DNA from: an uncultured Chromatiaceae bacterium
GTDB lineage: Bacteria; Pseudomonadota; Gammaproteobacteria; Tenderiales; Tenderiaceae
Reading direction: 5' to 3'
DNA: 64,000 bases
Assembly: GCA_945787785.1 (NCBI GenBank)
Contig: CALZIO010000005.1
Coordinates: 26,921-90,920 of the forward strand
Under the pieces are notes generated by a model. The model was not told where the DNA came from and made no database searches. It saw only the letters and a list, made by a program, of their open reading frames with translations. Position numbers and translations under genes: made by a program. Each line of letters starts with the position of its first letter. Position 1 is the first letter of the stretch. Shown in pieces: positions 1 to 64,000 of this stretch.

Positions 1-23
1 GTCAAATTATGGATAATATTTAA

Positions 24-1253
24 ATGCGCAAACACATTTTGCTAAAGGGCTTGCTGCCCTCATTGCTACTCGCTTCCACCCAAGCAGGTGCTTTACCCTT
101 CCAGACACTCGACACCCGTTCATTGAGTATGGGTGGGGTTGGTGTTGCTTCAGGCAATAGTGCCAGTGCGGGTTATATGAATCCGGCGTTGCTTTCATTA
201 GCCCCGGAGGATGAAGATTTTCGTTTGGTTTTCTCGGGTGGGGCACGTTATCTGGATCCGGATGATCTGGCGGATGCCGTCATCGATTTTGACAACAATA
301 ACTATATTGATGGTTTCAGCGATGCCATTGATGCATTCAATACTACGCCGGGGCCAGGTACCGCAAATAATGTTGTAAGTGCCGGTGATGACCTTTTGGC
401 TGGGTTGCGCAGTGTTTCAAATAAAACTGCATATGCTGAAGGGTTTGGTGGCCTTGTCATGGCATTTCCAGGCAAGAAGGTGGGTGTTTCTGTGCATCTT
501 GCTGGCCGGGCGCTTGGTGACGGCAAGGCTAATCTTTCTGAAAGTGACATAAATTCAATTCAGGCAATCCTTGATCAGCTGGATGCTGGGGATTTTAGTT
601 CGATTACAAACCCAACTTCCACTTTAAGCTCTGATCTCAGGGGCCGTGGGGCGCTTGTTGGCGAGGTAGGGCTTGCCTTATCCCATGAATTTAAATCATG
701 GGGTGGAATCGCCATCGGCGTGACACCGAAATATTTGAAATTACAAACCTATGATTACGAGTTCGTGGGTGACGCTCTGGATACGGCAGAGATTGATGCC
801 GAGGTCGGTGAAATCGACTATACCGATTTCAATTTCGATCTTGGTTTGGCAAAGGATTTTGGTAACGGTTGGCGCGCAGGTCTTGTAGCGAAAAATCTGA
901 TCAGTGAAGACTATCTAACTGCGAATAACAATGTGGTAAAAATTGAACCCCAGTTACGTCTTGGTGTATCCAGGGGCGGTGAGAACTGGATCTTGGCAGT
1001 TGATATTGATTTGGTTGAAAATGAACCGGCTGGTTTTGAGTCCAAATCACAATTTATTGGTGTGGGTGGCGAAGTCAGCTTTTTTGGCTGGCTGGATTTA
1101 CGTGCCGGTTATCAGCATAACATGAGTGATTCGAATGACAGCATGCCAACCCTTGGTCTTGGTCTTTCACCTGGTTGGTTCCATCTTGATTTCGCTGTGG
1201 CCGGTAATGATGACCAACTTGCTGCATCAGTACAGATGGGATTCGTTTTCTAG
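24..1253 (+). CDS. Outer-membrane beta-barrel protein, TraF_2-like (paralogue 1)
   Basis: 409-aa ORF. Signal-peptide-like N-terminus (LLLASTQAGA). N-terminal motif SLSMGGVGVASG...NPALLS and aromatic C-terminus (QMGFVF), typical of OM barrels. Family name recalled from memory, not verified. Confidence 0.7.
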   Translation: MRKHILLKGLLPSLLLASTQAGALPFQTLDTRSLSMGGVGVASGNSASAGYMNPALLSLAPEDEDFRLVFSGGARYLDPDDLADAVIDFDNNNYIDGFSDAIDAFNTTPGPGTANNVVSAGDDLLAGLRSVSNKTAYAEGFGGLVMAFPGKKVGVSVHLAGRALGDGKANLSESDINSIQAILDQLDAGDFSSITNPTSTLSSDLRGRGALVGEVGLALSHEFKSWGGIAIGVTPKYLKLQTYDYEFVGDALDTAEIDAEVGEIDYTDFNFDLGLAKDFGNGWRAGLVAKNLISEDYLTANNNVVKIEPQLRLGVSRGGENWILAVDIDLVENEPAGFESKSQFIGVGGEVSFFGWLDLRAGYQHNMSDSNDSMPTLGLGLSPGWFHLDFAVAGNDDQLAASVQMGFVF

Positions 1254-1421
1254 TTATCCAAACATTAGAATGATTGCGTGATTAGCCTCGCCAAGGTTTG
1301 GTGGGGCTTTTTATTATTTGACGGATTAGCAGCCAGATTTGAGTTAAACTCCTGTTTAGAGGCGCGTTGAATGAGTTGTCACTAATGTTTATCAGTAATG
1401 TGTTGTTCCGGGAAGTAAAAA

Positions 1422-2693
1422 ATGTCGTGCATGGCTAAGCCCTTACGTCTGCTAGCTGGAGTGGCGTCAGCCTCGGTCTTGTTTTCAAGTCAGGTGGCAG
1501 CGTTGCCCTATGGTTCGCTTGATCCCTATGGGTTTTCACTTGGGGGGACTGGTGTCGCCCATGGCACGAATGCCAATGCTATTTTTTATAATCCTGCGTT
1601 ATTGTCTATTACAGGCGAGACACAAGAGATTAGTCTAATGGCGGGTGCTCGATTTTCAGATAAGGAAAAGGTGCTCGACGCTTTAGCCACTTATCAAGAT
1701 AATGGCATGGAAGCGGCTTATGATACGGCGCTTGATGATTACAAGGCGGGAGCTTCTAATGGGCGGCAGGATGTAGTCGACACGACTACAGCATTGGGTA
1801 ATCAACTGGTCTTGATGGCTAACAAGCCGATTCAGAGAGAATACCTTTACGCTGCGGTGTTTGCCATTCCCAATAAAAAAATTGATATGTCGCTCTTGAT
1901 TGATAGCAGGGAGGTTGGTGGTGCTCAGATCTTTCCGACAAGCAATGACATAAATGAATTGCTGCGGGTAAGAAATGAAGCAGGTGAAGGCTCTCTCTCG
2001 CCAGATGAGTCATTTGACTCTTCGCAGCTTACCTCGCATATGTTGGGCCGAGGCTTGATTATGAATGAGATAGGGCTGTCACTTTCCAGTGTGTTCAATG
2101 TTGGTGGTCATGATATCGCATTTGGTATGACTCCCAAGTTTGTGATGGCGACTAGTTTTGATTACGCGCTGAGTGTCATTGTTGCCGATTATGATTCAAG
2201 CCTGGGGCAGAAAAGAGATAATGCTATCGATATCGATGTCGGTGCTGCCAAAGAATTTGATAATGGCTGGACGACTGGTTTTGCAATTAAAAACCTGATC
2301 GGACAAGAGTACCAGACTCAGCCATATGTGGATCCTAAATTGACAGGTCTTGGCTTCACCGTGAATCCAAGCATTATTAAAATTAAACCACAAGCGCGAA
2401 TAGGTGCTTCGCATACGACCAAGTGGACCACAGTTGCTTTTGATCTGGATCTGAATGAAAGTGAGTCATTTGGTTTTGACTCTAAAACACAATATCTTGC
2501 CTTAGGCGCCCAATTGAACGTGTTTGAAATGACGCAGTTGCGTCTCGGTTATCGCCATAACATGAGTGATACCAGTACCAGTATTGCCACTATTGGTATT
2601 GGCTTAGATCTGTCTGGAGTGCAGCTGGATTTAGCCGCGGGTGCTAGTGAGGATGAGATTGCCTACTCAATCCAAATCGGATTTCGGATATAG
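1422..2693 (+). CDS. Outer-membrane beta-barrel protein, TraF_2-like (paralogue 2)
   Basis: 423-aa ORF. Shares N-terminal (SLGGTGVAHG...NPALLS) and C-terminal (LRLGYRHNMSD...IGIGL) blocks with the upstream ORF. Ends IGFRI. The true start may be the ATG at 1431. Confidence 0.7.
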   Translation: MSCMAKPLRLLAGVASASVLFSSQVAALPYGSLDPYGFSLGGTGVAHGTNANAIFYNPALLSITGETQEISLMAGARFSDKEKVLDALATYQDNGMEAAYDTALDDYKAGASNGRQDVVDTTTALGNQLVLMANKPIQREYLYAAVFAIPNKKIDMSLLIDSREVGGAQIFPTSNDINELLRVRNEAGEGSLSPDESFDSSQLTSHMLGRGLIMNEIGLSLSSVFNVGGHDIAFGMTPKFVMATSFDYALSVIVADYDSSLGQKRDNAIDIDVGAAKEFDNGWTTGFAIKNLIGQEYQTQPYVDPKLTGLGFTVNPSIIKIKPQARIGASHTTKWTTVAFDLDLNESESFGFDSKTQYLALGAQLNVFEMTQLRLGYRHNMSDTSTSIATIGIGLDLSGVQLDLAAGASEDEIAYSIQIGFRI

Positions 2694-2701
2694 CCGTCAG
2701 C

Positions 2702-2744
2702 CACCCATAAAAAAGCCCGGTTTCGCCGGGCTTTTTTATGGGTG
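2702..2744. terminator. Bidirectional rho-independent terminator between convergent genes
   Basis: Perfect palindrome CACCCATAAAAAAGCCCGG-tttcg-CCGGGCTTTTTTATGGGTG. GC stem flanked by A-run and T-run. Lies between the OMP gene (+) and crp (-). Confidence 0.85.
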
Positions 2745-2757
2745 CTATACACCGGTA

Positions 2758-3399
2758 TTATCGCGTCCCAAACACCACGATGGTTTTGCCCTTGGCCGAG
2801 ATCATATTTTGTTGTTCAAGGCTTTTTAATACGCGCCCCACCATTTCACGTGAGCAGCCAACGATACGGCCCAGCTCCTGGCGGGTAATTTTGATCTGCA
2901 TGCCATCCGGGTGGGTCATGGCGTCAGGTTGGCTGCATAAGTCCAGCAGCGTTTTGGCAACCCGGCCGCTAACATCCATGAAGGCCAGACGCGAGGCCAT
3001 ATTGGAGGTGCGGCGCAGACGCAAAGCCATTTGTGAGGCCATCTGAAAAATCACATCTGTGTGATCCTTGGCCATCTGGCGAAAGCGTTCATAGCTGATT
3101 TCTGCCACCTCACATTCTCCCCGGGCGCGGACCCAGGCGCTACGTTGCGGTGTTTCACTGAACAGGCCCAGCTCGCCGAAAAAGTCCCCGCAATTCAGAT
3201 ATGCCAACACCATCTCATTACCGTCATCATCCTCGGAGACCACGCTGACCGAACCTTCGGTGATGTAATAGAGAGAATCGGGCGTATCGCCACCATGAAT
3301 GATGACACTTTTATTGGGGTAGCGGCGGCGGTGGCAATGTGAAATAAAGCTTTCAATTGCCGGGGTAAGCTTAGGGTTGGGGGTTTTCGCTAATGTCAT
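2758..3399 (-). CDS. crp: cAMP receptor protein Crp/Vfr family transcriptional regulator
   Basis: C-terminal helix-turn-helix [41 protein letters not shown] is near-identical to E. coli CRP. cNMP-binding block [10 protein letters not shown] present. The ORF track starts at a TTG (3429); I prefer the ATG at 3399 ([10 protein letters not shown], Vfr-like N-terminus). Confidence 0.92.
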
Positions 3400-3507
3400 T
3401 TTGAACTCATCACAATTGGACTCTATCAATAGCTATCGGCAATTTAAGGGTTTTGTTTGAGTTATCATACGATCTGTCTGAAATGCATGAATTTAAAGGA
3501 GTCGGGA

Positions 3508-3939
3508 ATGAAGGCGCGGATTAAGTGGGTCGAAAATGCCAAGTTTGTGGCCGAATCGGGTAGCGGTCATGCTGTGGTCATTGATGGCCCGCCTGACGGT
3601 GGGGGGCAAAATTTGGGTGTACGGCCGATGGAAATGCTGCTGATGGGCACTGGGGCGTGCAGCGCCTATGATGTGCTGCTGATTTTGCGCAAGGGGCGCC
3701 ATTCCGTAACAGACTGTGTATGCGAGGTGTCTGCTGAGCGGGCTGATGAAGTACCTGCAGTCTTCACTAAAATTCATCTCCATTTTATCGTGTCGGGGCA
3801 CGGTCTGAAGCAAAGTGTCGTTAAGCGGGCGGTGGAATTGTCGGCAGAGAAATACTGTTCCGCATCCATCATGTTAGGCAAGAGTGCTGAAATCAGCCAT
3901 GACTTTGAGGTCATAGAAATAGAAGGTGGAGCACTATGA
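3508..3939 (+). CDS. OsmC/Ohr family peroxiredoxin-like protein
   Basis: Motifs GVRPMEMLLMGTGACSAYDV and AEKYCSAS carry the two conserved Cys of the OsmC family. ATG at 3508 is preceded by AAAGGAG. The upstream TTG extension was rejected. Confidence 0.85.
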   Translation: MKARIKWVENAKFVAESGSGHAVVIDGPPDGGGQNLGVRPMEMLLMGTGACSAYDVLLILRKGRHSVTDCVCEVSAERADEVPAVFTKIHLHFIVSGHGLKQSVVKRAVELSAEKYCSASIMLGKSAEISHDFEVIEIEGGAL

Positions 3940-4334
3940 TCAAGCCTCAGCCGACCTCGGGTATGCGCCATGTGGCATTGTTTGCCGTTGACCTAGAGGC
4001 CAGTGAACGCTTTTATGTTGATCTGATGGGAATGCAGCTGGAGTGGCGTCCGGATCCGGACAATGTCTATCTGACTTCCGGCAATGATAACTTGGCATTG
4101 CATCGGGCGCCGGATAGTTATGACATGTCAGGCGACCAGGTGCTGGATCATATTGGATTTATTATTGATGACATCAATCAGGTCGATGTTTGGTTTGATT
4201 TTCTCCGTGGTCATGATATCGAGATGAAGACCGAACCACGCACCCACCGCGATGGAGCACGCAGTTTTTATTGTCTTGACCCGGGTGGTAACACCGTACA
4301 GATCATTCACCATCCACCAATCAGTCAAAAATAG
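3936..4334 (+). CDS. VOC (glyoxalase/bleomycin-resistance/dioxygenase) family protein
   Basis: 132 aa. MRHVALFAVDLEASERFYVDLMGM...HIGF...SFYCLDPGGNTVQI pattern typical of the VOC fold. Start overlaps the osmC stop (ATGA). Confidence 0.8.
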   Translation: MIKPQPTSGMRHVALFAVDLEASERFYVDLMGMQLEWRPDPDNVYLTSGNDNLALHRAPDSYDMSGDQVLDHIGFIIDDINQVDVWFDFLRGHDIEMKTEPRTHRDGARSFYCLDPGGNTVQIIHHPPISQK

Positions 4335-4421
4335 TTTTCTAATTTGTGGGAATGGTAGATAATTCGCGCCTTATCCCGTGAGCATTACTGCAGGGATAGT
4401 CCATTGCCAGGAGAATGGTCG

Positions 4422-5234
4422 ATGCCAACTCAGATGAAAAAGCTAAAACTACATGGATTTAACAACCTAACCAAGACCCTGAGTTTTAATATCTACGATA
4501 TCTGTTATGCGGTGACGCCGACGCAGCGCCAGGAGTATATTGAGTATATCGACGAAGCCTACAATGCTGAGCGCCTGACCCAGATTCTGACTGACGTGAC
4601 AAACATCATCGGCGCCAATATTCTCAATATCGCGCATCAAGATTATGATCCCGAGGGGGCGAGTGTCACCATCCTTATTTCAGAAGAGCCAATTATGGCG
4701 GAAGAACTCTCCAATACGGAGGCGCCGGGTCCTTTGCCGGAGTCGGTGGTAGGGCATCTGGATAAAAGCCACATCACTGTGCACACCTATCCAGAGAGTC
4801 ATCCGGATGGTGGCATTAGTACCTTTCGTGCTGATATAGACGTATCAACATGCGGCCGTATTTCACCATTGAAGGCCTTGAACTACCTGATCCACCAATT
4901 TGAATCAGACATCGTCATTATGGATTACCGCGTGCGTGGTTTTACTCGTGATGTGCGCGGTAAAAAACATTACATTGATCACAAGATCAGTTCGATACAG
5001 AATTACATTGCCAGAGACACCAAAGAGAAATATCAGATGATCGATGTCAATGTCTATCAGGAGAATATCTTTCATACCAAAATGATGTTGAAAGAGCTTC
5101 ACCTGGAAGACTACATGTTTGGTGATTTACCGGAAGATTTAAGTCCTAAAGAGGCTAAGGCAATTGACCAGAAGGTGAAGCGGGAGATGGCGGAGATTTT
5201 TTATGGCCGGAATTTGCAAAGGGGATTGCAATAA
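4422..5234 (+). CDS. speD: S-adenosylmethionine decarboxylase proenzyme
   Basis: Collinear with E. coli SpeD ([14 protein letters not shown]..., [38 protein letters not shown]). AGGAGA sits 7 nt before the ATG at 4422. An alternative ATG lies at 4434. Confidence 0.95.
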
Positions 5235-5336
5235 TCCCTGTGGTGTGATTTTCTACAGTCGATGTAATGAATGCTATTAATTCGGGTGCCGTAAAAAAAC
5301 AGCCCGACTAGTTAAGCTAACTTTGTTTGAGACTGG

Positions 5337-5981
5337 CTAAATTTTGTACGCCAAAGTTGTCATTACCTTGGATGTCAATCCCATCAGCTTTTTCACTGGC
5401 GTCGGTAGGTCTGCACCGCCGTGTTGTAATGCAACCGTAGCATGATGTGCTTCGTCCACTTTCATTTGTTCAAGCACGGCACGGCTTTTTTCATCCTGTT
5501 CTGGCAGGCTTTCAAGATGCTCTTCTAAATGCTTAATGACTTGGTGCTCTGTTTCGGCAACGAAACCCAGGCTCCATTTGTCGCCCGCAACACCAGCAGC
5601 GGCGCCAATAGCAAGTGAGCCTAAGTACCATAAAGGATTGATCAGACTTTTATGGCTATCCAGTTCGTTGAGGCGGCGTTCACACCATTCCAGATGGTCA
5701 TTTTCTTCCATCGCAGCCCGTTCCATTTTTTTGCGCACGCCGGGTAGGCGGGCGGTGAGTGCCTGGCCAGTATAAAGACCCTGGGCTGAAACTTCACCGG
5801 CATGGTTAACGCGCATAAGTCCGGCGGCATGTTTTTTTTCTGCTGCGCTCATCTCGGTCTCTTCAATGTCTTCCGCGGGATTAGCGCGTTCAGTTATCTG
5901 TGGTTGGCCAAAGATAGTGCGCATAGCGTTATCAATATTGCCGATTAATTTGTCCGCAGGTGTGTATGTCCGTTCAGTCAT
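5337..5981 (-). CDS. coq7: Demethoxyubiquinone hydroxylase (Coq7 family di-iron protein)
   Basis: RVNHAGEVSAQGLY, EENDHLEWC and VDEAHH motifs (di-iron ligands) at Coq7 spacing. 214 aa. Confidence 0.88.
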   Translation of the reverse strand: MTERTYTPADKLIGNIDNAMRTIFGQPQITERANPAEDIEETEMSAAEKKHAAGLMRVNHAGEVSAQGLYTGQALTARLPGVRKKMERAAMEENDHLEWCERRLNELDSHKSLINPLWYLGSLAIGAAAGVAGDKWSLGFVAETEHQVIKHLEEHLESLPEQDEKSRAVLEQMKVDEAHHATVALQHGGADLPTPVKKLMGLTSKVMTTLAYKI

Positions 5982-6041
5982 AATAGTTAAAAATGTTTGA
6001 TGGTGTCATTGACATTAAGTTGCATTGGTCTAGAACGATAA

Positions 6042-7901
6042 TCAGCTCGACTGGCGTGCCCGGGTACTGCCCTGACGATACAATAACAAGCTGAGTAATA
6101 ATAGTGTCATCCATATTGATAGGTTACCAGCACCACTGCTTGATGCTGATGGGTTATCTTTAGTTATAACCACAAACGATGTTTGTACGCCGCCAATGCT
6201 AAGGATCGTTTCTCTGCGGCTGCTATAGGTGCTGGCGGATGTAAGCCGAACTTCCAAGGTGTCATTGTTGAATAGGTTGCCAGAGGCGGATGTAAAACTG
6301 CCGCCATTGATACGATATTCACCTGCTGCAATGCCTATCGTGGTGGCTCCACCTATTCCGGTGATAGTTATCGGCTCTGAGATGATGGCAGTGTTAAGTT
6401 CGGCATCGACTACGGGAGAAATGACGATGCTATTCGGGGTTGTGTCTCCACGTGTGGTGACGCTAAAAGTTGTGCTTGCGCCACCCACCGTCAACGTTGT
6501 CTCAACAGTGCTATCAAACTGGCTTGAAGATGTTAGTTGTACCGTTATTTTATCACCGTTTTTGACTGTTCCTAGTTCGGAAGTGAAGGCGCCTTCATTC
6601 ACTTTATATTCTGCGTTATAAAGAATCGAGTTTGTCTCGGGAGAGAATTGTGCTTTTGCAGTAATACTAATGGGAGCTAGAGTAATAGTATTGGGTTCCT
6701 CAAATAATCCTGCGATCGTGATGGTGTCTGATGTTATTGTTGAGGCAAGGGCGACGCCTGTCTGTGCGGTGAAGCTGAAGTTGTCTGTGTCAGGTGTTAC
6801 CGGTGTTAGATTTTTGAGGTATGAAAAATTATTGCTGAGCAGGTTTGTAACTAATAGGTCAGAAAAGGTGTCATCGGTGACGTCTTGGATAAAAAGACCG
6901 CTTGGACCTTTAAGCGCCGAAAAGTCGGCTTTAGTGCTCAGATTTGCGCTGCCATCATTTGTATAAACAGAAACAGTGTCTGATTCATTGTTTGTGACGG
7001 CAATATCGAGGTCTTCGTCTTCATCAAGATCGCCCATCGCGATAGTGTGCGGAGTGGTGCCGGCGCTATGGTCGATCTTGGCGGCAAAGGTGCCGTTTAG
7101 GTTGTTCATCAAAATTGAGATGGTGGCGTCAGCGCTATTGCTGATAGCCAAATCAGGAAAGTTGTCGTTATTAAGATTGCCGCTGGCTACTGAAAATGGT
7201 TGTGTGCCAGTGACGTAATCAACTTTGGCCGCAAAGGTGCCGTCGCCGTTGTTAAGAAATATCGATACTGTGTCACTGTTCATATTGACCACGGCCAAAT
7301 CAATATCAGTATCGCCGTCCAAATCTGCGGCGGTGATTGAGTTGGGTGATGTTCCTGTTGCGTAATCAACTTTTGCGGCAAAGGTTCCATCACCGTTATT
7401 GATTAATACCGAAATACTATTGCTGCTGCTATTGGCCACAATCAGGTCTGCATCAGCGCCTGTCAATTCCGCGGCGACTACATAGACTGGGGCGGTTGCA
7501 GTTGCGTAATCCACTTTACTGGCGAAGGTGCCGTTGCCATTATTGATGAAGACTGAGATGGTGTCGCCGTCACGATTGGCCGTGATTAGGTCTAAACCGC
7601 CGACATTATTAACATCAGCGTTGGTGATTGAGTAAGGCGCAGCCCCGGTTGTGTAGGTTATTGCGTCTCCAAAATTCTCATTGCCTTGACCAAGCAGTAC
7701 GGCTATTTGATTTTCGTTTTGGTTTGTAACTGCTAAATCAAAGATGTTATCTGTGTTGAAATCGGCGCTGGTGATTGAACGCGGTGATGCGTCTGTCGCC
7801 AGGGTGTCAATAACCTCATAATCCTTAAATACAGTTGCCCATGCCGCTTGACTCGTCAGCATTGCCAGGGTAACAAAACTTCTTGCGAATACAGCACGCA
7901 T
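6042..7901 (-). CDS. Secreted FG-GAP/VCBS-repeat beta-propeller protein with two C-terminal Ig-like repeats and a hydrophobic-basic tail
   Basis: Signal peptide. About 7 repeats of the pattern D.D.DLAV.N..S.T.S.(F)LNNGDGTFA.KVDY. Two roughly 100-aa repeats (Y.INGG.F TS..G.. .N.D...V.LTS...). Tail is SGAGNLSIWMTLLLLSLLLYRQGSTRARQSS. GGGAG RBS. Confidence 0.8.
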   Translation of the reverse strand: MRAVFARSFVTLAMLTSQAAWATVFKDYEVIDTLATDASPRSITSADFNTDNIFDLAVTNQNENQIAVLLGQGNENFGDAITYTTGAAPYSITNADVNNVGGLDLITANRDGDTISVFINNGNGTFASKVDYATATAPVYVVAAELTGADADLIVANSSSNSISVLINNGDGTFAAKVDYATGTSPNSITAADLDGDTDIDLAVVNMNSDTVSIFLNNGDGTFAAKVDYVTGTQPFSVASGNLNNDNFPDLAISNSADATISILMNNLNGTFAAKIDHSAGTTPHTIAMGDLDEDEDLDIAVTNNESDTVSVYTNDGSANLSTKADFSALKGPSGLFIQDVTDDTFSDLLVTNLLSNNFSYLKNLTPVTPDTDNFSFTAQTGVALASTITSDTITIAGLFEEPNTITLAPISITAKAQFSPETNSILYNAEYKVNEGAFTSELGTVKNGDKITVQLTSSSQFDSTVETTLTVGGASTTFSVTTRGDTTPNSIVISPVVDAELNTAIISEPITITGIGGATTIGIAAGEYRINGGSFTSASGNLFNNDTLEVRLTSASTYSSRRETILSIGGVQTSFVVITKDNPSASSSGAGNLSIWMTLLLLSLLLYRQGSTRARQSS

Positions 7902-7977
7902 GTGTGAACTCCCAAAATTCCTTAATCGATTAAATGATATTCCCGTAGTTTATCAGATGTAGAGCCTGGCCGGATGA

Positions 7978-9201
7978 TCAGGCCTGTGGGTGCATCTGCC
8001 TGGCCAGCAGGGAAACCGGGTGAAGTATTTCAAATTTTATGTTGGCGCTCTTGGCGCCTGCCCCCAGATGCAGGGCGCAGCCAATATTGGCCGTGACGAG
8101 AAAATCTGGTGTTGTCAATTTAACGGCCTCAATCTTGTCATTTTGCAGCTTATCCGCCATCTCGGGGTGATCAATCATGTAACTGCCTGCGGCGCCACAG
8201 CACTGCTCATTGCCGGGCAGGGCCATAACATCCAGCTCCGGGATTCGCTTGAGTAGGGCATACGTCGAATCGGTCTCTTTTAGGACATTGCGTTGGCTGC
8301 ATGGTTCATGAACGACAACCTTTTTAGTCAGGGGCTTGAATTGGAGTGAGTCAGGCCATTCGATCTGGCTGAGGAAGGTATTGATATCGCATACTGGCAG
8401 CGAGGTATCAATTACCTTTTCATATTCTTTTAGATAGCTGCCGCAGCCAGTGGCGCAGCTGATCACGGCGGCTATATCGAGCTGGGCAAAGGCATCGAGG
8501 TTTTGTTGCGCCAACTGGCGGGCTTTCTGGCTGTCACCATTATGTTGATGCAGGGCGCCGCAACAAGTTTGTTGATTGGGGACATGTACACCATACCCGC
8601 AGGCGTTTAATATCAGGATGGAGTCGTCCAGAGTGGCCTGGTCAAACATGTCACCGAAACATCCGATGAACAGGGCGACATCACCCTGGTGGTCAAATTT
8701 GCTTGGATAATAGTCGCGCCAGTCATGTGGCTGGCGAATGCTGGGCGCCAGCCGTTCGAAACGTTCCAACCCCATTGCCCTGGTCACGCCCAACCCTCTG
8801 CCAAGTGCGCGCAGTCCTGTTTTGTTGGCCAGCCAGAGCAGCTTGGCGTCACGGCGCTGGCGTGATTTGTCTGTGGCAAGTTGGGTCAGAGAAATTCTTT
8901 TTTCAGTGGGTGAATTGTCTTGTGCCAGTGTGCTGCGGGCGCTGTCCATGATGTCACCAAATTGTACGCTGGAGGGGCAGACAGCCTCACAGGCACGGCA
9001 GAGCAAGCAGTTGTCCAGGTGGCTGATCAGTTTTTCGTCGGCCTGCAGCTGGTCGTTGGCCAGGCCCAGAATCAGGGAGATGCGCCCGCGTGGCGATTCC
9101 GCCTCATTCCCGGTTTTATTGTAAGTTGGGCAATGAGGCAGACAGAGACCGCACATGACGCAAAGGTCTGCGTCCAGTTTAGTTTTGGGATCGATTTTCA
9201 A
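7978..9201 (-). CDS. GlcF-like (Fe-S)-binding oxidoreductase subunit (two 4Fe-4S motifs plus two CCG domains)
   Basis: CVMCGLCLPHCP and CLLCRACEAVCP ferredoxin motifs, followed by two Cys-rich CCG-type blocks (QTCCGA..., EQCCGAAG). TTG start. No glcD/glcE neighbours. Confidence 0.8.
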   Translation of the reverse strand: MKIDPKTKLDADLCVMCGLCLPHCPTYNKTGNEAESPRGRISLILGLANDQLQADEKLISHLDNCLLCRACEAVCPSSVQFGDIMDSARSTLAQDNSPTEKRISLTQLATDKSRQRRDAKLLWLANKTGLRALGRGLGVTRAMGLERFERLAPSIRQPHDWRDYYPSKFDHQGDVALFIGCFGDMFDQATLDDSILILNACGYGVHVPNQQTCCGALHQHNGDSQKARQLAQQNLDAFAQLDIAAVISCATGCGSYLKEYEKVIDTSLPVCDINTFLSQIEWPDSLQFKPLTKKVVVHEPCSQRNVLKETDSTYALLKRIPELDVMALPGNEQCCGAAGSYMIDHPEMADKLQNDKIEAVKLTTPDFLVTANIGCALHLGAGAKSANIKFEILHPVSLLARQMHPQA

Positions 9202-9285
9202 GGACGGCTCACCGCATGCGACGTAAAAAGTGGATGATTCCGCTATTATATCGGCTTTTAAGAATTACGGACTGAAGAGGGTAAA

Positions 9286-9594
9286 ATGGTTTATTACACA
9301 CGTCATGCCTTTATCTGCGCTAATCAAACTTCGGATGGCAGCGCTTGCTGCCAGGACCACAACGCGTTGGCGATGGTGAAATATGCCAAGGATAGGCTCA
9401 AGGAGCTGGGTATGTTTGGGCCGGGCAAAGTGAGGCTGAATAAGTCCGGCTGCATGGGGCGTTGCGCGGAAGGGCCGGTGTTGGTGGTCTATCCAGACGA
9501 GACTTGGTACACCTATGTGGATAAAGAAGATGTTGAAGAAATCATTCAGGAACACCTGATCAAGGGCCATGTTGTCCAACGCCTGAAAATCTGA
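9286..9594 (+). CDS. Thioredoxin-like [2Fe-2S] ferredoxin
   Basis: 102 aa. Cys pattern C..(x8)..CC ... SGCMGRCAEGPVLVVYPD, typical of thioredoxin-fold 2Fe-2S ferredoxins. GAGGG RBS. Confidence 0.75.
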   Translation: MVYYTRHAFICANQTSDGSACCQDHNALAMVKYAKDRLKELGMFGPGKVRLNKSGCMGRCAEGPVLVVYPDETWYTYVDKEDVEEIIQEHLIKGHVVQRLKI

Positions 9595-9595
9595 C

Positions 9596-10516
9596 GTGCC
9601 TGACTTCGTCGTCAATGCGCGTAATCTGCGTAAGATTTACGCCGGTGAGGTTGTCGTCGATGATATCCAGTTAAATATTCGGCGTGGTGAATGTTTTGGT
9701 CTGCTTGGCCCTAATGGTGCTGGAAAGACTACCACGCTGAGAATGTTGCTTGGTTTGACGCCGCCCGATGGCGGCGAACTGAACGTGCTCGGATTTGAGA
9801 TCCCACGCCAGGCGCGCCAGATGCATGCTCGCATGGGCCTGGTGCCACAGGGCGATAATCTCGATCCCGACTTCAGTGTTGCCCAAAACCTGCGCACCTA
9901 TGCCCGCTATTTTGGTATTCCCAGGAGCGAGCTCGATCAACGCCTGCCACAGTTATTGGCCTTTGCTTCGCTTGAGCACAAAGCTGATGCTGGGATTAGC
10001 ACTCTGTCGGGTGGCATGAAGCGCCGCCTGACCATGGCACGGGCGTTGGTGAATGATCCTGAGTTGGTGGTGCTGGATGAGCCGACCACCGGTTTGGATC
10101 CTCAGGCAAGGCAATTAATTTGGCAGCGGCTGCGAGAGTTGCTGGCCCAGGGCAAGAGTCTGATTCTGACTACGCATTACATGGATGAGGCGCAGCGTCT
10201 TTGCGACCGGCTGGCGATTATGGACAACGGCCACATTCTGGTAGAGGAGAGCCCCGCCGAATTGATCTGCCAGCACATCGAGCCGCAGGTGATTGAGGTC
10301 TTTGGTCCAGGGGTGGAGCAGTGGGGAGTCGATTGTGGTCGCAATTTGGCGCAGCGGTTGGAACAGGTGGGTGAAACCTTGTTCTGTTATGCCGAGGATG
10401 AACAGCCGGTGTTGGCTTCTTTACATCAATTCCCACAATTGCAGTTTATCCATCGCCGCGCCAATCTGGAGGATGTCTTTCTCAAACTCACCGGCAAGGA
10501 ATTGCGCGATGCCTGA
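9596..10516 (+). CDS. ABC transporter ATP-binding protein (ABC-2/NodI-like)
   Basis: Walker A GPNGAGKTT, signature LSGGMKRR, Walker B LVVLDEPT. GTG start 1 nt after the ferredoxin stop. Confidence 0.9.
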   Translation: MPDFVVNARNLRKIYAGEVVVDDIQLNIRRGECFGLLGPNGAGKTTTLRMLLGLTPPDGGELNVLGFEIPRQARQMHARMGLVPQGDNLDPDFSVAQNLRTYARYFGIPRSELDQRLPQLLAFASLEHKADAGISTLSGGMKRRLTMARALVNDPELVVLDEPTTGLDPQARQLIWQRLRELLAQGKSLILTTHYMDEAQRLCDRLAIMDNGHILVEESPAELICQHIEPQVIEVFGPGVEQWGVDCGRNLAQRLEQVGETLFCYAEDEQPVLASLHQFPQLQFIHRRANLEDVFLKLTGKELRDA

Positions 10517-11294
10517 TGGTAATTTCAGGCTGCCGCGTTTCAGTAGCCGCTGTTTGCCAGTCTGGCAACGTAATGCCCAGGTGTGGATTAAACTGTCCGG
10601 GCCATCGCTGGTGGGTAATTTTGGTGAACCGCTATTCTATTTATTAGCACTTGGCTATGGGTTAGGCAGTTTCATCGGAGAGGTCGATGGTCTGCCCTAC
10701 ATTGTGTTTCTCGCAACCGGTATCGTTTGTTCCAGTGCCATGAATACCGCTACTTTTGAGTGCCTCTACTCAGCTTATACGCGCATGAAAGTTCAGGAAA
10801 CCTGGGCGGCGATGATGGCAGCGCCGCTGAATCTGGATGATATCGTTCTTGGTGAAGTGCTGTGGGCGGGTACCAAGAGCCTGATCAGCGCGACGGCAAT
10901 CCTGTTGGTGGCGTCTTTGCTGGGGCTGGTGCATGGCTGGCAGGCTGTTGGGGTGCTGCCAGTGGCCTTTTTGCTGGGCTGTTGTTTTGGCGCCATGGCC
11001 TTGGTGGTGACAGCAATTTCACCCAGTTATGACTTTTTTCTCTACTATTTCACCTTGGTGATTACGCCTATGTTTCTGTTGAGCGGGGTGTTTTTTCCGC
11101 TGGACAGCGTGCCTGAGATGGTTCAGGTCGGGGTGCAGTTGCTGCCGTTGTACCATATCGTTGAAGTGGTGCGGCCACTCATGACCGGGCGGCCGCTGGA
11201 GGGTGTATTTGGTCATCTGCTAGTGCCATTGCTCTATGGCCTGGCTGCAATCTGGTTGGCGCTTGGCCTGTTGAGGCGAAGATTGTTGATTTAG
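10509..11294 (+). CDS. ABC-2 type transporter permease (NodJ-like)
   Basis: Six hydrophobic segments. The ATG at 10509 overlaps the ATPase stop (ATGCCTGA). The longer track ORF (from 10293) would overlap the ATPase by more than 200 nt and was rejected. Confidence 0.85.
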   Translation: MPDGNFRLPRFSSRCLPVWQRNAQVWIKLSGPSLVGNFGEPLFYLLALGYGLGSFIGEVDGLPYIVFLATGIVCSSAMNTATFECLYSAYTRMKVQETWAAMMAAPLNLDDIVLGEVLWAGTKSLISATAILLVASLLGLVHGWQAVGVLPVAFLLGCCFGAMALVVTAISPSYDFFLYYFTLVITPMFLLSGVFFPLDSVPEMVQVGVQLLPLYHIVEVVRPLMTGRPLEGVFGHLLVPLLYGLAAIWLALGLLRRRLLI

Positions 11295-11303
11295 TGGGAT
11301 TCA

Positions 11304-11483
11304 AGCCTGAATTTCTCATCACTCTCCTGCTGCGATCGCCGATCCATCTGATTTGACAGAGCGTTCTCCCTCCAGCCGGATTGACGTAGTGGCAACTACG
11401 CCTGCACCGTCTTCCGGTCCGAGCGCTCTGTCATATCAGCGCCTCGACACTCTCGCTACGAATAGTGATGAGAAATTCAGGCT
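11304..11483. repeat. 180-bp highly palindromic intergenic element (MITE/REP-like)
   Basis: Perfect 20-bp terminal inverted repeats AGCCTGAATTTCTCATCACT / AGTGATGAGAAATTCAGGCT. Inner inverted pair CTGATTTGACAGAGCG / CGCTCTGTCATATCAG. Central hairpin CGTAGT-ggca-ACTACG. Confidence 0.7.
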
Positions 11484-11567
11484 AAGGGCTTGTCGGGGGG
11501 CAGCTTCGCGTGTAAAATTCGCCGTCTTTCTTGAAATAGAACCATTTAGAGTTTTTGGAAATTATCG

Positions 11568-11996
11568 ATGAAAACGTTTAGTGCAAAACCTGCCGAAGTC
11601 AAACGCGACTGGTACGTGATTGATGCCGAAGGAAAAACCTTGGGTCGTATGGCAACAGAGATTGCCCGTCGTTTGCGTGGCAAGCACAAGGCCGAATATA
11701 CGCCGCATATAGATACAGGTGACTACATTGTCGTGGTTAACGCTGAAAAGGTTGCTGTGACTGGCAAAAAGCGTAGCGACAAAATGTATCATCGCCATAC
11801 TGGTTACATCGGTAATTTGAAATCAATCAGCTTTGAAAAGCTGATTGCCAGCAAGCCTGAGCAGGTAATTCAATTGGCGGTAAAAGGTATGATGCCTAAG
11901 GGTCCGCTTGGCCGCGCCATGCTGCGCAAGCTCAAGATCTATGCTGGCGCTGAACATAATCACACTGCCCAGCAGCCAAAGCAGCTGGAAATTTAA
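11568..11996 (+). CDS. rplM: 50S ribosomal protein L13
   Basis: [27 protein letters not shown]... is collinear with bacterial L13. 142 aa. Confidence 0.97.
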
Positions 11997-12017
11997 TTAG
12001 GATAACGGGATCGAATC

Positions 12018-12410
12018 ATGGCAGACATGAATCAACTGTGCACAGGTCGTCGTAAAACTGCTGCTGCACGAGTTTTTATAAAACCTGGTAGTGGCAATAT
12101 CTCTATCAACAAGCGTACTATTGAACAATATTTCGGTCGCGAGACTTCGCGCATGATCGTGCGCCAACCGCTTGAGGCGGCAGATCTGCTCGATAAGTTA
12201 GATGTATCCATCACTGTTAAAGGTGGCGGTGCTAATGGTCAGGCGGGTGCAATTCGCCACGGTCTGGCACGCGCTCTGGTGCAATACAACGAAGAGCTAC
12301 GTCCAACGATGCGTCATGCCGGCTTCCTGACTCGCGACGCGCGTGAGGTTGAGCGTAAGAAGATCGGCCTGCATAAAGCGCGTAAGCGTCCACAGTTCTC
12401 CAAGCGTTAA
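12018..12410 (+). CDS. rpsI: 30S ribosomal protein S9
   Basis: [24 protein letters not shown]...[16 protein letters not shown] ... C-terminal [11 protein letters not shown]. 130 aa. Confidence 0.97.
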
Positions 12411-12435
12411 TTGCTGCGCTGTTTGCTGTTTTGAG

Positions 12436-12468
12436 ATGCCGAAGCACCGAGGTGCTTCGGCATTTTTC
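12436..12468 (+). terminator. Rho-independent terminator of rplM-rpsI
   Basis: ATGCCGAAGCACC-ga-GGTGCTTCGGCAT followed by TTTTT. Confidence 0.85.
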
Positions 12469-12531
12469 TTTCCTGCTCAGTGAAAAGCCGGTTGCCAGCT
12501 TTCGGTGATCTGAGTATATTTTTTCTGTTAC

Positions 12532-12605
12532 TGGGGAATCGTCTAACGGCAGGACTACGGACTCTGACTCCGTCAATCAAGGTTCGAATCCTTGTTCCCC
12601 AGCCA
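12532..12605 (+). tRNA. tRNA-Gln (anticodon CUG)
   Basis: Hand-folded cloverleaf: acceptor TGGGGAA/TTCCCCA, anticodon arm ACGGA-CTCTGAC-TCCGT, T-arm with GGTTCGAATCC, 3' GCCA. Closely resembles E. coli tRNA-Gln. Confidence 0.9.
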
Positions 12606-12750
12606 AACCAGCAAGCCCGCCATCGGCGGGTTTCATTAATTTAAGGGATAAGGATGAGAGCCTTGGTTCGACAAAATCGCCGGGAGCGATTTTGAACAGT
12701 GGAGCGCAGCGACGCTGGCCCGAAGGGAGAGGCACAGGGATGTGCCGAAT

Positions 12751-12772
12751 AATCCTTGTTCCCCAGCCAAAC
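12751..12772 (+). repeat. 22-bp direct repeat of the tRNA-Gln 3' end (att-like remnant)
   Basis: AATCCTTGTTCCCCAGCCAAAC at 12751-12772 is identical to 12587-12608 inside and just after the tRNA. Confidence 0.8.
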
Positions 12773-12812
12773 TTTTTGAACCCCTTTTCTATAACTTGCT
12801 TTGGTTTTGTTG

Positions 12813-14382
12813 CTAGGAGCCTGTCGGATTTACCCATCCGGGGCAACGAGCCAGAACGCTAGCTCAAGGTCTGCCCCAGAATTTGCCTCAAGAAAACATG
12901 AGATGCACTGGGATACAGTAATTTGTTCGGGATAGAGCTCCCCCTGTTCATCCATCAGCCTACCAATGTATGCATTCGCTTTAGATTCCAGGCCATACAG
13001 ACTAAATTCCATTCACCTTGTGTCGCTTCCAATCCGCGAAGGTGAAAGCGCCGAAAGCCCAACACTTCTTTGATAATACCGAACACGGTTTCCACTGTGG
13101 ACTTGCGTTTGGCATAAATTGCCCGACCTTCAGTGGTGCGTAGCCGATATGCCATGGTGGTGACGGCATCGGTATCTTCCGGGCAGGGCGGTGCTGATGT
13201 TAACCGCTCCTCCAGTGGCCGGTTGTGACGTTCTCGGCTATCTGAAATGTACGGTGTCATATCGGCTCGCTCACACTGTTTGACGTTGTCTTCACTGTAA
13301 TAGCCGGCATCCGCTAACAACCCTTCGGGCTTACCCAGGGGGGCTTCAATTTCCTTTAACTGCGCTAAGGCGGGTTCAATTTGTTGTTTGTCGTTGGGCT
13401 GTTGTGTAATGTGGTTTTCGACGATTAGGTGGCTGTCGATATCGACCCCGGCCTGTGCGTTGTACGCCTGAATAAAGCCTTCTGAGGAAGGCATGATGCG
13501 CGACTCTTCGTCAGTGAAGTTAACCTGGTCTTTGTCCTGTGGCCCTTCTTTAGGCGGTTTGGGCACGCGGCCTCGATTCTTTTTCCCCGTCTCGGCCTCT
13601 TTGGCCGCGCGTTGCTTGAGTTTTTCTTCATACTCGGCCTGTTCGGCCTCAAACCGTTCGCGGGCGCGCCGCTCAATCTCGGCTTTGGCCTTCTCTATCT
13701 CGGCCAGCCGTGTTTCCCGGCGAGCCAGTTCATCGGGAATATCGATCTCTGGCTCATCTTCGGCATCGGCTTGCTCGGCTCGCTTAAGCAGTGTCTGGAC
13801 TTCTTGCTTAAGTTGTTCGTCCAGTTTATTGGCATATCCCCAACTTATCGCTTTATGTTTGCTTGCATTGGCTTTGATCTTGGTTCCATCCAGGCTCACT
13901 TTGCCCAGCTTAAGTACGCCCATGACTTTGGCCATGATCAGGATCTGAACAAATAGCCCTTCGAGCTCTTTGAGAAATCGCTTGCGGAAGGTGGCGATGG
14001 TGTCGTGGTCGGGGTGGCTATCGGCGGTGATAAAACGAAAGGCCACTGAATCATGAGTGGCCTGTTCGAGTTTGCGGCTGGAGAACACGCCTGTGGCGTA
14101 GCCGTAGAAAAGCAAGGAGACGAGTAATGCCGGATGGTAGGGCTGTTTCCCGCCACCGCCGTAACATTTTTCCAGCGTACTCAGATCCAACTGCTCCACA
14201 ATGTCGACGATGAAGCGGGCCAGGTGTTTTTCGGGAAGCCAATCTTGAATCGATGGTGGGAATAGATAGGTGCTATTTCGATTGATCGTCTGAAATTTAC
14301 CTGACATAGCAGTGCTCAATCCATTCTTTGGTAAGAGTCCCTATTTTACTGGATTTGACAGCTAAATCCGACAGACTCCTAG
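12813..14382 (-). mobile_element. IS1182-family insertion sequence (about 1570 bp)
   Basis: 19-bp terminal inverted repeats CTAGGAGCCTGTCGGATTT (12813-12831) and reverse complement CTAGGAGTCTGTCGGATTT (14364-14382), 18/19 identical. They enclose a single transposase ORF. Confidence 0.85.
12955..14307 (-). CDS. IS1182-family (IS5-like DDE) transposase
   Basis: N-terminal block YLFPPSIQDWLPEKHLARFIVDIV...GGGGKQPYHPALLVSLLFYGYATGVFSSRKLE, a central Lys/Glu-rich coiled coil, then a DDE region (SLDGTKIKANAS...LADAGYYS...). ATG at 14307 preferred over the TTG at 14319. Confidence 0.9.
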   Translation of the reverse strand: MSGKFQTINRNSTYLFPPSIQDWLPEKHLARFIVDIVEQLDLSTLEKCYGGGGKQPYHPALLVSLLFYGYATGVFSSRKLEQATHDSVAFRFITADSHPDHDTIATFRKRFLKELEGLFVQILIMAKVMGVLKLGKVSLDGTKIKANASKHKAISWGYANKLDEQLKQEVQTLLKRAEQADAEDEPEIDIPDELARRETRLAEIEKAKAEIERRARERFEAEQAEYEEKLKQRAAKEAETGKKNRGRVPKPPKEGPQDKDQVNFTDEESRIMPSSEGFIQAYNAQAGVDIDSHLIVENHITQQPNDKQQIEPALAQLKEIEAPLGKPEGLLADAGYYSEDNVKQCERADMTPYISDSRERHNRPLEERLTSAPPCPEDTDAVTTMAYRLRTTEGRAIYAKRKSTVETVFGIIKEVLGFRRFHLRGLEATQGEWNLVCMAWNLKRMHTLVG

Positions 14383-14713
14383 GTCGAATAATTATTTAGT
14401 AGTAATAATGGGTTACCTGATGGCGAGCGCCCTGACGGTAAGTCTGATTCATTCATGAAAATGTAATGCTTGGTCGCTACCATGCGCCCCTGCTTCAATA
14501 ATATTCTATTCAACACGTGTTGCTTTTCGCGCGGCTGGATTCAATAAATCCAGGTGTGATGATTGCGTTGTTGTAAATACACAACACATTAAATAACGCA
14601 CATAACATGTTGTTGTATTGAAAAATAGTTTGCATCTGGATCTGTGGTGTTGTATCGTTCACACGTCATATGACATTTTGACAACAAAACTAGTTAACTA
14701 GGGAGATTAAACA

Positions 14714-15805
14714 ATGCAAAAGAAATTAATTGCTCTGGCTGTTGCGGGTGTGCTTGCAGCACCTCTGGCGGCACAAGCGGCGGACGCAGAAGTTTATGGG
14801 AAGATGCGTCTTTCTGTGGGTTGGGTCGGAAATGACGACAGTAATGCAAACCGCGAAGACAGCAAGATGAGCCTGCAAAGCCATGCTTCACGCTTGGGGG
14901 TTAGGGGTTCTGAAGAAATTGGTGGTGGTACTAAGTTTACTTACCAGTTGGAAACCGCTATCAACATCGATGAGGCTGATTCTACCACCGGCCTGTGGGG
15001 TAGTATGCGTAACACTTATGTGGGTATCGGTGGTGAAACCTGGGGTGAAACCCGCTTTGGTCGTCATGACACTCCCTATAAAATCGCTACTGCCAAGCTG
15101 GACGTGTTTTCTGATACCCACGCTGATTATAATGCCATTATCGATCGCGGTAACGATCTGCGTTCTGACAATGTGCTTGCCTACTTGTCGCCAAACTGGA
15201 GCGGTTTTATGTTTGCGGCAGCGTATATCACCGATGCTGTAGATGACAGTCTGGTTGATACGACAGATTCTACTGCGATTGGTGGTACTACTCGTGAGCA
15301 GCCTGCGCTGAGTGGTGCTCTTATGTATGACAATGGTGCATTATTTGTCAGTCTTGCGTACCAGAGCATCCAGGAATCAGGCACCGCGGTTGGTACTAGC
15401 TACGAAGATACCGAAGCAACCAAATTTGGTATTGGTTATAACTGGGGTTCAGGCTCAGTAGGTTTGGTCTATGAAGGTGTTGACGCAGGTGGTCCAAGTG
15501 CCGACCAAAATAACACCTACATCGGTCTGGATCAGGGGTTTGGTTCAGGTAGTTCGGTACAGGTTGCGTGGGGTATGAAGGATGATGTGGGAAGCAGTGC
15601 CGATACCGGTGCCCAATATTTCGCCATTGGCCTCAAACAAGAGTTCAGCGAGACTGTTGAAACTTACATCTTGTACACTCAGCTAGACAGCGATAAGAAT
15701 GCTACCTACAATCTTGACTATGTTGGTGCTGCAGGTCCTGTTGGCGGAGAGCCTAGCGCAAATGCCTTCGCGCTTGGTGTTAACATGAAGTTCTCTTCAC
15801 TGTAA
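14714..15805 (+). CDS. General porin (Gram-negative trimeric porin family)
   Basis: Signal peptide ending AQAADAEVYGKMRLS. Alternating Gly/aromatic beta-strand pattern along 363 aa. AGGGAGA RBS. Confidence 0.85.
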   Translation: MQKKLIALAVAGVLAAPLAAQAADAEVYGKMRLSVGWVGNDDSNANREDSKMSLQSHASRLGVRGSEEIGGGTKFTYQLETAINIDEADSTTGLWGSMRNTYVGIGGETWGETRFGRHDTPYKIATAKLDVFSDTHADYNAIIDRGNDLRSDNVLAYLSPNWSGFMFAAAYITDAVDDSLVDTTDSTAIGGTTREQPALSGALMYDNGALFVSLAYQSIQESGTAVGTSYEDTEATKFGIGYNWGSGSVGLVYEGVDAGGPSADQNNTYIGLDQGFGSGSSVQVAWGMKDDVGSSADTGAQYFAIGLKQEFSETVETYILYTQLDSDKNATYNLDYVGAAGPVGGEPSANAFALGVNMKFSSL

Positions 15806-15827
15806 TATCGGTCGAGACCTTTATTCG

Positions 15828-15855
15828 ACGGGCGCCTTCGGGCGCCCGTTTTGTT
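15828..15855 (+). terminator. Rho-independent terminator of the porin gene
   Basis: ACGGGCGCC-ttcg-GGCGCCCGT followed by TTTGTTT. Confidence 0.85.
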
Positions 15856-15930
15856 TGTATGTGGCTATAATCAATAACAATTTTGCCACTGATGGGTGTT
15901 TAACAAATGTCTAACATTTCCATGTCTTGA

Positions 15931-15960
15931 TTGACAGATTTGCTGCTGCTGTGTTAGAAA
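15931..15960 (+). promoter_or_regulatory. Candidate sigma70 promoter of the cytochrome operon
   Basis: TTGACA (15931-15936), 18-nt spacer, TAGAAA (15955-15960), about 28 nt upstream of the first ATG. Pattern match only. Confidence 0.25.
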
Positions 15961-15987
15961 TCCGTTAATTGGCGGAGATTCGCAATA

Positions 15988-16803
15988 ATGATCAGGAACA
16001 GGGTTTGCCTGCTGGGGAGCATGCTGCTATTTATGGTGGCTGGTGCCGAGGCAGGTATTTTCAATACAAAACATAATCTGGGCAGTACCGGTCTCAATGC
16101 GGCCAGTACCTTCAGTGGTACGCGTGAGATTTGTGTCTTCTGTCATACTCCTCATGGTGGCAATGGTGAGGCCGCGGCTCCGATCTGGAACCGCAATCTC
16201 GATCCTAACGGATTTGCCACCTATGATCAGATGGGGACTACAACCCTGGATGCTGCCATAGAGCCTGTTGGTTCAGTTTCTCTCGCCTGTCTCTCTTGTC
16301 ATGACGGTACTCAAGCCATGGATGCGGTCCTGAATGAGCCGGGTTCTGGCCGTGATGTACCGGGTTTTTCGACTGGCTTATGGATTGGGCAAGCGGCGCC
16401 GGTGGAGGGCCGGATTGCACAACCTTTTGTAGCATCAAATCTGGGCAAAGACTTAACCAATGACCACCCGATAGGGGTGCAATATGCCGGGGGTGGTTAT
16501 TCATTAACTGCGCCTGCAGGGCCTGGATATGATACAGATTTTCATCCTGCTGCGTCTGAAATCACGGGTACAAGTCGCGTCTGGTGGGTGAATACGTTTG
16601 CCCCAGGCGGTACGGGTGCCTTTGAGCGTACCGATATGAAGCTCTATACCCGTGTTGGTAACCGCGGCGGGGCCTATGTAGGCGAAGAGCAGCCGTATGT
16701 CGAGTGTGCGTCATGTCATGATCCTCATGTAGATGATAAGCCCACCTTTCTTCGTATCGATCCTGTAGGCAGCCAGGTCTGTCTGACATGTCATAACAAA
16801 TAA
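15988..16803 (+). CDS. Tetrahaem c-type cytochrome (paired-CXXCH type)
   Basis: Signal peptide. 4 CXXCH motifs (CVFCHTPH, CLSCHDG, CASCHDPH, CLTCHNK). Conserved KHNL, PIWNR and DLTNDHPI blocks. Confidence 0.9.
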   Translation: MIRNRVCLLGSMLLFMVAGAEAGIFNTKHNLGSTGLNAASTFSGTREICVFCHTPHGGNGEAAAPIWNRNLDPNGFATYDQMGTTTLDAAIEPVGSVSLACLSCHDGTQAMDAVLNEPGSGRDVPGFSTGLWIGQAAPVEGRIAQPFVASNLGKDLTNDHPIGVQYAGGGYSLTAPAGPGYDTDFHPAASEITGTSRVWWVNTFAPGGTGAFERTDMKLYTRVGNRGGAYVGEEQPYVECASCHDPHVDDKPTFLRIDPVGSQVCLTCHNK

Positions 16804-16818
16804 TATTGGAATAGACTA

Positions 16819-17826
16819 ATGGGCCGGAGTAGGTTAAGGCTGTGGGGATTGTTGTTTTGCTTAATGCTCACGCTGGCCTTCTCTTGTGCCAGGGCTGATC
16901 AGTCTGACGAGCCTTATGCTCGTGTCAACGATAAAGTGCTCACCAAGGCGGAGCTCGAAACCGCTATCTATTTAGCGGTGCGTCAGCGTGTTTACCATGG
17001 CCGCATGGATGACAAGCGCCTTGAGTCTCTGCGTATCCAGGTTTTGGGTGAGTTGATCGATAGGATGCTGTTGCTTGATGAGGCCAGGCGCCGAGATATA
17101 AAAGTCGATTCAGGACAGCAAAAGCAGCTCTATCTGGAGTTGCAGCGCAGGTATGATGTGAAGTCGATGCCGGATGATCATCGTCAGCAGGTTGAGGCAG
17201 AGATGCGGAAGCGGGCTGAGGAGCAGGTCTTATTGCTCAAGATTGAATCCGATGTAAAATCAGTTGCGCAACCAGAAGATGATAAATTAAGGCTGTTTTA
17301 TAAAGAGAATCTTGATAAGTTTACAACACCGCCAAGATTGCGTTTATCGGTGATCTTATTGAAAGTTGCACCGTCGGCCCCTGTTAAGGCATGGCAGGCG
17401 GCTGAAGCTGAAGCAAAGCAGTTGCATAAAAAAATAGAGGCAGGTGCGAGTTTCGCTGATTTGGCCAGGTTGCACTCTGGGGATGCCTCGGCTGACAATG
17501 GTGGGGATTTGGGGTTTGTGCATCAGGGGATGTTGTCTCCAGAGGCGCAGCAGGCGGTTGAGAGTTTAGCAGTTGGGGAGCTGTCCGCGCCTACGATTTT
17601 ACTGCAGGGCGTGGCGTTATTTCGAATTGAGGGACGTCAAGAGGCAAAGGTTAATCCTTTTGAGCATGTCAGGGAGCGTGCTGCGGGATTGTGGCGGCGT
17701 GAACAGGCTGACAAGGCCTGGGAGGGTTTGTTGCGGTCATTACGCGCTAAGGCAATTATTGAAATCTACGATAATACTATGACAGCGGCAAAAATTTGGG
17801 CGCAAAAAGAAGATGTTGTCCAGTAA
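16819..17826 (+). CDS. Periplasmic peptidyl-prolyl cis-trans isomerase (SurA-N-like plus PpiC/parvulin domain)
   Basis: Signal peptide. Parvulin signature GGDLGFVHQGMLSPEAQQAV...GELSAPTILLQGVALFRI. Helical N-terminal chaperone-like region. Confidence 0.85.
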   Translation: MGRSRLRLWGLLFCLMLTLAFSCARADQSDEPYARVNDKVLTKAELETAIYLAVRQRVYHGRMDDKRLESLRIQVLGELIDRMLLLDEARRRDIKVDSGQQKQLYLELQRRYDVKSMPDDHRQQVEAEMRKRAEEQVLLLKIESDVKSVAQPEDDKLRLFYKENLDKFTTPPRLRLSVILLKVAPSAPVKAWQAAEAEAKQLHKKIEAGASFADLARLHSGDASADNGGDLGFVHQGMLSPEAQQAVESLAVGELSAPTILLQGVALFRIEGRQEAKVNPFEHVRERAAGLWRREQADKAWEGLLRSLRAKAIIEIYDNTMTAAKIWAQKEDVVQ

Positions 17827-17838
17827 AAATAATAATGT

Positions 17839-19689
17839 ATGCGGAGTAGCTGGGCATTGCGGAATGTAATTCGATTTAGGCCCTTTGCGCTACCAGTCTT
17901 ACTGACTTTTGTTCTTCTCTTTTTAGGGGTGAGCCAAGTTGCTTTTGCTCGTTTTATGGGGCCGGTCGATGCTTCAGGCCATCTTGGTTATTATTACCGA
18001 GCTTTAAATGAAGATGGCGGCCCTGATAACAGCAGCCACCAATTGGGCGGCACGGTTAATATGTCCACCTTTTTTGGCGAACCTTGGTTGTCGACAGCCT
18101 ATCTGTCATTGAGCTTGACTCAAGATTCCTCCGAAACGGTGCAAGCTAACGCTGAGTCGAGTACCGATTCACAGCTGCTCACAGGCGATTTTGGTTTGAA
18201 TGTGTTACCTTCGAGCCGCACGCCTTTCTCGTTGCTTTTGCAGGCGACGGACACTCGGGTGGATTCCAAAGGTTCGGGATTTATCCCCATCACCTTTGTC
18301 GGGCAGGAGTACTCTACTCTGTATCTCGGATTGCGGCAGTCATTTTTGACCCAGAAGGGTACGCAATACCGCCTCAATTATGATTATCGTACCTGGGAGT
18401 CGGGAAATGATGGGGAGTACGATGATAATTTGCTGGGTTTCGAGGCTGATTTGCGCAGGCCAAAACAGCGCCTATTCGGGCGGGGTTCAGTTCAGACAAA
18501 CGAGCACTCACTTTCGCAGCGAAACAATGAAAGTTTGTTGCTTGATATGACACACTACTATTTCCCGGTGCGTAATTTCCGCCTGGATAGCAAAGCGAGT
18601 TACTACGAATATGATCGATCCTTTGTGGATCCGAGTGCAACAGATACCCGGCTTTCGACTTTGAATATTGCCCAGGTGTCGAGCAATGCCTTTTGGCGTC
18701 CTTCGAATCACCCATTGAGTTTGACTGCGGGTGCCCGTGTTTATAATACTGAGGGTAACGAAGGTAGCGTTCCCGGTACTGAGATAACCAATGTTGCCCT
18801 TAATTCAGGGCTCTTTTATCAGATGAGTCGGAATCTACGGCTGGATGCCAGCTTAAATTCGCTGTTTGGTGATAATAATGGTGTGCAAGATGATATTCAT
18901 CAACAGGCGGCTGGTTTTGTTTATCAAACGGATTTGAAAGAAGCTCTGAAGCTTGTTTATCAGGCTTATGTAGATGGTGATCTGCGGCATCGCGTGGATG
19001 TGGCCGATGATATTATGGATTGGTCTCTGATTGGGGGGCATGGCCTAAGTCGAACCTGGTGGCCGGGAGAGCGAACATCTACAATGTCCTTCCGTTTACA
19101 TCTGAGCCAAGCGTTGGCTTGGTATGGTGCGGCAGGTGATGTCTTGAGCTCCAGGTCAGGGTTAAGGTTTGATAATTCCTTTACGCTCAGCTTTAATCAG
19201 CGAGACAAGGGGGGCGATACGCTAGCGCAAATAACGATGTCTGATTCTCGCGATGTGGCCTCAGAAGATATTTCTAATGTAGCTACAGACCGGGATACGG
19301 AACAGCAATTAATCAATCTGCAGTTAAACCGAAATCAGGAATTGGGGCGTAGAAGCTCGATCACGGGTAATATTACGGTGCAATATGTACGTTTGCAGGA
19401 GGAGAATACGTCGACCGGGCTTGTAAATGTCGACGAAAGTGATACAACAACGGCTACAGGTAGAATATTGTTTCAGCATTTTCAAATGCTTGGCATCCCA
19501 AGGTTGCATTTTTCGTCAGATTTTATCGTATCCAATATATCTACACCGGGGGCGATAGATCGAACCGATTGGGAGAACCGGCTCACGTATTTAATAGGAA
19601 AATTGGAAACAACTTTAAGTTATCGTTTGACTGAGACTGACAGTCGCAATTATGATTTGCTATACTTCCGCCTCATGCGCCGCTTTTGA
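17839..19689 (+). CDS. Predicted large outer-membrane beta-barrel protein (no haem motif)
   Basis: 616 aa. Signal peptide (VLLFLGVSQVAFA). Ser/Thr/Asn/Tyr-rich alternating pattern throughout. C-terminal YFRLMRRF ends in Phe (OMP signature). No CXXCH. Confidence 0.7.
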   Translation: MRSSWALRNVIRFRPFALPVLLTFVLLFLGVSQVAFARFMGPVDASGHLGYYYRALNEDGGPDNSSHQLGGTVNMSTFFGEPWLSTAYLSLSLTQDSSETVQANAESSTDSQLLTGDFGLNVLPSSRTPFSLLLQATDTRVDSKGSGFIPITFVGQEYSTLYLGLRQSFLTQKGTQYRLNYDYRTWESGNDGEYDDNLLGFEADLRRPKQRLFGRGSVQTNEHSLSQRNNESLLLDMTHYYFPVRNFRLDSKASYYEYDRSFVDPSATDTRLSTLNIAQVSSNAFWRPSNHPLSLTAGARVYNTEGNEGSVPGTEITNVALNSGLFYQMSRNLRLDASLNSLFGDNNGVQDDIHQQAAGFVYQTDLKEALKLVYQAYVDGDLRHRVDVADDIMDWSLIGGHGLSRTWWPGERTSTMSFRLHLSQALAWYGAAGDVLSSRSGLRFDNSFTLSFNQRDKGGDTLAQITMSDSRDVASEDISNVATDRDTEQQLINLQLNRNQELGRRSSITGNITVQYVRLQEENTSTGLVNVDESDTTTATGRILFQHFQMLGIPRLHFSSDFIVSNISTPGAIDRTDWENRLTYLIGKLETTLSYRLTETDSRNYDLLYFRLMRRF

Positions 19690-19759
19690 TGCGTGAGTTT
19701 TGGGTTATAACAATAAAATTTAAGATTTTTTTCATACTAGTTTGAGGAGAACTTTCGCA

Positions 19760-20185
19760 ATGTCACGTGTGACCAAGCATAGTAAGTGGAGGTATGTTCT
19801 ACTCGGGGCAATAACGTGGCTAGCCGCGTTTAGTTTGCCTCAGTCAGCACATGCAGAGTATGCAGATGTTGTTATTAACAACTACGCCGATGCGGCCGGT
19901 ATCCGTCCTGTGGTATTTCCACACTGGTTTCACCGTATTCGTTTTCGTTGCAAGGTTTGCCACGCTGACCTTGGCTTCCAGTTCAAAGCTGGCGGTAACA
20001 AGATAACAATGGCTAAGATTATCGATGGTAAGTTCTGTGGCGCTTGCCACAACGGTGAAATCGCTTGGTCAGTTGAAAACTGTGCAATGTGTCACTCAGG
20101 TATTCCTGGCACACCGACCCATTTTCATGGTAGTACGGTTCAGCGCCTCGTTGCGCCTGCGTACAAGCCTGTTGAACAACAATAG
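19760..20185 (+). CDS. Trihaem c7-type periplasmic cytochrome
   Basis: Signal peptide ending SAHA. VVFPHWFH...CKVCH...CGACHNG...CAMCHSG (3 CXXCH, PpcA-like spacing). GAGGAGA RBS before the ATG at 19760. Confidence 0.88.
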   Translation: MSRVTKHSKWRYVLLGAITWLAAFSLPQSAHAEYADVVINNYADAAGIRPVVFPHWFHRIRFRCKVCHADLGFQFKAGGNKITMAKIIDGKFCGACHNGEIAWSVENCAMCHSGIPGTPTHFHGSTVQRLVAPAYKPVEQQ

Positions 20186-20193
20186 GGGTGGCC

Positions 20194-20934
20194 ATGATGA
20201 AAATACGTAGCAAGAGTTTATTTCTCGGTTTCGCCTTATCACTGGCAATTTCAGGTCCAGCTTGTTCTCAAGGTTATGTTGAAATCCATTCGGGTGGAGT
20301 TGAAGACATGCCTCTGGACTATGCGCCAGAATATCAGCCTGTTGATGAAGTCGCTCTCCCAGATCAAGAGCCTATTCGAGTGGCTCAGGTGTCAGGTGCG
20401 AATATATTCAACCGTAATCTGAAAAAAGATAAGATGAAGAATGCGCCACCTCCGGAAGATGGTATTCATGATACCGATAACGAAGGTACTTTCGTTCTTC
20501 AGCCACCATTGGAAGCCTACGAAGGTTTGCCTCCGAGTGATTTCGGTAACTACATCGACTGGGTTAAAGCAATTGATGAGAAGAAACTGAATCCTCGCTG
20601 GGATCGTATTGATTCAAGTGAAGAGCCCTTCGTTATGGATATGGATATCGTGCGTGAGGTAAAGGCCTCTGTGCCTGATGTAGTGTTCCCTCACCGTCAG
20701 CATACAGAGTGGTTAGCATGTTCAAATTGCCATCCAGCGATCTTCATTCCTCAAAAGGGTGCTAACCAAATAAATATGTCAGCAATCCTGTTGGGCCAAA
20801 AATGCGGTGTTTGCCACGGCAAGGTGTCTTTCCCAATTACAACTAAGTCTTGTAAGAAGTGTCACTCTAAGCCTAAGCCTGCTGATTGGCAGCCGCCTTT
20901 GAGTGAGGCTACTCTAAAGAATCCTTGGAGATAA
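20194..20934 (+). CDS. Trihaem c7-type cytochrome with N-terminal extension (probable lipoprotein)
   Basis: LAISGPAC lipobox-like signal. VVFPHRQHTEWLACSNCHP...CGVCHGKVSFP...CKKCHS (3 CXXCH). Confidence 0.88.
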   Translation: MMKIRSKSLFLGFALSLAISGPACSQGYVEIHSGGVEDMPLDYAPEYQPVDEVALPDQEPIRVAQVSGANIFNRNLKKDKMKNAPPPEDGIHDTDNEGTFVLQPPLEAYEGLPPSDFGNYIDWVKAIDEKKLNPRWDRIDSSEEPFVMDMDIVREVKASVPDVVFPHRQHTEWLACSNCHPAIFIPQKGANQINMSAILLGQKCGVCHGKVSFPITTKSCKKCHSKPKPADWQPPLSEATLKNPWR

Positions 20935-21088
20935 CCGTTATCTCTATCTGATTCTGTCTCACTAGTTATTGGTATGAGATGGCCGCCGCATGGCGGCCTT
21001 CTTACACTAGGTGGTTGAGATGTCGGGCTGGCCGATGATACGGAATGTGCCAGCGGTAAGTTGAAATGATTTACTGTCGAGGGTGACG

Positions 21089-22579
21089 ATGATGAAACCA
21101 AGATTTACAGTTCTGACAATTGCGATTGCCGCAATTTTATCGGGTTGTGGTTCTACCACAACTGAAAAGAAAGCTGATGTAACTTCGCTTGAAACAAGCG
21201 GTGAGCCAGTTGCTGTTGAAACAGAGGTAAAAAAGGCTGTGGTCGTTGCGCCTGAGCCCGCCCCAAAAGCGGCGCCAGTTGAGACTGCTCCTGTTGCGCC
21301 AGTTGTTGCTGCTCCGGCAGTGGCTGCCGCGCCGAAACGTGACCTGAAGATTCCAACTGATCCCAACACTTTTTTGGTTACTGCCTCACCCAAAACACAT
21401 GCGCACCCTTCGCATGGGCAGGGTTTGGAAACCGGCTTTGATGTCAATGGACAGCCTGGCAAAGAGGTTGTTGTAACGCGCGGTGGTGCATATAAATTTG
21501 TCGTTGATACAGGTGTGCAACACGATTTCTATTTGACAACGAATCCTGCTGGCTGGGGTGCGGGTACATACACAGATGGTGTCGAAGGCCAGTTTATCTA
21601 TCAGGGTGAGGTAACTTTCAACCCATCTAAACAGACCCCAGACCTGCTCTATTACCAGTGCCGCAATCATAAGTATATGGGCGGAAAAATCTATGTGCTG
21701 GATGAAGGCGAAGATTTGGCTAAAGTCAAAGCTGCGTTGGTTGGTACCACCGGGGCCGCAGCAGCTAAGCGCGGTTCTACCACCGTCGTTACCGAAGCTG
21801 CCGTGAAGCAGAAGTTGAGTTATGCCCAAATGGTACTTGGTTCAGGCAGTGCAAAACGTGTCGAGGCGAGTGGCAATCAGCAAGCAATTAGTACGCTGAA
21901 TAACGCCCGGGGCCAAATTGGCGCGGCCAAAGTATCTCTTGATGGTGGCCAGCTACAGCTAGCGATGGATCAGGTGAATGACGGGCTGCGTTTGATGACT
22001 GCGGCATCTCGTGAAATTACCACAGAATCTGAAATGGCTGGCGTTAACCATAAGGCGAAATATGATGAGTTGAGTAATTCACTCAAAACATATGAGGGCT
22101 CCTATAAGCGTAATTCGGAGCGTGCTGCCAAAATGAATCAGCCAATGAAGGCAAGCCTGGATGAGGCTGAGTACAATCGCTTGGTCAATGAAGGTCATGC
22201 CTTGGCCGACAAAGGCGATTACGCTGCAGCAAATAAGTCGCTTAAAAAAGCGCAGGGGATGATAACTGCTGTTCTGACAAATATGCTTCATGCTCAAACG
22301 GTGACATATGATAAAAGCTTCGAAACTCCGCAGGAGGAGTATGAGTATGAATTGGCGCGTTTAGAGAACTACGAGGAGCTTGTTCCTATCGCGATCGAGC
22401 AGAAACAGCCATCGCAACGCGCATTAGAGTTGATTGATGGATTCGTACAGAAAGCAGCTAAGATTAAGGATGAAGGCAAAGAAGTTGCAGCCAAGGGTGA
22501 TTATAAAATGGGAATTATGGCCATGCAGGCGGCAACTTCAAATCTGCAGCGTGCATTACGCATGGCTGGGGTGAACTAG
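21089..22579 (+). CDS. Lipoprotein with Ala/Pro-rich linker, cupredoxin-like (type-1 Cu motif) domain and long helical C-terminal domain
   Basis: Lipobox AILSGC. The beta-rich segment KEVVVTRGGAYKFVVDTGVQHDF...LLYYQCRNHKYMGGKIYV gives an H...C-x2-H-x2-M ligand pattern, as in amicyanin-type blue copper proteins. About 270 aa of Ala/Lys/Gln-rich predicted helices follow. Confidence 0.7.
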   Translation: MMKPRFTVLTIAIAAILSGCGSTTTEKKADVTSLETSGEPVAVETEVKKAVVVAPEPAPKAAPVETAPVAPVVAAPAVAAAPKRDLKIPTDPNTFLVTASPKTHAHPSHGQGLETGFDVNGQPGKEVVVTRGGAYKFVVDTGVQHDFYLTTNPAGWGAGTYTDGVEGQFIYQGEVTFNPSKQTPDLLYYQCRNHKYMGGKIYVLDEGEDLAKVKAALVGTTGAAAAKRGSTTVVTEAAVKQKLSYAQMVLGSGSAKRVEASGNQQAISTLNNARGQIGAAKVSLDGGQLQLAMDQVNDGLRLMTAASREITTESEMAGVNHKAKYDELSNSLKTYEGSYKRNSERAAKMNQPMKASLDEAEYNRLVNEGHALADKGDYAAANKSLKKAQGMITAVLTNMLHAQTVTYDKSFETPQEEYEYELARLENYEELVPIAIEQKQPSQRALELIDGFVQKAAKIKDEGKEVAAKGDYKMGIMAMQAATSNLQRALRMAGVN

Positions 22580-22679
22580 TGATATTGGCGTAATGTCAAA
22601 GTTTGTGTATAGTTCGTAGGCTGCCATCAATAGTGATAGCAGCCGGATTTTTGGGAAGCAGTTAATTAGATTTGGTATT

Positions 22680-23276
22680 ATGTTGCGTTTCAAACGTCAC
22701 AAGTTGTTTGCCTTTGTTTTAATAAGCTTTTTATTAGGCCTGTTGTCGCCACGGGTAGCCTTTGTACAAGAACAGTTTGAGGGTGATTTTTGGAATAGTG
22801 GTGAGCATTATCAGCTGGATAGTAAGGTTGTTCCAGTCGATGAAGATGGCATACATGATCCGGACAATGATGCTGTAAAAGTTCTTCAAGAGCCTATTGA
22901 GGCGATGGAGACCTTTCCTCGTGATAATTCAGGTGTTATTGATTGGGTAAAAGTCTTGGATCAAGGCTTAATTGCCCCTCGTAAAGGCCTGTATGGCGAT
23001 GAAGAAATGCATGCTGTGGATTTTGATGTGATATTCAAAAACACGGGTTCAATGCCATATGTGCGTTATCCTCATCGTCAGCACACCGAGTGGTTGACCT
23101 GCAAAAACTGTCATCCCAAGATTTTCCTGCCACAAAAGGGTGGTAATCCTGTGACGATGTCGGGGATTATGCAGGGCAAGTATTGTGGTATCTGCCATGG
23201 TAAAGTTGCTTTTCCTCCAACTAAGAATTGTGGACGATGCCATTCTGTACCGAGAGACAAAGTCGGCTTAAGATAA
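22680..23276 (+). CDS. Trihaem c7-type cytochrome (paralogue of 20194-20934)
   Basis: Signal peptide. YPHRQHTEWLTCKNCHP...CGICHGKVAFP...CGRCHS. Shares the DGIHD.DN...IDWVK extension with the 248-aa paralogue. Confidence 0.88.
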   Translation: MLRFKRHKLFAFVLISFLLGLLSPRVAFVQEQFEGDFWNSGEHYQLDSKVVPVDEDGIHDPDNDAVKVLQEPIEAMETFPRDNSGVIDWVKVLDQGLIAPRKGLYGDEEMHAVDFDVIFKNTGSMPYVRYPHRQHTEWLTCKNCHPKIFLPQKGGNPVTMSGIMQGKYCGICHGKVAFPPTKNCGRCHSVPRDKVGLR

Positions 23277-24571
23277 TAGCTTGTCTGTTTGGGGTGATGC
23301 AGCTGATAGGTTGCGCCACAACTGAGCAGACGTCTACGCCAAGCGTGGCTGATGATAAGGCAGCTGCAGAGCTGGCTGAGCTGTTTGATGATTTTTCCGA
23401 CGAATCAGAAACTCCAGTCACTGAAACGCAAGCTGTTTCTGAGCCCGTAGAAACTCCACCAAAAGACGTCATAGAAGAAGCTGTCGATGAATCGATAGAT
23501 CCATTGGATCAAATTGCTGCGACAGCTCCTGAGCCTGTACTTCCCAAGCCCCATGCCGTAGCCACTATCCAGATCTATGATTGGAATGTGATTGATGGCG
23601 CGCCTATTGGTAATGCCTTTACCGCCGCGGTTCAAAACCGCTTTATACGCCCAGTAGCCATTGCGGTTCAGGGTGAATATCTCTACGTAGTAGATGAGGG
23701 GTATGATGCACTGTATCGGTTAGATCTGTCCACGGAAGAGCTAGAGGTCATATTTGACCTTAAAAAGGTGGTAAAAGGCGAAGTTGCCGATATTTATGTC
23801 GATAAGGATTTTTCATTTTACTTGACCGATACCGAGGCGGGTCGGGTCCTGCATTTTGATCAAAATGGACGTTTGATTCAGGAGTTTCGTAATCATTTTA
23901 ATTTGGTCAAGCCGGTTGCAGTAACGGTGTTTGAGAGTGGTGACTTGGTTGTCGCCGATGGTCATTACGACCACCTCTTACACTTCAATAGCGAGGGTAA
24001 GCTGATTGCAACTTACGGTGCTCGAGGCGATGCCGTGGCTGAATTTCTCAATATATTGACCATGGCAAAAGGCCCGGACGGGTTTTATGTCGGTGGCCGG
24101 GTTGGTCGTCGTATTCAGGTTCTCGGTTCAGATGGGAATTACCTCTATGCATTTGAAGAGGGTACGGTCGTTTTTCCGGCATCCATTGTCGTTGATGGCA
24201 ATAATCGCAGCTATGTTGCAGATTATATGGACAACACCATCAAGGTATTTGATCGCGGCGGCCCAATTGGTGTCATCGGTGGCCACGGTACTGAGCCTGG
24301 GAAATTTAAGCGCGTTACTGATCTTTGGCTGGTTGGAAACGTCTTATACATCGCCGACAGCCTCAATGGCAGAATCCAGGCGGCCAAGTTGTCGCCAGAT
24401 CCGGTGCCGCTTCCTAGTCCAGTATTCGAATCAGATGCTGAGCTATTTCAGGAAACAGTAGAAGAGTCTGCCGAAGCGGATGTGAAATCTGTAGACGGTA
24501 TGGCGGAAGACATTGTTGAAGGTGCGGACGAAAAAGCTCAACCCGCAAAATCATCAGATTCTATCCAATGA
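23237..24571 (+). CDS. NHL-repeat six-bladed beta-propeller lipoprotein with acidic N- and C-terminal tails
   Basis: Lipobox MQLIGC. Six NHL-type repeats (YLYVVDEGYDALYRLD, FYLTDTEAGRVLHFD, LVVADGHYDHLLHFN, FYVGGRVGRRIQVL, SYVADYMDNTIKVFD, LYIADSLNGRIQAA). Start assigned to the ATG at 23237, 40 nt inside the previous gene. Confidence 0.85.
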   Translation: MPFCTERQSRLKIIACLFGVMQLIGCATTEQTSTPSVADDKAAAELAELFDDFSDESETPVTETQAVSEPVETPPKDVIEEAVDESIDPLDQIAATAPEPVLPKPHAVATIQIYDWNVIDGAPIGNAFTAAVQNRFIRPVAIAVQGEYLYVVDEGYDALYRLDLSTEELEVIFDLKKVVKGEVADIYVDKDFSFYLTDTEAGRVLHFDQNGRLIQEFRNHFNLVKPVAVTVFESGDLVVADGHYDHLLHFNSEGKLIATYGARGDAVAEFLNILTMAKGPDGFYVGGRVGRRIQVLGSDGNYLYAFEEGTVVFPASIVVDGNNRSYVADYMDNTIKVFDRGGPIGVIGGHGTEPGKFKRVTDLWLVGNVLYIADSLNGRIQAAKLSPDPVPLPSPVFESDAELFQETVEESAEADVKSVDGMAEDIVEGADEKAQPAKSSDSIQ

Positions 24572-25698
24572 TCGAACATAAGCGTTGTTTCACAGCGCTT
24601 GGCTGTGTCGTGTTTCTGTTAATTCTCACGGGCTGTGCTCAGCTCCCCGCAGTATTTGAATATAAACCATTTGATGAAGCCAAAGGCGATCTGGTGTGGC
24701 CAGAGCCGCCTGATATCGCTCGATATCGTTACGTTGGCCAATTAACCGGTGAGGAAAATTTCCCCCGCCCAGGTGAGGACGCGCTCAATGCCGGGGCGCG
24801 GTTGGTTCGCTGGATGGTCGGGCTGGTGGGGCATAGTGCGGATCCTGTGATTCTGCAACGCCCGCAGGCAGTGATCACTGATGGTCAAGGAAAAATTTTT
24901 GTCAGCGATGTTAGTCGCCAGGCTGTTTACATGTTTGACACGGTTCAAGCAGAGTTGAAAGTGTGGGAAAACGCAGTAGAAGGGATTCGCTTTGAACTAC
25001 CAATTGGATTAGCCGTTGGTCTGAATGGTGAGTTGCTGGTATCGGATGCCTCGTTGCAATTAGTTGCCCGGCTGGGGCCGGATGGTGAGCCAATCGGAGT
25101 GATTGGTTTAGATCAGCTACAGCATCCCACTGGATTGGCCAGAGACCCCCAGCTCGGACGAATCTATGTGGCAGATCGGGGTGCCAACAACATCAAGGTT
25201 TTTTCTGACGTGGGAGAATTTCAGTTTGAATTTGGCGAGTTTGGTGAGGAAGCTGGCCAGCTGAATGGGCCTACCTACTTGTTTTGGCACGAGAATTTAC
25301 TCTATGTGACGGATGCGCTTAATTCAAGAATACAGATTTTTTCACCTGATGGTGAATATCAGTCCCATTTTGGGCGGCGCGGACTTTACTTGGGGGATTT
25401 GCCCCGTCCTAAGGGGGTGGCAGTCGCTCAAGACGGTAAAGTCTATGTGGTAGAATCCTATTACGACTATTTGTTAATATTCAACCGCGAAGGTGAGTTA
25501 TTATTACCTATTGGCGGTACAGGCCATGAGGTGGGACAGTTTTATCTGCCTGCCGGGGTCTGGGTTGAGAATAACTATGTTTATGTTGCGGATACATTTA
25601 ACGGCCGCGTGATGATTTTTGAATATCTTGGAGATGGAGATGCGTCGGACGTTGCAGGTGATAGCAGCTCTGATATTGACGACGCTGCTGGCGGTTAA
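24568..25698 (+). CDS. NHL-repeat beta-propeller lipoprotein
   Basis: Lipobox LILTGC. NHL repeats (IFVSDVSRQAVYMFD, LLVSDASLQLVARL, IYVADRGANNIKVF, LYVTDALNSRIQIF, VYVVESYYDYLLIF, VYVADTFNGRVMIF). ATGA overlap with the upstream gene. Confidence 0.88.
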   Translation: MIEHKRCFTALGCVVFLLILTGCAQLPAVFEYKPFDEAKGDLVWPEPPDIARYRYVGQLTGEENFPRPGEDALNAGARLVRWMVGLVGHSADPVILQRPQAVITDGQGKIFVSDVSRQAVYMFDTVQAELKVWENAVEGIRFELPIGLAVGLNGELLVSDASLQLVARLGPDGEPIGVIGLDQLQHPTGLARDPQLGRIYVADRGANNIKVFSDVGEFQFEFGEFGEEAGQLNGPTYLFWHENLLYVTDALNSRIQIFSPDGEYQSHFGRRGLYLGDLPRPKGVAVAQDGKVYVVESYYDYLLIFNREGELLLPIGGTGHEVGQFYLPAGVWVENNYVYVADTFNGRVMIFEYLGDGDASDVAGDSSSDIDDAAGG

Positions 25699-28378
25699 CG
25701 CCCAAGCAGCAGAAAGAGTATCGGATATCCGCAATACCAAACACAATTTCTCCGCCGTGGTAATACCTGCGTTGCCGGATGGTGCTGCGCGTACGGTCCA
25801 GGCAGTTTCAGAATCGCAAATCTGCGCTTTTTGCCACACGCCGCATAAAGCGAGTAAACAAGCTCGGGCGCCGATTTGGAATCGCAAATTATCAGGTGCT
25901 ACTTATACGCCTTATACCAGCTCCTCGATTGATGCTGTTAATCTTGGCCAACCCAATACCAAGTCCAAATTATGTCTTTCCTGCCATGACGGCACCCTGG
26001 CTATTGGAGCTGTTAATGTTCTCAATAGAGTTGAAAACCCAAACATCCCAATGCGGGGTACAGCACCTGATGGCACTATGCCTGCCGGTTTGGGCGATCG
26101 GTCTGGTTTTACCCGCCGCCTCGGCACGGACTTGACCAATGACCACCCGATTTCATTCACTTATGATTCAGCCCAGGCCAGCCGCGACGGAGAGTTGCGT
26201 GACCCTTCTCTGGATACAGTTATAGGCGAACGTGGGCCGGGAACGCATCGAGCAACACTACCTCTGGAAGATGGTCAGATGGAATGTGTCTCCTGCCATG
26301 ATCCACACATACGCAGTACTTCAGGTGAAAATATCAAGTTTCTGCGGGTTAACCGGTTTCAACAAACTACCCCAGTCGAAGGCACTTATAATCAGGCAAA
26401 CGATATTATTTGCTTGGCGTGTCACGAGAAATCCGGTTGGGCTGACTCGGCGCATGCCAATATGGCGGTGGGAGATGAAAGATACACCGATGCCGCGGCC
26501 GAGATTCGAGAATTTCCACAGAATATGCAAGTTTGGCAAGCAGCCTGTTTGAATTGCCATGACCCGCATACCGTTCAGGGCTCGCGTCGCCTGTTGCGTG
26601 AAGGTACTGATGATGCAGGTCAGGTTGTGAGTGCTGGTGGAAGTGCTATCCGCGTTAAGCAGGGCGGTGGTGCAGCGATAGAAGAGACTTGCTATGCATG
26701 CCATTCAGTTGATGGCAACGTCTTGCAGGGGCAGCCAAACAAGGGTGTGTTTCAAGTGCCTGATATTAAAACCGATTTCACCACCATGCGCATCCACATG
26801 CCGATCGCAAGTGAAGACCAGGCAGCTGGCGAAGAACGCCATGCTATCGGTACTTTCCCGGCGCCGCAAAACGGCAAGGACTTCATGGAGTCACAGCAGC
26901 GTCTCGGCAAGGGTGACCTGAGTAACCGCCATGCCGAGTGTACAGACTGTCATAATCCTCATCGTGTCATCAAGAATCGTAGCTTTAATGACGACCCCAA
27001 GTTCCCGGATATTGAAGGGACCCATAACCACACAACTTCACAGATTGCCGGTACGCTGGAAGGGCAGCATACCAATCTTGCCTCAGGGGTCCTGCGTGGA
27101 GCCTGGGGTGTTGAGCCAACCTCCTGGACCAGTACGGAGTTCACCAGCCGACCAGTCACCTTTGAGGTCAAGCGTGGTGACGCTATAGTCGGTGGCAATG
27201 CCGATGTCAGCGCGACTTATGTGACGCGTGAGTATCAGATTTGTATGAAATGCCATTCGAATTATGGTTTTGATGCACCAGCACCATTGGGCACCAATCA
27301 TTCTGGTGGTACGCCAGCCGGAACCAATGCACTCTTTAACTATACCAACCAAGGTATGGAATATCAGTCACCAGATGATCATAAAGGCGAAGTGACCCCT
27401 GCTACGCCTACTGGGGCATATGCTGGCAGTGTTGGTGAGTGTGCTGATGTTAATTTTGGCACCCTGGATTTAACCGATCCCGCTGCATTGCTTTACTACA
27501 ATACTTATGTAAAACGGGCTGGCTATGTTGATCCCAATGGAAACTGCGTTAATTATGTTACTGATAATCATCGTGCCTGGCACCCAATTTTGAAGGAGAC
27601 AGGTCGTACCGCTGTTCCTGGTGGTGGAGGTGTGCGCGATGCTGATTCCGATGACTGGCATGAGCCGTTCAACGCTGCGGTGGGTACACAGACGATGTAT
27701 TGTACTGATTGCCACGGTTCGGATACCGCTCAAGGCACAGTAGTGCCGCGCGGATTGCAGCCCAATGGTAATGTGTGGGGACCACATGGGTCAGAAAACG
27801 ACTTCCTGCTGAAAGGCAGTTGGAGTGATGAAACCGGTCAGAACACTGCTGCAGATGGTCTCTGTTTCAAGTGTCACAACTACAACTACTATGGCAGAAA
27901 ATATCCCGCCGGTGTGATTAACCCGAATTCGACCAAGGATAGTGGTTTTAGCCGAGATCCGGCTTTGGGAGTGGCATCATGCCTCTATGTGCCATCAGTA
28001 AATCTTCATACTGGACATGCTCAAGAAAGACAGGTGAGTAATTTCCGTTGTAGTTATTGCCATGTTTCGATCCCGCATGGTTGGAAGAACAAAAATTTCC
28101 TCAATAATCTGAACGATATCGGCCGTGAAGTAGGGTTGGCAACTGGTGGTAATCAGGTGCGTAATAATCAGACCAGCCGTTATTACCGTGGTCCTTATTA
28201 CAATGGCGCAGTGTTGAAAATTGTGCAATTCCGCCAGAGTGGCCAATGGGTGCATAACACCTGTGGTTCGGCTGGCAATCCCGGTAATGGCAATGTTGGT
28301 GGTAATGGTAACTTCGGAAACATACCCTGGATGACGGACCAGGGTTCAGGCAGTGAGGCCTGTAACCTAATCCCATGA
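25640..28378 (+). CDS. Undecahaem (11 CXXCH) large c-type cytochrome
   Basis: Signal peptide (LLAVNAQAAE). 11 canonical CXXCH motifs. The N-terminal roughly 270 aa repeat the architecture of the 271-aa tetrahaem protein. Asn/Gly-rich C-terminal tail. GGAGA RBS 5 nt before the ATG at 25640. Confidence 0.9.
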   Translation: MRRTLQVIAALILTTLLAVNAQAAERVSDIRNTKHNFSAVVIPALPDGAARTVQAVSESQICAFCHTPHKASKQARAPIWNRKLSGATYTPYTSSSIDAVNLGQPNTKSKLCLSCHDGTLAIGAVNVLNRVENPNIPMRGTAPDGTMPAGLGDRSGFTRRLGTDLTNDHPISFTYDSAQASRDGELRDPSLDTVIGERGPGTHRATLPLEDGQMECVSCHDPHIRSTSGENIKFLRVNRFQQTTPVEGTYNQANDIICLACHEKSGWADSAHANMAVGDERYTDAAAEIREFPQNMQVWQAACLNCHDPHTVQGSRRLLREGTDDAGQVVSAGGSAIRVKQGGGAAIEETCYACHSVDGNVLQGQPNKGVFQVPDIKTDFTTMRIHMPIASEDQAAGEERHAIGTFPAPQNGKDFMESQQRLGKGDLSNRHAECTDCHNPHRVIKNRSFNDDPKFPDIEGTHNHTTSQIAGTLEGQHTNLASGVLRGAWGVEPTSWTSTEFTSRPVTFEVKRGDAIVGGNADVSATYVTREYQICMKCHSNYGFDAPAPLGTNHSGGTPAGTNALFNYTNQGMEYQSPDDHKGEVTPATPTGAYAGSVGECADVNFGTLDLTDPAALLYYNTYVKRAGYVDPNGNCVNYVTDNHRAWHPILKETGRTAVPGGGGVRDADSDDWHEPFNAAVGTQTMYCTDCHGSDTAQGTVVPRGLQPNGNVWGPHGSENDFLLKGSWSDETGQNTAADGLCFKCHNYNYYGRKYPAGVINPNSTKDSGFSRDPALGVASCLYVPSVNLHTGHAQERQVSNFRCSYCHVSIPHGWKNKNFLNNLNDIGREVGLATGGNQVRNNQTSRYYRGPYYNGAVLKIVQFRQSGQWVHNTCGSAGNPGNGNVGGNGNFGNIPWMTDQGSGSEACNLIP

Positions 28379-29397
28379 TGCGCTGGTTACGCAGGTTAGC
28401 CTCAACACGGCTAACCTTGCTTGGCATGGCGCTGTTAGCTGTCGGCGCCAGCCTCAGTTATGGCAATCCCGCCGAAGTTTCTGCTTGGGTGTTGATTGCC
28501 CCGCTGCTGTTTCTCGCGCTTAATTTACTTGCTGCAATTATTACCCAGCCAGGCATCAATCGGCGCCCGGGTTTGTTGTTGTTTCATTTGGGACTGCTGT
28601 CTATTTGCGTTCTCACTGCCATTGGCCAGTTGACCTATTTCGAATCCCGCGTCGAAGTGACGCAAGACAGCGTCTTTGAATTGTCAGCAATGCAAGAGGT
28701 GCAGCAGGGCCCGTGGCATCTTGGTGAACTGGGCAAGGTTCAGTTTGTCCAACAGGGTTACACCGTAGAATACCGGCCAGGATTGGTGCGTGGGGCGACA
28801 CGAAGCCATATATTGCTACCTGACGGCAAAGGTGGTTGGAAAGCTGAGGTGGTCGGGGATGATACGCCGCTGATTATCGATGGCTATCGTTTCTATACCA
28901 CCTTTAACAAGGGGTTTGCGGCGGTTCTGACATGGATTACAGAACAGGGTGAGGCAATGACAGGTACGATACACATGCCTTCCTATCCGCTGTTTGATTA
29001 CAAGCAGGCGAATAGTTGGTTGCCGCCAGGTAGCGAGGAAGAAATCAAGTTCTGGCTGCGTCTCGAAACCGATTTTGACCGTGAGGCAGATTGGCTCTTG
29101 GATGGTGCCAAAACACACGCCGTGTTAGTCGTTAATGACGGCGACCAGCGGGTTGAATTGCAGCCGGGCCAAGGCATCGATTTGCCAGGTGGTCATTTAC
29201 GTTATGAGGCATTGAGCACCTGGATGGGTTACAAGATTTTTTATGACCCGACACTGAAATGGCTGTTTATAGCAGCGATGATCACGGTGTTTGGTTTGTG
29301 TCTGCATTACTGGAGTAAATTTCAGGACCAGCCCATGGACCAGCCAGAAGATCAATCACCAGAGCAGTTAGCGGGCAAGGCGCAGGATAGAAAGTGA
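28375..29397 (+). CDS. ccsB: System II cytochrome c biogenesis protein ResB/CcsB (short form)
   Basis: N-terminus LRRLASTRLTLLGMALLAVGAS, TM His (LLLFHLGLL), large soluble loop, final TM with His (LCLHYW). Lies immediately upstream of ccsA. Start overlaps the cytochrome stop (ATGATG). Confidence 0.75.
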   Translation: MMRWLRRLASTRLTLLGMALLAVGASLSYGNPAEVSAWVLIAPLLFLALNLLAAIITQPGINRRPGLLLFHLGLLSICVLTAIGQLTYFESRVEVTQDSVFELSAMQEVQQGPWHLGELGKVQFVQQGYTVEYRPGLVRGATRSHILLPDGKGGWKAEVVGDDTPLIIDGYRFYTTFNKGFAAVLTWITEQGEAMTGTIHMPSYPLFDYKQANSWLPPGSEEEIKFWLRLETDFDREADWLLDGAKTHAVLVVNDGDQRVELQPGQGIDLPGGHLRYEALSTWMGYKIFYDPTLKWLFIAAMITVFGLCLHYWSKFQDQPMDQPEDQSPEQLAGKAQDRK

Positions 29398-29416
29398 ATC
29401 AGGTGGAAACAAATAG

Positions 29417-30265
29417 ATGACAAGCACAGTTACAGAACTTCCCTGGATGTGGGCCGGTCTTTTCTCCTATGCTCTGGCGACGATAATCGCCTTTCGCACT
29501 GTCTGGCAGCTTGGCGGTGTCGGCTCTATTGCATTGCCAAGCCGCAATACTGAACGCTGGATATTATTGTTTATTGTTAGTGGTGTTGTGTTGTTGACCA
29601 TTGCTCTTGGTGTGCGTTGGGATCGACTCGGTCACGGCCCTTTCGTCAATCTCTATGAGCTGCTGATGAGTCAGCTGTTTAGTCTTGGTTTGATTTATGC
29701 CATCGTCTATTGGCGCGTGCCAAGCCTTCGTTCAAGTGCTGTGGTGGTGTTACCACTGATCTGGATTTTAGGCACCTGGATCCTGTTTCTCGAGCCGGTC
29801 GATAGTCGCTTTCCACCTACATACCATAACAACTGGCTTTGGGCTCATGTTGGGTTCGGCAAGGTCTTTCTTTCGTTCTGTCTGGTGGCAGCAGGGTTGG
29901 CGGGTGTCATTTTGTTGCGAGCCATTCCGCGTTTTGGCCGTTCATTTTCCAATATGAGCGACGCAGCGCTTGATCAGCTTGCCTGGCGTTTCATGATGCT
30001 GGCACTGGTGTTTGATAGCCTGATGCTGATTGCAGGCGCGGTCTGGGCGCAGGATGCCTGGGGGCGTTATTGGTCCTGGGACGCACTGGAAACCTCTTCT
30101 TTCATCACCTGGCTTTCTATCGGTGCAGGTATTCATGCCCGCTTGAGTTTCAAAATTCCTATCCGGATGGGGGCTCTGGTGATTCTGGCGATTTTTGGCC
30201 TTGCGTTCACCACCTATTTTGGCGCGCCGTATTACAGCGAAGCCGCGCACAAGGGAGTTATTTGA
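29417..30265 (+). CDS. ccsA: System II cytochrome c assembly protein CcsA (haem lyase/exporter subunit)
   Basis: Trp-rich WWD motif VWAQDAWGRYWSWDALETSSFITWL. Multiple TM helices. 282 aa. Confidence 0.88.
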   Translation: MTSTVTELPWMWAGLFSYALATIIAFRTVWQLGGVGSIALPSRNTERWILLFIVSGVVLLTIALGVRWDRLGHGPFVNLYELLMSQLFSLGLIYAIVYWRVPSLRSSAVVVLPLIWILGTWILFLEPVDSRFPPTYHNNWLWAHVGFGKVFLSFCLVAAGLAGVILLRAIPRFGRSFSNMSDAALDQLAWRFMMLALVFDSLMLIAGAVWAQDAWGRYWSWDALETSSFITWLSIGAGIHARLSFKIPIRMGALVILAIFGLAFTTYFGAPYYSEAAHKGVI

Positions 30266-30268
30266 TCC

Positions 30269-30958
30269 ATGTCTGTTGTTGAGTCACACAACCTGCTCGA
30301 AAAAACCACGGCTATCACGACAGTCATGTTGGTGTTGGTGATGTTGGCGATGATGTCAGGGTTTGCCAATCGTGCCCAGTTTGTCTTTCAGCCTGTCATT
30401 GAAACTGAGGAGATACTCGTCGACGCCAAGGCTGATCCGCGCGGCCATGCGCAACAATACCGGCAGCGGTTGATTGATGAACGTTTCCAGCAGGCGGTCG
30501 CAATGCTGCATGCCAATCAGTTTGATTTCGCCATTACCGCCCTGCATCGTGTGATTGAGCTGGCGCCGAAAATGCCCGAAGCCTATGTCAACATGGGTTA
30601 CGCCTTGATTGGCAAGCAGGATTACAAGGCAGCGGCAGATTTTTTTAACGCCGCGATTGAACTCAAACCGTATCAGGCCAATGCCTACTGGGGCCTGGCG
30701 GTATCGCTGGAGCAGCTGGGCGAACTAGACGCAGCGCTCGGCGCCATGCGTACCTTTATTCATCTCTCGCCACCTAATGATCCCTTCCTGCGTAAAGCGC
30801 GTTCAGCTTTATGGGAGTGGGAGTCAGCACTTAAACGTGGTCCATTGCCTGAAGCGGAACAGGAGTGGATTGAACGTCGCAGTGGAGAATGGCAGGAGCG
30901 AAATAGTCTTGAGGCAGATATGCCCGATGCAAAAGATCACACTATAGATGTGAAATAA
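30269..30958 (+). CDS. Membrane-anchored TPR-repeat protein
   Basis: N-terminal TM (ITTVMLVLVMLAMM). TPR-like repeats (AYVNMGYALIGKQDYKAAADFFNAAIELKP, AYWGLAVSLEQLGELDAALGAM). Confidence 0.75.
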   Translation: MSVVESHNLLEKTTAITTVMLVLVMLAMMSGFANRAQFVFQPVIETEEILVDAKADPRGHAQQYRQRLIDERFQQAVAMLHANQFDFAITALHRVIELAPKMPEAYVNMGYALIGKQDYKAAADFFNAAIELKPYQANAYWGLAVSLEQLGELDAALGAMRTFIHLSPPNDPFLRKARSALWEWESALKRGPLPEAEQEWIERRSGEWQERNSLEADMPDAKDHTIDVK

Positions 30959-30992
30959 GGACCAAAGGGGTTGGGCGGCGCTCCCTTTGGTC

Positions 30993-31030
30993 GTGCGCGA
31001 GGTGGAAGTCTTGCTCGCGCACGGTTTTTT
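30993..31030 (+). terminator. Rho-independent terminator closing the cytochrome operon
   Basis: GTGCGCGAG-(12 nt)-CTCGCGCAC followed by GGTTTTTT. Preceded by a second hairpin ACCAAAGGG...CCCTTTGGT (30961-30991). Confidence 0.8.
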
Positions 31031-31118
31031 AGGTATTCAATGCTAGTGCTTTAAAGATTCAGATTTGACAGTCCTTGTCAGGTTGGTATGCAGTCGAATT
31101 ACACGTACGCCGACTACG

Positions 31119-33284
31119 TCACTCTAGATCCAAATACCCAATGGAGTATTTGTGATCCCCCGAGGTCGGATCAATACTAATTATTCTTGCTCTAGATATC
31201 TCTGAACGCAGGTGCGCTGGCATCTCCCAGGTATGGTGTTTCATATACTCTCCATCACTGGGCTCGAAGAGATTGCAATGTATTTCATTTTGTCTGTCGT
31301 CCAACAGGCAGGCGCGATAGGTATCATTGCTGTCCAAAGACAAGCTGATTTGCTTTGATGGAGGCTGATCGATGTAAATAAACGTTTTCTCGTCTATGAT
31401 CAGATGACTACTATCATTCCACTCCGATTCTTCGTGTTTAATGTTAAATGGTTGGGCTTTAATATCCTGGATGATAGCGGCCGTATGCAACTGATCGTGC
31501 TCACCACTCTCATCGTTCGCTAGTGTAATAGTCACGGATAAGCTGGCGCACTCAGAACAGCTCAGGAAGACATAAAAGGGGTTCAGGCTTTGACGTATTG
31601 CCACGACATTATCAACAGGCTCTCCTTCCATATTTTCATCTGTAATAGTAATCCTGATGTTTGATGTATGCTCAGATGTCATCTTGCTTTTAGCGAGAAA
31701 TGACAGTAGTAATGATTCGCCGTGCCGAACAAAATCCGTGATGGTTACACTGCTAGATGGGGCCAGCTTTATGATTCCATTTTCAGCAATAAAATAAGGC
31801 TCGTTGAAGCTTAGTTGTTGCGGCTGAATCATGTTAATGCTAGGCGCATAATTTTCACTACGTAACCGTACAGCGATCGCGCCCTTCTTGCGGATTCTCT
31901 CAACCATCTCTAATTCATAGTTGGATATGATGTCAGTTTCGAGTAAATCCCGATGTGCATCAAGTAGCCAGAATTCGCTGGGTGCCGTTCCGCTATCTAG
32001 TTGGTGCCTTAATACCGATGACCTTTGTGTTCTTATGTCACTTGATAACTGTTTAAAGTAAACATTGAACTTGCCCGGTATGTATTTCAATCCATAGACT
32101 GGTAATCCATCTTGCTTGTTAATGATCTCGAGTGCCAATTCTCGATATTGGTCCTTTGTGATTTTCGTATAATACTCACTCTCTATAAACAGGGTCGAGA
32201 TTGACAGTAACAGGGACGTCAAGATGATTAGCATTTGAATGCTTCGGTTTTTAAATGCTTCTATCCCTAGAGCAACAAGAATAATAATTGCGGGTAATGT
32301 AATGATTGTGTACCGGGGTACCAAGATTGGCGCAAAGCTAATGCTTCTGAGATACGGGAAAGTATAGGTCACAATTATCCAGAACATGATGACCTGAAAC
32401 CCAATTGAATACTTTTCGTTTTTGGTGTTGATTAGCTGTGTGATTGCAATCAATATCAGTGCGGCAAACAAAAATGCCAGATGTTCTCCGTAAAAATAGT
32501 TTTGAAAATAATCGGTAAAATAATCAGCGCTTGGATCCTTGATCCAGATTTCTTTATGCCCAAGGTTTGTAATCATATGGCTTAAGGTGGGCAAAGCAGA
32601 GACACTGATAGCGAAAAAGGAAATGGCTGCATATAGGAATGTTTGTAAGCTGAATTTTCGTTCGAACAGAAATAAGAACAGTAAGAAAATTCCTTGAGTT
32701 CCGACAATAATAAACCCGAAATAATGAGTGTTCACAAGTGCTGCTGTGATCACTATATAAACGACGAGATTTAGTTTGTGCGGGTCTCTTAATGTTTTTG
32801 CGAGATATAAATTAGATAACACGCTTAGAAGTGATAGTAATGAGTAGGCCCGGGCTTCTTGAGAGTAAGTGATTAAGAATATATTAAATGTGGCGAGGGC
32901 CGCAGCATAGATACCGACTTTTTCGCTGAACAAATTTTTACCTAGATAAAAGACTGAAGGTATGAGGAGTATTCCCGCCACAGCAGAAAGTGACCGGCCG
33001 GCAAATTCTGTATAGCCGAATACCTTGTACCAAAACCATAGCAATATCTGGTAAAAAGGCGGGTAGAGACCTTCGACTGTTAGATTAAATACTTCCATAA
33101 AAGAATTGTCTGGATCGCTGAAAGACGCGCTGAACAATTCATCGAGCCAATAACTCTGAAACGTCAAACCGTCAAACCGTAGCACTGCTGCGATTAAGGA
33201 TAATATGATTAATCCGAGGAGATATTTGTGCTGGGAGACTGTGTCTAGAATAGTGCGTAGCACATCTTTTATATTATTGTTCAT
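31119..33284 (-). CDS. GT-C fold glycosyltransferase (ArnT/PMT_2-like) with large C-terminal periplasmic domain
   Basis: 721 aa. About 11 TM segments in the N-terminal 400 aa. First-loop motif SYWLDELFS (the DE motif of ArnT/PMT-type enzymes). Looks clearly more AT-rich than its neighbours by eye. Confidence 0.75.
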   Translation of the reverse strand: MNNNIKDVLRTILDTVSQHKYLLGLIILSLIAAVLRFDGLTFQSYWLDELFSASFSDPDNSFMEVFNLTVEGLYPPFYQILLWFWYKVFGYTEFAGRSLSAVAGILLIPSVFYLGKNLFSEKVGIYAAALATFNIFLITYSQEARAYSLLSLLSVLSNLYLAKTLRDPHKLNLVVYIVITAALVNTHYFGFIIVGTQGIFLLFLFLFERKFSLQTFLYAAISFFAISVSALPTLSHMITNLGHKEIWIKDPSADYFTDYFQNYFYGEHLAFLFAALILIAITQLINTKNEKYSIGFQVIMFWIIVTYTFPYLRSISFAPILVPRYTIITLPAIIILVALGIEAFKNRSIQMLIILTSLLLSISTLFIESEYYTKITKDQYRELALEIINKQDGLPVYGLKYIPGKFNVYFKQLSSDIRTQRSSVLRHQLDSGTAPSEFWLLDAHRDLLETDIISNYELEMVERIRKKGAIAVRLRSENYAPSINMIQPQQLSFNEPYFIAENGIIKLAPSSSVTITDFVRHGESLLLSFLAKSKMTSEHTSNIRITITDENMEGEPVDNVVAIRQSLNPFYVFLSCSECASLSVTITLANDESGEHDQLHTAAIIQDIKAQPFNIKHEESEWNDSSHLIIDEKTFIYIDQPPSKQISLSLDSNDTYRACLLDDRQNEIHCNLFEPSDGEYMKHHTWEMPAHLRSEISRARIISIDPTSGDHKYSIGYLDLE

Positions 33285-33950
33285 TTGCTATATGCGATCC
33301 GGGTGTGTGTCGCTTGTGGCAGGCAGTATTCTCATCGATTAATCTGCCTGCGGTTATTAAAGCATATTATTTCAATGTGACTGTTATGTATAGGAACAAT
33401 GCTTGGCATATTCTTCAATGCTGGTTTTGACAGCTTGAACCGACTTATCCGCCTATTATGTGCGAGACATTTTCTCAACTTCTGTCGGCAGTAAATATGC
33501 AATGTCTAGATAGGTCTAAAACTACTTGATATGGGTGCTAACACTGGCTTGCTGTATCTTGTAAATTCCGTATGATTTATTCGGTATGGAGCTAATATTT
33601 AGGCAGCGGTCTTTTATAAATTAAGGATGCTCTGATTAATTCGTTTGTCTTCATTCCCGCGTGTACCGAAATCTAAAAACGTATAGTATTAGAACCACAG
33701 GATTCCGGGTCTACGCTTCGCCCGGTTTGTGTCCGCTCTCTGGGTGAGTGACGAAATAATCAAAACATCCTTAAAATGAACAAGACGCTTGGTTGAAGAT
33801 TGCCATACCGTTTGAGCTTGTCCACAACTACAAGGGGAATGAGTTGCTCATTCATAAACGCCACAGACTTTCACTACACAGAATAATTCACAATAATTGG
33901 CGTAGGGTTAGCCCGGTCACAGGGGCCGCTCAGTGTCAGGCAGCTAGCGC

Positions 33951-35246
33951 ATGAGCCTGCATGCCGCAGTTATTGGTGGCGGGATCTCGGGCCTGGCGGC
34001 CGCTCACCGTGTAGCCGCCCTCGGCCATCAGGTGACCTTATTTGAGGGGGCAGATGTGCTGGGTGGCCTGGGATCTACGTTTCCGTACCGGGATGGTCAT
34101 CTCGAGCGCTTCTACCATTGTCTTCTACCGAATGATGATGCGCTCATCGGCTTTATCCGTGAGTTGGGGCTCGAGACAGAGCTACTCTGGCGCGAAACAC
34201 GGATGGGTTTTCTTTACCAGCGACGTGACTATCCACTCAACACAGCCGCGGACCTGCTTCGCTTCGACCCGCTAAGCCTGCACGAACGACTGCGGCTGGG
34301 ACTGATGGCAATTTGGGCTCGTTATCGTGGAGTCAGTATGGACCTGGATGAAATCACCGCAGCAGATTGGTTGCGCAGAATGGCCGGTGAGCGGGCCTTC
34401 GAGATACTCTGGAAACCGCTGCTCGCGGCCAAGATTGGCGATCGCTATTCTGAAATTCCGGCGCTTTGGTTATCCAGTCGGCTAAGCCGGGAGAAAAACA
34501 CTAAACTCGAACGCAAAGGTTACCTTAGTGGTGGTTATCAATCGTTGATCGATGCGTTCGCGCAATTGCTTCAGGAGCGTGGGCATACGATCCATCTAAA
34601 CAAGCCAGTGCGCTCTATCGCACTCGATGGTGCGGGTATGGTATTGGCGCTCGATGATGTTCCGGACATGCATTTCGATTACGTGATCTGCACGCTACCT
34701 TTGACTGCGTGTCAGCAGTTGATGGCAGATCTCCCTGTCGATCCGCGCTTACGGGATCTCAGCTTAGATTACCAAGGTGTCGTCTGTGGGATGTTCCTGT
34801 TAGATAAGCCGCTCTCCCCGTATTACTGGATGCCTTTTGTGGATAGTGGATCAACGGCGCAGGGTGTGATCGAGATGTCAAATCTCATGCCTTTGGAAAG
34901 ATCGCAAGGTCTCTATGTCAACTACCTGGTTAACTATACACATCGCGACAGTGAGCTTTTCACGCGTGGAGAAGAGGAGTTGCTAGAACTTTATCAGCGC
35001 GATCTAGAGGCGTTATTTCCTCGCTCGGGAGCCAAGGTTATTGACCGGTTCTTGTTCAAGGCACCTTTTGTTGAGCCCATCTGGACCGTCGGTTATCAAC
35101 AACGAAAACCGCCTTATACTGTGATCCCTGGACGACTCTACATGGCTACCACCGCTCACCTCTACCCTAAAGTGAACTCGTGGAACTCATGTTGCGAGGT
35201 GGTTGACGAGATGATTTCTGAACTCACCCTCCAGATTGCGCCATAA
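33951..35246 (+). CDS. NAD(P)/FAD-dependent oxidoreductase (amine-oxidase / phytoene-desaturase-like fold)
   Basis: N-terminal dinucleotide-binding motif AVIGGGISGLAAAHRVAALGHQVTLFEGADVLGG. 431 aa. Confidence 0.75.
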   Translation: MSLHAAVIGGGISGLAAAHRVAALGHQVTLFEGADVLGGLGSTFPYRDGHLERFYHCLLPNDDALIGFIRELGLETELLWRETRMGFLYQRRDYPLNTAADLLRFDPLSLHERLRLGLMAIWARYRGVSMDLDEITAADWLRRMAGERAFEILWKPLLAAKIGDRYSEIPALWLSSRLSREKNTKLERKGYLSGGYQSLIDAFAQLLQERGHTIHLNKPVRSIALDGAGMVLALDDVPDMHFDYVICTLPLTACQQLMADLPVDPRLRDLSLDYQGVVCGMFLLDKPLSPYYWMPFVDSGSTAQGVIEMSNLMPLERSQGLYVNYLVNYTHRDSELFTRGEEELLELYQRDLEALFPRSGAKVIDRFLFKAPFVEPIWTVGYQQRKPPYTVIPGRLYMATTAHLYPKVNSWNSCCEVVDEMISELTLQIAP

Positions 35247-35302
35247 TTTTGCAAAGTACTAACAGCGATTATGATTTCGATTCGATCTCAATCGTCTGCA
35301 TC

Positions 35303-36376
35303 TTAAGTGGTGTTAAAGTCAGGCACCATCACTGGAACATTCGAGCTTTGTTCAAGCTGCTCTGCGAAGCCGCGCAAAGTTAGAATATCAAATTCGTCAC
35401 TCAGGTCACCCACTACCTGGCTTAGCAAATTTAATTTTTTCTCTCTTGAGACATCCATGGCCGGTAAGAAAGAAGGTGATAAAGGGTCATCTGCACCTAG
35501 AAAATCCGTAGGATGAAGCAATAACGATGGAGAGGTTTTGGTGAGTCGACACAACTTCAATGCCATTTGAAAATAGGTTCGTGCCAGCCATGGCGAAAAA
35601 CGTCCCAACCACTGCAAATAGGTAACATGGATGGGCGAGCGGATAACCGGCATGGTGGTGACCGGGATTTCGAGCAACTCTCCATGTTCGGTTCGCCAGC
35701 GATACGGCTTGAGCGGGCGAAATCCCTCTGAGATTCCGCCACCCAACATCTTGCGGCGTTTACGCCGGTCATCTGACGACATGCCCACCTTGGCGAAATA
35801 GTAGGCCCGGGCAAGGGGGCCTAGAAAAGTCGGCAATGTGGATGCGTCGTATCGATACCCGCGCCTGGCAAGTTCGGCCAACGCTACATTCGATAGGCAA
35901 TAGGCCGGACCACGAAATCCAACTGGTTTATACCCGGTTGCCCGCTCGATGTGTATTTCTGCTTGATCCAATTCTGCCTTAATTTGTTGCTCAGAATAGA
36001 GGTGTAGCCCCGCCTCATGTCCAAAAGAGTGGTTCGCAATTTCGTGTCCAGCTGCTGCAATCGAACTCAACACCTTTTGGTGTTTCTCAATAGCGGCGTC
36101 CTGACCAACGAGGAAGAAAGTGATTGTGAGTGAGCGATTGCTCAAGAACTCCAGGATGCGTGGTACTACCAGCTCGAGATAGGAAGGAAATGTCTCCCAG
36201 CCTTCTGCATTGTGTCCCCTAAGGTATGCCCAGTGGTTGTCGAGATCCAGCGATAGGGTGGCTAACGGCCTTCCCGTAGAGCTATTTGTTTCTGCTTTAC
36301 CACTGTTGGAGCCGGTACGATGGTTCATAGGTCTGATCGCATCAGCCATCACCTTTCTTAGATTGCCGCTGATCAT
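35303..36376 (-). CDS. Polysaccharide deacetylase (NodB-homology, ArnD-like)
   Basis: LSLDLDN..., TFFLVGQDA...GHEIANHSFGH (NodB metal and catalytic motifs). The start may be the ATG at 36349 instead. Overlaps the 3' end of the upstream GT2 gene. Confidence 0.8.
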   Translation of the reverse strand: MISGNLRKVMADAIRPMNHRTGSNSGKAETNSSTGRPLATLSLDLDNHWAYLRGHNAEGWETFPSYLELVVPRILEFLSNRSLTITFFLVGQDAAIEKHQKVLSSIAAAGHEIANHSFGHEAGLHLYSEQQIKAELDQAEIHIERATGYKPVGFRGPAYCLSNVALAELARRGYRYDASTLPTFLGPLARAYYFAKVGMSSDDRRKRRKMLGGGISEGFRPLKPYRWRTEHGELLEIPVTTMPVIRSPIHVTYLQWLGRFSPWLARTYFQMALKLCRLTKTSPSLLLHPTDFLGADDPLSPSFLPAMDVSREKKLNLLSQVVGDLSDEFDILTLRGFAEQLEQSSNVPVMVPDFNTT

Positions 36377-37433
36377 TCATGATTGTCGTACCGAGATGAA
36401 ACATCTGCTCGAAGTAGTTGGTGTTCTGGAGAGCCAATATGCCCCAGGCAATGAAATTTACCGCCAGCAGCAGTGTCATGCCACCGATGATAATGGTGTG
36501 TGGAGCGACACTAAAGGCGGCTGCAACCGCAGCATCGAATCGATCCATACCCCAGGGTCCGGGGGGCAGTTTTTGATATTGCTCGTAAATATGCAGACAG
36601 GTCCAAAAATTTGTGTAGATTGATGCGGCAAGGAAAATGAGCCCAGGCACTAAGAAAAACAACACGGGGCGAAACAAGAAGCCCCACACCAACACCGCCA
36701 CAGTATGACGGAAGATTTTCATCTTTGATTGCCGCGTGTCACCCTCCTCCCGTTGCAGCGCCCAATCCAAATGAGACGGTATTTCTTCGATGTGTGCATT
36801 CAGCAACATCGCCTTGTGGATGATTTCAAGATTGATATCCATCCCCATGGAGCCAAGATCCAGCTTTTGGACAAACTTTCTATCGTATGCTCGAACCATA
36901 GGGGTCAGCGAAGAGAGATTACCCTTAGCCACCGTCGACAGAAACCGGTTCGATCCGACACTAAGATATTTGCGCAGCCACGGTACATTAGAGATTTTAC
37001 CGCCCTTCATATACGGGGAAGTCGCCACGATCTTGGCTTTACTCTCTTGTATCCTGTCTACCAGTTTAGGAATGTGTTCGGGACCATAGCTGAGATCAAT
37101 GTCGAGGACGACGATATAGTCACCGCGGCAATTGGCAAACGCGGTTTGCAATGCCTGGCCCAGGCCGAAGTTTCTGGGGTGATGCAGTACGCGGACATTC
37201 TGTCGGGTTACAGCAAAGGCCTCTGCGAGTGCCCCGGTATCATCCTCGCTACCATCGTTTACAAATACAATCTCCCACCGGTACTTGGCTTCCAACGATT
37301 CCATGTAATCGCATAACGTGGCGAGATTCTTTTCGACGATGGCAGCTTCGTTGAATCCGGCAAGCGCGAGTGAGACAAAGCACTTTGTATCGTGCGAGGT
37401 TGCTGCTTGGTGTTTGGATACAGAGTCGGACAC
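36342..37433 (-). CDS. Family 2 glycosyltransferase, polyprenyl-phosphate sugar synthase type (ArnC/GtrB/DPM1-like)
   Basis: GT-A N-terminal domain (VSLALAGFNEA..., VFVNDGSEDDT, VVLDIDLSY) followed by two C-terminal TM helices, as in ArnC/GtrB. Confidence 0.82.
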   Translation of the reverse strand: MSDSVSKHQAATSHDTKCFVSLALAGFNEAAIVEKNLATLCDYMESLEAKYRWEIVFVNDGSEDDTGALAEAFAVTRQNVRVLHHPRNFGLGQALQTAFANCRGDYIVVLDIDLSYGPEHIPKLVDRIQESKAKIVATSPYMKGGKISNVPWLRKYLSVGSNRFLSTVAKGNLSSLTPMVRAYDRKFVQKLDLGSMGMDINLEIIHKAMLLNAHIEEIPSHLDWALQREEGDTRQSKMKIFRHTVAVLVWGFLFRPVLFFLVPGLIFLAASIYTNFWTCLHIYEQYQKLPPGPWGMDRFDAAVAAAFSVAPHTIIIGGMTLLLAVNFIAWGILALQNTNYFEQMFHLGTTIMNDQRQSKKGDG

Positions 37434-37612
37434 CTACATGCTCTCCATTATTCTTATTCTATTTTTATGCATTACATTAGCTGCTACCATACCTGATTCA
37501 TGACTTTTCTCAAAATTGTGGCGCGAAGGCTATACCAGCTCCATAGTTGACTCCGTTTAGCGCTGTGATTAAAGACAAAATTTAAAATGTTGTACAGGGA
37601 ATAGGCAAAGAT

Positions 37613-38692
37613 ATGACAATAGCAATTGTGCTCGGAACACGTCCGGAAATCATCAAACTTTCCCCTGTCATGCGTTATTGCCTAGAGCATGAAATTGCCT
37701 TTTTTATCATTCATACAAACCAGCATTATACCCAGGAGCTCGATAGTGTTTTTTTTGAGGAGCTGGCTCTTCCGCCCGCAAAATATAATCTAGCGATCGG
37801 GTCTGGGTCTCACGGGATGCAGACCGGCTCTATGCTCATAGAGATTGAAAAAGTACTATTGCAGGAAAAGCCAAATATGGTAATTGTTCAAGGGGATACT
37901 AATACTGTTCTCGCTGCGGCCCTGGCGGCATCAAAACTACAGATCCCAATTGCCCACGTCGAAGCGGGTCTACGGAGTTACGACCGGAATATGCCCGAAG
38001 AGGTAAACCGAATTGTTGCTGATCATCTTTCAACATACCTTTTATGCCCGACTGAAAAACAGCAAAATATTCTTTTGGGTGAAGGCGTTGAAATGGCGAA
38101 GATATTTTCAACTGGAAATACGATTGTTGATGCGGTCCACCAAGCGATGGAGCTGTCTCAACAACAATCAAAAATACTAGAAAATTTAAATATCTCCCCA
38201 AAAATGTATCTTCTATTGACGCTTCATAGACCATCGAACGTTGATCATAAGGAGGTCTTAATCCGAATATTTGAAGGTCTTAAACGAGTTTCCAATAAAC
38301 ACTCCCTGCCGGTAATTTTTCCAATTCATCCGAGAACCGAAAAAAGCTTATCCCAGTTGAATATTGATATGCCAGATTGCATTCAACCTATTAAACCAGT
38401 TGGCTATCTGGATATGCTTATGCTGATTAGTAAAGCGAACGCGGTTTTATCCGATTCAGGTGGAATCCAGGAAGAAGCATGCATTATTGGAACGCCTTGC
38501 GTAACCTTGCGTGAAAACACTGAGCGGCCTGAAACAGTGGAGGTTGGTGCGAATGTGGTGGTTGGGAGCCATCCGGAAAAAATTGAATCATCTCTTGAAA
38601 TGTTCCCTGAAGGAAAGACTTGGAAACAACCTTTTGGAGAGCAAGTGACAAGAAAGATTTTTGGCGTATTTAAAAAAATGGAGCAATTGTAG
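37613..38692 (+). CDS. wecB: UDP-N-acetylglucosamine 2-epimerase (non-hydrolysing)
   Basis: VLGTRPEIIKLSPV, VQGDTNTVLAAALAA, HVEAGLRSYDRNMPEEVNR and SDSGGIQEEA motifs. Confidence 0.9.
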   Translation: MTIAIVLGTRPEIIKLSPVMRYCLEHEIAFFIIHTNQHYTQELDSVFFEELALPPAKYNLAIGSGSHGMQTGSMLIEIEKVLLQEKPNMVIVQGDTNTVLAAALAASKLQIPIAHVEAGLRSYDRNMPEEVNRIVADHLSTYLLCPTEKQQNILLGEGVEMAKIFSTGNTIVDAVHQAMELSQQQSKILENLNISPKMYLLLTLHRPSNVDHKEVLIRIFEGLKRVSNKHSLPVIFPIHPRTEKSLSQLNIDMPDCIQPIKPVGYLDMLMLISKANAVLSDSGGIQEEACIIGTPCVTLRENTERPETVEVGANVVVGSHPEKIESSLEMFPEGKTWKQPFGEQVTRKIFGVFKKMEQL

Positions 38693-38709
38693 TACCAGTT
38701 TCGAAAATT

Positions 38710-39117
38710 ATGGGTCCTAGACAATTTATCAACAGGCTCTTCAATCGCTATCCTAAGTTTTCTACATATCTGTTGATTGGAGGATCCGCGGCCGCAGTCG
38801 ATTTACTCGCTTTCGTGATTTTATTCAATCTATTCGACTTGAGTGCGGTTACTTCGAATATCTTATCTGTGTCAATCGCGACCGTTGAGAGTTACACGCT
38901 CAACGCTTTGTACAACTTCAGGACAACGGATAAAATTCTGTTTCGATTCTCTTCCTTTGTCGCAGTGTCGGCGCTGGGATTAATAATTGGGTCGTCCTTG
39001 ATATATTTGCTACACAACATGCTTGGTATTGATGGCAATCTTGCAAAAATTGCCGTTATGCCCCCCGTGGTCCTTGTCCAGTTTCTGTTGAACAAACACA
39101 TTTCCTTTCGTCAGTGA
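38710..39117 (+). CDS. GtrA-family membrane protein (polyprenyl-phosphate sugar translocation-associated)
   Basis: 135 aa, four TM segments. YLLIGGSAAAVDLLAFVILF N-terminal pattern and C-terminal LLNKHISFR, typical of GtrA-like proteins. Confidence 0.8.
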   Translation: MGPRQFINRLFNRYPKFSTYLLIGGSAAAVDLLAFVILFNLFDLSAVTSNILSVSIATVESYTLNALYNFRTTDKILFRFSSFVAVSALGLIIGSSLIYLLHNMLGIDGNLAKIAVMPPVVLVQFLLNKHISFRQ

Positions 39118-39125
39118 TCACGGGA

Positions 39126-40754
39126 CTAGTTCTTTTTCGGTTGCGTGAAACTCTCTGCCTGCCATGGATCTGCTTCGTTCGAAGCGGCTGAGATTGGTGT
39201 TTGTTTGATACGTAATACTGCTAGGTCAACCTTGGTTTGTATATTTTCTATCGATTCATCGCTGCGTCCATAACAAAAACTCTGCAACGCATGGACTGCT
39301 TCTGCAATCGTCCTATCCTCAGGATGGTATGCCATCCAGCGTTGCAGGCCTTGTTCCAGTGTATTGCTGCCCATCGCGTTTAACAGCTGTTGTTGTAATG
39401 GATGACGTTTATCCTGTGGTCTCGTGATTGACGTTGTTGTAGGTGCTGGCGTTTTATCATTGCCTTTACGCCATAACTTCAACAAGGTGGTCAGCCAAAG
39501 CAGTGTCATGATGACGGTGGCGAGTTGCCAAATCCAATTGGGTTGAGTGTTGCTCGTTGGTTTAATCTTTGATGTGGCGACGGTATCGGTACTAGTTACA
39601 ACAGACTCTGGTTGCGGCATTGTCCCGGGCGCTACATTAATTGTTTGGCCGGGCAGTTCTACTAAGGCAGCCTGGCCAGTTACCGGATCGAAATAGGGGA
39701 TGCGTATGGCTGGCAGCTCAAATTCACCAGCAGAGAGTGGCATGATTGACAGTGAATAGTCGGCAGCATCCATAATGCCAGCACTTGTTTGTTCAGTGTG
39801 ATAACGCGCCGGGTCCGGGTAGAGCTTCAAACCTTCGGGTAATGTTATGCCAGGTAATAATCTGGGTAAGGCCGTGACGCCTACTGGTGCCTTCAGGGTC
39901 AGTGTCAATTCGTTGAGTTCATATTGTTTTAAAGTGTCAGGCAAAGATGATGCTGTCAGTGTGGGTCTGCCGATGATGATGTCTGCTGGTACATCCGCGG
40001 GTAAGGCTTTGACTTCAAAGTCCAGTGTTTGATGCGGCAGGCGCAGCTGGCGCCCAGCCTTGGTAGTCACCCAAATATCAGGTAGCTGCACAGAGAACAC
40101 GCCTGCCTGATTGGGAAATACCGACCAGGCGATGCGCTCAACTTCGTAGTCAAAGCCATTAACGGTTTCTTGTCGTGTTGCCTGCGGCATTTTCCAGTTG
40201 GAAAGCATCTCAATCTGTACCGGCGCCGTTTCAAAATTACTGCCCTGTGATGCAGACTCCAATTCAACGCGATGATAAAGATCAAGGTAAGCCACCACCT
40301 GTTGCCCTACCCAGGGGCTGATAACATTAGCGTCACTGCGCACAAAGATTTCATCAGCTATGGTGGTATCTATCTCCAATACATCTATTTCGATTGCTTC
40401 AGTGCTCAGGCCATCAATCATAAATGGTGGAATAGTGAGCGTGCCGGTATGTTTCGGAAACAGCTCTACCTTGATCTCTGATGTGGAACGACCCTGACCA
40501 AGATAGATGTTGTAGTTAGTGCTGGCTGATGGTCTGCCAACATTGAAGTTGTTGCTCAGCAGAGTCAGGTCAACATTAGGATCAACCCCTTCAGCACGCA
40601 GGCGGTTATCACTGTTGATCAGGCTCAAAGTGAACAACAACGGTTCGTTGAGTTGCAGTTGTGTGCGATCAACCTGGGCGTTGAATTCGGCCGCCCAGCT
40701 TGTCTCAATAAGTAACAGGCTGCTCAGCAGTGTCAGTAGTAAACGCGTTACCAT
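39126..40754 (-). CDS. batD: BatD-like (oxygen-tolerance family) protein
   Basis: Signal peptide, long beta-rich ectodomain, single TM near the C-terminus (WIWQLATVIMTLLWLTTLL). Last gene of the MoxR/Bat operon. Confidence 0.7.
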   Translation of the reverse strand: MVTRLLLTLLSSLLLIETSWAAEFNAQVDRTQLQLNEPLLFTLSLINSDNRLRAEGVDPNVDLTLLSNNFNVGRPSASTNYNIYLGQGRSTSEIKVELFPKHTGTLTIPPFMIDGLSTEAIEIDVLEIDTTIADEIFVRSDANVISPWVGQQVVAYLDLYHRVELESASQGSNFETAPVQIEMLSNWKMPQATRQETVNGFDYEVERIAWSVFPNQAGVFSVQLPDIWVTTKAGRQLRLPHQTLDFEVKALPADVPADIIIGRPTLTASSLPDTLKQYELNELTLTLKAPVGVTALPRLLPGITLPEGLKLYPDPARYHTEQTSAGIMDAADYSLSIMPLSAGEFELPAIRIPYFDPVTGQAALVELPGQTINVAPGTMPQPESVVTSTDTVATSKIKPTSNTQPNWIWQLATVIMTLLWLTTLLKLWRKGNDKTPAPTTTSITRPQDKRHPLQQQLLNAMGSNTLEQGLQRWMAYHPEDRTIAEAVHALQSFCYGRSDESIENIQTKVDLAVLRIKQTPISAASNEADPWQAESFTQPKKN

Positions 40755-42517
40755 GGCTTTTGCTCCACCAGACCGCTGACTCGCTTGTCTTCAATTTCGA
40801 AGCGGCGTTGCAGCATGGTTTGATTGTCTTCTTTTAGGTTGCGGTATTGTTGCCAGGCTTGCGCGGGCGGTTGAATACTGAGCTTATCCATCTGGCTCCA
40901 TTGCGCCAGGCTTTCACTTAGGGTGGCGTCTTGCTTTTCCCGATCACCACTTTGTTGGCCGTCAGTTTTGCTTATGCGGGCGCCTTGCTCACTTTGACCA
41001 GAGAGTGGGTTATTATCGGCATCACCACCAGCACCTGTGTTCATGCTTTCGTCTGTTTGATTTGGTCCCGGGCGGGGTTGTTGCTGCGCTGCCTGTTTTT
41101 GTCCTCCGCCCCACTCCTGTTTGGCTTTGTTTAGTAGCATCAGGTTGTGGGCGGCGCGGGGATAACTGCGTTGCAGTTGAATGGCCAGTTCAAAAGATGC
41201 AATGGCCTGATCAATCTGCTGTAGTTGGGCCAGGGTATTGCCTTGATTGTAGGCGGCACGGGCCTTGTCCTGATTGTTGTCTGCCAGGTTGTAGGCCAGT
41301 TGAAAAGCAGTTAACGCAGCTTGCCACTCCTGCAGGCGGTAGGCCGCTACACCCTGACCCATGAGCCCAACATAATTTTGCAGTTGGCTATAGGTTTTCA
41401 GCGCCCCCAGGTTGTCATGGCTTTGCAGTTGCTCGAGCCCTTTGGCTTCGTTCCATGGCGCGGCATCGGCAGGGTGAGTATGGATAAAAAGAAATGGACC
41501 GATCAGCATGGCCAAACCTTGAGGCCGATTAAGACCGTGCCAGAACAAGATCAATAGCGCCAAGAATATAAAAATCGGAAACAGTGGTTGGCCCATTTGG
41601 GTTTTAATTTCGGATTGATAAATGCTTTGTTGCAGCATACCGATTTCGGTTTCGATTTCAGACCATGCCTCTGGTTGCAGGTCAAAATACTGGCCACCAC
41701 CCACTTGGGCCAGGCTTTGTAATGTTGAGCGCTGTAACTGTGAGGTGAGTATTTTGCCGTTCTGACGCACCAGTCGTCCTGCAGCCAGTGGTACCGGCCC
41801 CCCTTGTTCAGTGCCAATGCCGAGCGTGATGAGTTTATGGCTGGCTTGATTCAGACTGGCTGCCGTCGGTAATGCCTCGGGGTCATGGATCTCACCGTCA
41901 CTGATTAATAACACCAGGCCGCTAATTGAATGGCCCGCAGAATCTTTAACATCAAGGCTCTGTTGCGCCAGGCGCAAGGCACGGCTCAAGTTAGAACCTG
42001 TGACATACGCCAGTGAAGGATCCAGCTGATTAAGAAAATGACGAAACGCCTGCGTATCATGACTCAGCGGCAACACGGTATAGGCATTGGCTGAAAAGGC
42101 AATCAATGCCAGGCGATGTTGTTCTAACGATTGGCTGAAATCTGTTAGCAGTTTTTTGCCGCGCTCAAGCCGGTTTGGTGCCACGTCTTCAACACCCATT
42201 GAAGGTGAGATGTCCATGATCACCACAATATTTGCGGCCAACTGCTCAATCTGTTGTTTGTCTTGTGTCACCAGGAACGGACCAGCCAAAGCAATGCTAA
42301 GCAGGATCCAGATAATCATAAAACTAATCTGCTGTTGGCGCCTGTTGATTTGCAGCGGTGTGCTTAACACCTTGGCCCAGAGATGGCGTTGGATGAATTG
42401 CTCCAGGCGTGGCAGCTGAGCGAGCCTGGGCTGCCAAAACAACAGCGGCAATGGCAGTAATGCCGGCAGTAGCCACCACGGATTAGACCACTGCAGGGCA
42501 GACCAAACACCACTCAT
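40748..42517 (-). CDS. batB: VWA-domain plus TPR membrane protein (BatB/BatC-like fusion)
   Basis: Two N-terminal TMs. VWA MIDAS motif (VVIMDISPSM). TM. C-terminal TPR repeats and a Gln-rich tail. Confidence 0.78.
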   Translation of the reverse strand: MSGVWSALQWSNPWWLLPALLPLPLLFWQPRLAQLPRLEQFIQRHLWAKVLSTPLQINRRQQQISFMIIWILLSIALAGPFLVTQDKQQIEQLAANIVVIMDISPSMGVEDVAPNRLERGKKLLTDFSQSLEQHRLALIAFSANAYTVLPLSHDTQAFRHFLNQLDPSLAYVTGSNLSRALRLAQQSLDVKDSAGHSISGLVLLISDGEIHDPEALPTAASLNQASHKLITLGIGTEQGGPVPLAAGRLVRQNGKILTSQLQRSTLQSLAQVGGGQYFDLQPEAWSEIETEIGMLQQSIYQSEIKTQMGQPLFPIFIFLALLILFWHGLNRPQGLAMLIGPFLFIHTHPADAAPWNEAKGLEQLQSHDNLGALKTYSQLQNYVGLMGQGVAAYRLQEWQAALTAFQLAYNLADNNQDKARAAYNQGNTLAQLQQIDQAIASFELAIQLQRSYPRAAHNLMLLNKAKQEWGGGQKQAAQQQPRPGPNQTDESMNTGAGGDADNNPLSGQSEQGARISKTDGQQSGDREKQDATLSESLAQWSQMDKLSIQPPAQAWQQYRNLKEDNQTMLQRRFEIEDKRVSGLVEQKPW

Positions 42518-43488
42518 GCCATTGCCTCGCGAGTATTACGCCATTGGTTTAGTCCCAACAGTACGAGTCCGACTAACAGTGGCAGCAGATACCATTCACG
42601 CGGCGGGCTGATCATAGCTTCAATTGGAATGGTTTCCAGTTGTTCAATATCCTGGATAATCTGTTGCAGTGTTTCGGTATCACCGGCTCGGTAATAACGG
42701 CCGCCGCTTTCGCTGGCAAGTTGTTGAAGCAATGTTTCATCCAACGGTACTTCAACAAAGTCTGGGTCTTGTGCCGGGCCACGCTGGAATAACACCTTAC
42801 CCGAATTGCCTACGCCAATAGTGTAGATCTTTACCTGGTGCAGCTTGGCTATCTCCAGGGCATTGAGCGGATGGATTTCGCCAGCCGTATTGCTGCCATC
42901 GGTAAGCAGAATCAGGTTGCGCGATTTGTTATCAAGTTGTTCCAGGCGTTTGACACCCAGGGCGATGGCTTGTCCCATAGCCGTTTTTTGTCCAGCCATG
43001 CCCTGACTAATATCATTGAGCAGGCCTGTGATTAGCTGCAAGTCATTGGTAATAGGCGCAAGCGTGTAGGCATCATCAGCGAAGACGATCAGACCAATGC
43101 GATCACCCTGGCGTGCGGCGATGAATTGATTGGCCACGTGTTTGATTGTATCGAGGCGGTTAACGGGAAGGCCGTCGACATAAAAGTCTTGTGCTTTCAT
43201 CGAGCTGGAGATATCGATGGCGAGCATAAAATTGCGACCCTGATGATCATCGCCACCAAGCCATTGTGGTCGTGCCAGCGCTAGTAACAGCAGGGTGCAG
43301 CCAATCAGCCATAACCAGGGTAGTTGCTGGCGGGTTTGTTGGCTAAGGCTGGCAAGTAGTGCGGCCTGAGGATGATACAGAGCCGTTGCTTGATACGCTT
43401 TTATTTGTCGGCGTTGTTGCGCAACCAACCACAACAGCCAGGGTAGGGGCAGGGCTAACAACCAGGCAGGGCTTACTAGATTTAGCAT
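42514..43488 (-). CDS. batA: VWA-domain membrane protein (BatA-like)
   Basis: N-terminal TMs. MIDAS motif MLAIDISSSM. C-terminal TM. ATGA overlap with the downstream gene. Confidence 0.8.
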   Translation of the reverse strand: MLNLVSPAWLLALPLPWLLWLVAQQRRQIKAYQATALYHPQAALLASLSQQTRQQLPWLWLIGCTLLLLALARPQWLGGDDHQGRNFMLAIDISSSMKAQDFYVDGLPVNRLDTIKHVANQFIAARQGDRIGLIVFADDAYTLAPITNDLQLITGLLNDISQGMAGQKTAMGQAIALGVKRLEQLDNKSRNLILLTDGSNTAGEIHPLNALEIAKLHQVKIYTIGVGNSGKVLFQRGPAQDPDFVEVPLDETLLQQLASESGGRYYRAGDTETLQQIIQDIEQLETIPIEAMISPPREWYLLPLLVGLVLLGLNQWRNTREAMA

Positions 43489-43943
43489 GTAGCCACCCGT
43501 TTAAGCCAGCTGCGTATTGAGTCAAATGTCTTGTCAGTTAATGGTTTGTCGCTGCTGGATTGGTAACGCAGTTGCTGTAATGTGTTGATGGTGGTTTGCC
43601 ACTGTATTTGTTGGTCAGATAAAAATGCAGGCGTGGTGTTGTTGAGTTGTTGCAGCCCTAATCCAAGCCTAATCAGGGTGGCGAGTTGATAAGCGGTGTA
43701 ACGCTGATCCAGATCGCCACGCTGCCAAGCCTGTTGCAGTTGATTCAATCGTTGAGTGGCTTGATCGGCAAGCGTGTTGTGTGAAGTGGATGTTCGTTTT
43801 TGCCAGATTACTAGACCAGTTAGCAGCAGAGCAAGGCCAACAACCGCAATAATGATCCAGATTAATGGCCACCAGTTTGGCTCAGGTGGTAGTTCTATCC
43901 CGGCCAGTTGCTGATTGATTTGTTGCCATTGTTGTTCGTTCAT
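43482..43943 (-). CDS. DUF4381-like single-pass membrane protein
   Basis: IELPPEPNWWPLIWIIIAVVGLALLL motif and the position between the DUF58 and BatA genes. Confidence 0.65.
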   Translation of the reverse strand: MNEQQWQQINQQLAGIELPPEPNWWPLIWIIIAVVGLALLLTGLVIWQKRTSTSHNTLADQATQRLNQLQQAWQRGDLDQRYTAYQLATLIRLGLGLQQLNNTTPAFLSDQQIQWQTTINTLQQLRYQSSSDKPLTDKTFDSIRSWLKRVATC

Positions 43944-44824
43944 AGTGCCTGGGTCAGCGTCGGGATGATCTCAGCATCGGTGAAAAGCGTGTGGTGATGT
44001 ACACCACTACGACGAAACAGATGTTCCAGTTGCTGCTGTTTATTTGCCATGCTGGCCGCATATTGCTGCCGCAGTTGGTCATTGTCGGTGTCGATAATCA
44101 ATTCGCTGCCATCAAAGGGTGAGCGGATTCTGAGTTTACCCACCGCCTCCAAACGTTGTTCACCCTGGTCAATAATTTGCAGGGCGTGAAGCGTGTGCTG
44201 CTCGGCAAGCTGAGCTAGTGGTGACAGCAATTGTTCTGTCCAATGTTGAAAATCACTGATCAGATAAATGGTGTCGTGACGCTGCGCCAGATGTTGCAGT
44301 TGGGTTAAATTGTCGGCCGGTTGAATTGCGGCGAAGTCATGGCCGGGGTTCAGATTGGCGGCGCCGATCAGGCTTAACACTTGATCGAGGTGTGTGCCTG
44401 GCTGGAAGAACTCAGTTTGACGGTTAACCACCATGCCACCGATTTCGGCACCCTGGCGAAGCGCAGCGAAGCAGATCAAGGCTGTGGCACGGCTGGCCAC
44501 GGCGGCCTTCAGTTCACCACGGGTGGCGAAAACCATGCCTGGATGTTGTTCAATCAATAACAATATACGTTGGCGCCGCTCGGCGCGGAACACCTTGCTG
44601 ATTGGCTGGCCGCTACGCGCCGTTGCGCGCCAGGCGATGTGGCGCACATCATCACCCATTTGATAATGACGCAGGTCTTCCAGCTCCAGTCCGGCGCCGC
44701 GTTGCAGCGAGAGTTGCGCACCGCTTAGCTGACTGGTGCCATGGGCGCGATAGCCGGGCAGGTGTTGCGCCTGAAAGCGCAGCAATTCCAATTCATGGGT
44801 ATTCAGTAGGGCCTCGCTGTTCAT
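43940..44824 (-). CDS. DUF58-family protein (MoxR-associated, VWA-like)
   Basis: Conserved LRHYQMGDDVRHIAWRATAR motif, typical of DUF58. Directly downstream of moxR. Confidence 0.8.
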   Translation of the reverse strand: MNSEALLNTHELELLRFQAQHLPGYRAHGTSQLSGAQLSLQRGAGLELEDLRHYQMGDDVRHIAWRATARSGQPISKVFRAERRQRILLLIEQHPGMVFATRGELKAAVASRATALICFAALRQGAEIGGMVVNRQTEFFQPGTHLDQVLSLIGAANLNPGHDFAAIQPADNLTQLQHLAQRHDTIYLISDFQHWTEQLLSPLAQLAEQHTLHALQIIDQGEQRLEAVGKLRIRSPFDGSELIIDTDNDQLRQQYAASMANKQQQLEHLFRRSGVHHHTLFTDAEIIPTLTQAL

Positions 44825-44832
44825 CAGGCTCC

Positions 44833-45825
44833 TCAGGGTACGGGGACGGTGTCCACCAATTGCTGGATGATTTGACGTGAGTTGATGCCCTCGGCGCGGG
44901 CAGCAAAGCTCAAACCGATGCGATGATTGAGCACCTCATAGGTGAGGTCGATGATGTCGGCGGGTTCAACAAAGTCGCGTTGACGCAGATACGCCAGGGC
45001 GCGGGCGCAGCGTGCCAGTGCCAGGGTGGCGCGCGGTGAAGCGCCATAGGCGAGCCAGTCCTTGGCTTCTGCGATCCAGGCGCCGGGATTACGAGTCGCA
45101 TTCACCAGGGTGACGATGTAGCGTTGCAGCATCTCATCCATATAAATCTGGTTGACCTCATTACGAGCCGCAGCGATCTCGTCCGGAGTAAGCACTGCCA
45201 GGCCACTGGCGCGTTCACCAGTTTGCAGTTTGTTGGTTTCGCGTTTGAGAATCTCCAGCTCGTCATCCTGTTGCGGGTAACCAAGCTCCACTTTCATCAG
45301 AAAGCGATCCAGCTGTGCCTCTGGCAATGGGTAAGTGCCCTCCTGCTCGAGTGGATTCTGGGTGGCGATGACCTGGAACACCGCAGGCAGTTTGCGCGTG
45401 ATACCGGCGATGGTGACCTGACGCTCCTGCATCGCTTCCAGCAGGGCGGATTGCACCTTGGGCGGGGCGCGGTTGATTTCGTCCGCCAGGATAATCTCGT
45501 TGAAGATCGGCCCTTCGATGAATTTGAATTCGCCTTGCTGTGATAGGAAGATGTCGGTGCCGGTGATGTCGCCAGGGATTAGATCCGGGGTGAACTGGAT
45601 GCGGCGAAAACTGAGCGCCATGCCGTCTGCCAGGGTATGCACTGCCGTGGTCTTGGCCAGGCCGGGCAGCCCTTCCAGCAGCAGGTGGCCGTCAGCGAGC
45701 AGGCCAATCAGCAACCGTTCGACCAACTGATTCTGGCCGACGATGGTGTGCTGAATATGACGTCTTAATGTCGCTAGTTTGTTGTTAAGGCCTTCGCCTG
45801 CCTGGATGGCGGTCTGTTCACTCAT
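44833..45825 (-). CDS. moxR: MoxR-family AAA+ ATPase
   Basis: Walker A GLPGLAKT, Walker B ILADEINRAPPKVQSALLEAMQE, C-terminal YGASPRA motif. Confidence 0.92.
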   Translation of the reverse strand: MSEQTAIQAGEGLNNKLATLRRHIQHTIVGQNQLVERLLIGLLADGHLLLEGLPGLAKTTAVHTLADGMALSFRRIQFTPDLIPGDITGTDIFLSQQGEFKFIEGPIFNEIILADEINRAPPKVQSALLEAMQERQVTIAGITRKLPAVFQVIATQNPLEQEGTYPLPEAQLDRFLMKVELGYPQQDDELEILKRETNKLQTGERASGLAVLTPDEIAAARNEVNQIYMDEMLQRYIVTLVNATRNPGAWIAEAKDWLAYGASPRATLALARCARALAYLRQRDFVEPADIIDLTYEVLNHRIGLSFAARAEGINSRQIIQQLVDTVPVP

Positions 45826-45944
45826 TCGCTTTTACTGGTCGCTCGGGCCGAGAACACGTTATCATCGGCAACTTTTATAAGCTAAGCCGATAATAATACC
45901 ACGGTCCATCGTCACGAGTGCGGCCGCGTTGCAGGTAGAAATAG

Positions 45945-46772
45945 ATGAGTAAACAGGGAAAATTAGAAACACAGAGTGCCATCGCGCTGGTGGTTGGCGT
46001 GGTGTTGGTGTTGGTGTTGGCCGGAGGCCTCGCCATGATCGGTTATCAACGCGTAGCCGATCGGCAGCAGCTGAGTCAGCCGCAGCAGGGTCTGGAAGTT
46101 ATCAGCAACAGCGTCGGTATGCAGCTGGTCAAATTGCCCGCTGGCCGTTTTGTCATGGGTGACGATCAGCCTGGCCGTGGTCCCACGCGTGAGGTTAAGG
46201 TTTCATCAATTTATATCTCTGCCCATGAAGTGACCCAGGCGCAGTGGCTGGCCGTGATGGGTTTTAACCCGAGTGAATATCAGGATCCGCGCCGCCCGGT
46301 GGAGAACATTACCTGGCTCGAAACACAGGCGTTCCTTGAGGAGCTCAACAGGCAAGAGGGGACAAACAAATACCGCCTGCCGACAGAAGCAGAATGGGAA
46401 TACGCCGCCCGGGCCGGCAGTGAAGCTCAATATTTCTTTGGTGACGATGTCAGTCAGCTGCGTCGTTATGCCTGGTTCGATGCCCCAAGTAAGATCGGTA
46501 CCGCAGCAGCAGGGCAGCGCCAGCCTAATCCGTGGGGGCTTTACGACATTTATGGCAATGTCTGGGAGTGGGTACAGGATTGCTGGCACGATGATTACAC
46601 CGGTGCGCCTGAAGACAGTCGCGCCTGGGGCGGTGGGGATTGTTCGCAACGGGTGTTGCGTGGCGGCGGCTGGGCCAACCGGGCCGACTATCTGGGTTCG
46701 ACCGTGCGGGGCGTCTACGAGGCCAAGTTCGAAGACACCAGTAATGGCTTTCGAGTGGTGCTAAGCCCTTGA
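45945..46772 (+). CDS. Formylglycine-generating-enzyme (SUMF1/FGE) family protein, membrane-anchored
   Basis: N-terminal TM. YRLPTEAEWEYAARAG, NPWGLYDIYGNVWEWVQDCW and RVLRGGGW motifs. Confidence 0.85.
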   Translation: MSKQGKLETQSAIALVVGVVLVLVLAGGLAMIGYQRVADRQQLSQPQQGLEVISNSVGMQLVKLPAGRFVMGDDQPGRGPTREVKVSSIYISAHEVTQAQWLAVMGFNPSEYQDPRRPVENITWLETQAFLEELNRQEGTNKYRLPTEAEWEYAARAGSEAQYFFGDDVSQLRRYAWFDAPSKIGTAAAGQRQPNPWGLYDIYGNVWEWVQDCWHDDYTGAPEDSRAWGGGDCSQRVLRGGGWANRADYLGSTVRGVYEAKFEDTSNGFRVVLSP

Positions 46773-46862
46773 TAATTAGTCTTATCGGCCAGGCCGGGAC
46801 AATCCTCCGGATTGATGTATAATCTTCCGTCTTTTTGAGTCGCAGCAGGGCCTCGGTTTTTA

Positions 46863-47483
46863 ATGCTCAATATCGCCAATCTTGAATGTGTGCGGGGAGA
46901 CAGGCAGTTAATTGCGGATCTGTCTTTCAGTATGGGTGAAGGCAGTTTGCTGCATGTGCATGGCGCCAATGGCAGCGGTAAGACAACGTTGTTGCGCGCA
47001 ATTGCCGGGCTGGTATTGCCCGAGGCGGGCGAGATCCAGTGGAATGGGAAATCAACCCGTAAACTGAGTGAGGACTTTAATCGAGAACTGCTCTATTTGG
47101 GGCATCATTACGGACTCAAATTCGAGCTGACCGGATATGAAAATTTGCGCGTATTTGCCAAGCTGGGCGGTTTTGATGTCAGTGAGCGTCAGGTTGAAGT
47201 GGCGCTAAAGACGATGGGGCTGGAGCGTTGCGTTGAACTTCCTGTGAAGGTGCTGTCTCAAGGACAAAAGAAACGCGTGGCATTGGCGCGCTTGATGTTA
47301 CAGCCATCTAAGTTATGGATTTTGGATGAGCCGTTCGTGGCCCTGGATGTGGCGGCAGTGAGTCAGTTGCTGGACATGATCAAACAACATGTGGCAGACA
47401 AAGGCATGGTGATTTTGACGACTCACCAAGAGGTCGATGTTGAAGTGGGTGAGCTCCAACATCTCCATCTCGGTAGCCATTAA
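46863..47483 (+). CDS. ccmA: Cytochrome c biogenesis (System I) haem exporter ATPase CcmA
   Basis: Walker A GANGSGKTT, signature LSQGQKKRVALA, Walker B ILDEPF. First gene of the ccm operon. Confidence 0.93.
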   Translation: MLNIANLECVRGDRQLIADLSFSMGEGSLLHVHGANGSGKTTLLRAIAGLVLPEAGEIQWNGKSTRKLSEDFNRELLYLGHHYGLKFELTGYENLRVFAKLGGFDVSERQVEVALKTMGLERCVELPVKVLSQGQKKRVALARLMLQPSKLWILDEPFVALDVAAVSQLLDMIKQHVADKGMVILTTHQEVDVEVGELQHLHLGSH

Positions 47484-47493
47484 GGTTGGCTTC

Positions 47494-48162
47494 ATGTTCG
47501 CAGCGTTAAAATGTGTTATCTCACGGGACCTGACGTTGGCTATGCGCCATCGTTCGGATGTGTTGACCACGGTGTTCTTTTTCATCATTGTTGTCAGCCT
47601 GTTTCCGTTGGGTGTTGGGCCCGAAGCAGAATTGCTGCGTTCCATGGCAGCCGGTGTGGTCTGGGTGGCGGCGCTATTGGCTTCCATGCTAGCGCTAACC
47701 AGGTTGTTTTCGGACGATTACAATGACGGTACGTTGGAGCAGCTGTTGTTGGTACCGCAGCCGTTGGCGTTGTTGGTATTTGGCAAGATATTGGCTCACT
47801 GGCTTATTTCTGGTGTGCCGCTGGTGTTGATGTCACCGTTGCTGGGTTTGCAGTTTGGCCTTGGCAGTGACGCATTGATTATGCTGGTGTTGACCTTGTT
47901 GTTGGGTACGCCAGTGTTGAGTTTGATTGGGGCCATTGGCGCAGCGCTGACATTGGGCTTGCGTGGCGGTGGCGTGTTGGTATCGCTGCTGGTGTTGCCC
48001 CTGTATATACCTGTGCTGATTTTCGGTGCCGGTGCGGTTGAGGCGAGTGCTTCGGGTATGGGAGCCCAAGGGCATTTATCGCTGATGGGGGCGATTTTGA
48101 TCCTGGCCCTGCTGTTGGCACCCTTGGCCTCAGCGGCTGCGCTGAGAATCTCGGTTGAATAA
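47494..48162 (+). CDS. ccmB: Haem exporter protein CcmB
   Basis: Collinear with E. coli CcmB (FFFIIVVSLFPLGVGPE..., GTLEQLLL, AAALRISVE). The ATG at 47494 is preferred over the overlapping upstream start. Confidence 0.93.
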   Translation: MFAALKCVISRDLTLAMRHRSDVLTTVFFFIIVVSLFPLGVGPEAELLRSMAAGVVWVAALLASMLALTRLFSDDYNDGTLEQLLLVPQPLALLVFGKILAHWLISGVPLVLMSPLLGLQFGLGSDALIMLVLTLLLGTPVLSLIGAIGAALTLGLRGGGVLVSLLVLPLYIPVLIFGAGAVEASASGMGAQGHLSLMGAILILALLLAPLASAAALRISVE

Positions 48163-48184
48163 GTGATCGAAACAATTAACGAAG

Positions 48185-48937
48185 ATGTCAATAAACTGGT
48201 TTAAGTATTCAGCACCATCAAGCTTTTACCCCCTGGCGGGTAAAGTGGCGCCCTGGTTTGCCTTTACGGCAGCAATCTTGTTTGTGGTCGGGCTCTATTT
48301 GAGTTTCTTTGTCGCGCCGACGGATTACAAGCAGGGCGAGGGCTATCGCATCATGTTTATTCACGTGCCGGCGGCATGGATGTCTATGTTTATCTATATC
48401 ATCATGGCCTGCTGGGCGGCAGCCGGCATGATCTGGCGTACGCGCCTGTCGTCCATGATGGCTTCGGCACTGGCGCCGACCGGTGCCATTTTCACCTTTA
48501 TCGCCCTGTGGACCGGTGCCCTGTGGGGCAAGCCGATGTGGGGTACCTGGTGGGTCTGGGATGCACGCCTGACCTCTGAGCTGATTTTGTTGTTCCTTTA
48601 TATTGGCTTTATGGCGCTGGAATCAGCCATTGATGATCCGCGCCGGGCTGCCCGCGCCAGTGGTTTACTGGCACTTGTCGGTGTGATAAACGTGCCGATC
48701 ATCTACTATTCAGTGCAATGGTGGAATACCTTGCACCAGGGCGCTTCAATCAAGATGAGCGAATCTGGTGGCATGGAGACAAGCATGACGGAAATCATGC
48801 TCTGGACCCTGTTGATAATGACCTTCGCTTGCTGGTTTTATACTATCGCGATAGCCCTGACTCGGGTGCGCAGTATTATCCTTGAGCGCGAGAGTAACAA
48901 TGTCTGGGTCAAAGAAATGCTGCAGGGAGAGCGATAA
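48185..48937 (+). CDS. ccmC: Haem exporter protein CcmC
   Basis: IMFIHVPAAWMS and WGKPMWGTWWVWDARLTSE (WWD motif). Confidence 0.95.
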   Translation: MSINWFKYSAPSSFYPLAGKVAPWFAFTAAILFVVGLYLSFFVAPTDYKQGEGYRIMFIHVPAAWMSMFIYIIMACWAAAGMIWRTRLSSMMASALAPTGAIFTFIALWTGALWGKPMWGTWWVWDARLTSELILLFLYIGFMALESAIDDPRRAARASGLLALVGVINVPIIYYSVQWWNTLHQGASIKMSESGGMETSMTEIMLWTLLIMTFACWFYTIAIALTRVRSIILERESNNVWVKEMLQGER

Positions 48938-48938
48938 G

Positions 48939-49103
48939 ATGGCTGAGTTTTTTGCCATGGGTGGTCATGGGTTCTATGTGTGGGGTTCCTTTGGTGTGGC
49001 AGCCGTTTTCATGATTATTGAAGCGGTTTTAGTCGTACGACAGAAGCGAACTTTAGTGCAGCGTCTGGGTCGTATGGTTCGTATGAATTCTGAGGTGGAG
49101 TAG
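48939..49103 (+). CDS. ccmD: Haem exporter protein CcmD
   Basis: Small single-TM protein (GFYVWGSFGVAAVFMIIEAVLV) between ccmC and ccmE. ATG 1 nt after the ccmC stop. Confidence 0.85.
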   Translation: MAEFFAMGGHGFYVWGSFGVAAVFMIIEAVLVVRQKRTLVQRLGRMVRMNSEVE

Positions 49104-49577
49104 ATGAAGGCGAGACATAAGCGCATGATGTTCATCGTGCTGGGGTTGGCAGGTGTAGCGGTAGCGGCGACATTAGTTTTGACTGCTCTACAGAGCAATA
49201 TAAACCACTTTTTTAGTCCGACTGAGGTCGTTGCCAATCAGGCGCCTAAGGACAGAACTTTTCGTCTTGGTGGATTGGTGGAAGTTGGCAGTGTCAAGCG
49301 TGAAGACGATGGCCTGACAGTTCACTTTAATGTCACCGACAACGCTGAAGTGGTGGCAATCAAATTCACCGGCATTCTGCCGGATCTGTTCCAGGAAGGG
49401 CAGGGTGTGGTGGCCCAAGGTAAACTTGGCACGGGAGGCGTATTTCAGGCCGACGAAGTGTTGGCCAAGCATGATGAAACCTACATGCCGCCCGAAGTGG
49501 CTGATGCCCTCGAAAAAGCAGATCAGCAAAAGGCTGCTGAGGCTCAGCAGACAAGCACTCCTCAAGAGGGTATTTAA
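49104..49577 (+). CDS. ccmE: Haem chaperone CcmE
   Basis: N-terminal TM anchor. FRLGGLV... and the haem-binding His context VLAKHDETYMPPEV. Confidence 0.95.
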   Translation: MKARHKRMMFIVLGLAGVAVAATLVLTALQSNINHFFSPTEVVANQAPKDRTFRLGGLVEVGSVKREDDGLTVHFNVTDNAEVVAIKFTGILPDLFQEGQGVVAQGKLGTGGVFQADEVLAKHDETYMPPEVADALEKADQQKAAEAQQTSTPQEGI

Positions 49578-51602
49578 ATGATTCCTGAGATCGGTCACTT
49601 CGCCCTGATTATTGCCCTCTGCCTTGCCATCGTGCAGGGTATTTTCCCAATCTTGGGAGCACAGCTGAATATTCGTCCCTGGATGACAATGGCCAGGCCG
49701 GTGGCTCAGGGTCAGTTTGTATTTCTAGCCATCGCCTTTGGTTGTCTGGTCTACGCCTTTGTTAATGATGATTTCTCGGTGCTGTACACTGCCTCCCATT
49801 CCAACTCATTGTTACCAACACAATATAAAGTGGCCGGTGTCTGGGGCGGGCACGAAGGTTCATTGCTGTTGTGGGCGCTGATGCTGGGCCTGTGGACATT
49901 CCTGGTAACCCTGTTCAGTAAAAACCTGCCCGATGAGATGGTGGCCCGCGTGATTGGCGTGTTGGGTTTGATCGGTGTTGGTTTTCTGTTATTCATGCTG
50001 CTCACCTCTAATCCATTTGAGCGTCTGTTGCCGGCCGCACCTGATGGCCGTGACCTGAATCCGCTGTTGCAGGACTTTGGACTGATTATTCATCCGCCCA
50101 TGTTATACATGGGTTATGTTGGCTTTTCTGTTGCTTTCGCCTTCGCAATCTCTGCATTGCTGGGTGGCCGACTTGATGCGGCCTGGGCGCGCTGGTCACG
50201 CCCCTGGACGATTGTCGCCTGGTGTTTCCTCACCGGTGGTATCGCCCTTGGTTCCTGGTGGGCATATTACGAACTCGGCTGGGGTGGTTGGTGGTTCTGG
50301 GATCCGGTCGAGAACGCTTCGGTGATGCCGTGGTTTGTGGGCACGGCGCTGATTCATTCCCTGGTGGTGACAGAGAAGCGTGGTGGTTTCAAGAGCTGGA
50401 CCGTATTGCTGGCAATTATCGCCTTCTCGCTGAGTCTGCTGGGTACCTTTCTGGTACGTTCCGGTGTTATCACATCGGTACATGCTTTTGCCACCGATCC
50501 TGAGCGCGGCACTTTTATCCTGGCCTTCCTGTTTATCGTGGTGGTTAGCTCGCTGCTGTTGTTTGCATGGCGTGCCCCCAAGGTGGGTCTGGGCGGCAAG
50601 TTCGAGCTGGTTTCAAAAGAGACCATGTTGTTGGTCAATAATGTCATCCTAACGGTGATCGCTTCCGCCGTGTTGCTGGGTACGATTTATCCCATCATCA
50701 TCGAAACCTTGTCTTCAATAGGTATTATCGCGGCTACCAACAAGGTGTCAGTGGGTGCGCCTTATTTCAATGCCACCTTTGTGCCCTTGCTGGTGCCGCT
50801 GGTATTTCTGGTCGGCATGGGGCCGATGGCGCGCTGGAAAAAGGCCGACATGCCTGACATGGTCAGGCAACTGCGCTGGGCCTTTGTTGCTAGCGCTATC
50901 GTGGCGGTGGCGGTGCCCTTCCTGATGGGCGGCTGGTCGTGGCTGGCTGCGTTGGGTATGGTGATGGCGGCTTGGATTGTGACCACTGCCTTCCACGGTC
51001 TAAAACACCGCTTTAATGCTACTCATCCCGAGTTGCCCTGGGGACATCGTCTCAAGGCTATTCCGATGAGTTTTTATGGCATGCACTTGGCCCACATTGG
51101 CGTCGCTGTGGCTATCATTGGTGGCACCCTGGTGAGCAATTACCAGTCTGACAAAGATGTGCGTATGGATATCGGCGATACGGTTGATGTGGGTGGTTAT
51201 ACCTTCCGTTTTGATGGCGTGATCGCGACTAAAGGGCCGAACTACACCGCCAACCAGGGCATGATCCGGGTGCTGCAAGATGGTCATGAGCTGATGACCC
51301 TGCGGCCTGAGAAGCGCATCTATACCGTGCAGACTATGCCCATGACCGAGGCGGCCATCGACACCAATGTTTGGCGTGACCTTTATGTTTCGCTGGGTGA
51401 GCCGGTCAGCGGCGGTGCCTGGAGTGTGCGTGTCTACCACAAACCGTTTGTGGTCTGGCTCTGGGCTGGCGCATTTCTTATGTTGCTGGGTGGCGTACTG
51501 GCCATTACCGACAAACGTTATCGGGTAATGGCGCGTAGAGAAAGCAAGGCCAAGGCTGAAACAGCAATGGCAAGTCCTAAAATCGCGGCGGAGAAAGCTT
51601 GA
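49578..51602 (+). CDS. ccmF: Cytochrome c-type biogenesis protein CcmF (haem lyase)
   Basis: 674 aa polytopic protein. WWD motif WGGWWFWDPVENAS. Confidence 0.95.
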   Translation: MIPEIGHFALIIALCLAIVQGIFPILGAQLNIRPWMTMARPVAQGQFVFLAIAFGCLVYAFVNDDFSVLYTASHSNSLLPTQYKVAGVWGGHEGSLLLWALMLGLWTFLVTLFSKNLPDEMVARVIGVLGLIGVGFLLFMLLTSNPFERLLPAAPDGRDLNPLLQDFGLIIHPPMLYMGYVGFSVAFAFAISALLGGRLDAAWARWSRPWTIVAWCFLTGGIALGSWWAYYELGWGGWWFWDPVENASVMPWFVGTALIHSLVVTEKRGGFKSWTVLLAIIAFSLSLLGTFLVRSGVITSVHAFATDPERGTFILAFLFIVVVSSLLLFAWRAPKVGLGGKFELVSKETMLLVNNVILTVIASAVLLGTIYPIIIETLSSIGIIAATNKVSVGAPYFNATFVPLLVPLVFLVGMGPMARWKKADMPDMVRQLRWAFVASAIVAVAVPFLMGGWSWLAALGMVMAAWIVTTAFHGLKHRFNATHPELPWGHRLKAIPMSFYGMHLAHIGVAVAIIGGTLVSNYQSDKDVRMDIGDTVDVGGYTFRFDGVIATKGPNYTANQGMIRVLQDGHELMTLRPEKRIYTVQTMPMTEAAIDTNVWRDLYVSLGEPVSGGAWSVRVYHKPFVVWLWAGAFLMLLGGVLAITDKRYRVMARRESKAKAETAMASPKIAAEKA

Positions 51603-52126
51603 TGGTTCGTTATTTGGCGCCCTTGGTGATTTTTGTGGTGATGGCGGGTTTTCTTTATTACGGTCTCAGCCTTAATCCGCAGGATGTGCCGTCACCACTG
51701 GTGGGTAAACCGGCGCCGCAGTTTGAGTTGAGCCAGTTGCATCAGACTGAACAGATGATCAGTCGTGACAGCAATCTAGGCAAGGTCTGGTTGTTGAATG
51801 TCTGGGCCTCGTGGTGCGTTTCCTGTCGTCAGGAGCATCCTGTGTTGATGCAGTTGGCGCGTAGTGGTGAGGTGCCTATCTACGGCCTGAATTACAAAGA
51901 TGAACGTGACGCTGCTATTAACTGGTTACAGGACTTTGGTAACCCTTATGTGATGAGCGCCCATGATTACAATGGCCGTGTCGGTGTCGATTATGGTGTT
52001 TACGGTGTGCCGGAGACTTATGTCATTGATAAGCAAGGTGTGATTCGCCATAAGCATACCGGGCCGGTGTCGCCACAGGCCCTGAAAGAGACCATTCTAC
52101 CCCTGGTAAGAGAGTTAAAAGGCTAA
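51602..52126 (+). CDS. ccmG: Thiol:disulfide interchange protein CcmG/DsbE
   Basis: TM anchor. WASWCVSCRQEHP thioredoxin motif. GVYGVPETYVID. The ATG overlaps the ccmF stop (TGATG). Confidence 0.93.
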   Translation: MVRYLAPLVIFVVMAGFLYYGLSLNPQDVPSPLVGKPAPQFELSQLHQTEQMISRDSNLGKVWLLNVWASWCVSCRQEHPVLMQLARSGEVPIYGLNYKDERDAAINWLQDFGNPYVMSAHDYNGRVGVDYGVYGVPETYVIDKQGVIRHKHTGPVSPQALKETILPLVRELKG

Positions 52127-52608
52127 TGAAAAAGATTTTAGTATTGGCACTGTTGTGCCTGTCGTTGCCGCTGGCATATCAGGCGCAGGCCAAAGAGGCC
52201 GAATATATCGGCGGCGAACCCGAGATCCACGCGCGTGTGATGGGTGTTTCGGAAGAGTTGCGCTGTTTGGTTTGTCAGGGGCAGTCGCTGGCCGATTCCA
52301 ATTCCGATTTCGCTGTGGATATGCGCGGCCAGATCCAGGAGATGATGGAGACGGGTATGAACGACCGTGAAGTAGTGGACTTCATGGTTCAGCGCTACGG
52401 TGATTATGTCCGTTACCGTCCACCGTTCAATGCAACCACATTTCTGTTATGGTTTGGCCCTTTTATTCTGCTGGGTGTTGGTATTGCAGTGTTATACACC
52501 AATGTCTTGCGTCGCCGTAAACAGATAGAGGAAGTCCCTCTCACGGAAGAAGAGCACCGCCGTGCTGCGGAGCTGTTAGAAGAAGGATCGGGAGAGAATA
52601 AGGCATGA
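52126..52608 (+). CDS. ccmH: Cytochrome c-type biogenesis protein CcmH
   Basis: LRCLVCQGQSLADSNS motif (LRCxxCQ). C-terminal TM. Confidence 0.93.
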   Translation: MKKILVLALLCLSLPLAYQAQAKEAEYIGGEPEIHARVMGVSEELRCLVCQGQSLADSNSDFAVDMRGQIQEMMETGMNDREVVDFMVQRYGDYVRYRPPFNATTFLLWFGPFILLGVGIAVLYTNVLRRRKQIEEVPLTEEEHRRAAELLEEGSGENKA

Positions 52609-53900
52609 CGGTATTTTGGCTTGTTGCTGCGTGCTTATTGGGCGCGGCGTTGTTATTTGTTGTACCTCCCCTGTTTCTACGTAAAGAGAGTGCCACCGAA
52701 GTAGAACGCAAGGCGGCCAATATTTCGATCTATAAAAACCAGTTGCAAGAGTTGGAAATAGATCTGGAAGCTGGCGATGTTAGTCAGGAGCAGTACGATA
52801 AAAGTCGTTCGGAAATTGAGCGTCGTTTATTGGAAGATGCTGCAGTCGCCAATCAAGGCGCTGCTAAATCCAGCAAAGGTTTGAGTATTGCAACTGCGGT
52901 GATCGCTGTTGTGCTGGTGCCCGTGGTGGCACTAACTATGTATTCTAGTTTAGGTAATCCGGATGCCATGAACCCACAGATGGTGGCTCAGCCAGCAGCT
53001 TCTCCTCATGGTGATGAGACCAACATGGAGAACCAGATCGAAATGATGGTGAGTCGTCTGGCGCAACGTTTACAGGAAAATCCGCAGGATATTGAAGGCT
53101 GGGTGATGCTAGGCCGTTCCATGTCGGCACTGGGGCGTTACAACGAAGCGGTTATGGCCTATGAAAATGCTATCCAGTTCGCTGGAGAAGATGCCAATGT
53201 GCTGGCTGATTACGCCGATGCAATTGCCATGGCCGGTGGTGAGAGTCTGGAAGGCAGGCCGATGGAGTTGCTGCAAAAGGCATTATCGATTGATCCAAAT
53301 AACCAGAAGGCCTTGTGGCTGGCGGGTACCGGGCTGTTCGAACGTGGCGACTTTTCGGGTGCGATTGATTACTGGGCGCGATTGTTAAGGCAGTTACCTG
53401 CTGACTCGAAGGACGCAGATGTGATGCGCGCCAATATTGCCGAGGCTGAGTCCTATCGTCAGCGCCAGCTGGCGGGTGAATTTGGCACAGTGCCTTCACA
53501 GCAGGACTTCCCTGAAGCTCAAGTGGCAAGTGATAACCAAACTGCAATGGCAGCGCCTGCCAGAGTTGCTGGCCGGGTTAGCATGGCGGCAGACTTGATG
53601 GACAAAGTGGAAGCGGGCGATACCCTGTTTGTTTTTGCCCGGGCCGTAAACGGTCCCCCCATGCCGTTGGCGATTGTGCGTGCTCAAGCGAGTGAATTGC
53701 CGCTAGAGTTCAATCTGGATGAGAGCATGGCAATGATGCCAAATATGAGCTTGGCTAAATTTAGTCAGGTTGTGGTGGGTGCGCGCATTTCAAAAACTGG
53801 TAATGCCATGCCGCAGAGTGGAGATTTGCAAGGTATTGTAGATGCGGTTGCCGTTGGTTCGGAAGGGCTGGAGATTGTGATCGACACAATCGTTCCCTAA
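52605..53900 (+). CDS. ccmI: Cytochrome c-type biogenesis protein CcmI/CycH (TPR apocytochrome chaperone)
   Basis: Two N-terminal TMs, TPR repeats (GWVMLGRSMSALGRYNEAVMAYENAIQF...). Operon position after ccmH with an ATGA overlap. Confidence 0.85.
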   Translation: MTVFWLVAACLLGAALLFVVPPLFLRKESATEVERKAANISIYKNQLQELEIDLEAGDVSQEQYDKSRSEIERRLLEDAAVANQGAAKSSKGLSIATAVIAVVLVPVVALTMYSSLGNPDAMNPQMVAQPAASPHGDETNMENQIEMMVSRLAQRLQENPQDIEGWVMLGRSMSALGRYNEAVMAYENAIQFAGEDANVLADYADAIAMAGGESLEGRPMELLQKALSIDPNNQKALWLAGTGLFERGDFSGAIDYWARLLRQLPADSKDADVMRANIAEAESYRQRQLAGEFGTVPSQQDFPEAQVASDNQTAMAAPARVAGRVSMAADLMDKVEAGDTLFVFARAVNGPPMPLAIVRAQASELPLEFNLDESMAMMPNMSLAKFSQVVVGARISKTGNAMPQSGDLQGIVDAVAVGSEGLEIVIDTIVP

Positions 53901-53911
53901 TCTGGTGCGGT

Positions 53912-54451
53912 ATGAATAGGGCGTGGCAATGGATTGTAACGCTGATAGTCATAGTCGGGCTGTTCGGTTGTAGTCAGTCGCAACAGCCGACTGATAATCT
54001 CAAATTGGGGGAGCCTTTCCCTGCTATCAGTATGCAGCGCCTGGATGGCGCGAATGCCGATTCTATCAAAAGCTATCAGGGCAAATTGGTGGTGCTAAAT
54101 ATCTGGGCGACCTGGTGTGAGCCGTGCCGGCGCGAAATGCCCAATCTGCAACAGTTAAGTGATTCGCTGGATTTTGAACGCTTTGCCGTAATTGGCTTGG
54201 CGCAGGATGAGGACGACCATCTGGTGCGTGAATATCTGATCGATAAAGATGTCCAATTTGCCAGTTATATCGATTCTGGTGGTGTGATTGCTACAGATCA
54301 GCTCGGTATCCAGCTTTTTCCTTACACATTACTGATTGCGCCTGATGGCCGCTTGATTCAGCGTATCCCCGGTCCGCGTGAATGGCAGCGCCAGGAAGTG
54401 ATTGATTTACTTGAAAACGCGTTCGCGGGTGATTATGCCGGTCTGCAGTAA
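53912..54451 (+). CDS. TlpA-like periplasmic thioredoxin-fold lipoprotein
   Basis: Lipobox GLFGCSQ. WATWCEPCRREMP active site. Confidence 0.85.
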   Translation: MNRAWQWIVTLIVIVGLFGCSQSQQPTDNLKLGEPFPAISMQRLDGANADSIKSYQGKLVVLNIWATWCEPCRREMPNLQQLSDSLDFERFAVIGLAQDEDDHLVREYLIDKDVQFASYIDSGGVIATDQLGIQLFPYTLLIAPDGRLIQRIPGPREWQRQEVIDLLENAFAGDYAGLQ

Positions 54452-54533
54452 TACGCAATAGGTTGGCGGCGACACTGGCGGCCTGGAATGCTAAAATCGG
54501 CAAAGATTTTTTATAGCAAATTATTAATGGACG

Positions 54534-54863
54534 GTGAAGATGATGATTGCAAAAAATACGATTGGACTGCTTGCCCTGCTTGTTGTTTCCAGTGGGTTAA
54601 TTTTTAGTGCTAGCGCTCAGGCTGCTGACCCGCGTAATGGGGCTATCATTTATAGTAAACATTGCTCCAGTTGTCATGGCCCTAAGGGTCAAGGTGCCAT
54701 GCCAGGCATGCCGGATTTTACCCGTCCGCAGAGCTTGGCAGTTGCCGATGATAAGCTGGTCCAGGTGCTTGAAACAGGCGCGGGCATGATGCCGTCTTAT
54801 CGCGGTCTGCTGACGACTCAGGATATGCTTGATGTGATCTCGCATATCAGAACCTTTCAGTAA
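54534..54863 (+). CDS. Monohaem class I cytochrome c
   Basis: Signal peptide. CSSCHGPKGQG. Distal Met context GAGMMPSY. 109 aa, GTG start. Confidence 0.88.
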   Translation: MKMMIAKNTIGLLALLVVSSGLIFSASAQAADPRNGAIIYSKHCSSCHGPKGQGAMPGMPDFTRPQSLAVADDKLVQVLETGAGMMPSYRGLLTTQDMLDVISHIRTFQ

Positions 54864-54865
54864 TA

Positions 54866-55993
54866 ATGCGAAATTTGCTGTTATTGCTAGCTGCCTTTGT
54901 GGTAGTGGGATGCTCTGACCCGCAAGAGTCGCAGAGCGATTCTACTGCCCTGATAAAAGAGGTGGCTGAGGTAGAAGACCCCTGGAAGGTGATCGATGCC
55001 TTTGAAGTAGGGCGTGAAGTTTATGTCCGCTCTCTGGCGCTAGAGCCTAAGGCGAATACTATTTGGGTCGGGACCAGTGTTGGTGTGCATGAAGTCGCGC
55101 TTGCTGATCAATCGCCGCTTAATACCTTTACTCGCGCTGATGGCCTGGCCAATGAGTATGTCTTTTCCATCTTTGTTGATCATGATGGCTACAAATGGTT
55201 TGGTACCAATGGGGGTGGTAGTTCGCGTTATAAAGACGGCGATTGGCAGGTGTTTTTCCCTATGCACGGTCTGGCGGATTACTGGATCTACAGCTTTAGT
55301 CAGCAAGCGGATGGCAAAGTCTGGATAGGTACCTGGGCTGGAGCCAATCTTTGGGATCCTGCTACGGGAGAATTCAAAACTTATTTCGATGAACTGGTCA
55401 ATGAGTGGGTTTACGGTATCGGGGTCGACTCCAAACAGCGGGTTTGGTTTGGCACCGAAGGTGGCGTTTCCATGTTTGATGGCCAAAATTGGCAGGCCTG
55501 GACGCACAAAGAAGGGTTGGGTGCCAGTAATGATGAACATTTACCAATCAGTTTGAATACTGGTTTAGGCACTCGTTCACGTCATGACTTGAATGTGGTG
55601 TCGGAAGGTCAAATGACCTATAACCCCAACTACATTTTTTGCATTCATGTGGATAAAAACGACCAGGTCTGGGCTGGCACCTGGGGTGGTGGTGTGAGTC
55701 GTTTTGATGGCGAGCAGTGGCACAACTACAGCATCAAGGATGGCCTGGCTGGCAACGTGGTCTACAGCATTGCTGAAGCGGACGATGGAACTTTCTGGTT
55801 TGGTACCAACCGGGGCCTAAGTCGTTTTGATGGTGAACGCTGGCACAGCTATGGCCGTCAAGACGGGCTGTTGTCGGAACATGTTTACGCGATCGCCTTG
55901 TTGCCAGGTGACGAGGTGTGGGCGGGTACCCGTGGTGGTGTAACCCGCTTTGGCCGCGGCGAGACAGAACAAGATTCAGGTGAAGACCAATGA
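54866..55993 (+). CDS. Periplasmic lipoprotein made of two-component-regulator-propeller (Reg_prop) repeats
   Basis: Lipobox VVVGCSD. About 7 repeats of the type VW(F/A/I)GT.GG(V/L)SRFDG..W..Y. Confidence 0.8.
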   Translation: MRNLLLLLAAFVVVGCSDPQESQSDSTALIKEVAEVEDPWKVIDAFEVGREVYVRSLALEPKANTIWVGTSVGVHEVALADQSPLNTFTRADGLANEYVFSIFVDHDGYKWFGTNGGGSSRYKDGDWQVFFPMHGLADYWIYSFSQQADGKVWIGTWAGANLWDPATGEFKTYFDELVNEWVYGIGVDSKQRVWFGTEGGVSMFDGQNWQAWTHKEGLGASNDEHLPISLNTGLGTRSRHDLNVVSEGQMTYNPNYIFCIHVDKNDQVWAGTWGGGVSRFDGEQWHNYSIKDGLAGNVVYSIAEADDGTFWFGTNRGLSRFDGERWHSYGRQDGLLSEHVYAIALLPGDEVWAGTRGGVTRFGRGETEQDSGEDQ

Positions 55994-57231
55994 AGTTCAA
56001 TCCATTATTTCTAGCGCTTGGCGTGCTAGCGAGTGCCGCAATTATTGTCGGCGCTTTTCAATTGGGCCAGCAAGGCAGTGAACCTTCTGTGGCAAAACAG
56101 GATGCTTCAGCTACTGTCCCTGTGCCGGCATCCCAAACCCAGCAGCCACAACAACCAGTGCCGTTGGTTTCTGACGAAGTACACTCGCCAGCCGCTGGAC
56201 CACGCTTCAGTCATTTCAGAGTGGGTAATCGGAATGTCAAAAGCATTTTTGCGGATGGTAATTATGTTTGGGTGGGCACCTCGGGTGGTGTGATTCGCTA
56301 CGACACGGAATCGGATGACTATGAGCTCTTCAATAACAAGAATTCTGGTCTGCTATCCAACGGAATATTCCATATCAGCCGACTTGATCGAAAGATGGTC
56401 GTCGGAACCTACGGTGGCGGAATGGCATTGTTTGATATGGACGCCAATACCTGGCAGACCATTAATATCCCCCAAGGCCTGGCGGATCAGTTTGTCTACG
56501 ACGTGTTAAAAGTCGCTAATGGTGATGTCTGGATAGCGACTTGGTCCGGCGCCAACCTGGTGCGAAATGGCGAGTTTGATAATCCCGATGCATGGGAGAC
56601 CTTTACAGTGGAAAATACCAATGGTGGCTTGCCTAATCCATGGGTCTATGGCGTTGAAGAAGGCGTTAATGGTGATATGTGGTTTGCAACCGAAGCAGGG
56701 TTAGCGCTTTACAAAGATGGTCAGTGGCAGAATTGGCAGCATGAGGACGGTCTTGGTGCGCCTTTCGAAATCGTGGAAAAGGCTATCCAGTTCAAGAGTG
56801 ACCCAGGCCAGGCATCTAAGCATCATGCCCGCCAAAAAGATGAGCAAGGGCTGCAAAATGTTAATGTTGCCTATAATCCGAATTATGTAATCTCGCTGCA
56901 GGTACAAAAGGACGGCACTGTTTGGGCCGGCACTTGGGGTGCTGGGTTAGCGCGTTTCAAGGATGGTAAGTGGAAGTATTACACCTCCTTTGAAGGTTTG
57001 CCGGCTAACCACATCTTCATGCTTTATCTCGACCCTGAAGAGAATCTCTGGATAGGAACCAGCAAAGGCCTGGCGCTGCTTGATCGTGACACGGATACAT
57101 TTTCGATCAAAACTATGAATGACGGACTGTATGCTGAAAATGTATTTTCCATGACCAACGGTCAGCATGGTGATTTGTGGATTGGCAGTTTTGGCGGTGT
57201 GGCTCATATCGAGCATGGTTGGAATAAGTAA
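55990..57231 (+). CDS. Membrane-anchored Reg_prop-repeat beta-propeller protein (paralogue)
   Basis: N-terminal TM. Gln/Pro linker. Reg_prop-type repeats (VWVGTSGGVIRYD, VWIATWSGANLV, MWFATEAGLALYKDGQWQNW, VWAGTWGAGLARFKDGKWKYY, LWIGTSKGLALLD, LWIGSFGGVAHI). ATGA overlap with the upstream gene. Confidence 0.8.
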   Translation: MKFNPLFLALGVLASAAIIVGAFQLGQQGSEPSVAKQDASATVPVPASQTQQPQQPVPLVSDEVHSPAAGPRFSHFRVGNRNVKSIFADGNYVWVGTSGGVIRYDTESDDYELFNNKNSGLLSNGIFHISRLDRKMVVGTYGGGMALFDMDANTWQTINIPQGLADQFVYDVLKVANGDVWIATWSGANLVRNGEFDNPDAWETFTVENTNGGLPNPWVYGVEEGVNGDMWFATEAGLALYKDGQWQNWQHEDGLGAPFEIVEKAIQFKSDPGQASKHHARQKDEQGLQNVNVAYNPNYVISLQVQKDGTVWAGTWGAGLARFKDGKWKYYTSFEGLPANHIFMLYLDPEENLWIGTSKGLALLDRDTDTFSIKTMNDGLYAENVFSMTNGQHGDLWIGSFGGVAHIEHGWNK

Positions 57232-57251
57232 CAGTCTGACCCGGTGATCAT

Positions 57252-59714
57252 GTGAAGAGTTTGGGAACACGTCTGGCCCTGATTCTTTCCTCTGTATTAT
57301 TAGTACTGGTGGTTGTGGCAGGTGTATTGATCGAGCGACAGCTAACACGCGCCATTTACAATGAAGAAATCGATCAGGCGACCAGCCATGCCCAGACGCT
57401 GCTTTCCAGTCTGCGAATTCTGATGTTGAATGGCCAGGGTGTGCTGGCACGGGAATGGCTCGATAGCATGCATGGCGCACCGGGTGTCGTCGATATAGAA
57501 GTGTTACGGCGCGATGGAACGGAAGCTTTTTCAGATCTTTCCACAGTTGATCAAGTCAATAATTTTCTCGGTGACGTAGTATTTGAGCGTGAACCGAGCC
57601 CGCCAAGCCATATAGCCATGCCCAAAGAGGGTGCCTTAGAGATTGCACTCAAAGGCGAAGTCTCTTTGGATTTGCGTTTTCCTGAAGAAATCACCGTGCT
57701 CCAGCCTATCAAGGCTGATACTGAATGCCTCACTTGTCATGGCTATGATATGAATTCGTTACGTGGTGTACTAAAGTTGACCTTGTCGCGTGAAAAGGCC
57801 CTGGCACGTATTGATGCAATGCGTGTCAGCCTCTGGGCCATAGCTGCATTATTGGTATTGATTATTGCGGTCACTGTGCTGGTTGTGTTGCGTGCCAGTG
57901 TGCTAAATCCAATTAATCGCTTAAAAGATGCCATCGTTCAGGTAGGTGCTGGTGAGCGTCATGTTGAGCTACCCCAGCAGTGGCGCGATGAGCTTGGGCA
58001 GGTTGCTTCGGTGTTCAGTCAAATGCAGGAAGACCTTGTCGCAAACGAGACACGCATTCATGCCGTCACAGAGAATGCCTTCGATGCCATTATTACCGCG
58101 GATGAACATGGTATTATTGATACGATTAACCATGCAGTTGAAAAAATGTTTGCTTATGAGCCGGGTGAACTGATTGGACAAAACGTTTCTATCTTGATGC
58201 CTGAGCCATACAGCCAAGAGCATGACCGTTATATCAGTAAATATTTGATGACTGGCAAAGGCCGGTTGATCAATAATCGCGCCGAAGTAGTGGCACAGCG
58301 TAAGGATGGTTCTACTTTCCCACTTGAAATCGCCTTGAGTGAGATGTTTATCGGTGAGCGGCGTTATTATGTTGCAGTCGGGCGTGATGTGACTGAAAAA
58401 AAACGTCAGACAGCAGCCTTACAGCATCAGGCACTGCATGATGCCTTGACCGAATTACCCAATCGCACCTTGCTATCTGATCGTATACGTCAAAGTATCC
58501 TGTTGGCGCAACGCGAGCATCACCATTTGGCACTGCTGGTGATGGACCTGGATCGCTTCAAGGATATTAACGATACCTTGGGGCATCAGTACGGTGATCA
58601 GGTGTTGCAACACGTGTCCGAGCGTATGCGTGGTTGCTTGCGTGAATCGGATACTATTGCCCGCCTGGGGGGTGATGAGTTCGCGATTCTATTGCCCAAC
58701 ACAGCCTTGGATCAGGCCAAGTCCATTGCAGATAAAATTTTACACGCCATAGAAGAGCCTTTTCTGATAGGCGACCAGATACTGCATATTAGTGGCAGTA
58801 TTGGTATTACGCTTTATCCTCAGCATGGTGAAGATGAGGTTACCTTGTTACAGCGTGCCGATGTTGCCATGTACGTAGCCAAACGCGAGCATCGTGGTTC
58901 AACTATCTATGATCCATCAGCGGATCAGCATAGCTTGCGTAATCTTGCTTTATTGGGCGAGCTGCGTGGTGCAATCGAGCATGATCAGTTACTACTCCAT
59001 TTTCAACCTAAAGTTGATCTCAGTAATGGCAAGGTTTATGGCGTCGAATCGCTGGTGCGTTGGCAGCACCCCGAGCATGGCATGATGTATCCCGATGAGT
59101 TTGTGCCATTAGCAGAGCAGACGGGATTGATAGCGCCCTTGAGTCTTTGGGCCTTAAGGTCGGCCTTGAGTACCTGCCGTCATTATCGTGCTGATGATAT
59201 GGAGCTGGATATAGCGGTGAATCTTTCGGTGCGCAATCTGCAGGATTCAAATTTTCCTAACAAGGTGGCGAGTCTGGTGGATGAGCTTTGTGGTGATGCT
59301 GGCCGGCTGCGGCTTGAGATTACCGAGACTGCAATCATGGCTGATCCCGGCCGGGCACTCGAAGTGCTGAATCGCCTTAGCGCCATGGGAATCAAGTTAT
59401 CAATTGACGATTTTGGTACCGGCTATTCCTCGTTGGCCCATCTAAAACAGATGCCCGTGGATGAACTTAAAATTGATAAATCATTTGTTATCGGAATGCT
59501 AGATGATGAGAATGATGCAATGATAGTGCGTTCGGTAATTGACCTGGCCCACAACATTGGAATTAAAGTGGTGGCAGAGGGGGTAGAGAATCAACAGGTT
59601 TACGACAAACTGAAAGAAATAGGTTGCGACGCAGTGCAGGGTTATTACATGTGTCCGCCAGTGACAGCCGATGATTTGATTGAGTGGGTTAGGTGTTCGC
59701 CCTGGCGTATTTAA
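57252..59714 (+). CDS. Membrane c-di-GMP turnover protein: periplasmic CXXCH sensor loop - HAMP - PAS - GGDEF - EAL
   Basis: TM1 (res 8-27). Periplasmic loop of about 165 aa with a single CLTCH (res 159-163). TM2. HAMP. PAS (NAFDAIITADEHGII...). GGDEF (RLGGDEFAIL). EAL (LEITETAIM...DDFGTGYSSL...KIDKSF). GTG start. Confidence 0.88.
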   Translation: MKSLGTRLALILSSVLLVLVVVAGVLIERQLTRAIYNEEIDQATSHAQTLLSSLRILMLNGQGVLAREWLDSMHGAPGVVDIEVLRRDGTEAFSDLSTVDQVNNFLGDVVFEREPSPPSHIAMPKEGALEIALKGEVSLDLRFPEEITVLQPIKADTECLTCHGYDMNSLRGVLKLTLSREKALARIDAMRVSLWAIAALLVLIIAVTVLVVLRASVLNPINRLKDAIVQVGAGERHVELPQQWRDELGQVASVFSQMQEDLVANETRIHAVTENAFDAIITADEHGIIDTINHAVEKMFAYEPGELIGQNVSILMPEPYSQEHDRYISKYLMTGKGRLINNRAEVVAQRKDGSTFPLEIALSEMFIGERRYYVAVGRDVTEKKRQTAALQHQALHDALTELPNRTLLSDRIRQSILLAQREHHHLALLVMDLDRFKDINDTLGHQYGDQVLQHVSERMRGCLRESDTIARLGGDEFAILLPNTALDQAKSIADKILHAIEEPFLIGDQILHISGSIGITLYPQHGEDEVTLLQRADVAMYVAKREHRGSTIYDPSADQHSLRNLALLGELRGAIEHDQLLLHFQPKVDLSNGKVYGVESLVRWQHPEHGMMYPDEFVPLAEQTGLIAPLSLWALRSALSTCRHYRADDMELDIAVNLSVRNLQDSNFPNKVASLVDELCGDAGRLRLEITETAIMADPGRALEVLNRLSAMGIKLSIDDFGTGYSSLAHLKQMPVDELKIDKSFVIGMLDDENDAMIVRSVIDLAHNIGIKVVAEGVENQQVYDKLKEIGCDAVQGYYMCPPVTADDLIEWVRCSPWRI

Positions 59715-59887
59715 AGAGCCTCTGAACAAGTCTATGGTATCTCTGCGGAGCCTGAAACGTGCAGCTGCACGGCGTGCTTCGCAGCGAATGGCCGTAGTCC
59801 TTTGCAAGAAGCACAACACCGCAGCTGTGCGTTTCAGGCCCGCTCTGCAAGCCAGAGGTATCATAGACTTGTTCAGAGGCTCCTTAA
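59711..59887. repeat. 177-bp highly palindromic element exactly filling the gap between convergent stop codons (MITE/REP-like, probable bidirectional terminator)
   Basis: 35-bp terminal inverted repeats TTAAAGAGCCTCTGAACAAGTCTATGGTATCTCTG / CAGAGGTATCATAGACTTGTTCAGAGGCTCCTTAA (3 mismatches). Second tier GCCTGAAACGTGCAGCTGC / GCAGCTGTGCGTTTCAGGC. Third tier GTGCTTC/GAAGCAC. Confidence 0.75.
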
Positions 59888-60967
59888 TTATTCCGAGCTG
59901 GTGTCATCCTCAACTAAAGATATCGGTTTGTAGATATCCACCTTCCGAAAAAACTGATCGGCAATATAGACCCGGCCTTGTTCATCGACGTCAACCCCAG
60001 CGGGCAGCATATAATTGCCAGGTTTGCTCGACTGACCACGCTGGCCGATGACCATGAGTAATTCACCGGCCGGATTGAAGATCTGAACATTGCCAAAGGC
60101 AGTGTCGACAACATAGATATTGCCATCTCTGTCGGTGCTAATTCCTTTGGGGCTGAAAAACTGGCCGGGATAACGGCCAATAGTGCCAAAACTAAGTTTG
60201 TGGTTACCCTCTTGATCAAAGGCCTGGACGCGAAAGTTGCCTTTATCTACTACATAAACAGTGCCATCATCGGCGGTGCTGACTTGCAGGGGTAAATTGA
60301 ATTGGCCCGCTTCACTGCCGCGTTCTCCTATGGTGCTGATATGTTCACCGCTTTGGGCATCAAAGATATACAGGTGATGTTCCTGGTTATCTACGCCACC
60401 TGTATCAATGACATACACCTTGCTACCATCATTTGACACACTTAAACCGGCGGGGCGTTTAAAATAGTCCTGTCCACCAATAAAGCGCAAGAAGTTACCT
60501 TCCAGGTCGTATACTGCCACGCGCCGGGCACTCACATCGGCTACAAACACTTCGCCCTGGCTTGAGATATCAATACCGGTTGGCTTAACAAGTTGCCCAG
60601 GTTTTTCTCTGCCAAATTCTTTATATTGACTGTTATTAAGATCAAACATGATGATGGCGCGTAATACTGTATCGGTGACATAAACACGGCCCTGATAGGC
60701 AGCTACGCCATAAGGTTTTACTAGTCCCTTGATATCGTCAACGGTACCAGTGGCATAGCGGCGTAGTTTATTGCTTGCCGTGAGTGGTGCGACATTGGTG
60801 TTGTAACGTAATGAGCGTTCGAAAATGAAGCGTGGTTGATCCGGTGGCGCCGGGAACACGGGGGGTTCAAAGGCCTCTTTCGGTGGTGCGCTGCTGCAGG
60901 CCGCCAGTAAAATTGGCAGCAGCAACACGACAATATGATGTAACTTTCTATTTATTTTATGTGACAT
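59888..60967 (-). CDS. NHL-repeat beta-propeller lipoprotein
   Basis: Lipobox LLAACSS. Six NHL repeats (VYVTDTVLRAIIMFD, VFVADVSARRVAVYD, VYVIDTGG..., VYVVDKGNFRVQAFD, IYVVDTAFGNVQIFN, VYIADQFFRKVDIY). Confidence 0.88.
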   Translation of the reverse strand: MSHKINRKLHHIVVLLLPILLAACSSAPPKEAFEPPVFPAPPDQPRFIFERSLRYNTNVAPLTASNKLRRYATGTVDDIKGLVKPYGVAAYQGRVYVTDTVLRAIIMFDLNNSQYKEFGREKPGQLVKPTGIDISSQGEVFVADVSARRVAVYDLEGNFLRFIGGQDYFKRPAGLSVSNDGSKVYVIDTGGVDNQEHHLYIFDAQSGEHISTIGERGSEAGQFNLPLQVSTADDGTVYVVDKGNFRVQAFDQEGNHKLSFGTIGRYPGQFFSPKGISTDRDGNIYVVDTAFGNVQIFNPAGELLMVIGQRGQSSKPGNYMLPAGVDVDEQGRVYIADQFFRKVDIYKPISLVEDDTSSE

Positions 60968-61698
60968 GTTTCACACAGCCGCTCGGCGCCTGTTCTCAGT
61001 AACAGGTTGACGTCGGGGTTGTGAACATTATGGCAGGTGGCGCACTCCACTTTGTTGTCGTAGATTTTGACGCCATTGTCAAAACCATATTCGTGATCAA
61101 CTGGACGAAAATCACGATCCTTGTGGTTGAGCCCTGCATATTCCATCGAGATAGGATGGTCGTTTTGAAGGTCTGTGCCAATGTGTTTGATTTCGATGCT
61201 GTGGGCTGCAACGCCGTTGTGACATTTGCCGCAGTTCATCAGACTGTTGCCGCCATTCAGGCGTAAATGCAGTGAAGCATCTTCGCTGCTATTCCAAGTG
61301 TCTGGTTTAAATACTGTCATATCCACTCCCATGGTGCCATCGTGGCAAGAGAGACATAGCAGGCTGATCGGGCTGGGTGCTTTGACCTTATTATCGAGAG
61401 TGCGGGAATCATAAAGGTCGTAGGCTGTATCTACTGCGGGTGTGTAGCGATTCCAACCTGGGATGCCGCCAAGTTCAGTCGAATCGGCACCCTCCTTTTC
61501 AGGGGGTAAGTGACAATAGACACAGGGATTGCCGAAATCAGCAAAAGCGAGTCCAGGCATGGCAGTAACACCGGCCCTTTCATTGAGCCCGGTAAAATCG
61601 TGTTTGGAGCCCAGAATTGTACCGGCCTCGACAGACGCAGCTGCGACCATCATCAGGGCTGCCAAGCTAACAAAAGTTTTGGAAAAGTATTTCAACAC
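60952..61698 (-). CDS. Pentahaem c-type cytochrome (paired-CXXCH type)
   Basis: Signal peptide. 5 CXXCH (CVYCH, CLSCHDG, CGKCH, CATCH, CETCH). KHDF and DLQNDHPI blocks as in the operon cytochromes. Its last 16 nt overlap the start of the NHL gene. Confidence 0.88.
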   Translation of the reverse strand: MLKYFSKTFVSLAALMMVAAASVEAGTILGSKHDFTGLNERAGVTAMPGLAFADFGNPCVYCHLPPEKEGADSTELGGIPGWNRYTPAVDTAYDLYDSRTLDNKVKAPSPISLLCLSCHDGTMGVDMTVFKPDTWNSSEDASLHLRLNGGNSLMNCGKCHNGVAAHSIEIKHIGTDLQNDHPISMEYAGLNHKDRDFRPVDHEYGFDNGVKIYDNKVECATCHNVHNPDVNLLLRTGAERLCETCHIK

Positions 61699-61860
61699 AA
61701 ATGAGAACCATCATTGAACGACCAACTCTAACGGCTAAGCATACAAGGCCTGGCTTGGGTAGCGCAAACGATTATTTTAGTGGAAAATACTCTGCTCTTG
61801 AATAGCTTGTCTTGCTTTTGCCGCGGATTGGCTGCAAATGTTGGGACTGTAAGGCGATAA

Positions 61861-63057
61861 ATGCGTTTTTCAATCTGTAACTCTCTGGTTTTTGGGTTGT
61901 TTTTCTCGACTTCCATATCGGTTGGCGCCGCTGAATCGGTCTCAATGGATGAGGCCGGTCAAATTTATCGGGAAAATTGTGCGGTGTGCCATGGCGATCG
62001 AGGCGATGGTGACACCCGTGCCCGCCATGGCCTGGACCCCAAGCCGCGTGATTTCACTACCCCAGGAGCTGCCGCTGAGCTGGACCGCAAACGTATGGTG
62101 ACAGCTGTTGTGCAGGGTCGCGAGGGGACTGCCATGGTGGCCTGGCATGGCCGTTTGACCATGGCCCAGATCGAGGGAGTAGTGGATTACATTCGCAGCA
62201 GTTTTATGCGATTGCCGCCTTCGGAAGAGGAGCTGGCGGTTGACGAACCGCGCCTGCAGCGAGGCCGGGAGCTTTATGAAGAACATTGCCGAGTTTGTCA
62301 TGGCGATCGTGGTAACGGCGCCACCTGGACCAACTCAGTATTGAATCCGCCGCCGCGGAACTTTACCTCGCCCCAGGCACGCCGCATTCTGACGCGTAAA
62401 CGCATGCTAGCCTCGGTTACTTTTGGCCGTAAAAACACGGCCATGATGTCTTTCTCCAGCCGCCTTCCAGAAGAAGATATCTTCGCCGTAGTGGATTATA
62501 TTCGCCAGGTTTTTATGAAGGGGCCGGTCGTGGCGGATGCGGGTATGACGGATCTTTCTTCTGGACCGGCGGGTACAGGAGACCATGCTGGACGTGGGCA
62601 TGGCCAGGCACCTGAGTCAATCGGGGTGTATGGCATGGCGCCTAATATTGGTCAGCAGGAGCAAGTGGCCAAAGTGGATATGTCGGCTCCGTTTCCTGGT
62701 GGTTTGCAGGGTGACTTTGATCGTGGCCGTGATTTCTATATGGGCAATTGCAGTACTTGCCACGGCGTGCGTGGTGATGGTTTGGGGCCGCGCTCCCATT
62801 TTATTCAACCGAAGCCACGTAATTTCCTGCACGTCGAGTCGCGCGATTTGCTCAATCGCCCGGCCCTGTTTCGTGCCATAGGTATCGGTAAGCCAGGCAC
62901 ACCAATGCCTGCCTGGAGCAAAGTGCTATCGTCGCAGCAGATTGCTGACGTCGCCGAGTTTGTTTACCAGGATTTTATTCATCCCAATCCCGATGAAATT
63001 CAACCACGCTTTGAGCCTGATCCAGAGCAGCAAGAAACTAAAAAAAAAGCGCCGTAA
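61861..63057 (+). CDS. Trihaem cytochrome c built from three class-I domains
   Basis: Signal peptide. CAVCHGDRGDG, CRVCHGDRGNG and CSTCHGVRGDG, each followed by PRDFT/PRNF and a (T)AM(P/V)AW distal-Met block. Ends ...ETKKKAP directly after an A9 run. Confidence 0.88.
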   Translation: MRFSICNSLVFGLFFSTSISVGAAESVSMDEAGQIYRENCAVCHGDRGDGDTRARHGLDPKPRDFTTPGAAAELDRKRMVTAVVQGREGTAMVAWHGRLTMAQIEGVVDYIRSSFMRLPPSEEELAVDEPRLQRGRELYEEHCRVCHGDRGNGATWTNSVLNPPPRNFTSPQARRILTRKRMLASVTFGRKNTAMMSFSSRLPEEDIFAVVDYIRQVFMKGPVVADAGMTDLSSGPAGTGDHAGRGHGQAPESIGVYGMAPNIGQQEQVAKVDMSAPFPGGLQGDFDRGRDFYMGNCSTCHGVRGDGLGPRSHFIQPKPRNFLHVESRDLLNRPALFRAIGIGKPGTPMPAWSKVLSSQQIADVAEFVYQDFIHPNPDEIQPRFEPDPEQQETKKKAP

Positions 63058-64000
63058 CTCAGACTGATTCCGTCGAGCAAATCCCGTCGACGGTAGAGAT
63101 AGCCAGCGGCAGCAAAGCCACAACGGCCTACGAAAAAGGCCGTGACCTCTATAATTATTATTGTTACTTCTGTCATGGTTACGCAGGTGATGCCAAGACG
63201 CTGGCAGCATCCTATTTGTCACCACCCCCGCGAGATTTTACTGCGACTCCAGTCGAAGAAATAACGCGCACGCGAATGATTAAGTCGGTCACTGACGGCC
63301 GCATTAATACTGGTATGGCCGGTTTTAAGACCAAGCTGAATGCAGAAGAAATAGAACTGGTAGTAGACTTTATCCGTCAAGCGTTCATGGGTAAAGACAA
63401 GCTCAATACACGCTATCACACGGAAGGCAATGGCTGGCCAAACCATGAGCGTTATGCCATCGCCTATCCGTTTGCCAAAGGTGAAATTCCGCTCGATATC
63501 CCGTCGGAGCAATTGACGCCTGAGCAGCAGCAGGGGCGGGAACTGTTTATGGCCAGCTGTATTACCTGCCACGACCGCGCCAAAGTGGAAAGCGAAGGTA
63601 TTGCTTGGGATCCGCGTGCAGTCTCTTATCCCCGCAGTGGTTATTCGCATCGCATGCCGGATGCAGTTTCAGCCGCTACGCCTTATTCAAAACATGATGA
63701 AATGCCAATCGTGAAGGGTTTGACGCCACAACAGCAGCTGGGCGAAGGGCTTTATCAGGCCAATTGCGCCTTTTGTCATGCTGCAGATGGTTCGGGGCAG
63801 AACTGGATTGGCGCCTTTCTTGAGCCCCACCCACGTGACCTGACTAATCCCGAACAGATGCAGGGAATGACTATTGATCGATTACAAACAGTTATACGTG
63901 ATGGTTTGCCAGGCACCACAATGCCGGCCTGGCGTCATGTGTTGAAAGATGAGCAGATAGAGGCTATTGCTGCTTACGTAATGCGTGTTTTTGTAAAGAG
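63058..64000 (+). CDS. Further class-I cytochrome c domains (at least 3 CXXCH) in the -1 frame, with no start codon or signal peptide. Probable continuation of the upstream gene; runs off the window.
   Basis: My own translation of the frame with codons starting at 63042: ...TQTDSVEQIPSTVEIASGSKATTAYEKGRDLYNYYCYFCHGYAGD...CITCHD...CAFCHAADGSG...GTTMPAWRHV... No ATG/GTG/TTG before the first haem motif. This frame is open only from 63042, after a TAA at 63039. Confidence 0.7.

Follow-up and report, generated by a model that had tools for sequence, protein, structure and literature searches.

Putative programmed recoding at a conserved A9 tract joining two reading frames of a multihaem cytochrome c

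In a contig of an uncultured Chromatiaceae bacterium, two cytochrome reading frames meet at a run of nine adenines. The first frame stops shortly after the run, and the second continues in the -1 register without any evident means of being translated or exported on its own. Are the two frames joined by frameshifting, is the gene phase variable, or is the frame break an error in the sequence? An earlier note on this locus had left the three possibilities side by side. We addressed the question in the window, i.e., the whole stretch of 64,000 nucleotides that was analysed, and in homologous loci from public assemblies.

Anatomy of the junction and of its two reading frames

The features of the locus are as follows, in window coordinates.

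61861-63057, + strand: zero-frame open reading frame (ORF) for a 398-aa trihaem class-I cytochrome c (from the ORF list; Pfam PF13442/PF00034, three times)
61861-61932, + strand: Sec-type signal peptide with MRFSICNSLVFGLFFSTSISVGAA-E cleavage, inferred from the translation without a predictor
61978-61992, 62287-62301 and 62749-62763, + strand: upstream haem motifs CAVCH, CRVCH and CSTCH
63039-63041, + strand: TAA closing the -1 frame directly 5' of the run, read from the window sequence
63040-63048, + strand: A9 slippery tract, read as three AAA codons in the zero frame and including A_AAA_AAA as an in-phase heptamer
63055-63057, + strand: zero-frame stop codon, 2 codons past the tract; the short isoform would end ...ETKKKAP
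63042-64000, + strand: -1-frame ORF with haem domains 4-6, closed by a TAA after another 19 nt outside the window
63162-63176, 63558-63572 and 63765-63779, + strand: downstream haem motifs CYFCH, CITCH and CAFCH
63276-63278, + strand: internal ATG taken by public gene callers as the start of a 247-aa "gene" (called genes of L001-L003)

The run lies in the context GAA ACT AAA AAA AAA GCG CCG TAA. As the TAA at 63039-63041 closes the -1 frame, a productive shift is confined to positions 63042-63054, and the tract is located inside a frame overlap of 13-16 nt. The anatomy of the junction is directly observed. It agrees with what had been described before, namely the position of the run between the two frames, the stop, the closing TAA and a -1 frame with three haem motifs that stays open past the end of the window. 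Neither a promoter-like nor a terminator-like site was found between the two frames. The presence of the run is not by itself informative, since the window contains a single A9 and dinucleotide shuffles contain 1.4 on average; a lone A9 per 64 kb could well arise by chance. Chance does not account for its position at the frame overlap together with its conservation among relatives, and the argument therefore rests on those two properties.

Both frames harbor three CxxCH motifs. Pfam PF13442 / PF00034 domains scored above the gathering threshold in three stretches of the upstream frame and two of the downstream frame. No NCBIfam equivalog reached its cut-off for these cytochromes, and no specific named family applies; searches of the PDB and NCBIfam returned only generic class-I cytochrome c domain similarity, with no specific functional family. 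The exact 398-aa protein was found in 4 public contigs. Public assemblies of this contig continue past the window, and in them the downstream frame terminates 19 nt further on, so that it holds exactly three haem domains. Fusion with the upstream ORF would yield a 719-aa hexahaem protein, with a predicted junction reading ...ETKKK-SAVTQTDS.... Thus, the six-haem fusion put forward earlier was supported, although its count of "at least" six was not, the contig giving exactly six.

The window -1 frame has no ATG, GTG or TTG ahead of its first haem site and no signal peptide, as the earlier note had it. The start chosen by gene callers (position 11416 of L001, window 63276) is located 3' of the first haem site of domain 4, indicating that the 247-aa annotation is an artefact of an overlooked frameshift. 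The upstream signal peptide, as inferred from the translation, is the sole export signal for either reading frame. Ccm-dependent maturation of c-type cytochromes needs export to the periplasm. In the absence of a signal peptide, an independently initiated product of the downstream frame could not reach the periplasm for haem attachment. Fusion is therefore required, because the export signal is carried by the upstream frame only.

Conservation of the tract and architectures of the family

We collected 175 loci representing 152 distinct homologous junctions, which were classified by tblastn of haem domains 3 and 4; four partial loci that were mis-paired (L080, L090, L127 and L147) were left out. 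Sixty distinct -1 junctions had exactly nine A's, and there was one further junction with A10 and one with A8. Thirty-one of these are GTDB species representatives, and every A9-type locus is a metagenome assembly from an uncultured organism. An identical A9 junction was present in four assemblies of the window species, and A9 was also found in four assemblies of the L004 species, an 83%-identical relative. The comparison of run lengths in relatives that had been suggested as a check thus returned the same A9 throughout the window species and at the 60 junctions. Syntenic orthologues with 75-83% amino acid identity all had the A9 run, a stop two codons on and a -1 continuation, with linker sequences that differ.

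Conservation of the tract was observed at the nucleotide level. Over the 60 -1 junctions, all nine A's had an information content of 2.0 bits apiece, compared with 0-0.8 bits in the flanks. The lysine codons of the tract were AAA in 183 cases and AAG in none, versus an AAA:AAG ratio of 765:764 elsewhere in the same ORFs, and dS between lineages was saturated. The tract fell within the frame overlap in all 61 lineages (61/61), and in 21 of the 61 this overlap was only 16 nt long. The stop codon followed exactly 2 codons past the run in 39/61 lineages, and closure of the -1 frame by T+AA recurred wherever the codon before the run ends in T. The shift was in the -1 direction in every lineage but one, and the tract was in phase 0 in all A9 lineages, such that the in-phase A_AAA_AAA is always present.

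The downstream frame had dN/dS values of 0.04-0.12, which in 11 of 12 pairs did not exceed the value for the upstream ORF, and on these values it is under purifying selection. It was intact with its three CxxCH motifs in 56 of the 57 complete lineages. It is also collinear with in-frame hexahaem homologues. In none of 61 lineages, window included, did the stretch from the tract to haem domain 4 contain a hydrophobic signal-like segment. Such a segment was present in 63 of the 66 loci in which the two halves are separate genes. The proposal that the downstream part is functional only if fused through a shift in the A tract is thus strongly supported by the 60 A9 junctions, the purifying selection and the lack of a signal peptide. 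Three criteria for programmed transcriptional slippage are fulfilled: a run of about 9 nt or more in the frame overlap, conservation of that run including at synonymous positions, and a downstream ORF that selection keeps functional in the absence of its own initiation.

Other solutions to the same junction were found in the family. Six lineages have no run and make the same -1 transition with an in-phase G_GGA_AAG in the overlap. The loci with this in-phase heptamer are L068, L071, L075, L089, L152 and L169-171; L068 and L071 carry both the heptamer and an A-run, that of L068 being A8. GGAG is present about 14 nt upstream of the heptamer in all eight loci. L066 is different from the other lineages in that it would need the deletion of one A, a +1-type change.

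In-frame hexahaem homologues (P0002, P0022, P0025 and others) have all six class-I haem domains, arranged as in the predicted fusion, so that, as far as predicted proteins go, the six-domain chain exists. Those without a run make only the long protein, unlike the window clade. Several in-frame relatives have A9 or A10 in this linker too, where either shifted frame runs into a stop within 0-5 codons. They represent an inverse configuration, which would be expected to yield the same two isoforms. L120 is an in-frame A10 contig of the A9 type, with the sequence GGC-A10-GCCCCGTAG. Its DNA is only ~69% identical to that of its nearest relative, and it is therefore not a strain-level variant. It shows that tract length has changed at the DNA level at least once, unless there is an error in that contig.

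The betaproteobacterial homologues (Noviherbaspirillum, Gallionella, Sulfuritalea) are two genes, the second with its own signal peptide and, as judged by eye, in many cases a lipobox-like motif. They code for two independently exported trihaem proteins, unlike the window clade. None of the 66 two-gene junctions had an A run of 8 or more. Two-gene orthologues of which the second has a signal peptide had been named beforehand as a finding that would refute the fusion. That condition is literally met in Betaproteobacteria, but the architecture of the family there is a different one without an A-run, and it does not refute the reading for the window clade.

Two genes are divergent from the cytochrome gene in the window:

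60952-61698, - strand: 248-aa multihaem cytochrome of the paired-CXXCH type
59888-60967, - strand: 359-aa NHL beta-propeller lipoprotein

These neighbours recur in the distant loci L004-L010, L065 and L091-L093; at the in-frame loci L091-L093, which were checked, the multihaem cytochrome and/or the NHL protein is again adjacent. The divergent pair and the recoded cytochrome form a conserved gene module, in which the multihaem cytochrome and the lipoprotein are likely the redox partners of the recoded protein.

L065 is a MAG of Gammaproteobacteria bacterium Ga0074134. Three paralogous triheme cytochromes cotranscribed with a TPR protein have been described in "Ca. Tenderia electrophaga" (PMC5371394). 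A link to these cytochromes was considered and dropped, as the A9 locus of L065 has no TPR neighbour.

Recoding and its alternatives

The locus is best read as a case of programmed recoding at the A9 tract, by which trihaem and hexahaem isoforms would be made from one gene, and for which there is no RNA or protein evidence. The tract would act as a recoding site in one transcription unit for a multihaem class-I cytochrome c of the periplasm. Decoded in the normal way, the gene would give the 398-aa trihaem protein, with an apoprotein of ~41 kDa (~43 kDa once haems are attached). In a constant proportion of cases, expression would involve a move to the -1 frame within the tract and generate the 719-aa hexahaem protein (apoprotein of ~77 kDa, ~81 kDa with haems), which would share the single N-terminal signal peptide. 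As the main route, RNA polymerase would slip and add one A to the mRNA, turning A9 into A10. The ribosome could contribute by shifting to -1 on the in-phase A_AAA_AAA, and the same ...KKK-S... junction would result from either route. We give the whole proposal, i.e., programmed recoding, two isoforms and RNA polymerase slippage as the main route, a probability of about 0.55. That slippage occurs, its efficiency, its molecular route and the need of the cell for both isoforms in a set ratio are inferred only.

Polymerase slippage is the most likely main route, because nine A's are conserved while the heptamer needs only seven. No conserved structure was found 3' of the A9 tract, the z-score for the 60 nt on that side having a mean of -0.8 and a median of -0.36, although a stable fold (z < -2) in 21% of lineages counts the other way. 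On the 5' side, there was no conserved Shine-Dalgarno (SD)-like element or structure (mean z of -0.09 over 50 nt), and no Rfam element matched at the junction. The lack of a conserved 3' structure or 5' SD-like element also favours the polymerase, as does L066, whose one-A deletion is possible by polymerase slippage and not by a -1 ribosomal shift. In E. coli reporters, 11, 9 and 7 A's gave 63%, 40% and 10% frameshifting, respectively (PMC3711429).

Ribosomal -1 slippage is not excluded. The ribosome might act alone or mainly, by programmed -1 frameshifting on A_AAA_AAA with the mRNA unchanged and the same two isoforms as a result. The heptamer is in the correct phase (phase 0) in every -1 lineage, and the direction is -1 in all lineages but one. 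Such conservation of phase is uninformative, as the site was probably inherited from one ancestor. The six run-less lineages have the canonical in-phase G_GGA_AAG, and L068 and L071 have this heptamer as well as an A-run; these loci, in which a GGAG of uncertain significance lies ~14 nt upstream, suggest that ribosomal -1 shifting serves this gene family. The ribosomal route could therefore be real, or even dominant, given the constant presence of an in-phase heptamer and a sub-clade that uses a purely ribosomal one. Nevertheless, the first two A's, which lie beyond the heptamer, do not vary in 60 of 62 lineages even though synonymous divergence is saturated, and the only lineage short of one A (L068, A8) has G_GGA_AAG as a backup. 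The A9 site also lacks the 3' stem-loop, pseudoknot or 5' SD-like element that might have been conserved, and L066 needs a +1-type change. We thus consider a purely or mainly ribosomal mechanism unlikely, while keeping it in play.

The remaining explanations place the cause in the DNA or in the data. Slipped-strand mispairing might toggle the tract between A9 and A10 and so act as an on/off switch for the hexahaem form. Runs as long as this one are prone to mutation, L120 reproduces the A9 type exactly in an in-frame A10 version, and several in-frame relatives have A10. However, 60 distinct lineages would all be "off" at exactly nine A's, including all four assemblies of the window species and the four of its 83%-identical relative, and L120, at ~69% DNA identity to its nearest relative, is too distant to be a strain variant. 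The G_GGA_AAG sub-clade, in which the run is replaced, cannot phase-vary and yet keeps the -1 junction. A query with the full fusion found no fused or A10 allele of the window species among public proteins; three partial matches to a 101-aa query spanning the junction included neither a fused allele nor a transcript-derived product of this species and are uninformative rather than supportive. As no difference in tract length was found among close strains and only one state was seen, the criterion for a phase-variable tract was not met. With tract length fixed within and between lineages, we retain little belief in phase variation, which had been kept as a possibility earlier.

Decay of the gene is even harder to sustain. 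A hot-spot frameshift would have split a hexahaem gene, leaving the downstream part as a pseudogene or translated from a non-canonical start; architectures do change in this family, which includes in-frame fusions and two-gene forms. Low dN/dS (0.04-0.12) and intact haem sites in 56 of 57 complete lineages speak against a pseudogene. Separate translation is contradicted by the absence of a signal peptide in all 61 lineages and, in the window, of any start codon ahead of the first haem site. Least credible of all is an error of sequencing or assembly, by which a true A10 would restore an ordinary single hexahaem ORF. Homopolymers are error-prone and in-frame hexahaem homologues exist, but the identical A9 was recovered across dozens of independent projects, assemblers and species (MEGAHIT, SPAdes, JGI, Logan), and G_GGA_AAG lineages show the same frame break without a homopolymer. 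Even a true A10 would leave an invariant 10-nt run in an unconserved linker unexplained. The caution expressed earlier on this point finds little support.

A further conjecture, which presupposes programmed recoding, is that the trihaem:hexahaem stoichiometry is governed by the poly-A tract separating haem domains 3 and 4, that evolution has tuned this ratio, and that this is the first recoded c-type cytochrome. We hold it tentatively, at somewhat less than even odds. A set ratio is inferred by analogy with tau and gamma of dnaX. It would make the tract an ancient, selectable device in respiratory electron transfer, and both cytochromes might cooperate, e.g., by forming a complex or wire together with the products of the two adjacent genes, the multihaem cytochrome and the NHL lipoprotein. 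Tuning may have flipped the default isoform (A9 out of frame versus A9/A10 in frame), fixed the length at nine, swapped the polymerase-slippage signal for the ribosomal G_GGA_AAG, or resolved the gene into two. The site would then offer a natural series of transcriptional and translational frameshift signals that substitute for each other.

Current annotations of these loci consist of the 398-aa trihaem protein and a truncated "gene" of 241-295 aa without the first haem domain or a signal peptide. Because annotation is blind to the frameshift, the predicted hexahaem product is absent from every proteome, from models of periplasmic electron transfer and from metaproteomics peptide databases.

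Comparison with known recoding systems

To our knowledge, programmed frameshifting in non-mobile bacterial chromosomal genes is limited to a handful of families (dnaX, prfB, copA, a few type III secretion genes and some reporter-validated clusters). We rate the recoded cytochrome as a new case of a known phenomenon. It would add to those families an exported multihaem cytochrome of many uncultured sulfur-, iron- and electrode-associated Gammaproteobacteria. Its comparative support is unusually rich, in that a poly-A run, a classical ribosomal heptamer or the two together are found at one and the same junction, and inverse in-frame relatives exist as well. We found no published description of cytochrome c recoding, an absence of evidence from a literature search of incomplete coverage. 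The main text of one survey of poly-A sites contains neither "heme" nor "cytochrome" (PMC3711429), and in the portion of a 2016 review that was available, cytochromes occur three times, only in mitochondrial or protist contexts (PMC5009743).

The closest parallels are Thermus thermophilus dnaX, which makes tau and gamma by transcriptional slippage at A9, and the two-ORF poly-A dnaX genes of the GeneTack clusters (PMC3711429). Like the window gene, these are chromosomal, non-mobile genes with nine or ten A's between domains, with short and long isoforms that share their N-terminal part, and with both in-frame and two-ORF relatives. They differ in that dnaX codes for a clamp-loader subunit and the window gene for an exported multihaem cytochrome c. 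Furthermore, the long form of the window clade would be the trans-frame product, and slippage in the window has no experimental evidence.

In E. coli dnaX, the ribosome shifts to -1 at A_AAA_AAG, stimulated by an SD-like element and a stem-loop, and the shifted product is the shorter one. The window shares with it an in-phase heptamer of lysine codons, the -1 direction and two isoforms, presumably in a set ratio. The resemblance to its design is found in the G_GGA_AAG sub-clade, where GGAG lies ~14 nt upstream with an uncertain role. In contrast, neither a 3' stem-loop nor a 5' SD-like element is conserved at the A9 site, and the window heptamer A_AAA_AAA sits in a longer invariant run.

The signal is of the same type and length range as those of the reporter-validated poly-A clusters (PMC3711429) and of the orfA-orfB sites of IS elements. 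In both, as in the window, a conserved poly-A at an ORF junction is the comparative signature; unlike the IS-element sites, the window site does not belong to a mobile element. In the Shigella type III secretion genes mxiE, spa13, spa33 and mxiA, transcriptional slippage occurs at runs of A or T (reviewed in PMC5009743). Overlapping ORFs are fused there at a homopolymer and the downstream part has no initiation of its own, as in the window. Those sites belong to one plasmid-borne system in a narrow taxon, whereas the window site is found in > 60 diverged lineages, with alternative configurations.

The reading frames at the junction

The run of nine A's (A9) lies between two haem-domain reading frames, where the sequence, GAA ACT AAA AAA AAA GCG CCG TAA, is as described in the earlier note.

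Features of the junction (window coordinates)
61861-63057, + strand: upstream (zero-frame) ORF of 398 aa, with a signal-like N-terminus and three CxxCH motifs
63039-63041, + strand: TAA shutting the -1 frame directly 5' of the A-run
63040-63048, + strand: A9 run
From 63042, + strand: -1 frame, open to the window end, with CYFCH, CITCH and CAFCH
63055-63057, + strand: zero-frame stop (TAA)

The upstream ORF has three matches to class-I cytochrome c domains. At least three more haem domains had been proposed for the -1 frame; three are present but no more, as the frame terminates 19 nt past the window end on the same contig in public assemblies. The downstream part therefore comprises exactly three haem domains and the fusion 719 aa, with computed mature apoproteins of ~77 kDa for the fusion and ~41 kDa for the short form. 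No ATG, GTG or TTG was found in the -1 frame of the window ahead of its first haem motif (CYFCH), confirming another point of the note, and no promoter-like or terminator-like site was found in the window between the two frames. A run of this length is not improbable alone, with one A9 in 64 kb against a mean of 1.4 in dinucleotide shuffles. Only its position and conservation are remarkable.

An identical A9 junction was found in three public contigs of the same species from three different assemblies, which are among the four public contigs that encode the exact 398-aa protein. In public gene calls, the downstream part becomes a 247-aa protein whose start is an internal ATG at window 63276 (11416 in L001, one of these contigs). 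As this ATG sits past the first haem site, the 247-aa annotation is an artefact. The same kind of start was called at 4422 in L004 and 4425 in L009, two syntenic loci of close relatives, and the public products range from 241 to 295 aa. The 241-247-aa calls that we checked (L001, L004 and L009) start downstream of the first CxxCH in haem domain 4. A signal peptide is missing from all the 241-295-aa downstream products. Internal-ATG gene calls are a systematic mis-annotation in these MAGs.

Junction types and conservation of the tract

A homologue search was performed with the hypothetical full fusion as the query. The closest relatives, with 70-83% identity, are ~400 aa long and match only its first half, and proteins of 620-785 aa with 37-48% identity span the whole query, collinear across all six haem domains. 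The DNA of three close relatives showed syntenic loci with the same junction, namely CTGGAT-A9-GCCCCTTAG, CCGGAT-A9-GCCCCGTAG and TCGGGT-A9-GTCCGCTAG. In all three the frame of haem domain 4 goes on in -1, and the nine A's are kept, unlike the amino-acid sequence around them. We then surveyed 160 additional loci from scans of GTDB species representatives and JGI metagenome contigs, taking the best 80 of >440 hits in each collection. Haem domains 3 and 4 were located by tblastn and the intervening junction was classified, yielding 152 distinct junctions.

Types of the 152 distinct junctions (best 80 of >440 hits in each collection)
-1 frame, exactly A9: 60, of which 31 are GTDB species representatives
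-1 frame, A10: 1 (L138; the codon before the run ends in A)
-1 frame, A8: 1 (L068; CAA AAA AAA)
-1 frame, no run, in-phase G_GGA_AAG within the overlap: 6 (L075, L089, L152, L169-L171)
-1 frame, neither run nor heptamer: 2 (L060, L172)
Downstream half in +1 after an A10: 1 (L066)
In frame, with an A9 or A10 at this position of the linker: 7 (L037, L094, L091, L092, L093, L135, L120)
In frame without a run: 4 (another four loci scored there were partial and mis-paired, and were ignored)
Two genes split by an in-frame stop: 66, mostly Betaproteobacteria

The earlier note had proposed comparing A-run lengths among relatives, and exactly nine A's were found at 60 distinct -1 junctions, from Chromatiaceae, Ca. 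Tenderia and unclassified Gammaproteobacteria. Every A9-type locus comes from a metagenome assembly of an uncultured bacterium. L068 and L071 carry the G_GGA_AAG heptamer in addition to an A-run. L060 and L172 have a downstream frame equipped with a start codon of its own and a hydrophobic signal-like segment (with a lipobox-like LAACS in L172), indicating overlapping separate genes rather than frameshift cases. In the two-gene class the second gene carries an ATG and a signal peptide of its own, often accompanied by a lipobox-like motif (by eye), and none of the 66 junctions contains a run of at least eight A's.

Information content reaches 2.0 bits at each of the nine A's, versus 0-0.8 bits at fixed offsets in the flanks, and a G follows the run in 56 of 61 lineages (1.6 bits). 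All 183 lysine codons of the tracts are AAA, whereas the same ORFs elsewhere use 765 AAA and 764 AAG; dS is saturated (>1.5) in comparisons of the window with its nearest lineages. The codon before the run ends in A in only one of 62 lineages, compared with 13.6% A at third positions, which suggests selection for exactly nine A's, not for nine or more. Runs of at least nine A or T are rare in the rest of the fetched DNA, with seven in 945 kb, two of which are junction tracts of partial loci. The run is followed by a consensus tail, GCCCCnTA(A/G) (window 63049-63057 and equivalents in 61 loci), and in 39 of 61 the zero-frame stop comes exactly two codons past the run. This tail could be due to the slippage context, to a Ser-Pro encoded by the -1 frame, or to selection keeping the C-terminal tail short.

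Pairwise dN/dS is 0.04-0.12 for the -1 frame versus 0.06-0.18 for the upstream ORF, and among the 57 lineages whose locus reaches the end of the -1 frame, 56 have it complete, with three CxxCH motifs. The tract falls within the frame overlap in all 61 lineages, and in 21 of them the overlap is merely 16 nt, which leaves the run as the place of the shift. Hydrophobic segments are absent between tract and haem domain 4 in every lineage (the highest Kyte-Doolittle mean over 11 residues is 1.70), whereas the same measure exceeds 2.0 in 63 of the 66 two-gene junctions. The Ccm system attaches haem in the periplasm, so the downstream domains can mature only as an extension of the signal-bearing upstream chain; ccmH, cycH and dsbE lie a few kilobases upstream. 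The -1 frame is predicted to be a working coding sequence that is unable to start alone, and the claim that it is functional only if fused is strongly supported by its lack of start and signal, its low dN/dS and its integrity.

Explanations for the frame change

Programmed recoding, by polymerase or ribosome, is the reading that we favor, with a probability of roughly 0.85 in the absence of RNA or protein data. Phase variation and sequencing error, both left possible by the earlier note, fail. Tract length is fixed within the species and over 60 lineages, and the sole A10 form of the A9 type (L120) belongs to a distant lineage with ~69% DNA identity, which argues against phase variation. An assembly error is hard to reconcile with A9 in many independent assemblies, or with the same frame break in lineages devoid of any homopolymer. 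The dN/dS values and the intact downstream frame speak against a pseudogene. As for unusual tract states, L066 has an A10 (3678-3687) with its downstream half in +1, one A away from an in-frame fusion, and L120 has an in-frame A10 (373-382) in an otherwise exact A9-type context (GGC-A10-GCCCCGTAG). Each state comes from a single contig and could be a real variant or an error. The in-frame hexahaem homologue L037 harbors, besides the A9 between domains 3 and 4, a second in-frame A9 (3936-3944; …VSQKKTRYHS…) past haem domain 4, where the related L091 has just A6.

Recoding might follow two routes with an identical junction, ...KKK-S...: RNA polymerase would insert one extra A, or the ribosome would shift -1 on the in-phase A_AAA_AAA heptamer. 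Without transcript or protein evidence, we lean towards polymerase slippage as the main route and regard ribosomal frameshifting in that role as possible but rather unlikely. A slippery heptamer requires only seven bases, and conservation of all nine A's thus speaks for the polymerase, as does the lack of a conserved 3' structure (mean z -0.8, median -0.36 over 60 nt) or 5' Shine-Dalgarno (SD)-like element at the A9 site; the 5' 50 nt have a mean z of -0.09, and no Rfam match was found at the site. In a published reporter system, frameshifting depended steeply on run length, at 63, 40 and 10% for 11, 9 and 7 A's (PMC3711429). The tract also persists in in-frame relatives, where stops occur within 0-5 codons in both shifted frames so that slippage either way would give a trihaem truncation, and L066 would need the loss of one A, not a -1 shift. 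Conversely, the invariant phase-0 tract always offers the heptamer to the ribosome, an argument weakened by the probable single origin of the site, which leaves the phase not free to drift. The ribosome is also supported by the G_GGA_AAG sub-clade, which uses a signal readable by the ribosome only and has GGAG ~14 nt upstream. The motif A(C/T)GGAG is found at this distance in all the loci with this heptamer (L068, L071, L075, L089, L152 and L169-L171); it could be an SD-like frameshift stimulator, by analogy with E. coli dnaX, or simply conserved T/M-E coding. In L068 a TAG stop directly follows the heptamer.

Isoforms, neighboring genes and known systems

The family has four architectures: two exported trihaem proteins, one hexahaem protein, and two tract-bearing forms, one with a hexahaem default and a slippage-prone in-frame tract, the other with a trihaem default and a slippage-dependent hexahaem product. 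Both tract-bearing forms would make short and long isoforms sharing domains 1-3, in opposite default ratios. This suggests, by inference from the tau/gamma pair of dnaX, that the cell may need both isoforms in a set proportion. No curated family or solved structure naming a function was found, the PDB and NCBIfam matches being generic class-I cytochromes (CcoP, c4, c552, c6).

Neighboring features (window coordinates)
57252-59714, + strand: PAS-GGDEF-EAL protein gene
59888-60967, - strand: NHL lipoprotein gene
60952-61698, - strand: multihaem cytochrome gene
Upstream, + strand: ccmH, cycH, thioredoxin-like protein, monohaem cytochrome c and two Reg_prop proteins

The gene adjoins a divergent multihaem cytochrome (paired-CXXCH type) and an NHL beta-propeller lipoprotein. 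Distant relatives share these neighbors, which points to a conserved module of periplasmic electron transfer. The multihaem cytochrome and NHL genes overlap by 16 nt (60952-60967), suggesting translational coupling. A 183-nt nested inverted repeat (59708-59890) fills the gap between the convergent GGDEF-EAL and NHL genes, which end at 59714 and 59888, respectively. Its outer arms (59708-59745 and 59853-59890) are 38 nt long and 89% complementary, and its inner arms (59750-59768 and 59821-59839) are 19 nt long. The window contains no other copy of it, and Rfam gave no match. As the gap is only 1 nt in the orthologous locus L004 and 7 nt in the orthologous L007, the repeat looks like a lineage-specific hairpin or MITE-like insertion, or a bidirectional terminator.

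In the portion available of a 2016 review on frameshifting and transcriptional slippage, cytochromes appear only in mitochondrial or protist contexts, and the main text of a survey of frame transitions in prokaryotes with GeneTack has 0 occurrences of 'heme' or 'cytochrome'. Within an incomplete coverage of the literature, nothing relevant was found linking slippage or frameshifting with a cytochrome. Thermus dnaX, Shigella type III secretion genes and IS elements are well-known cases of a poly-A tract of about nine and of a two-isoform logic, and the present site has the signal type and, by inference, the two-isoform logic in common with them. What is unusual is that polymerase-type and ribosome-type signals, as well as both default polarities, are found at a single site and form a natural series.
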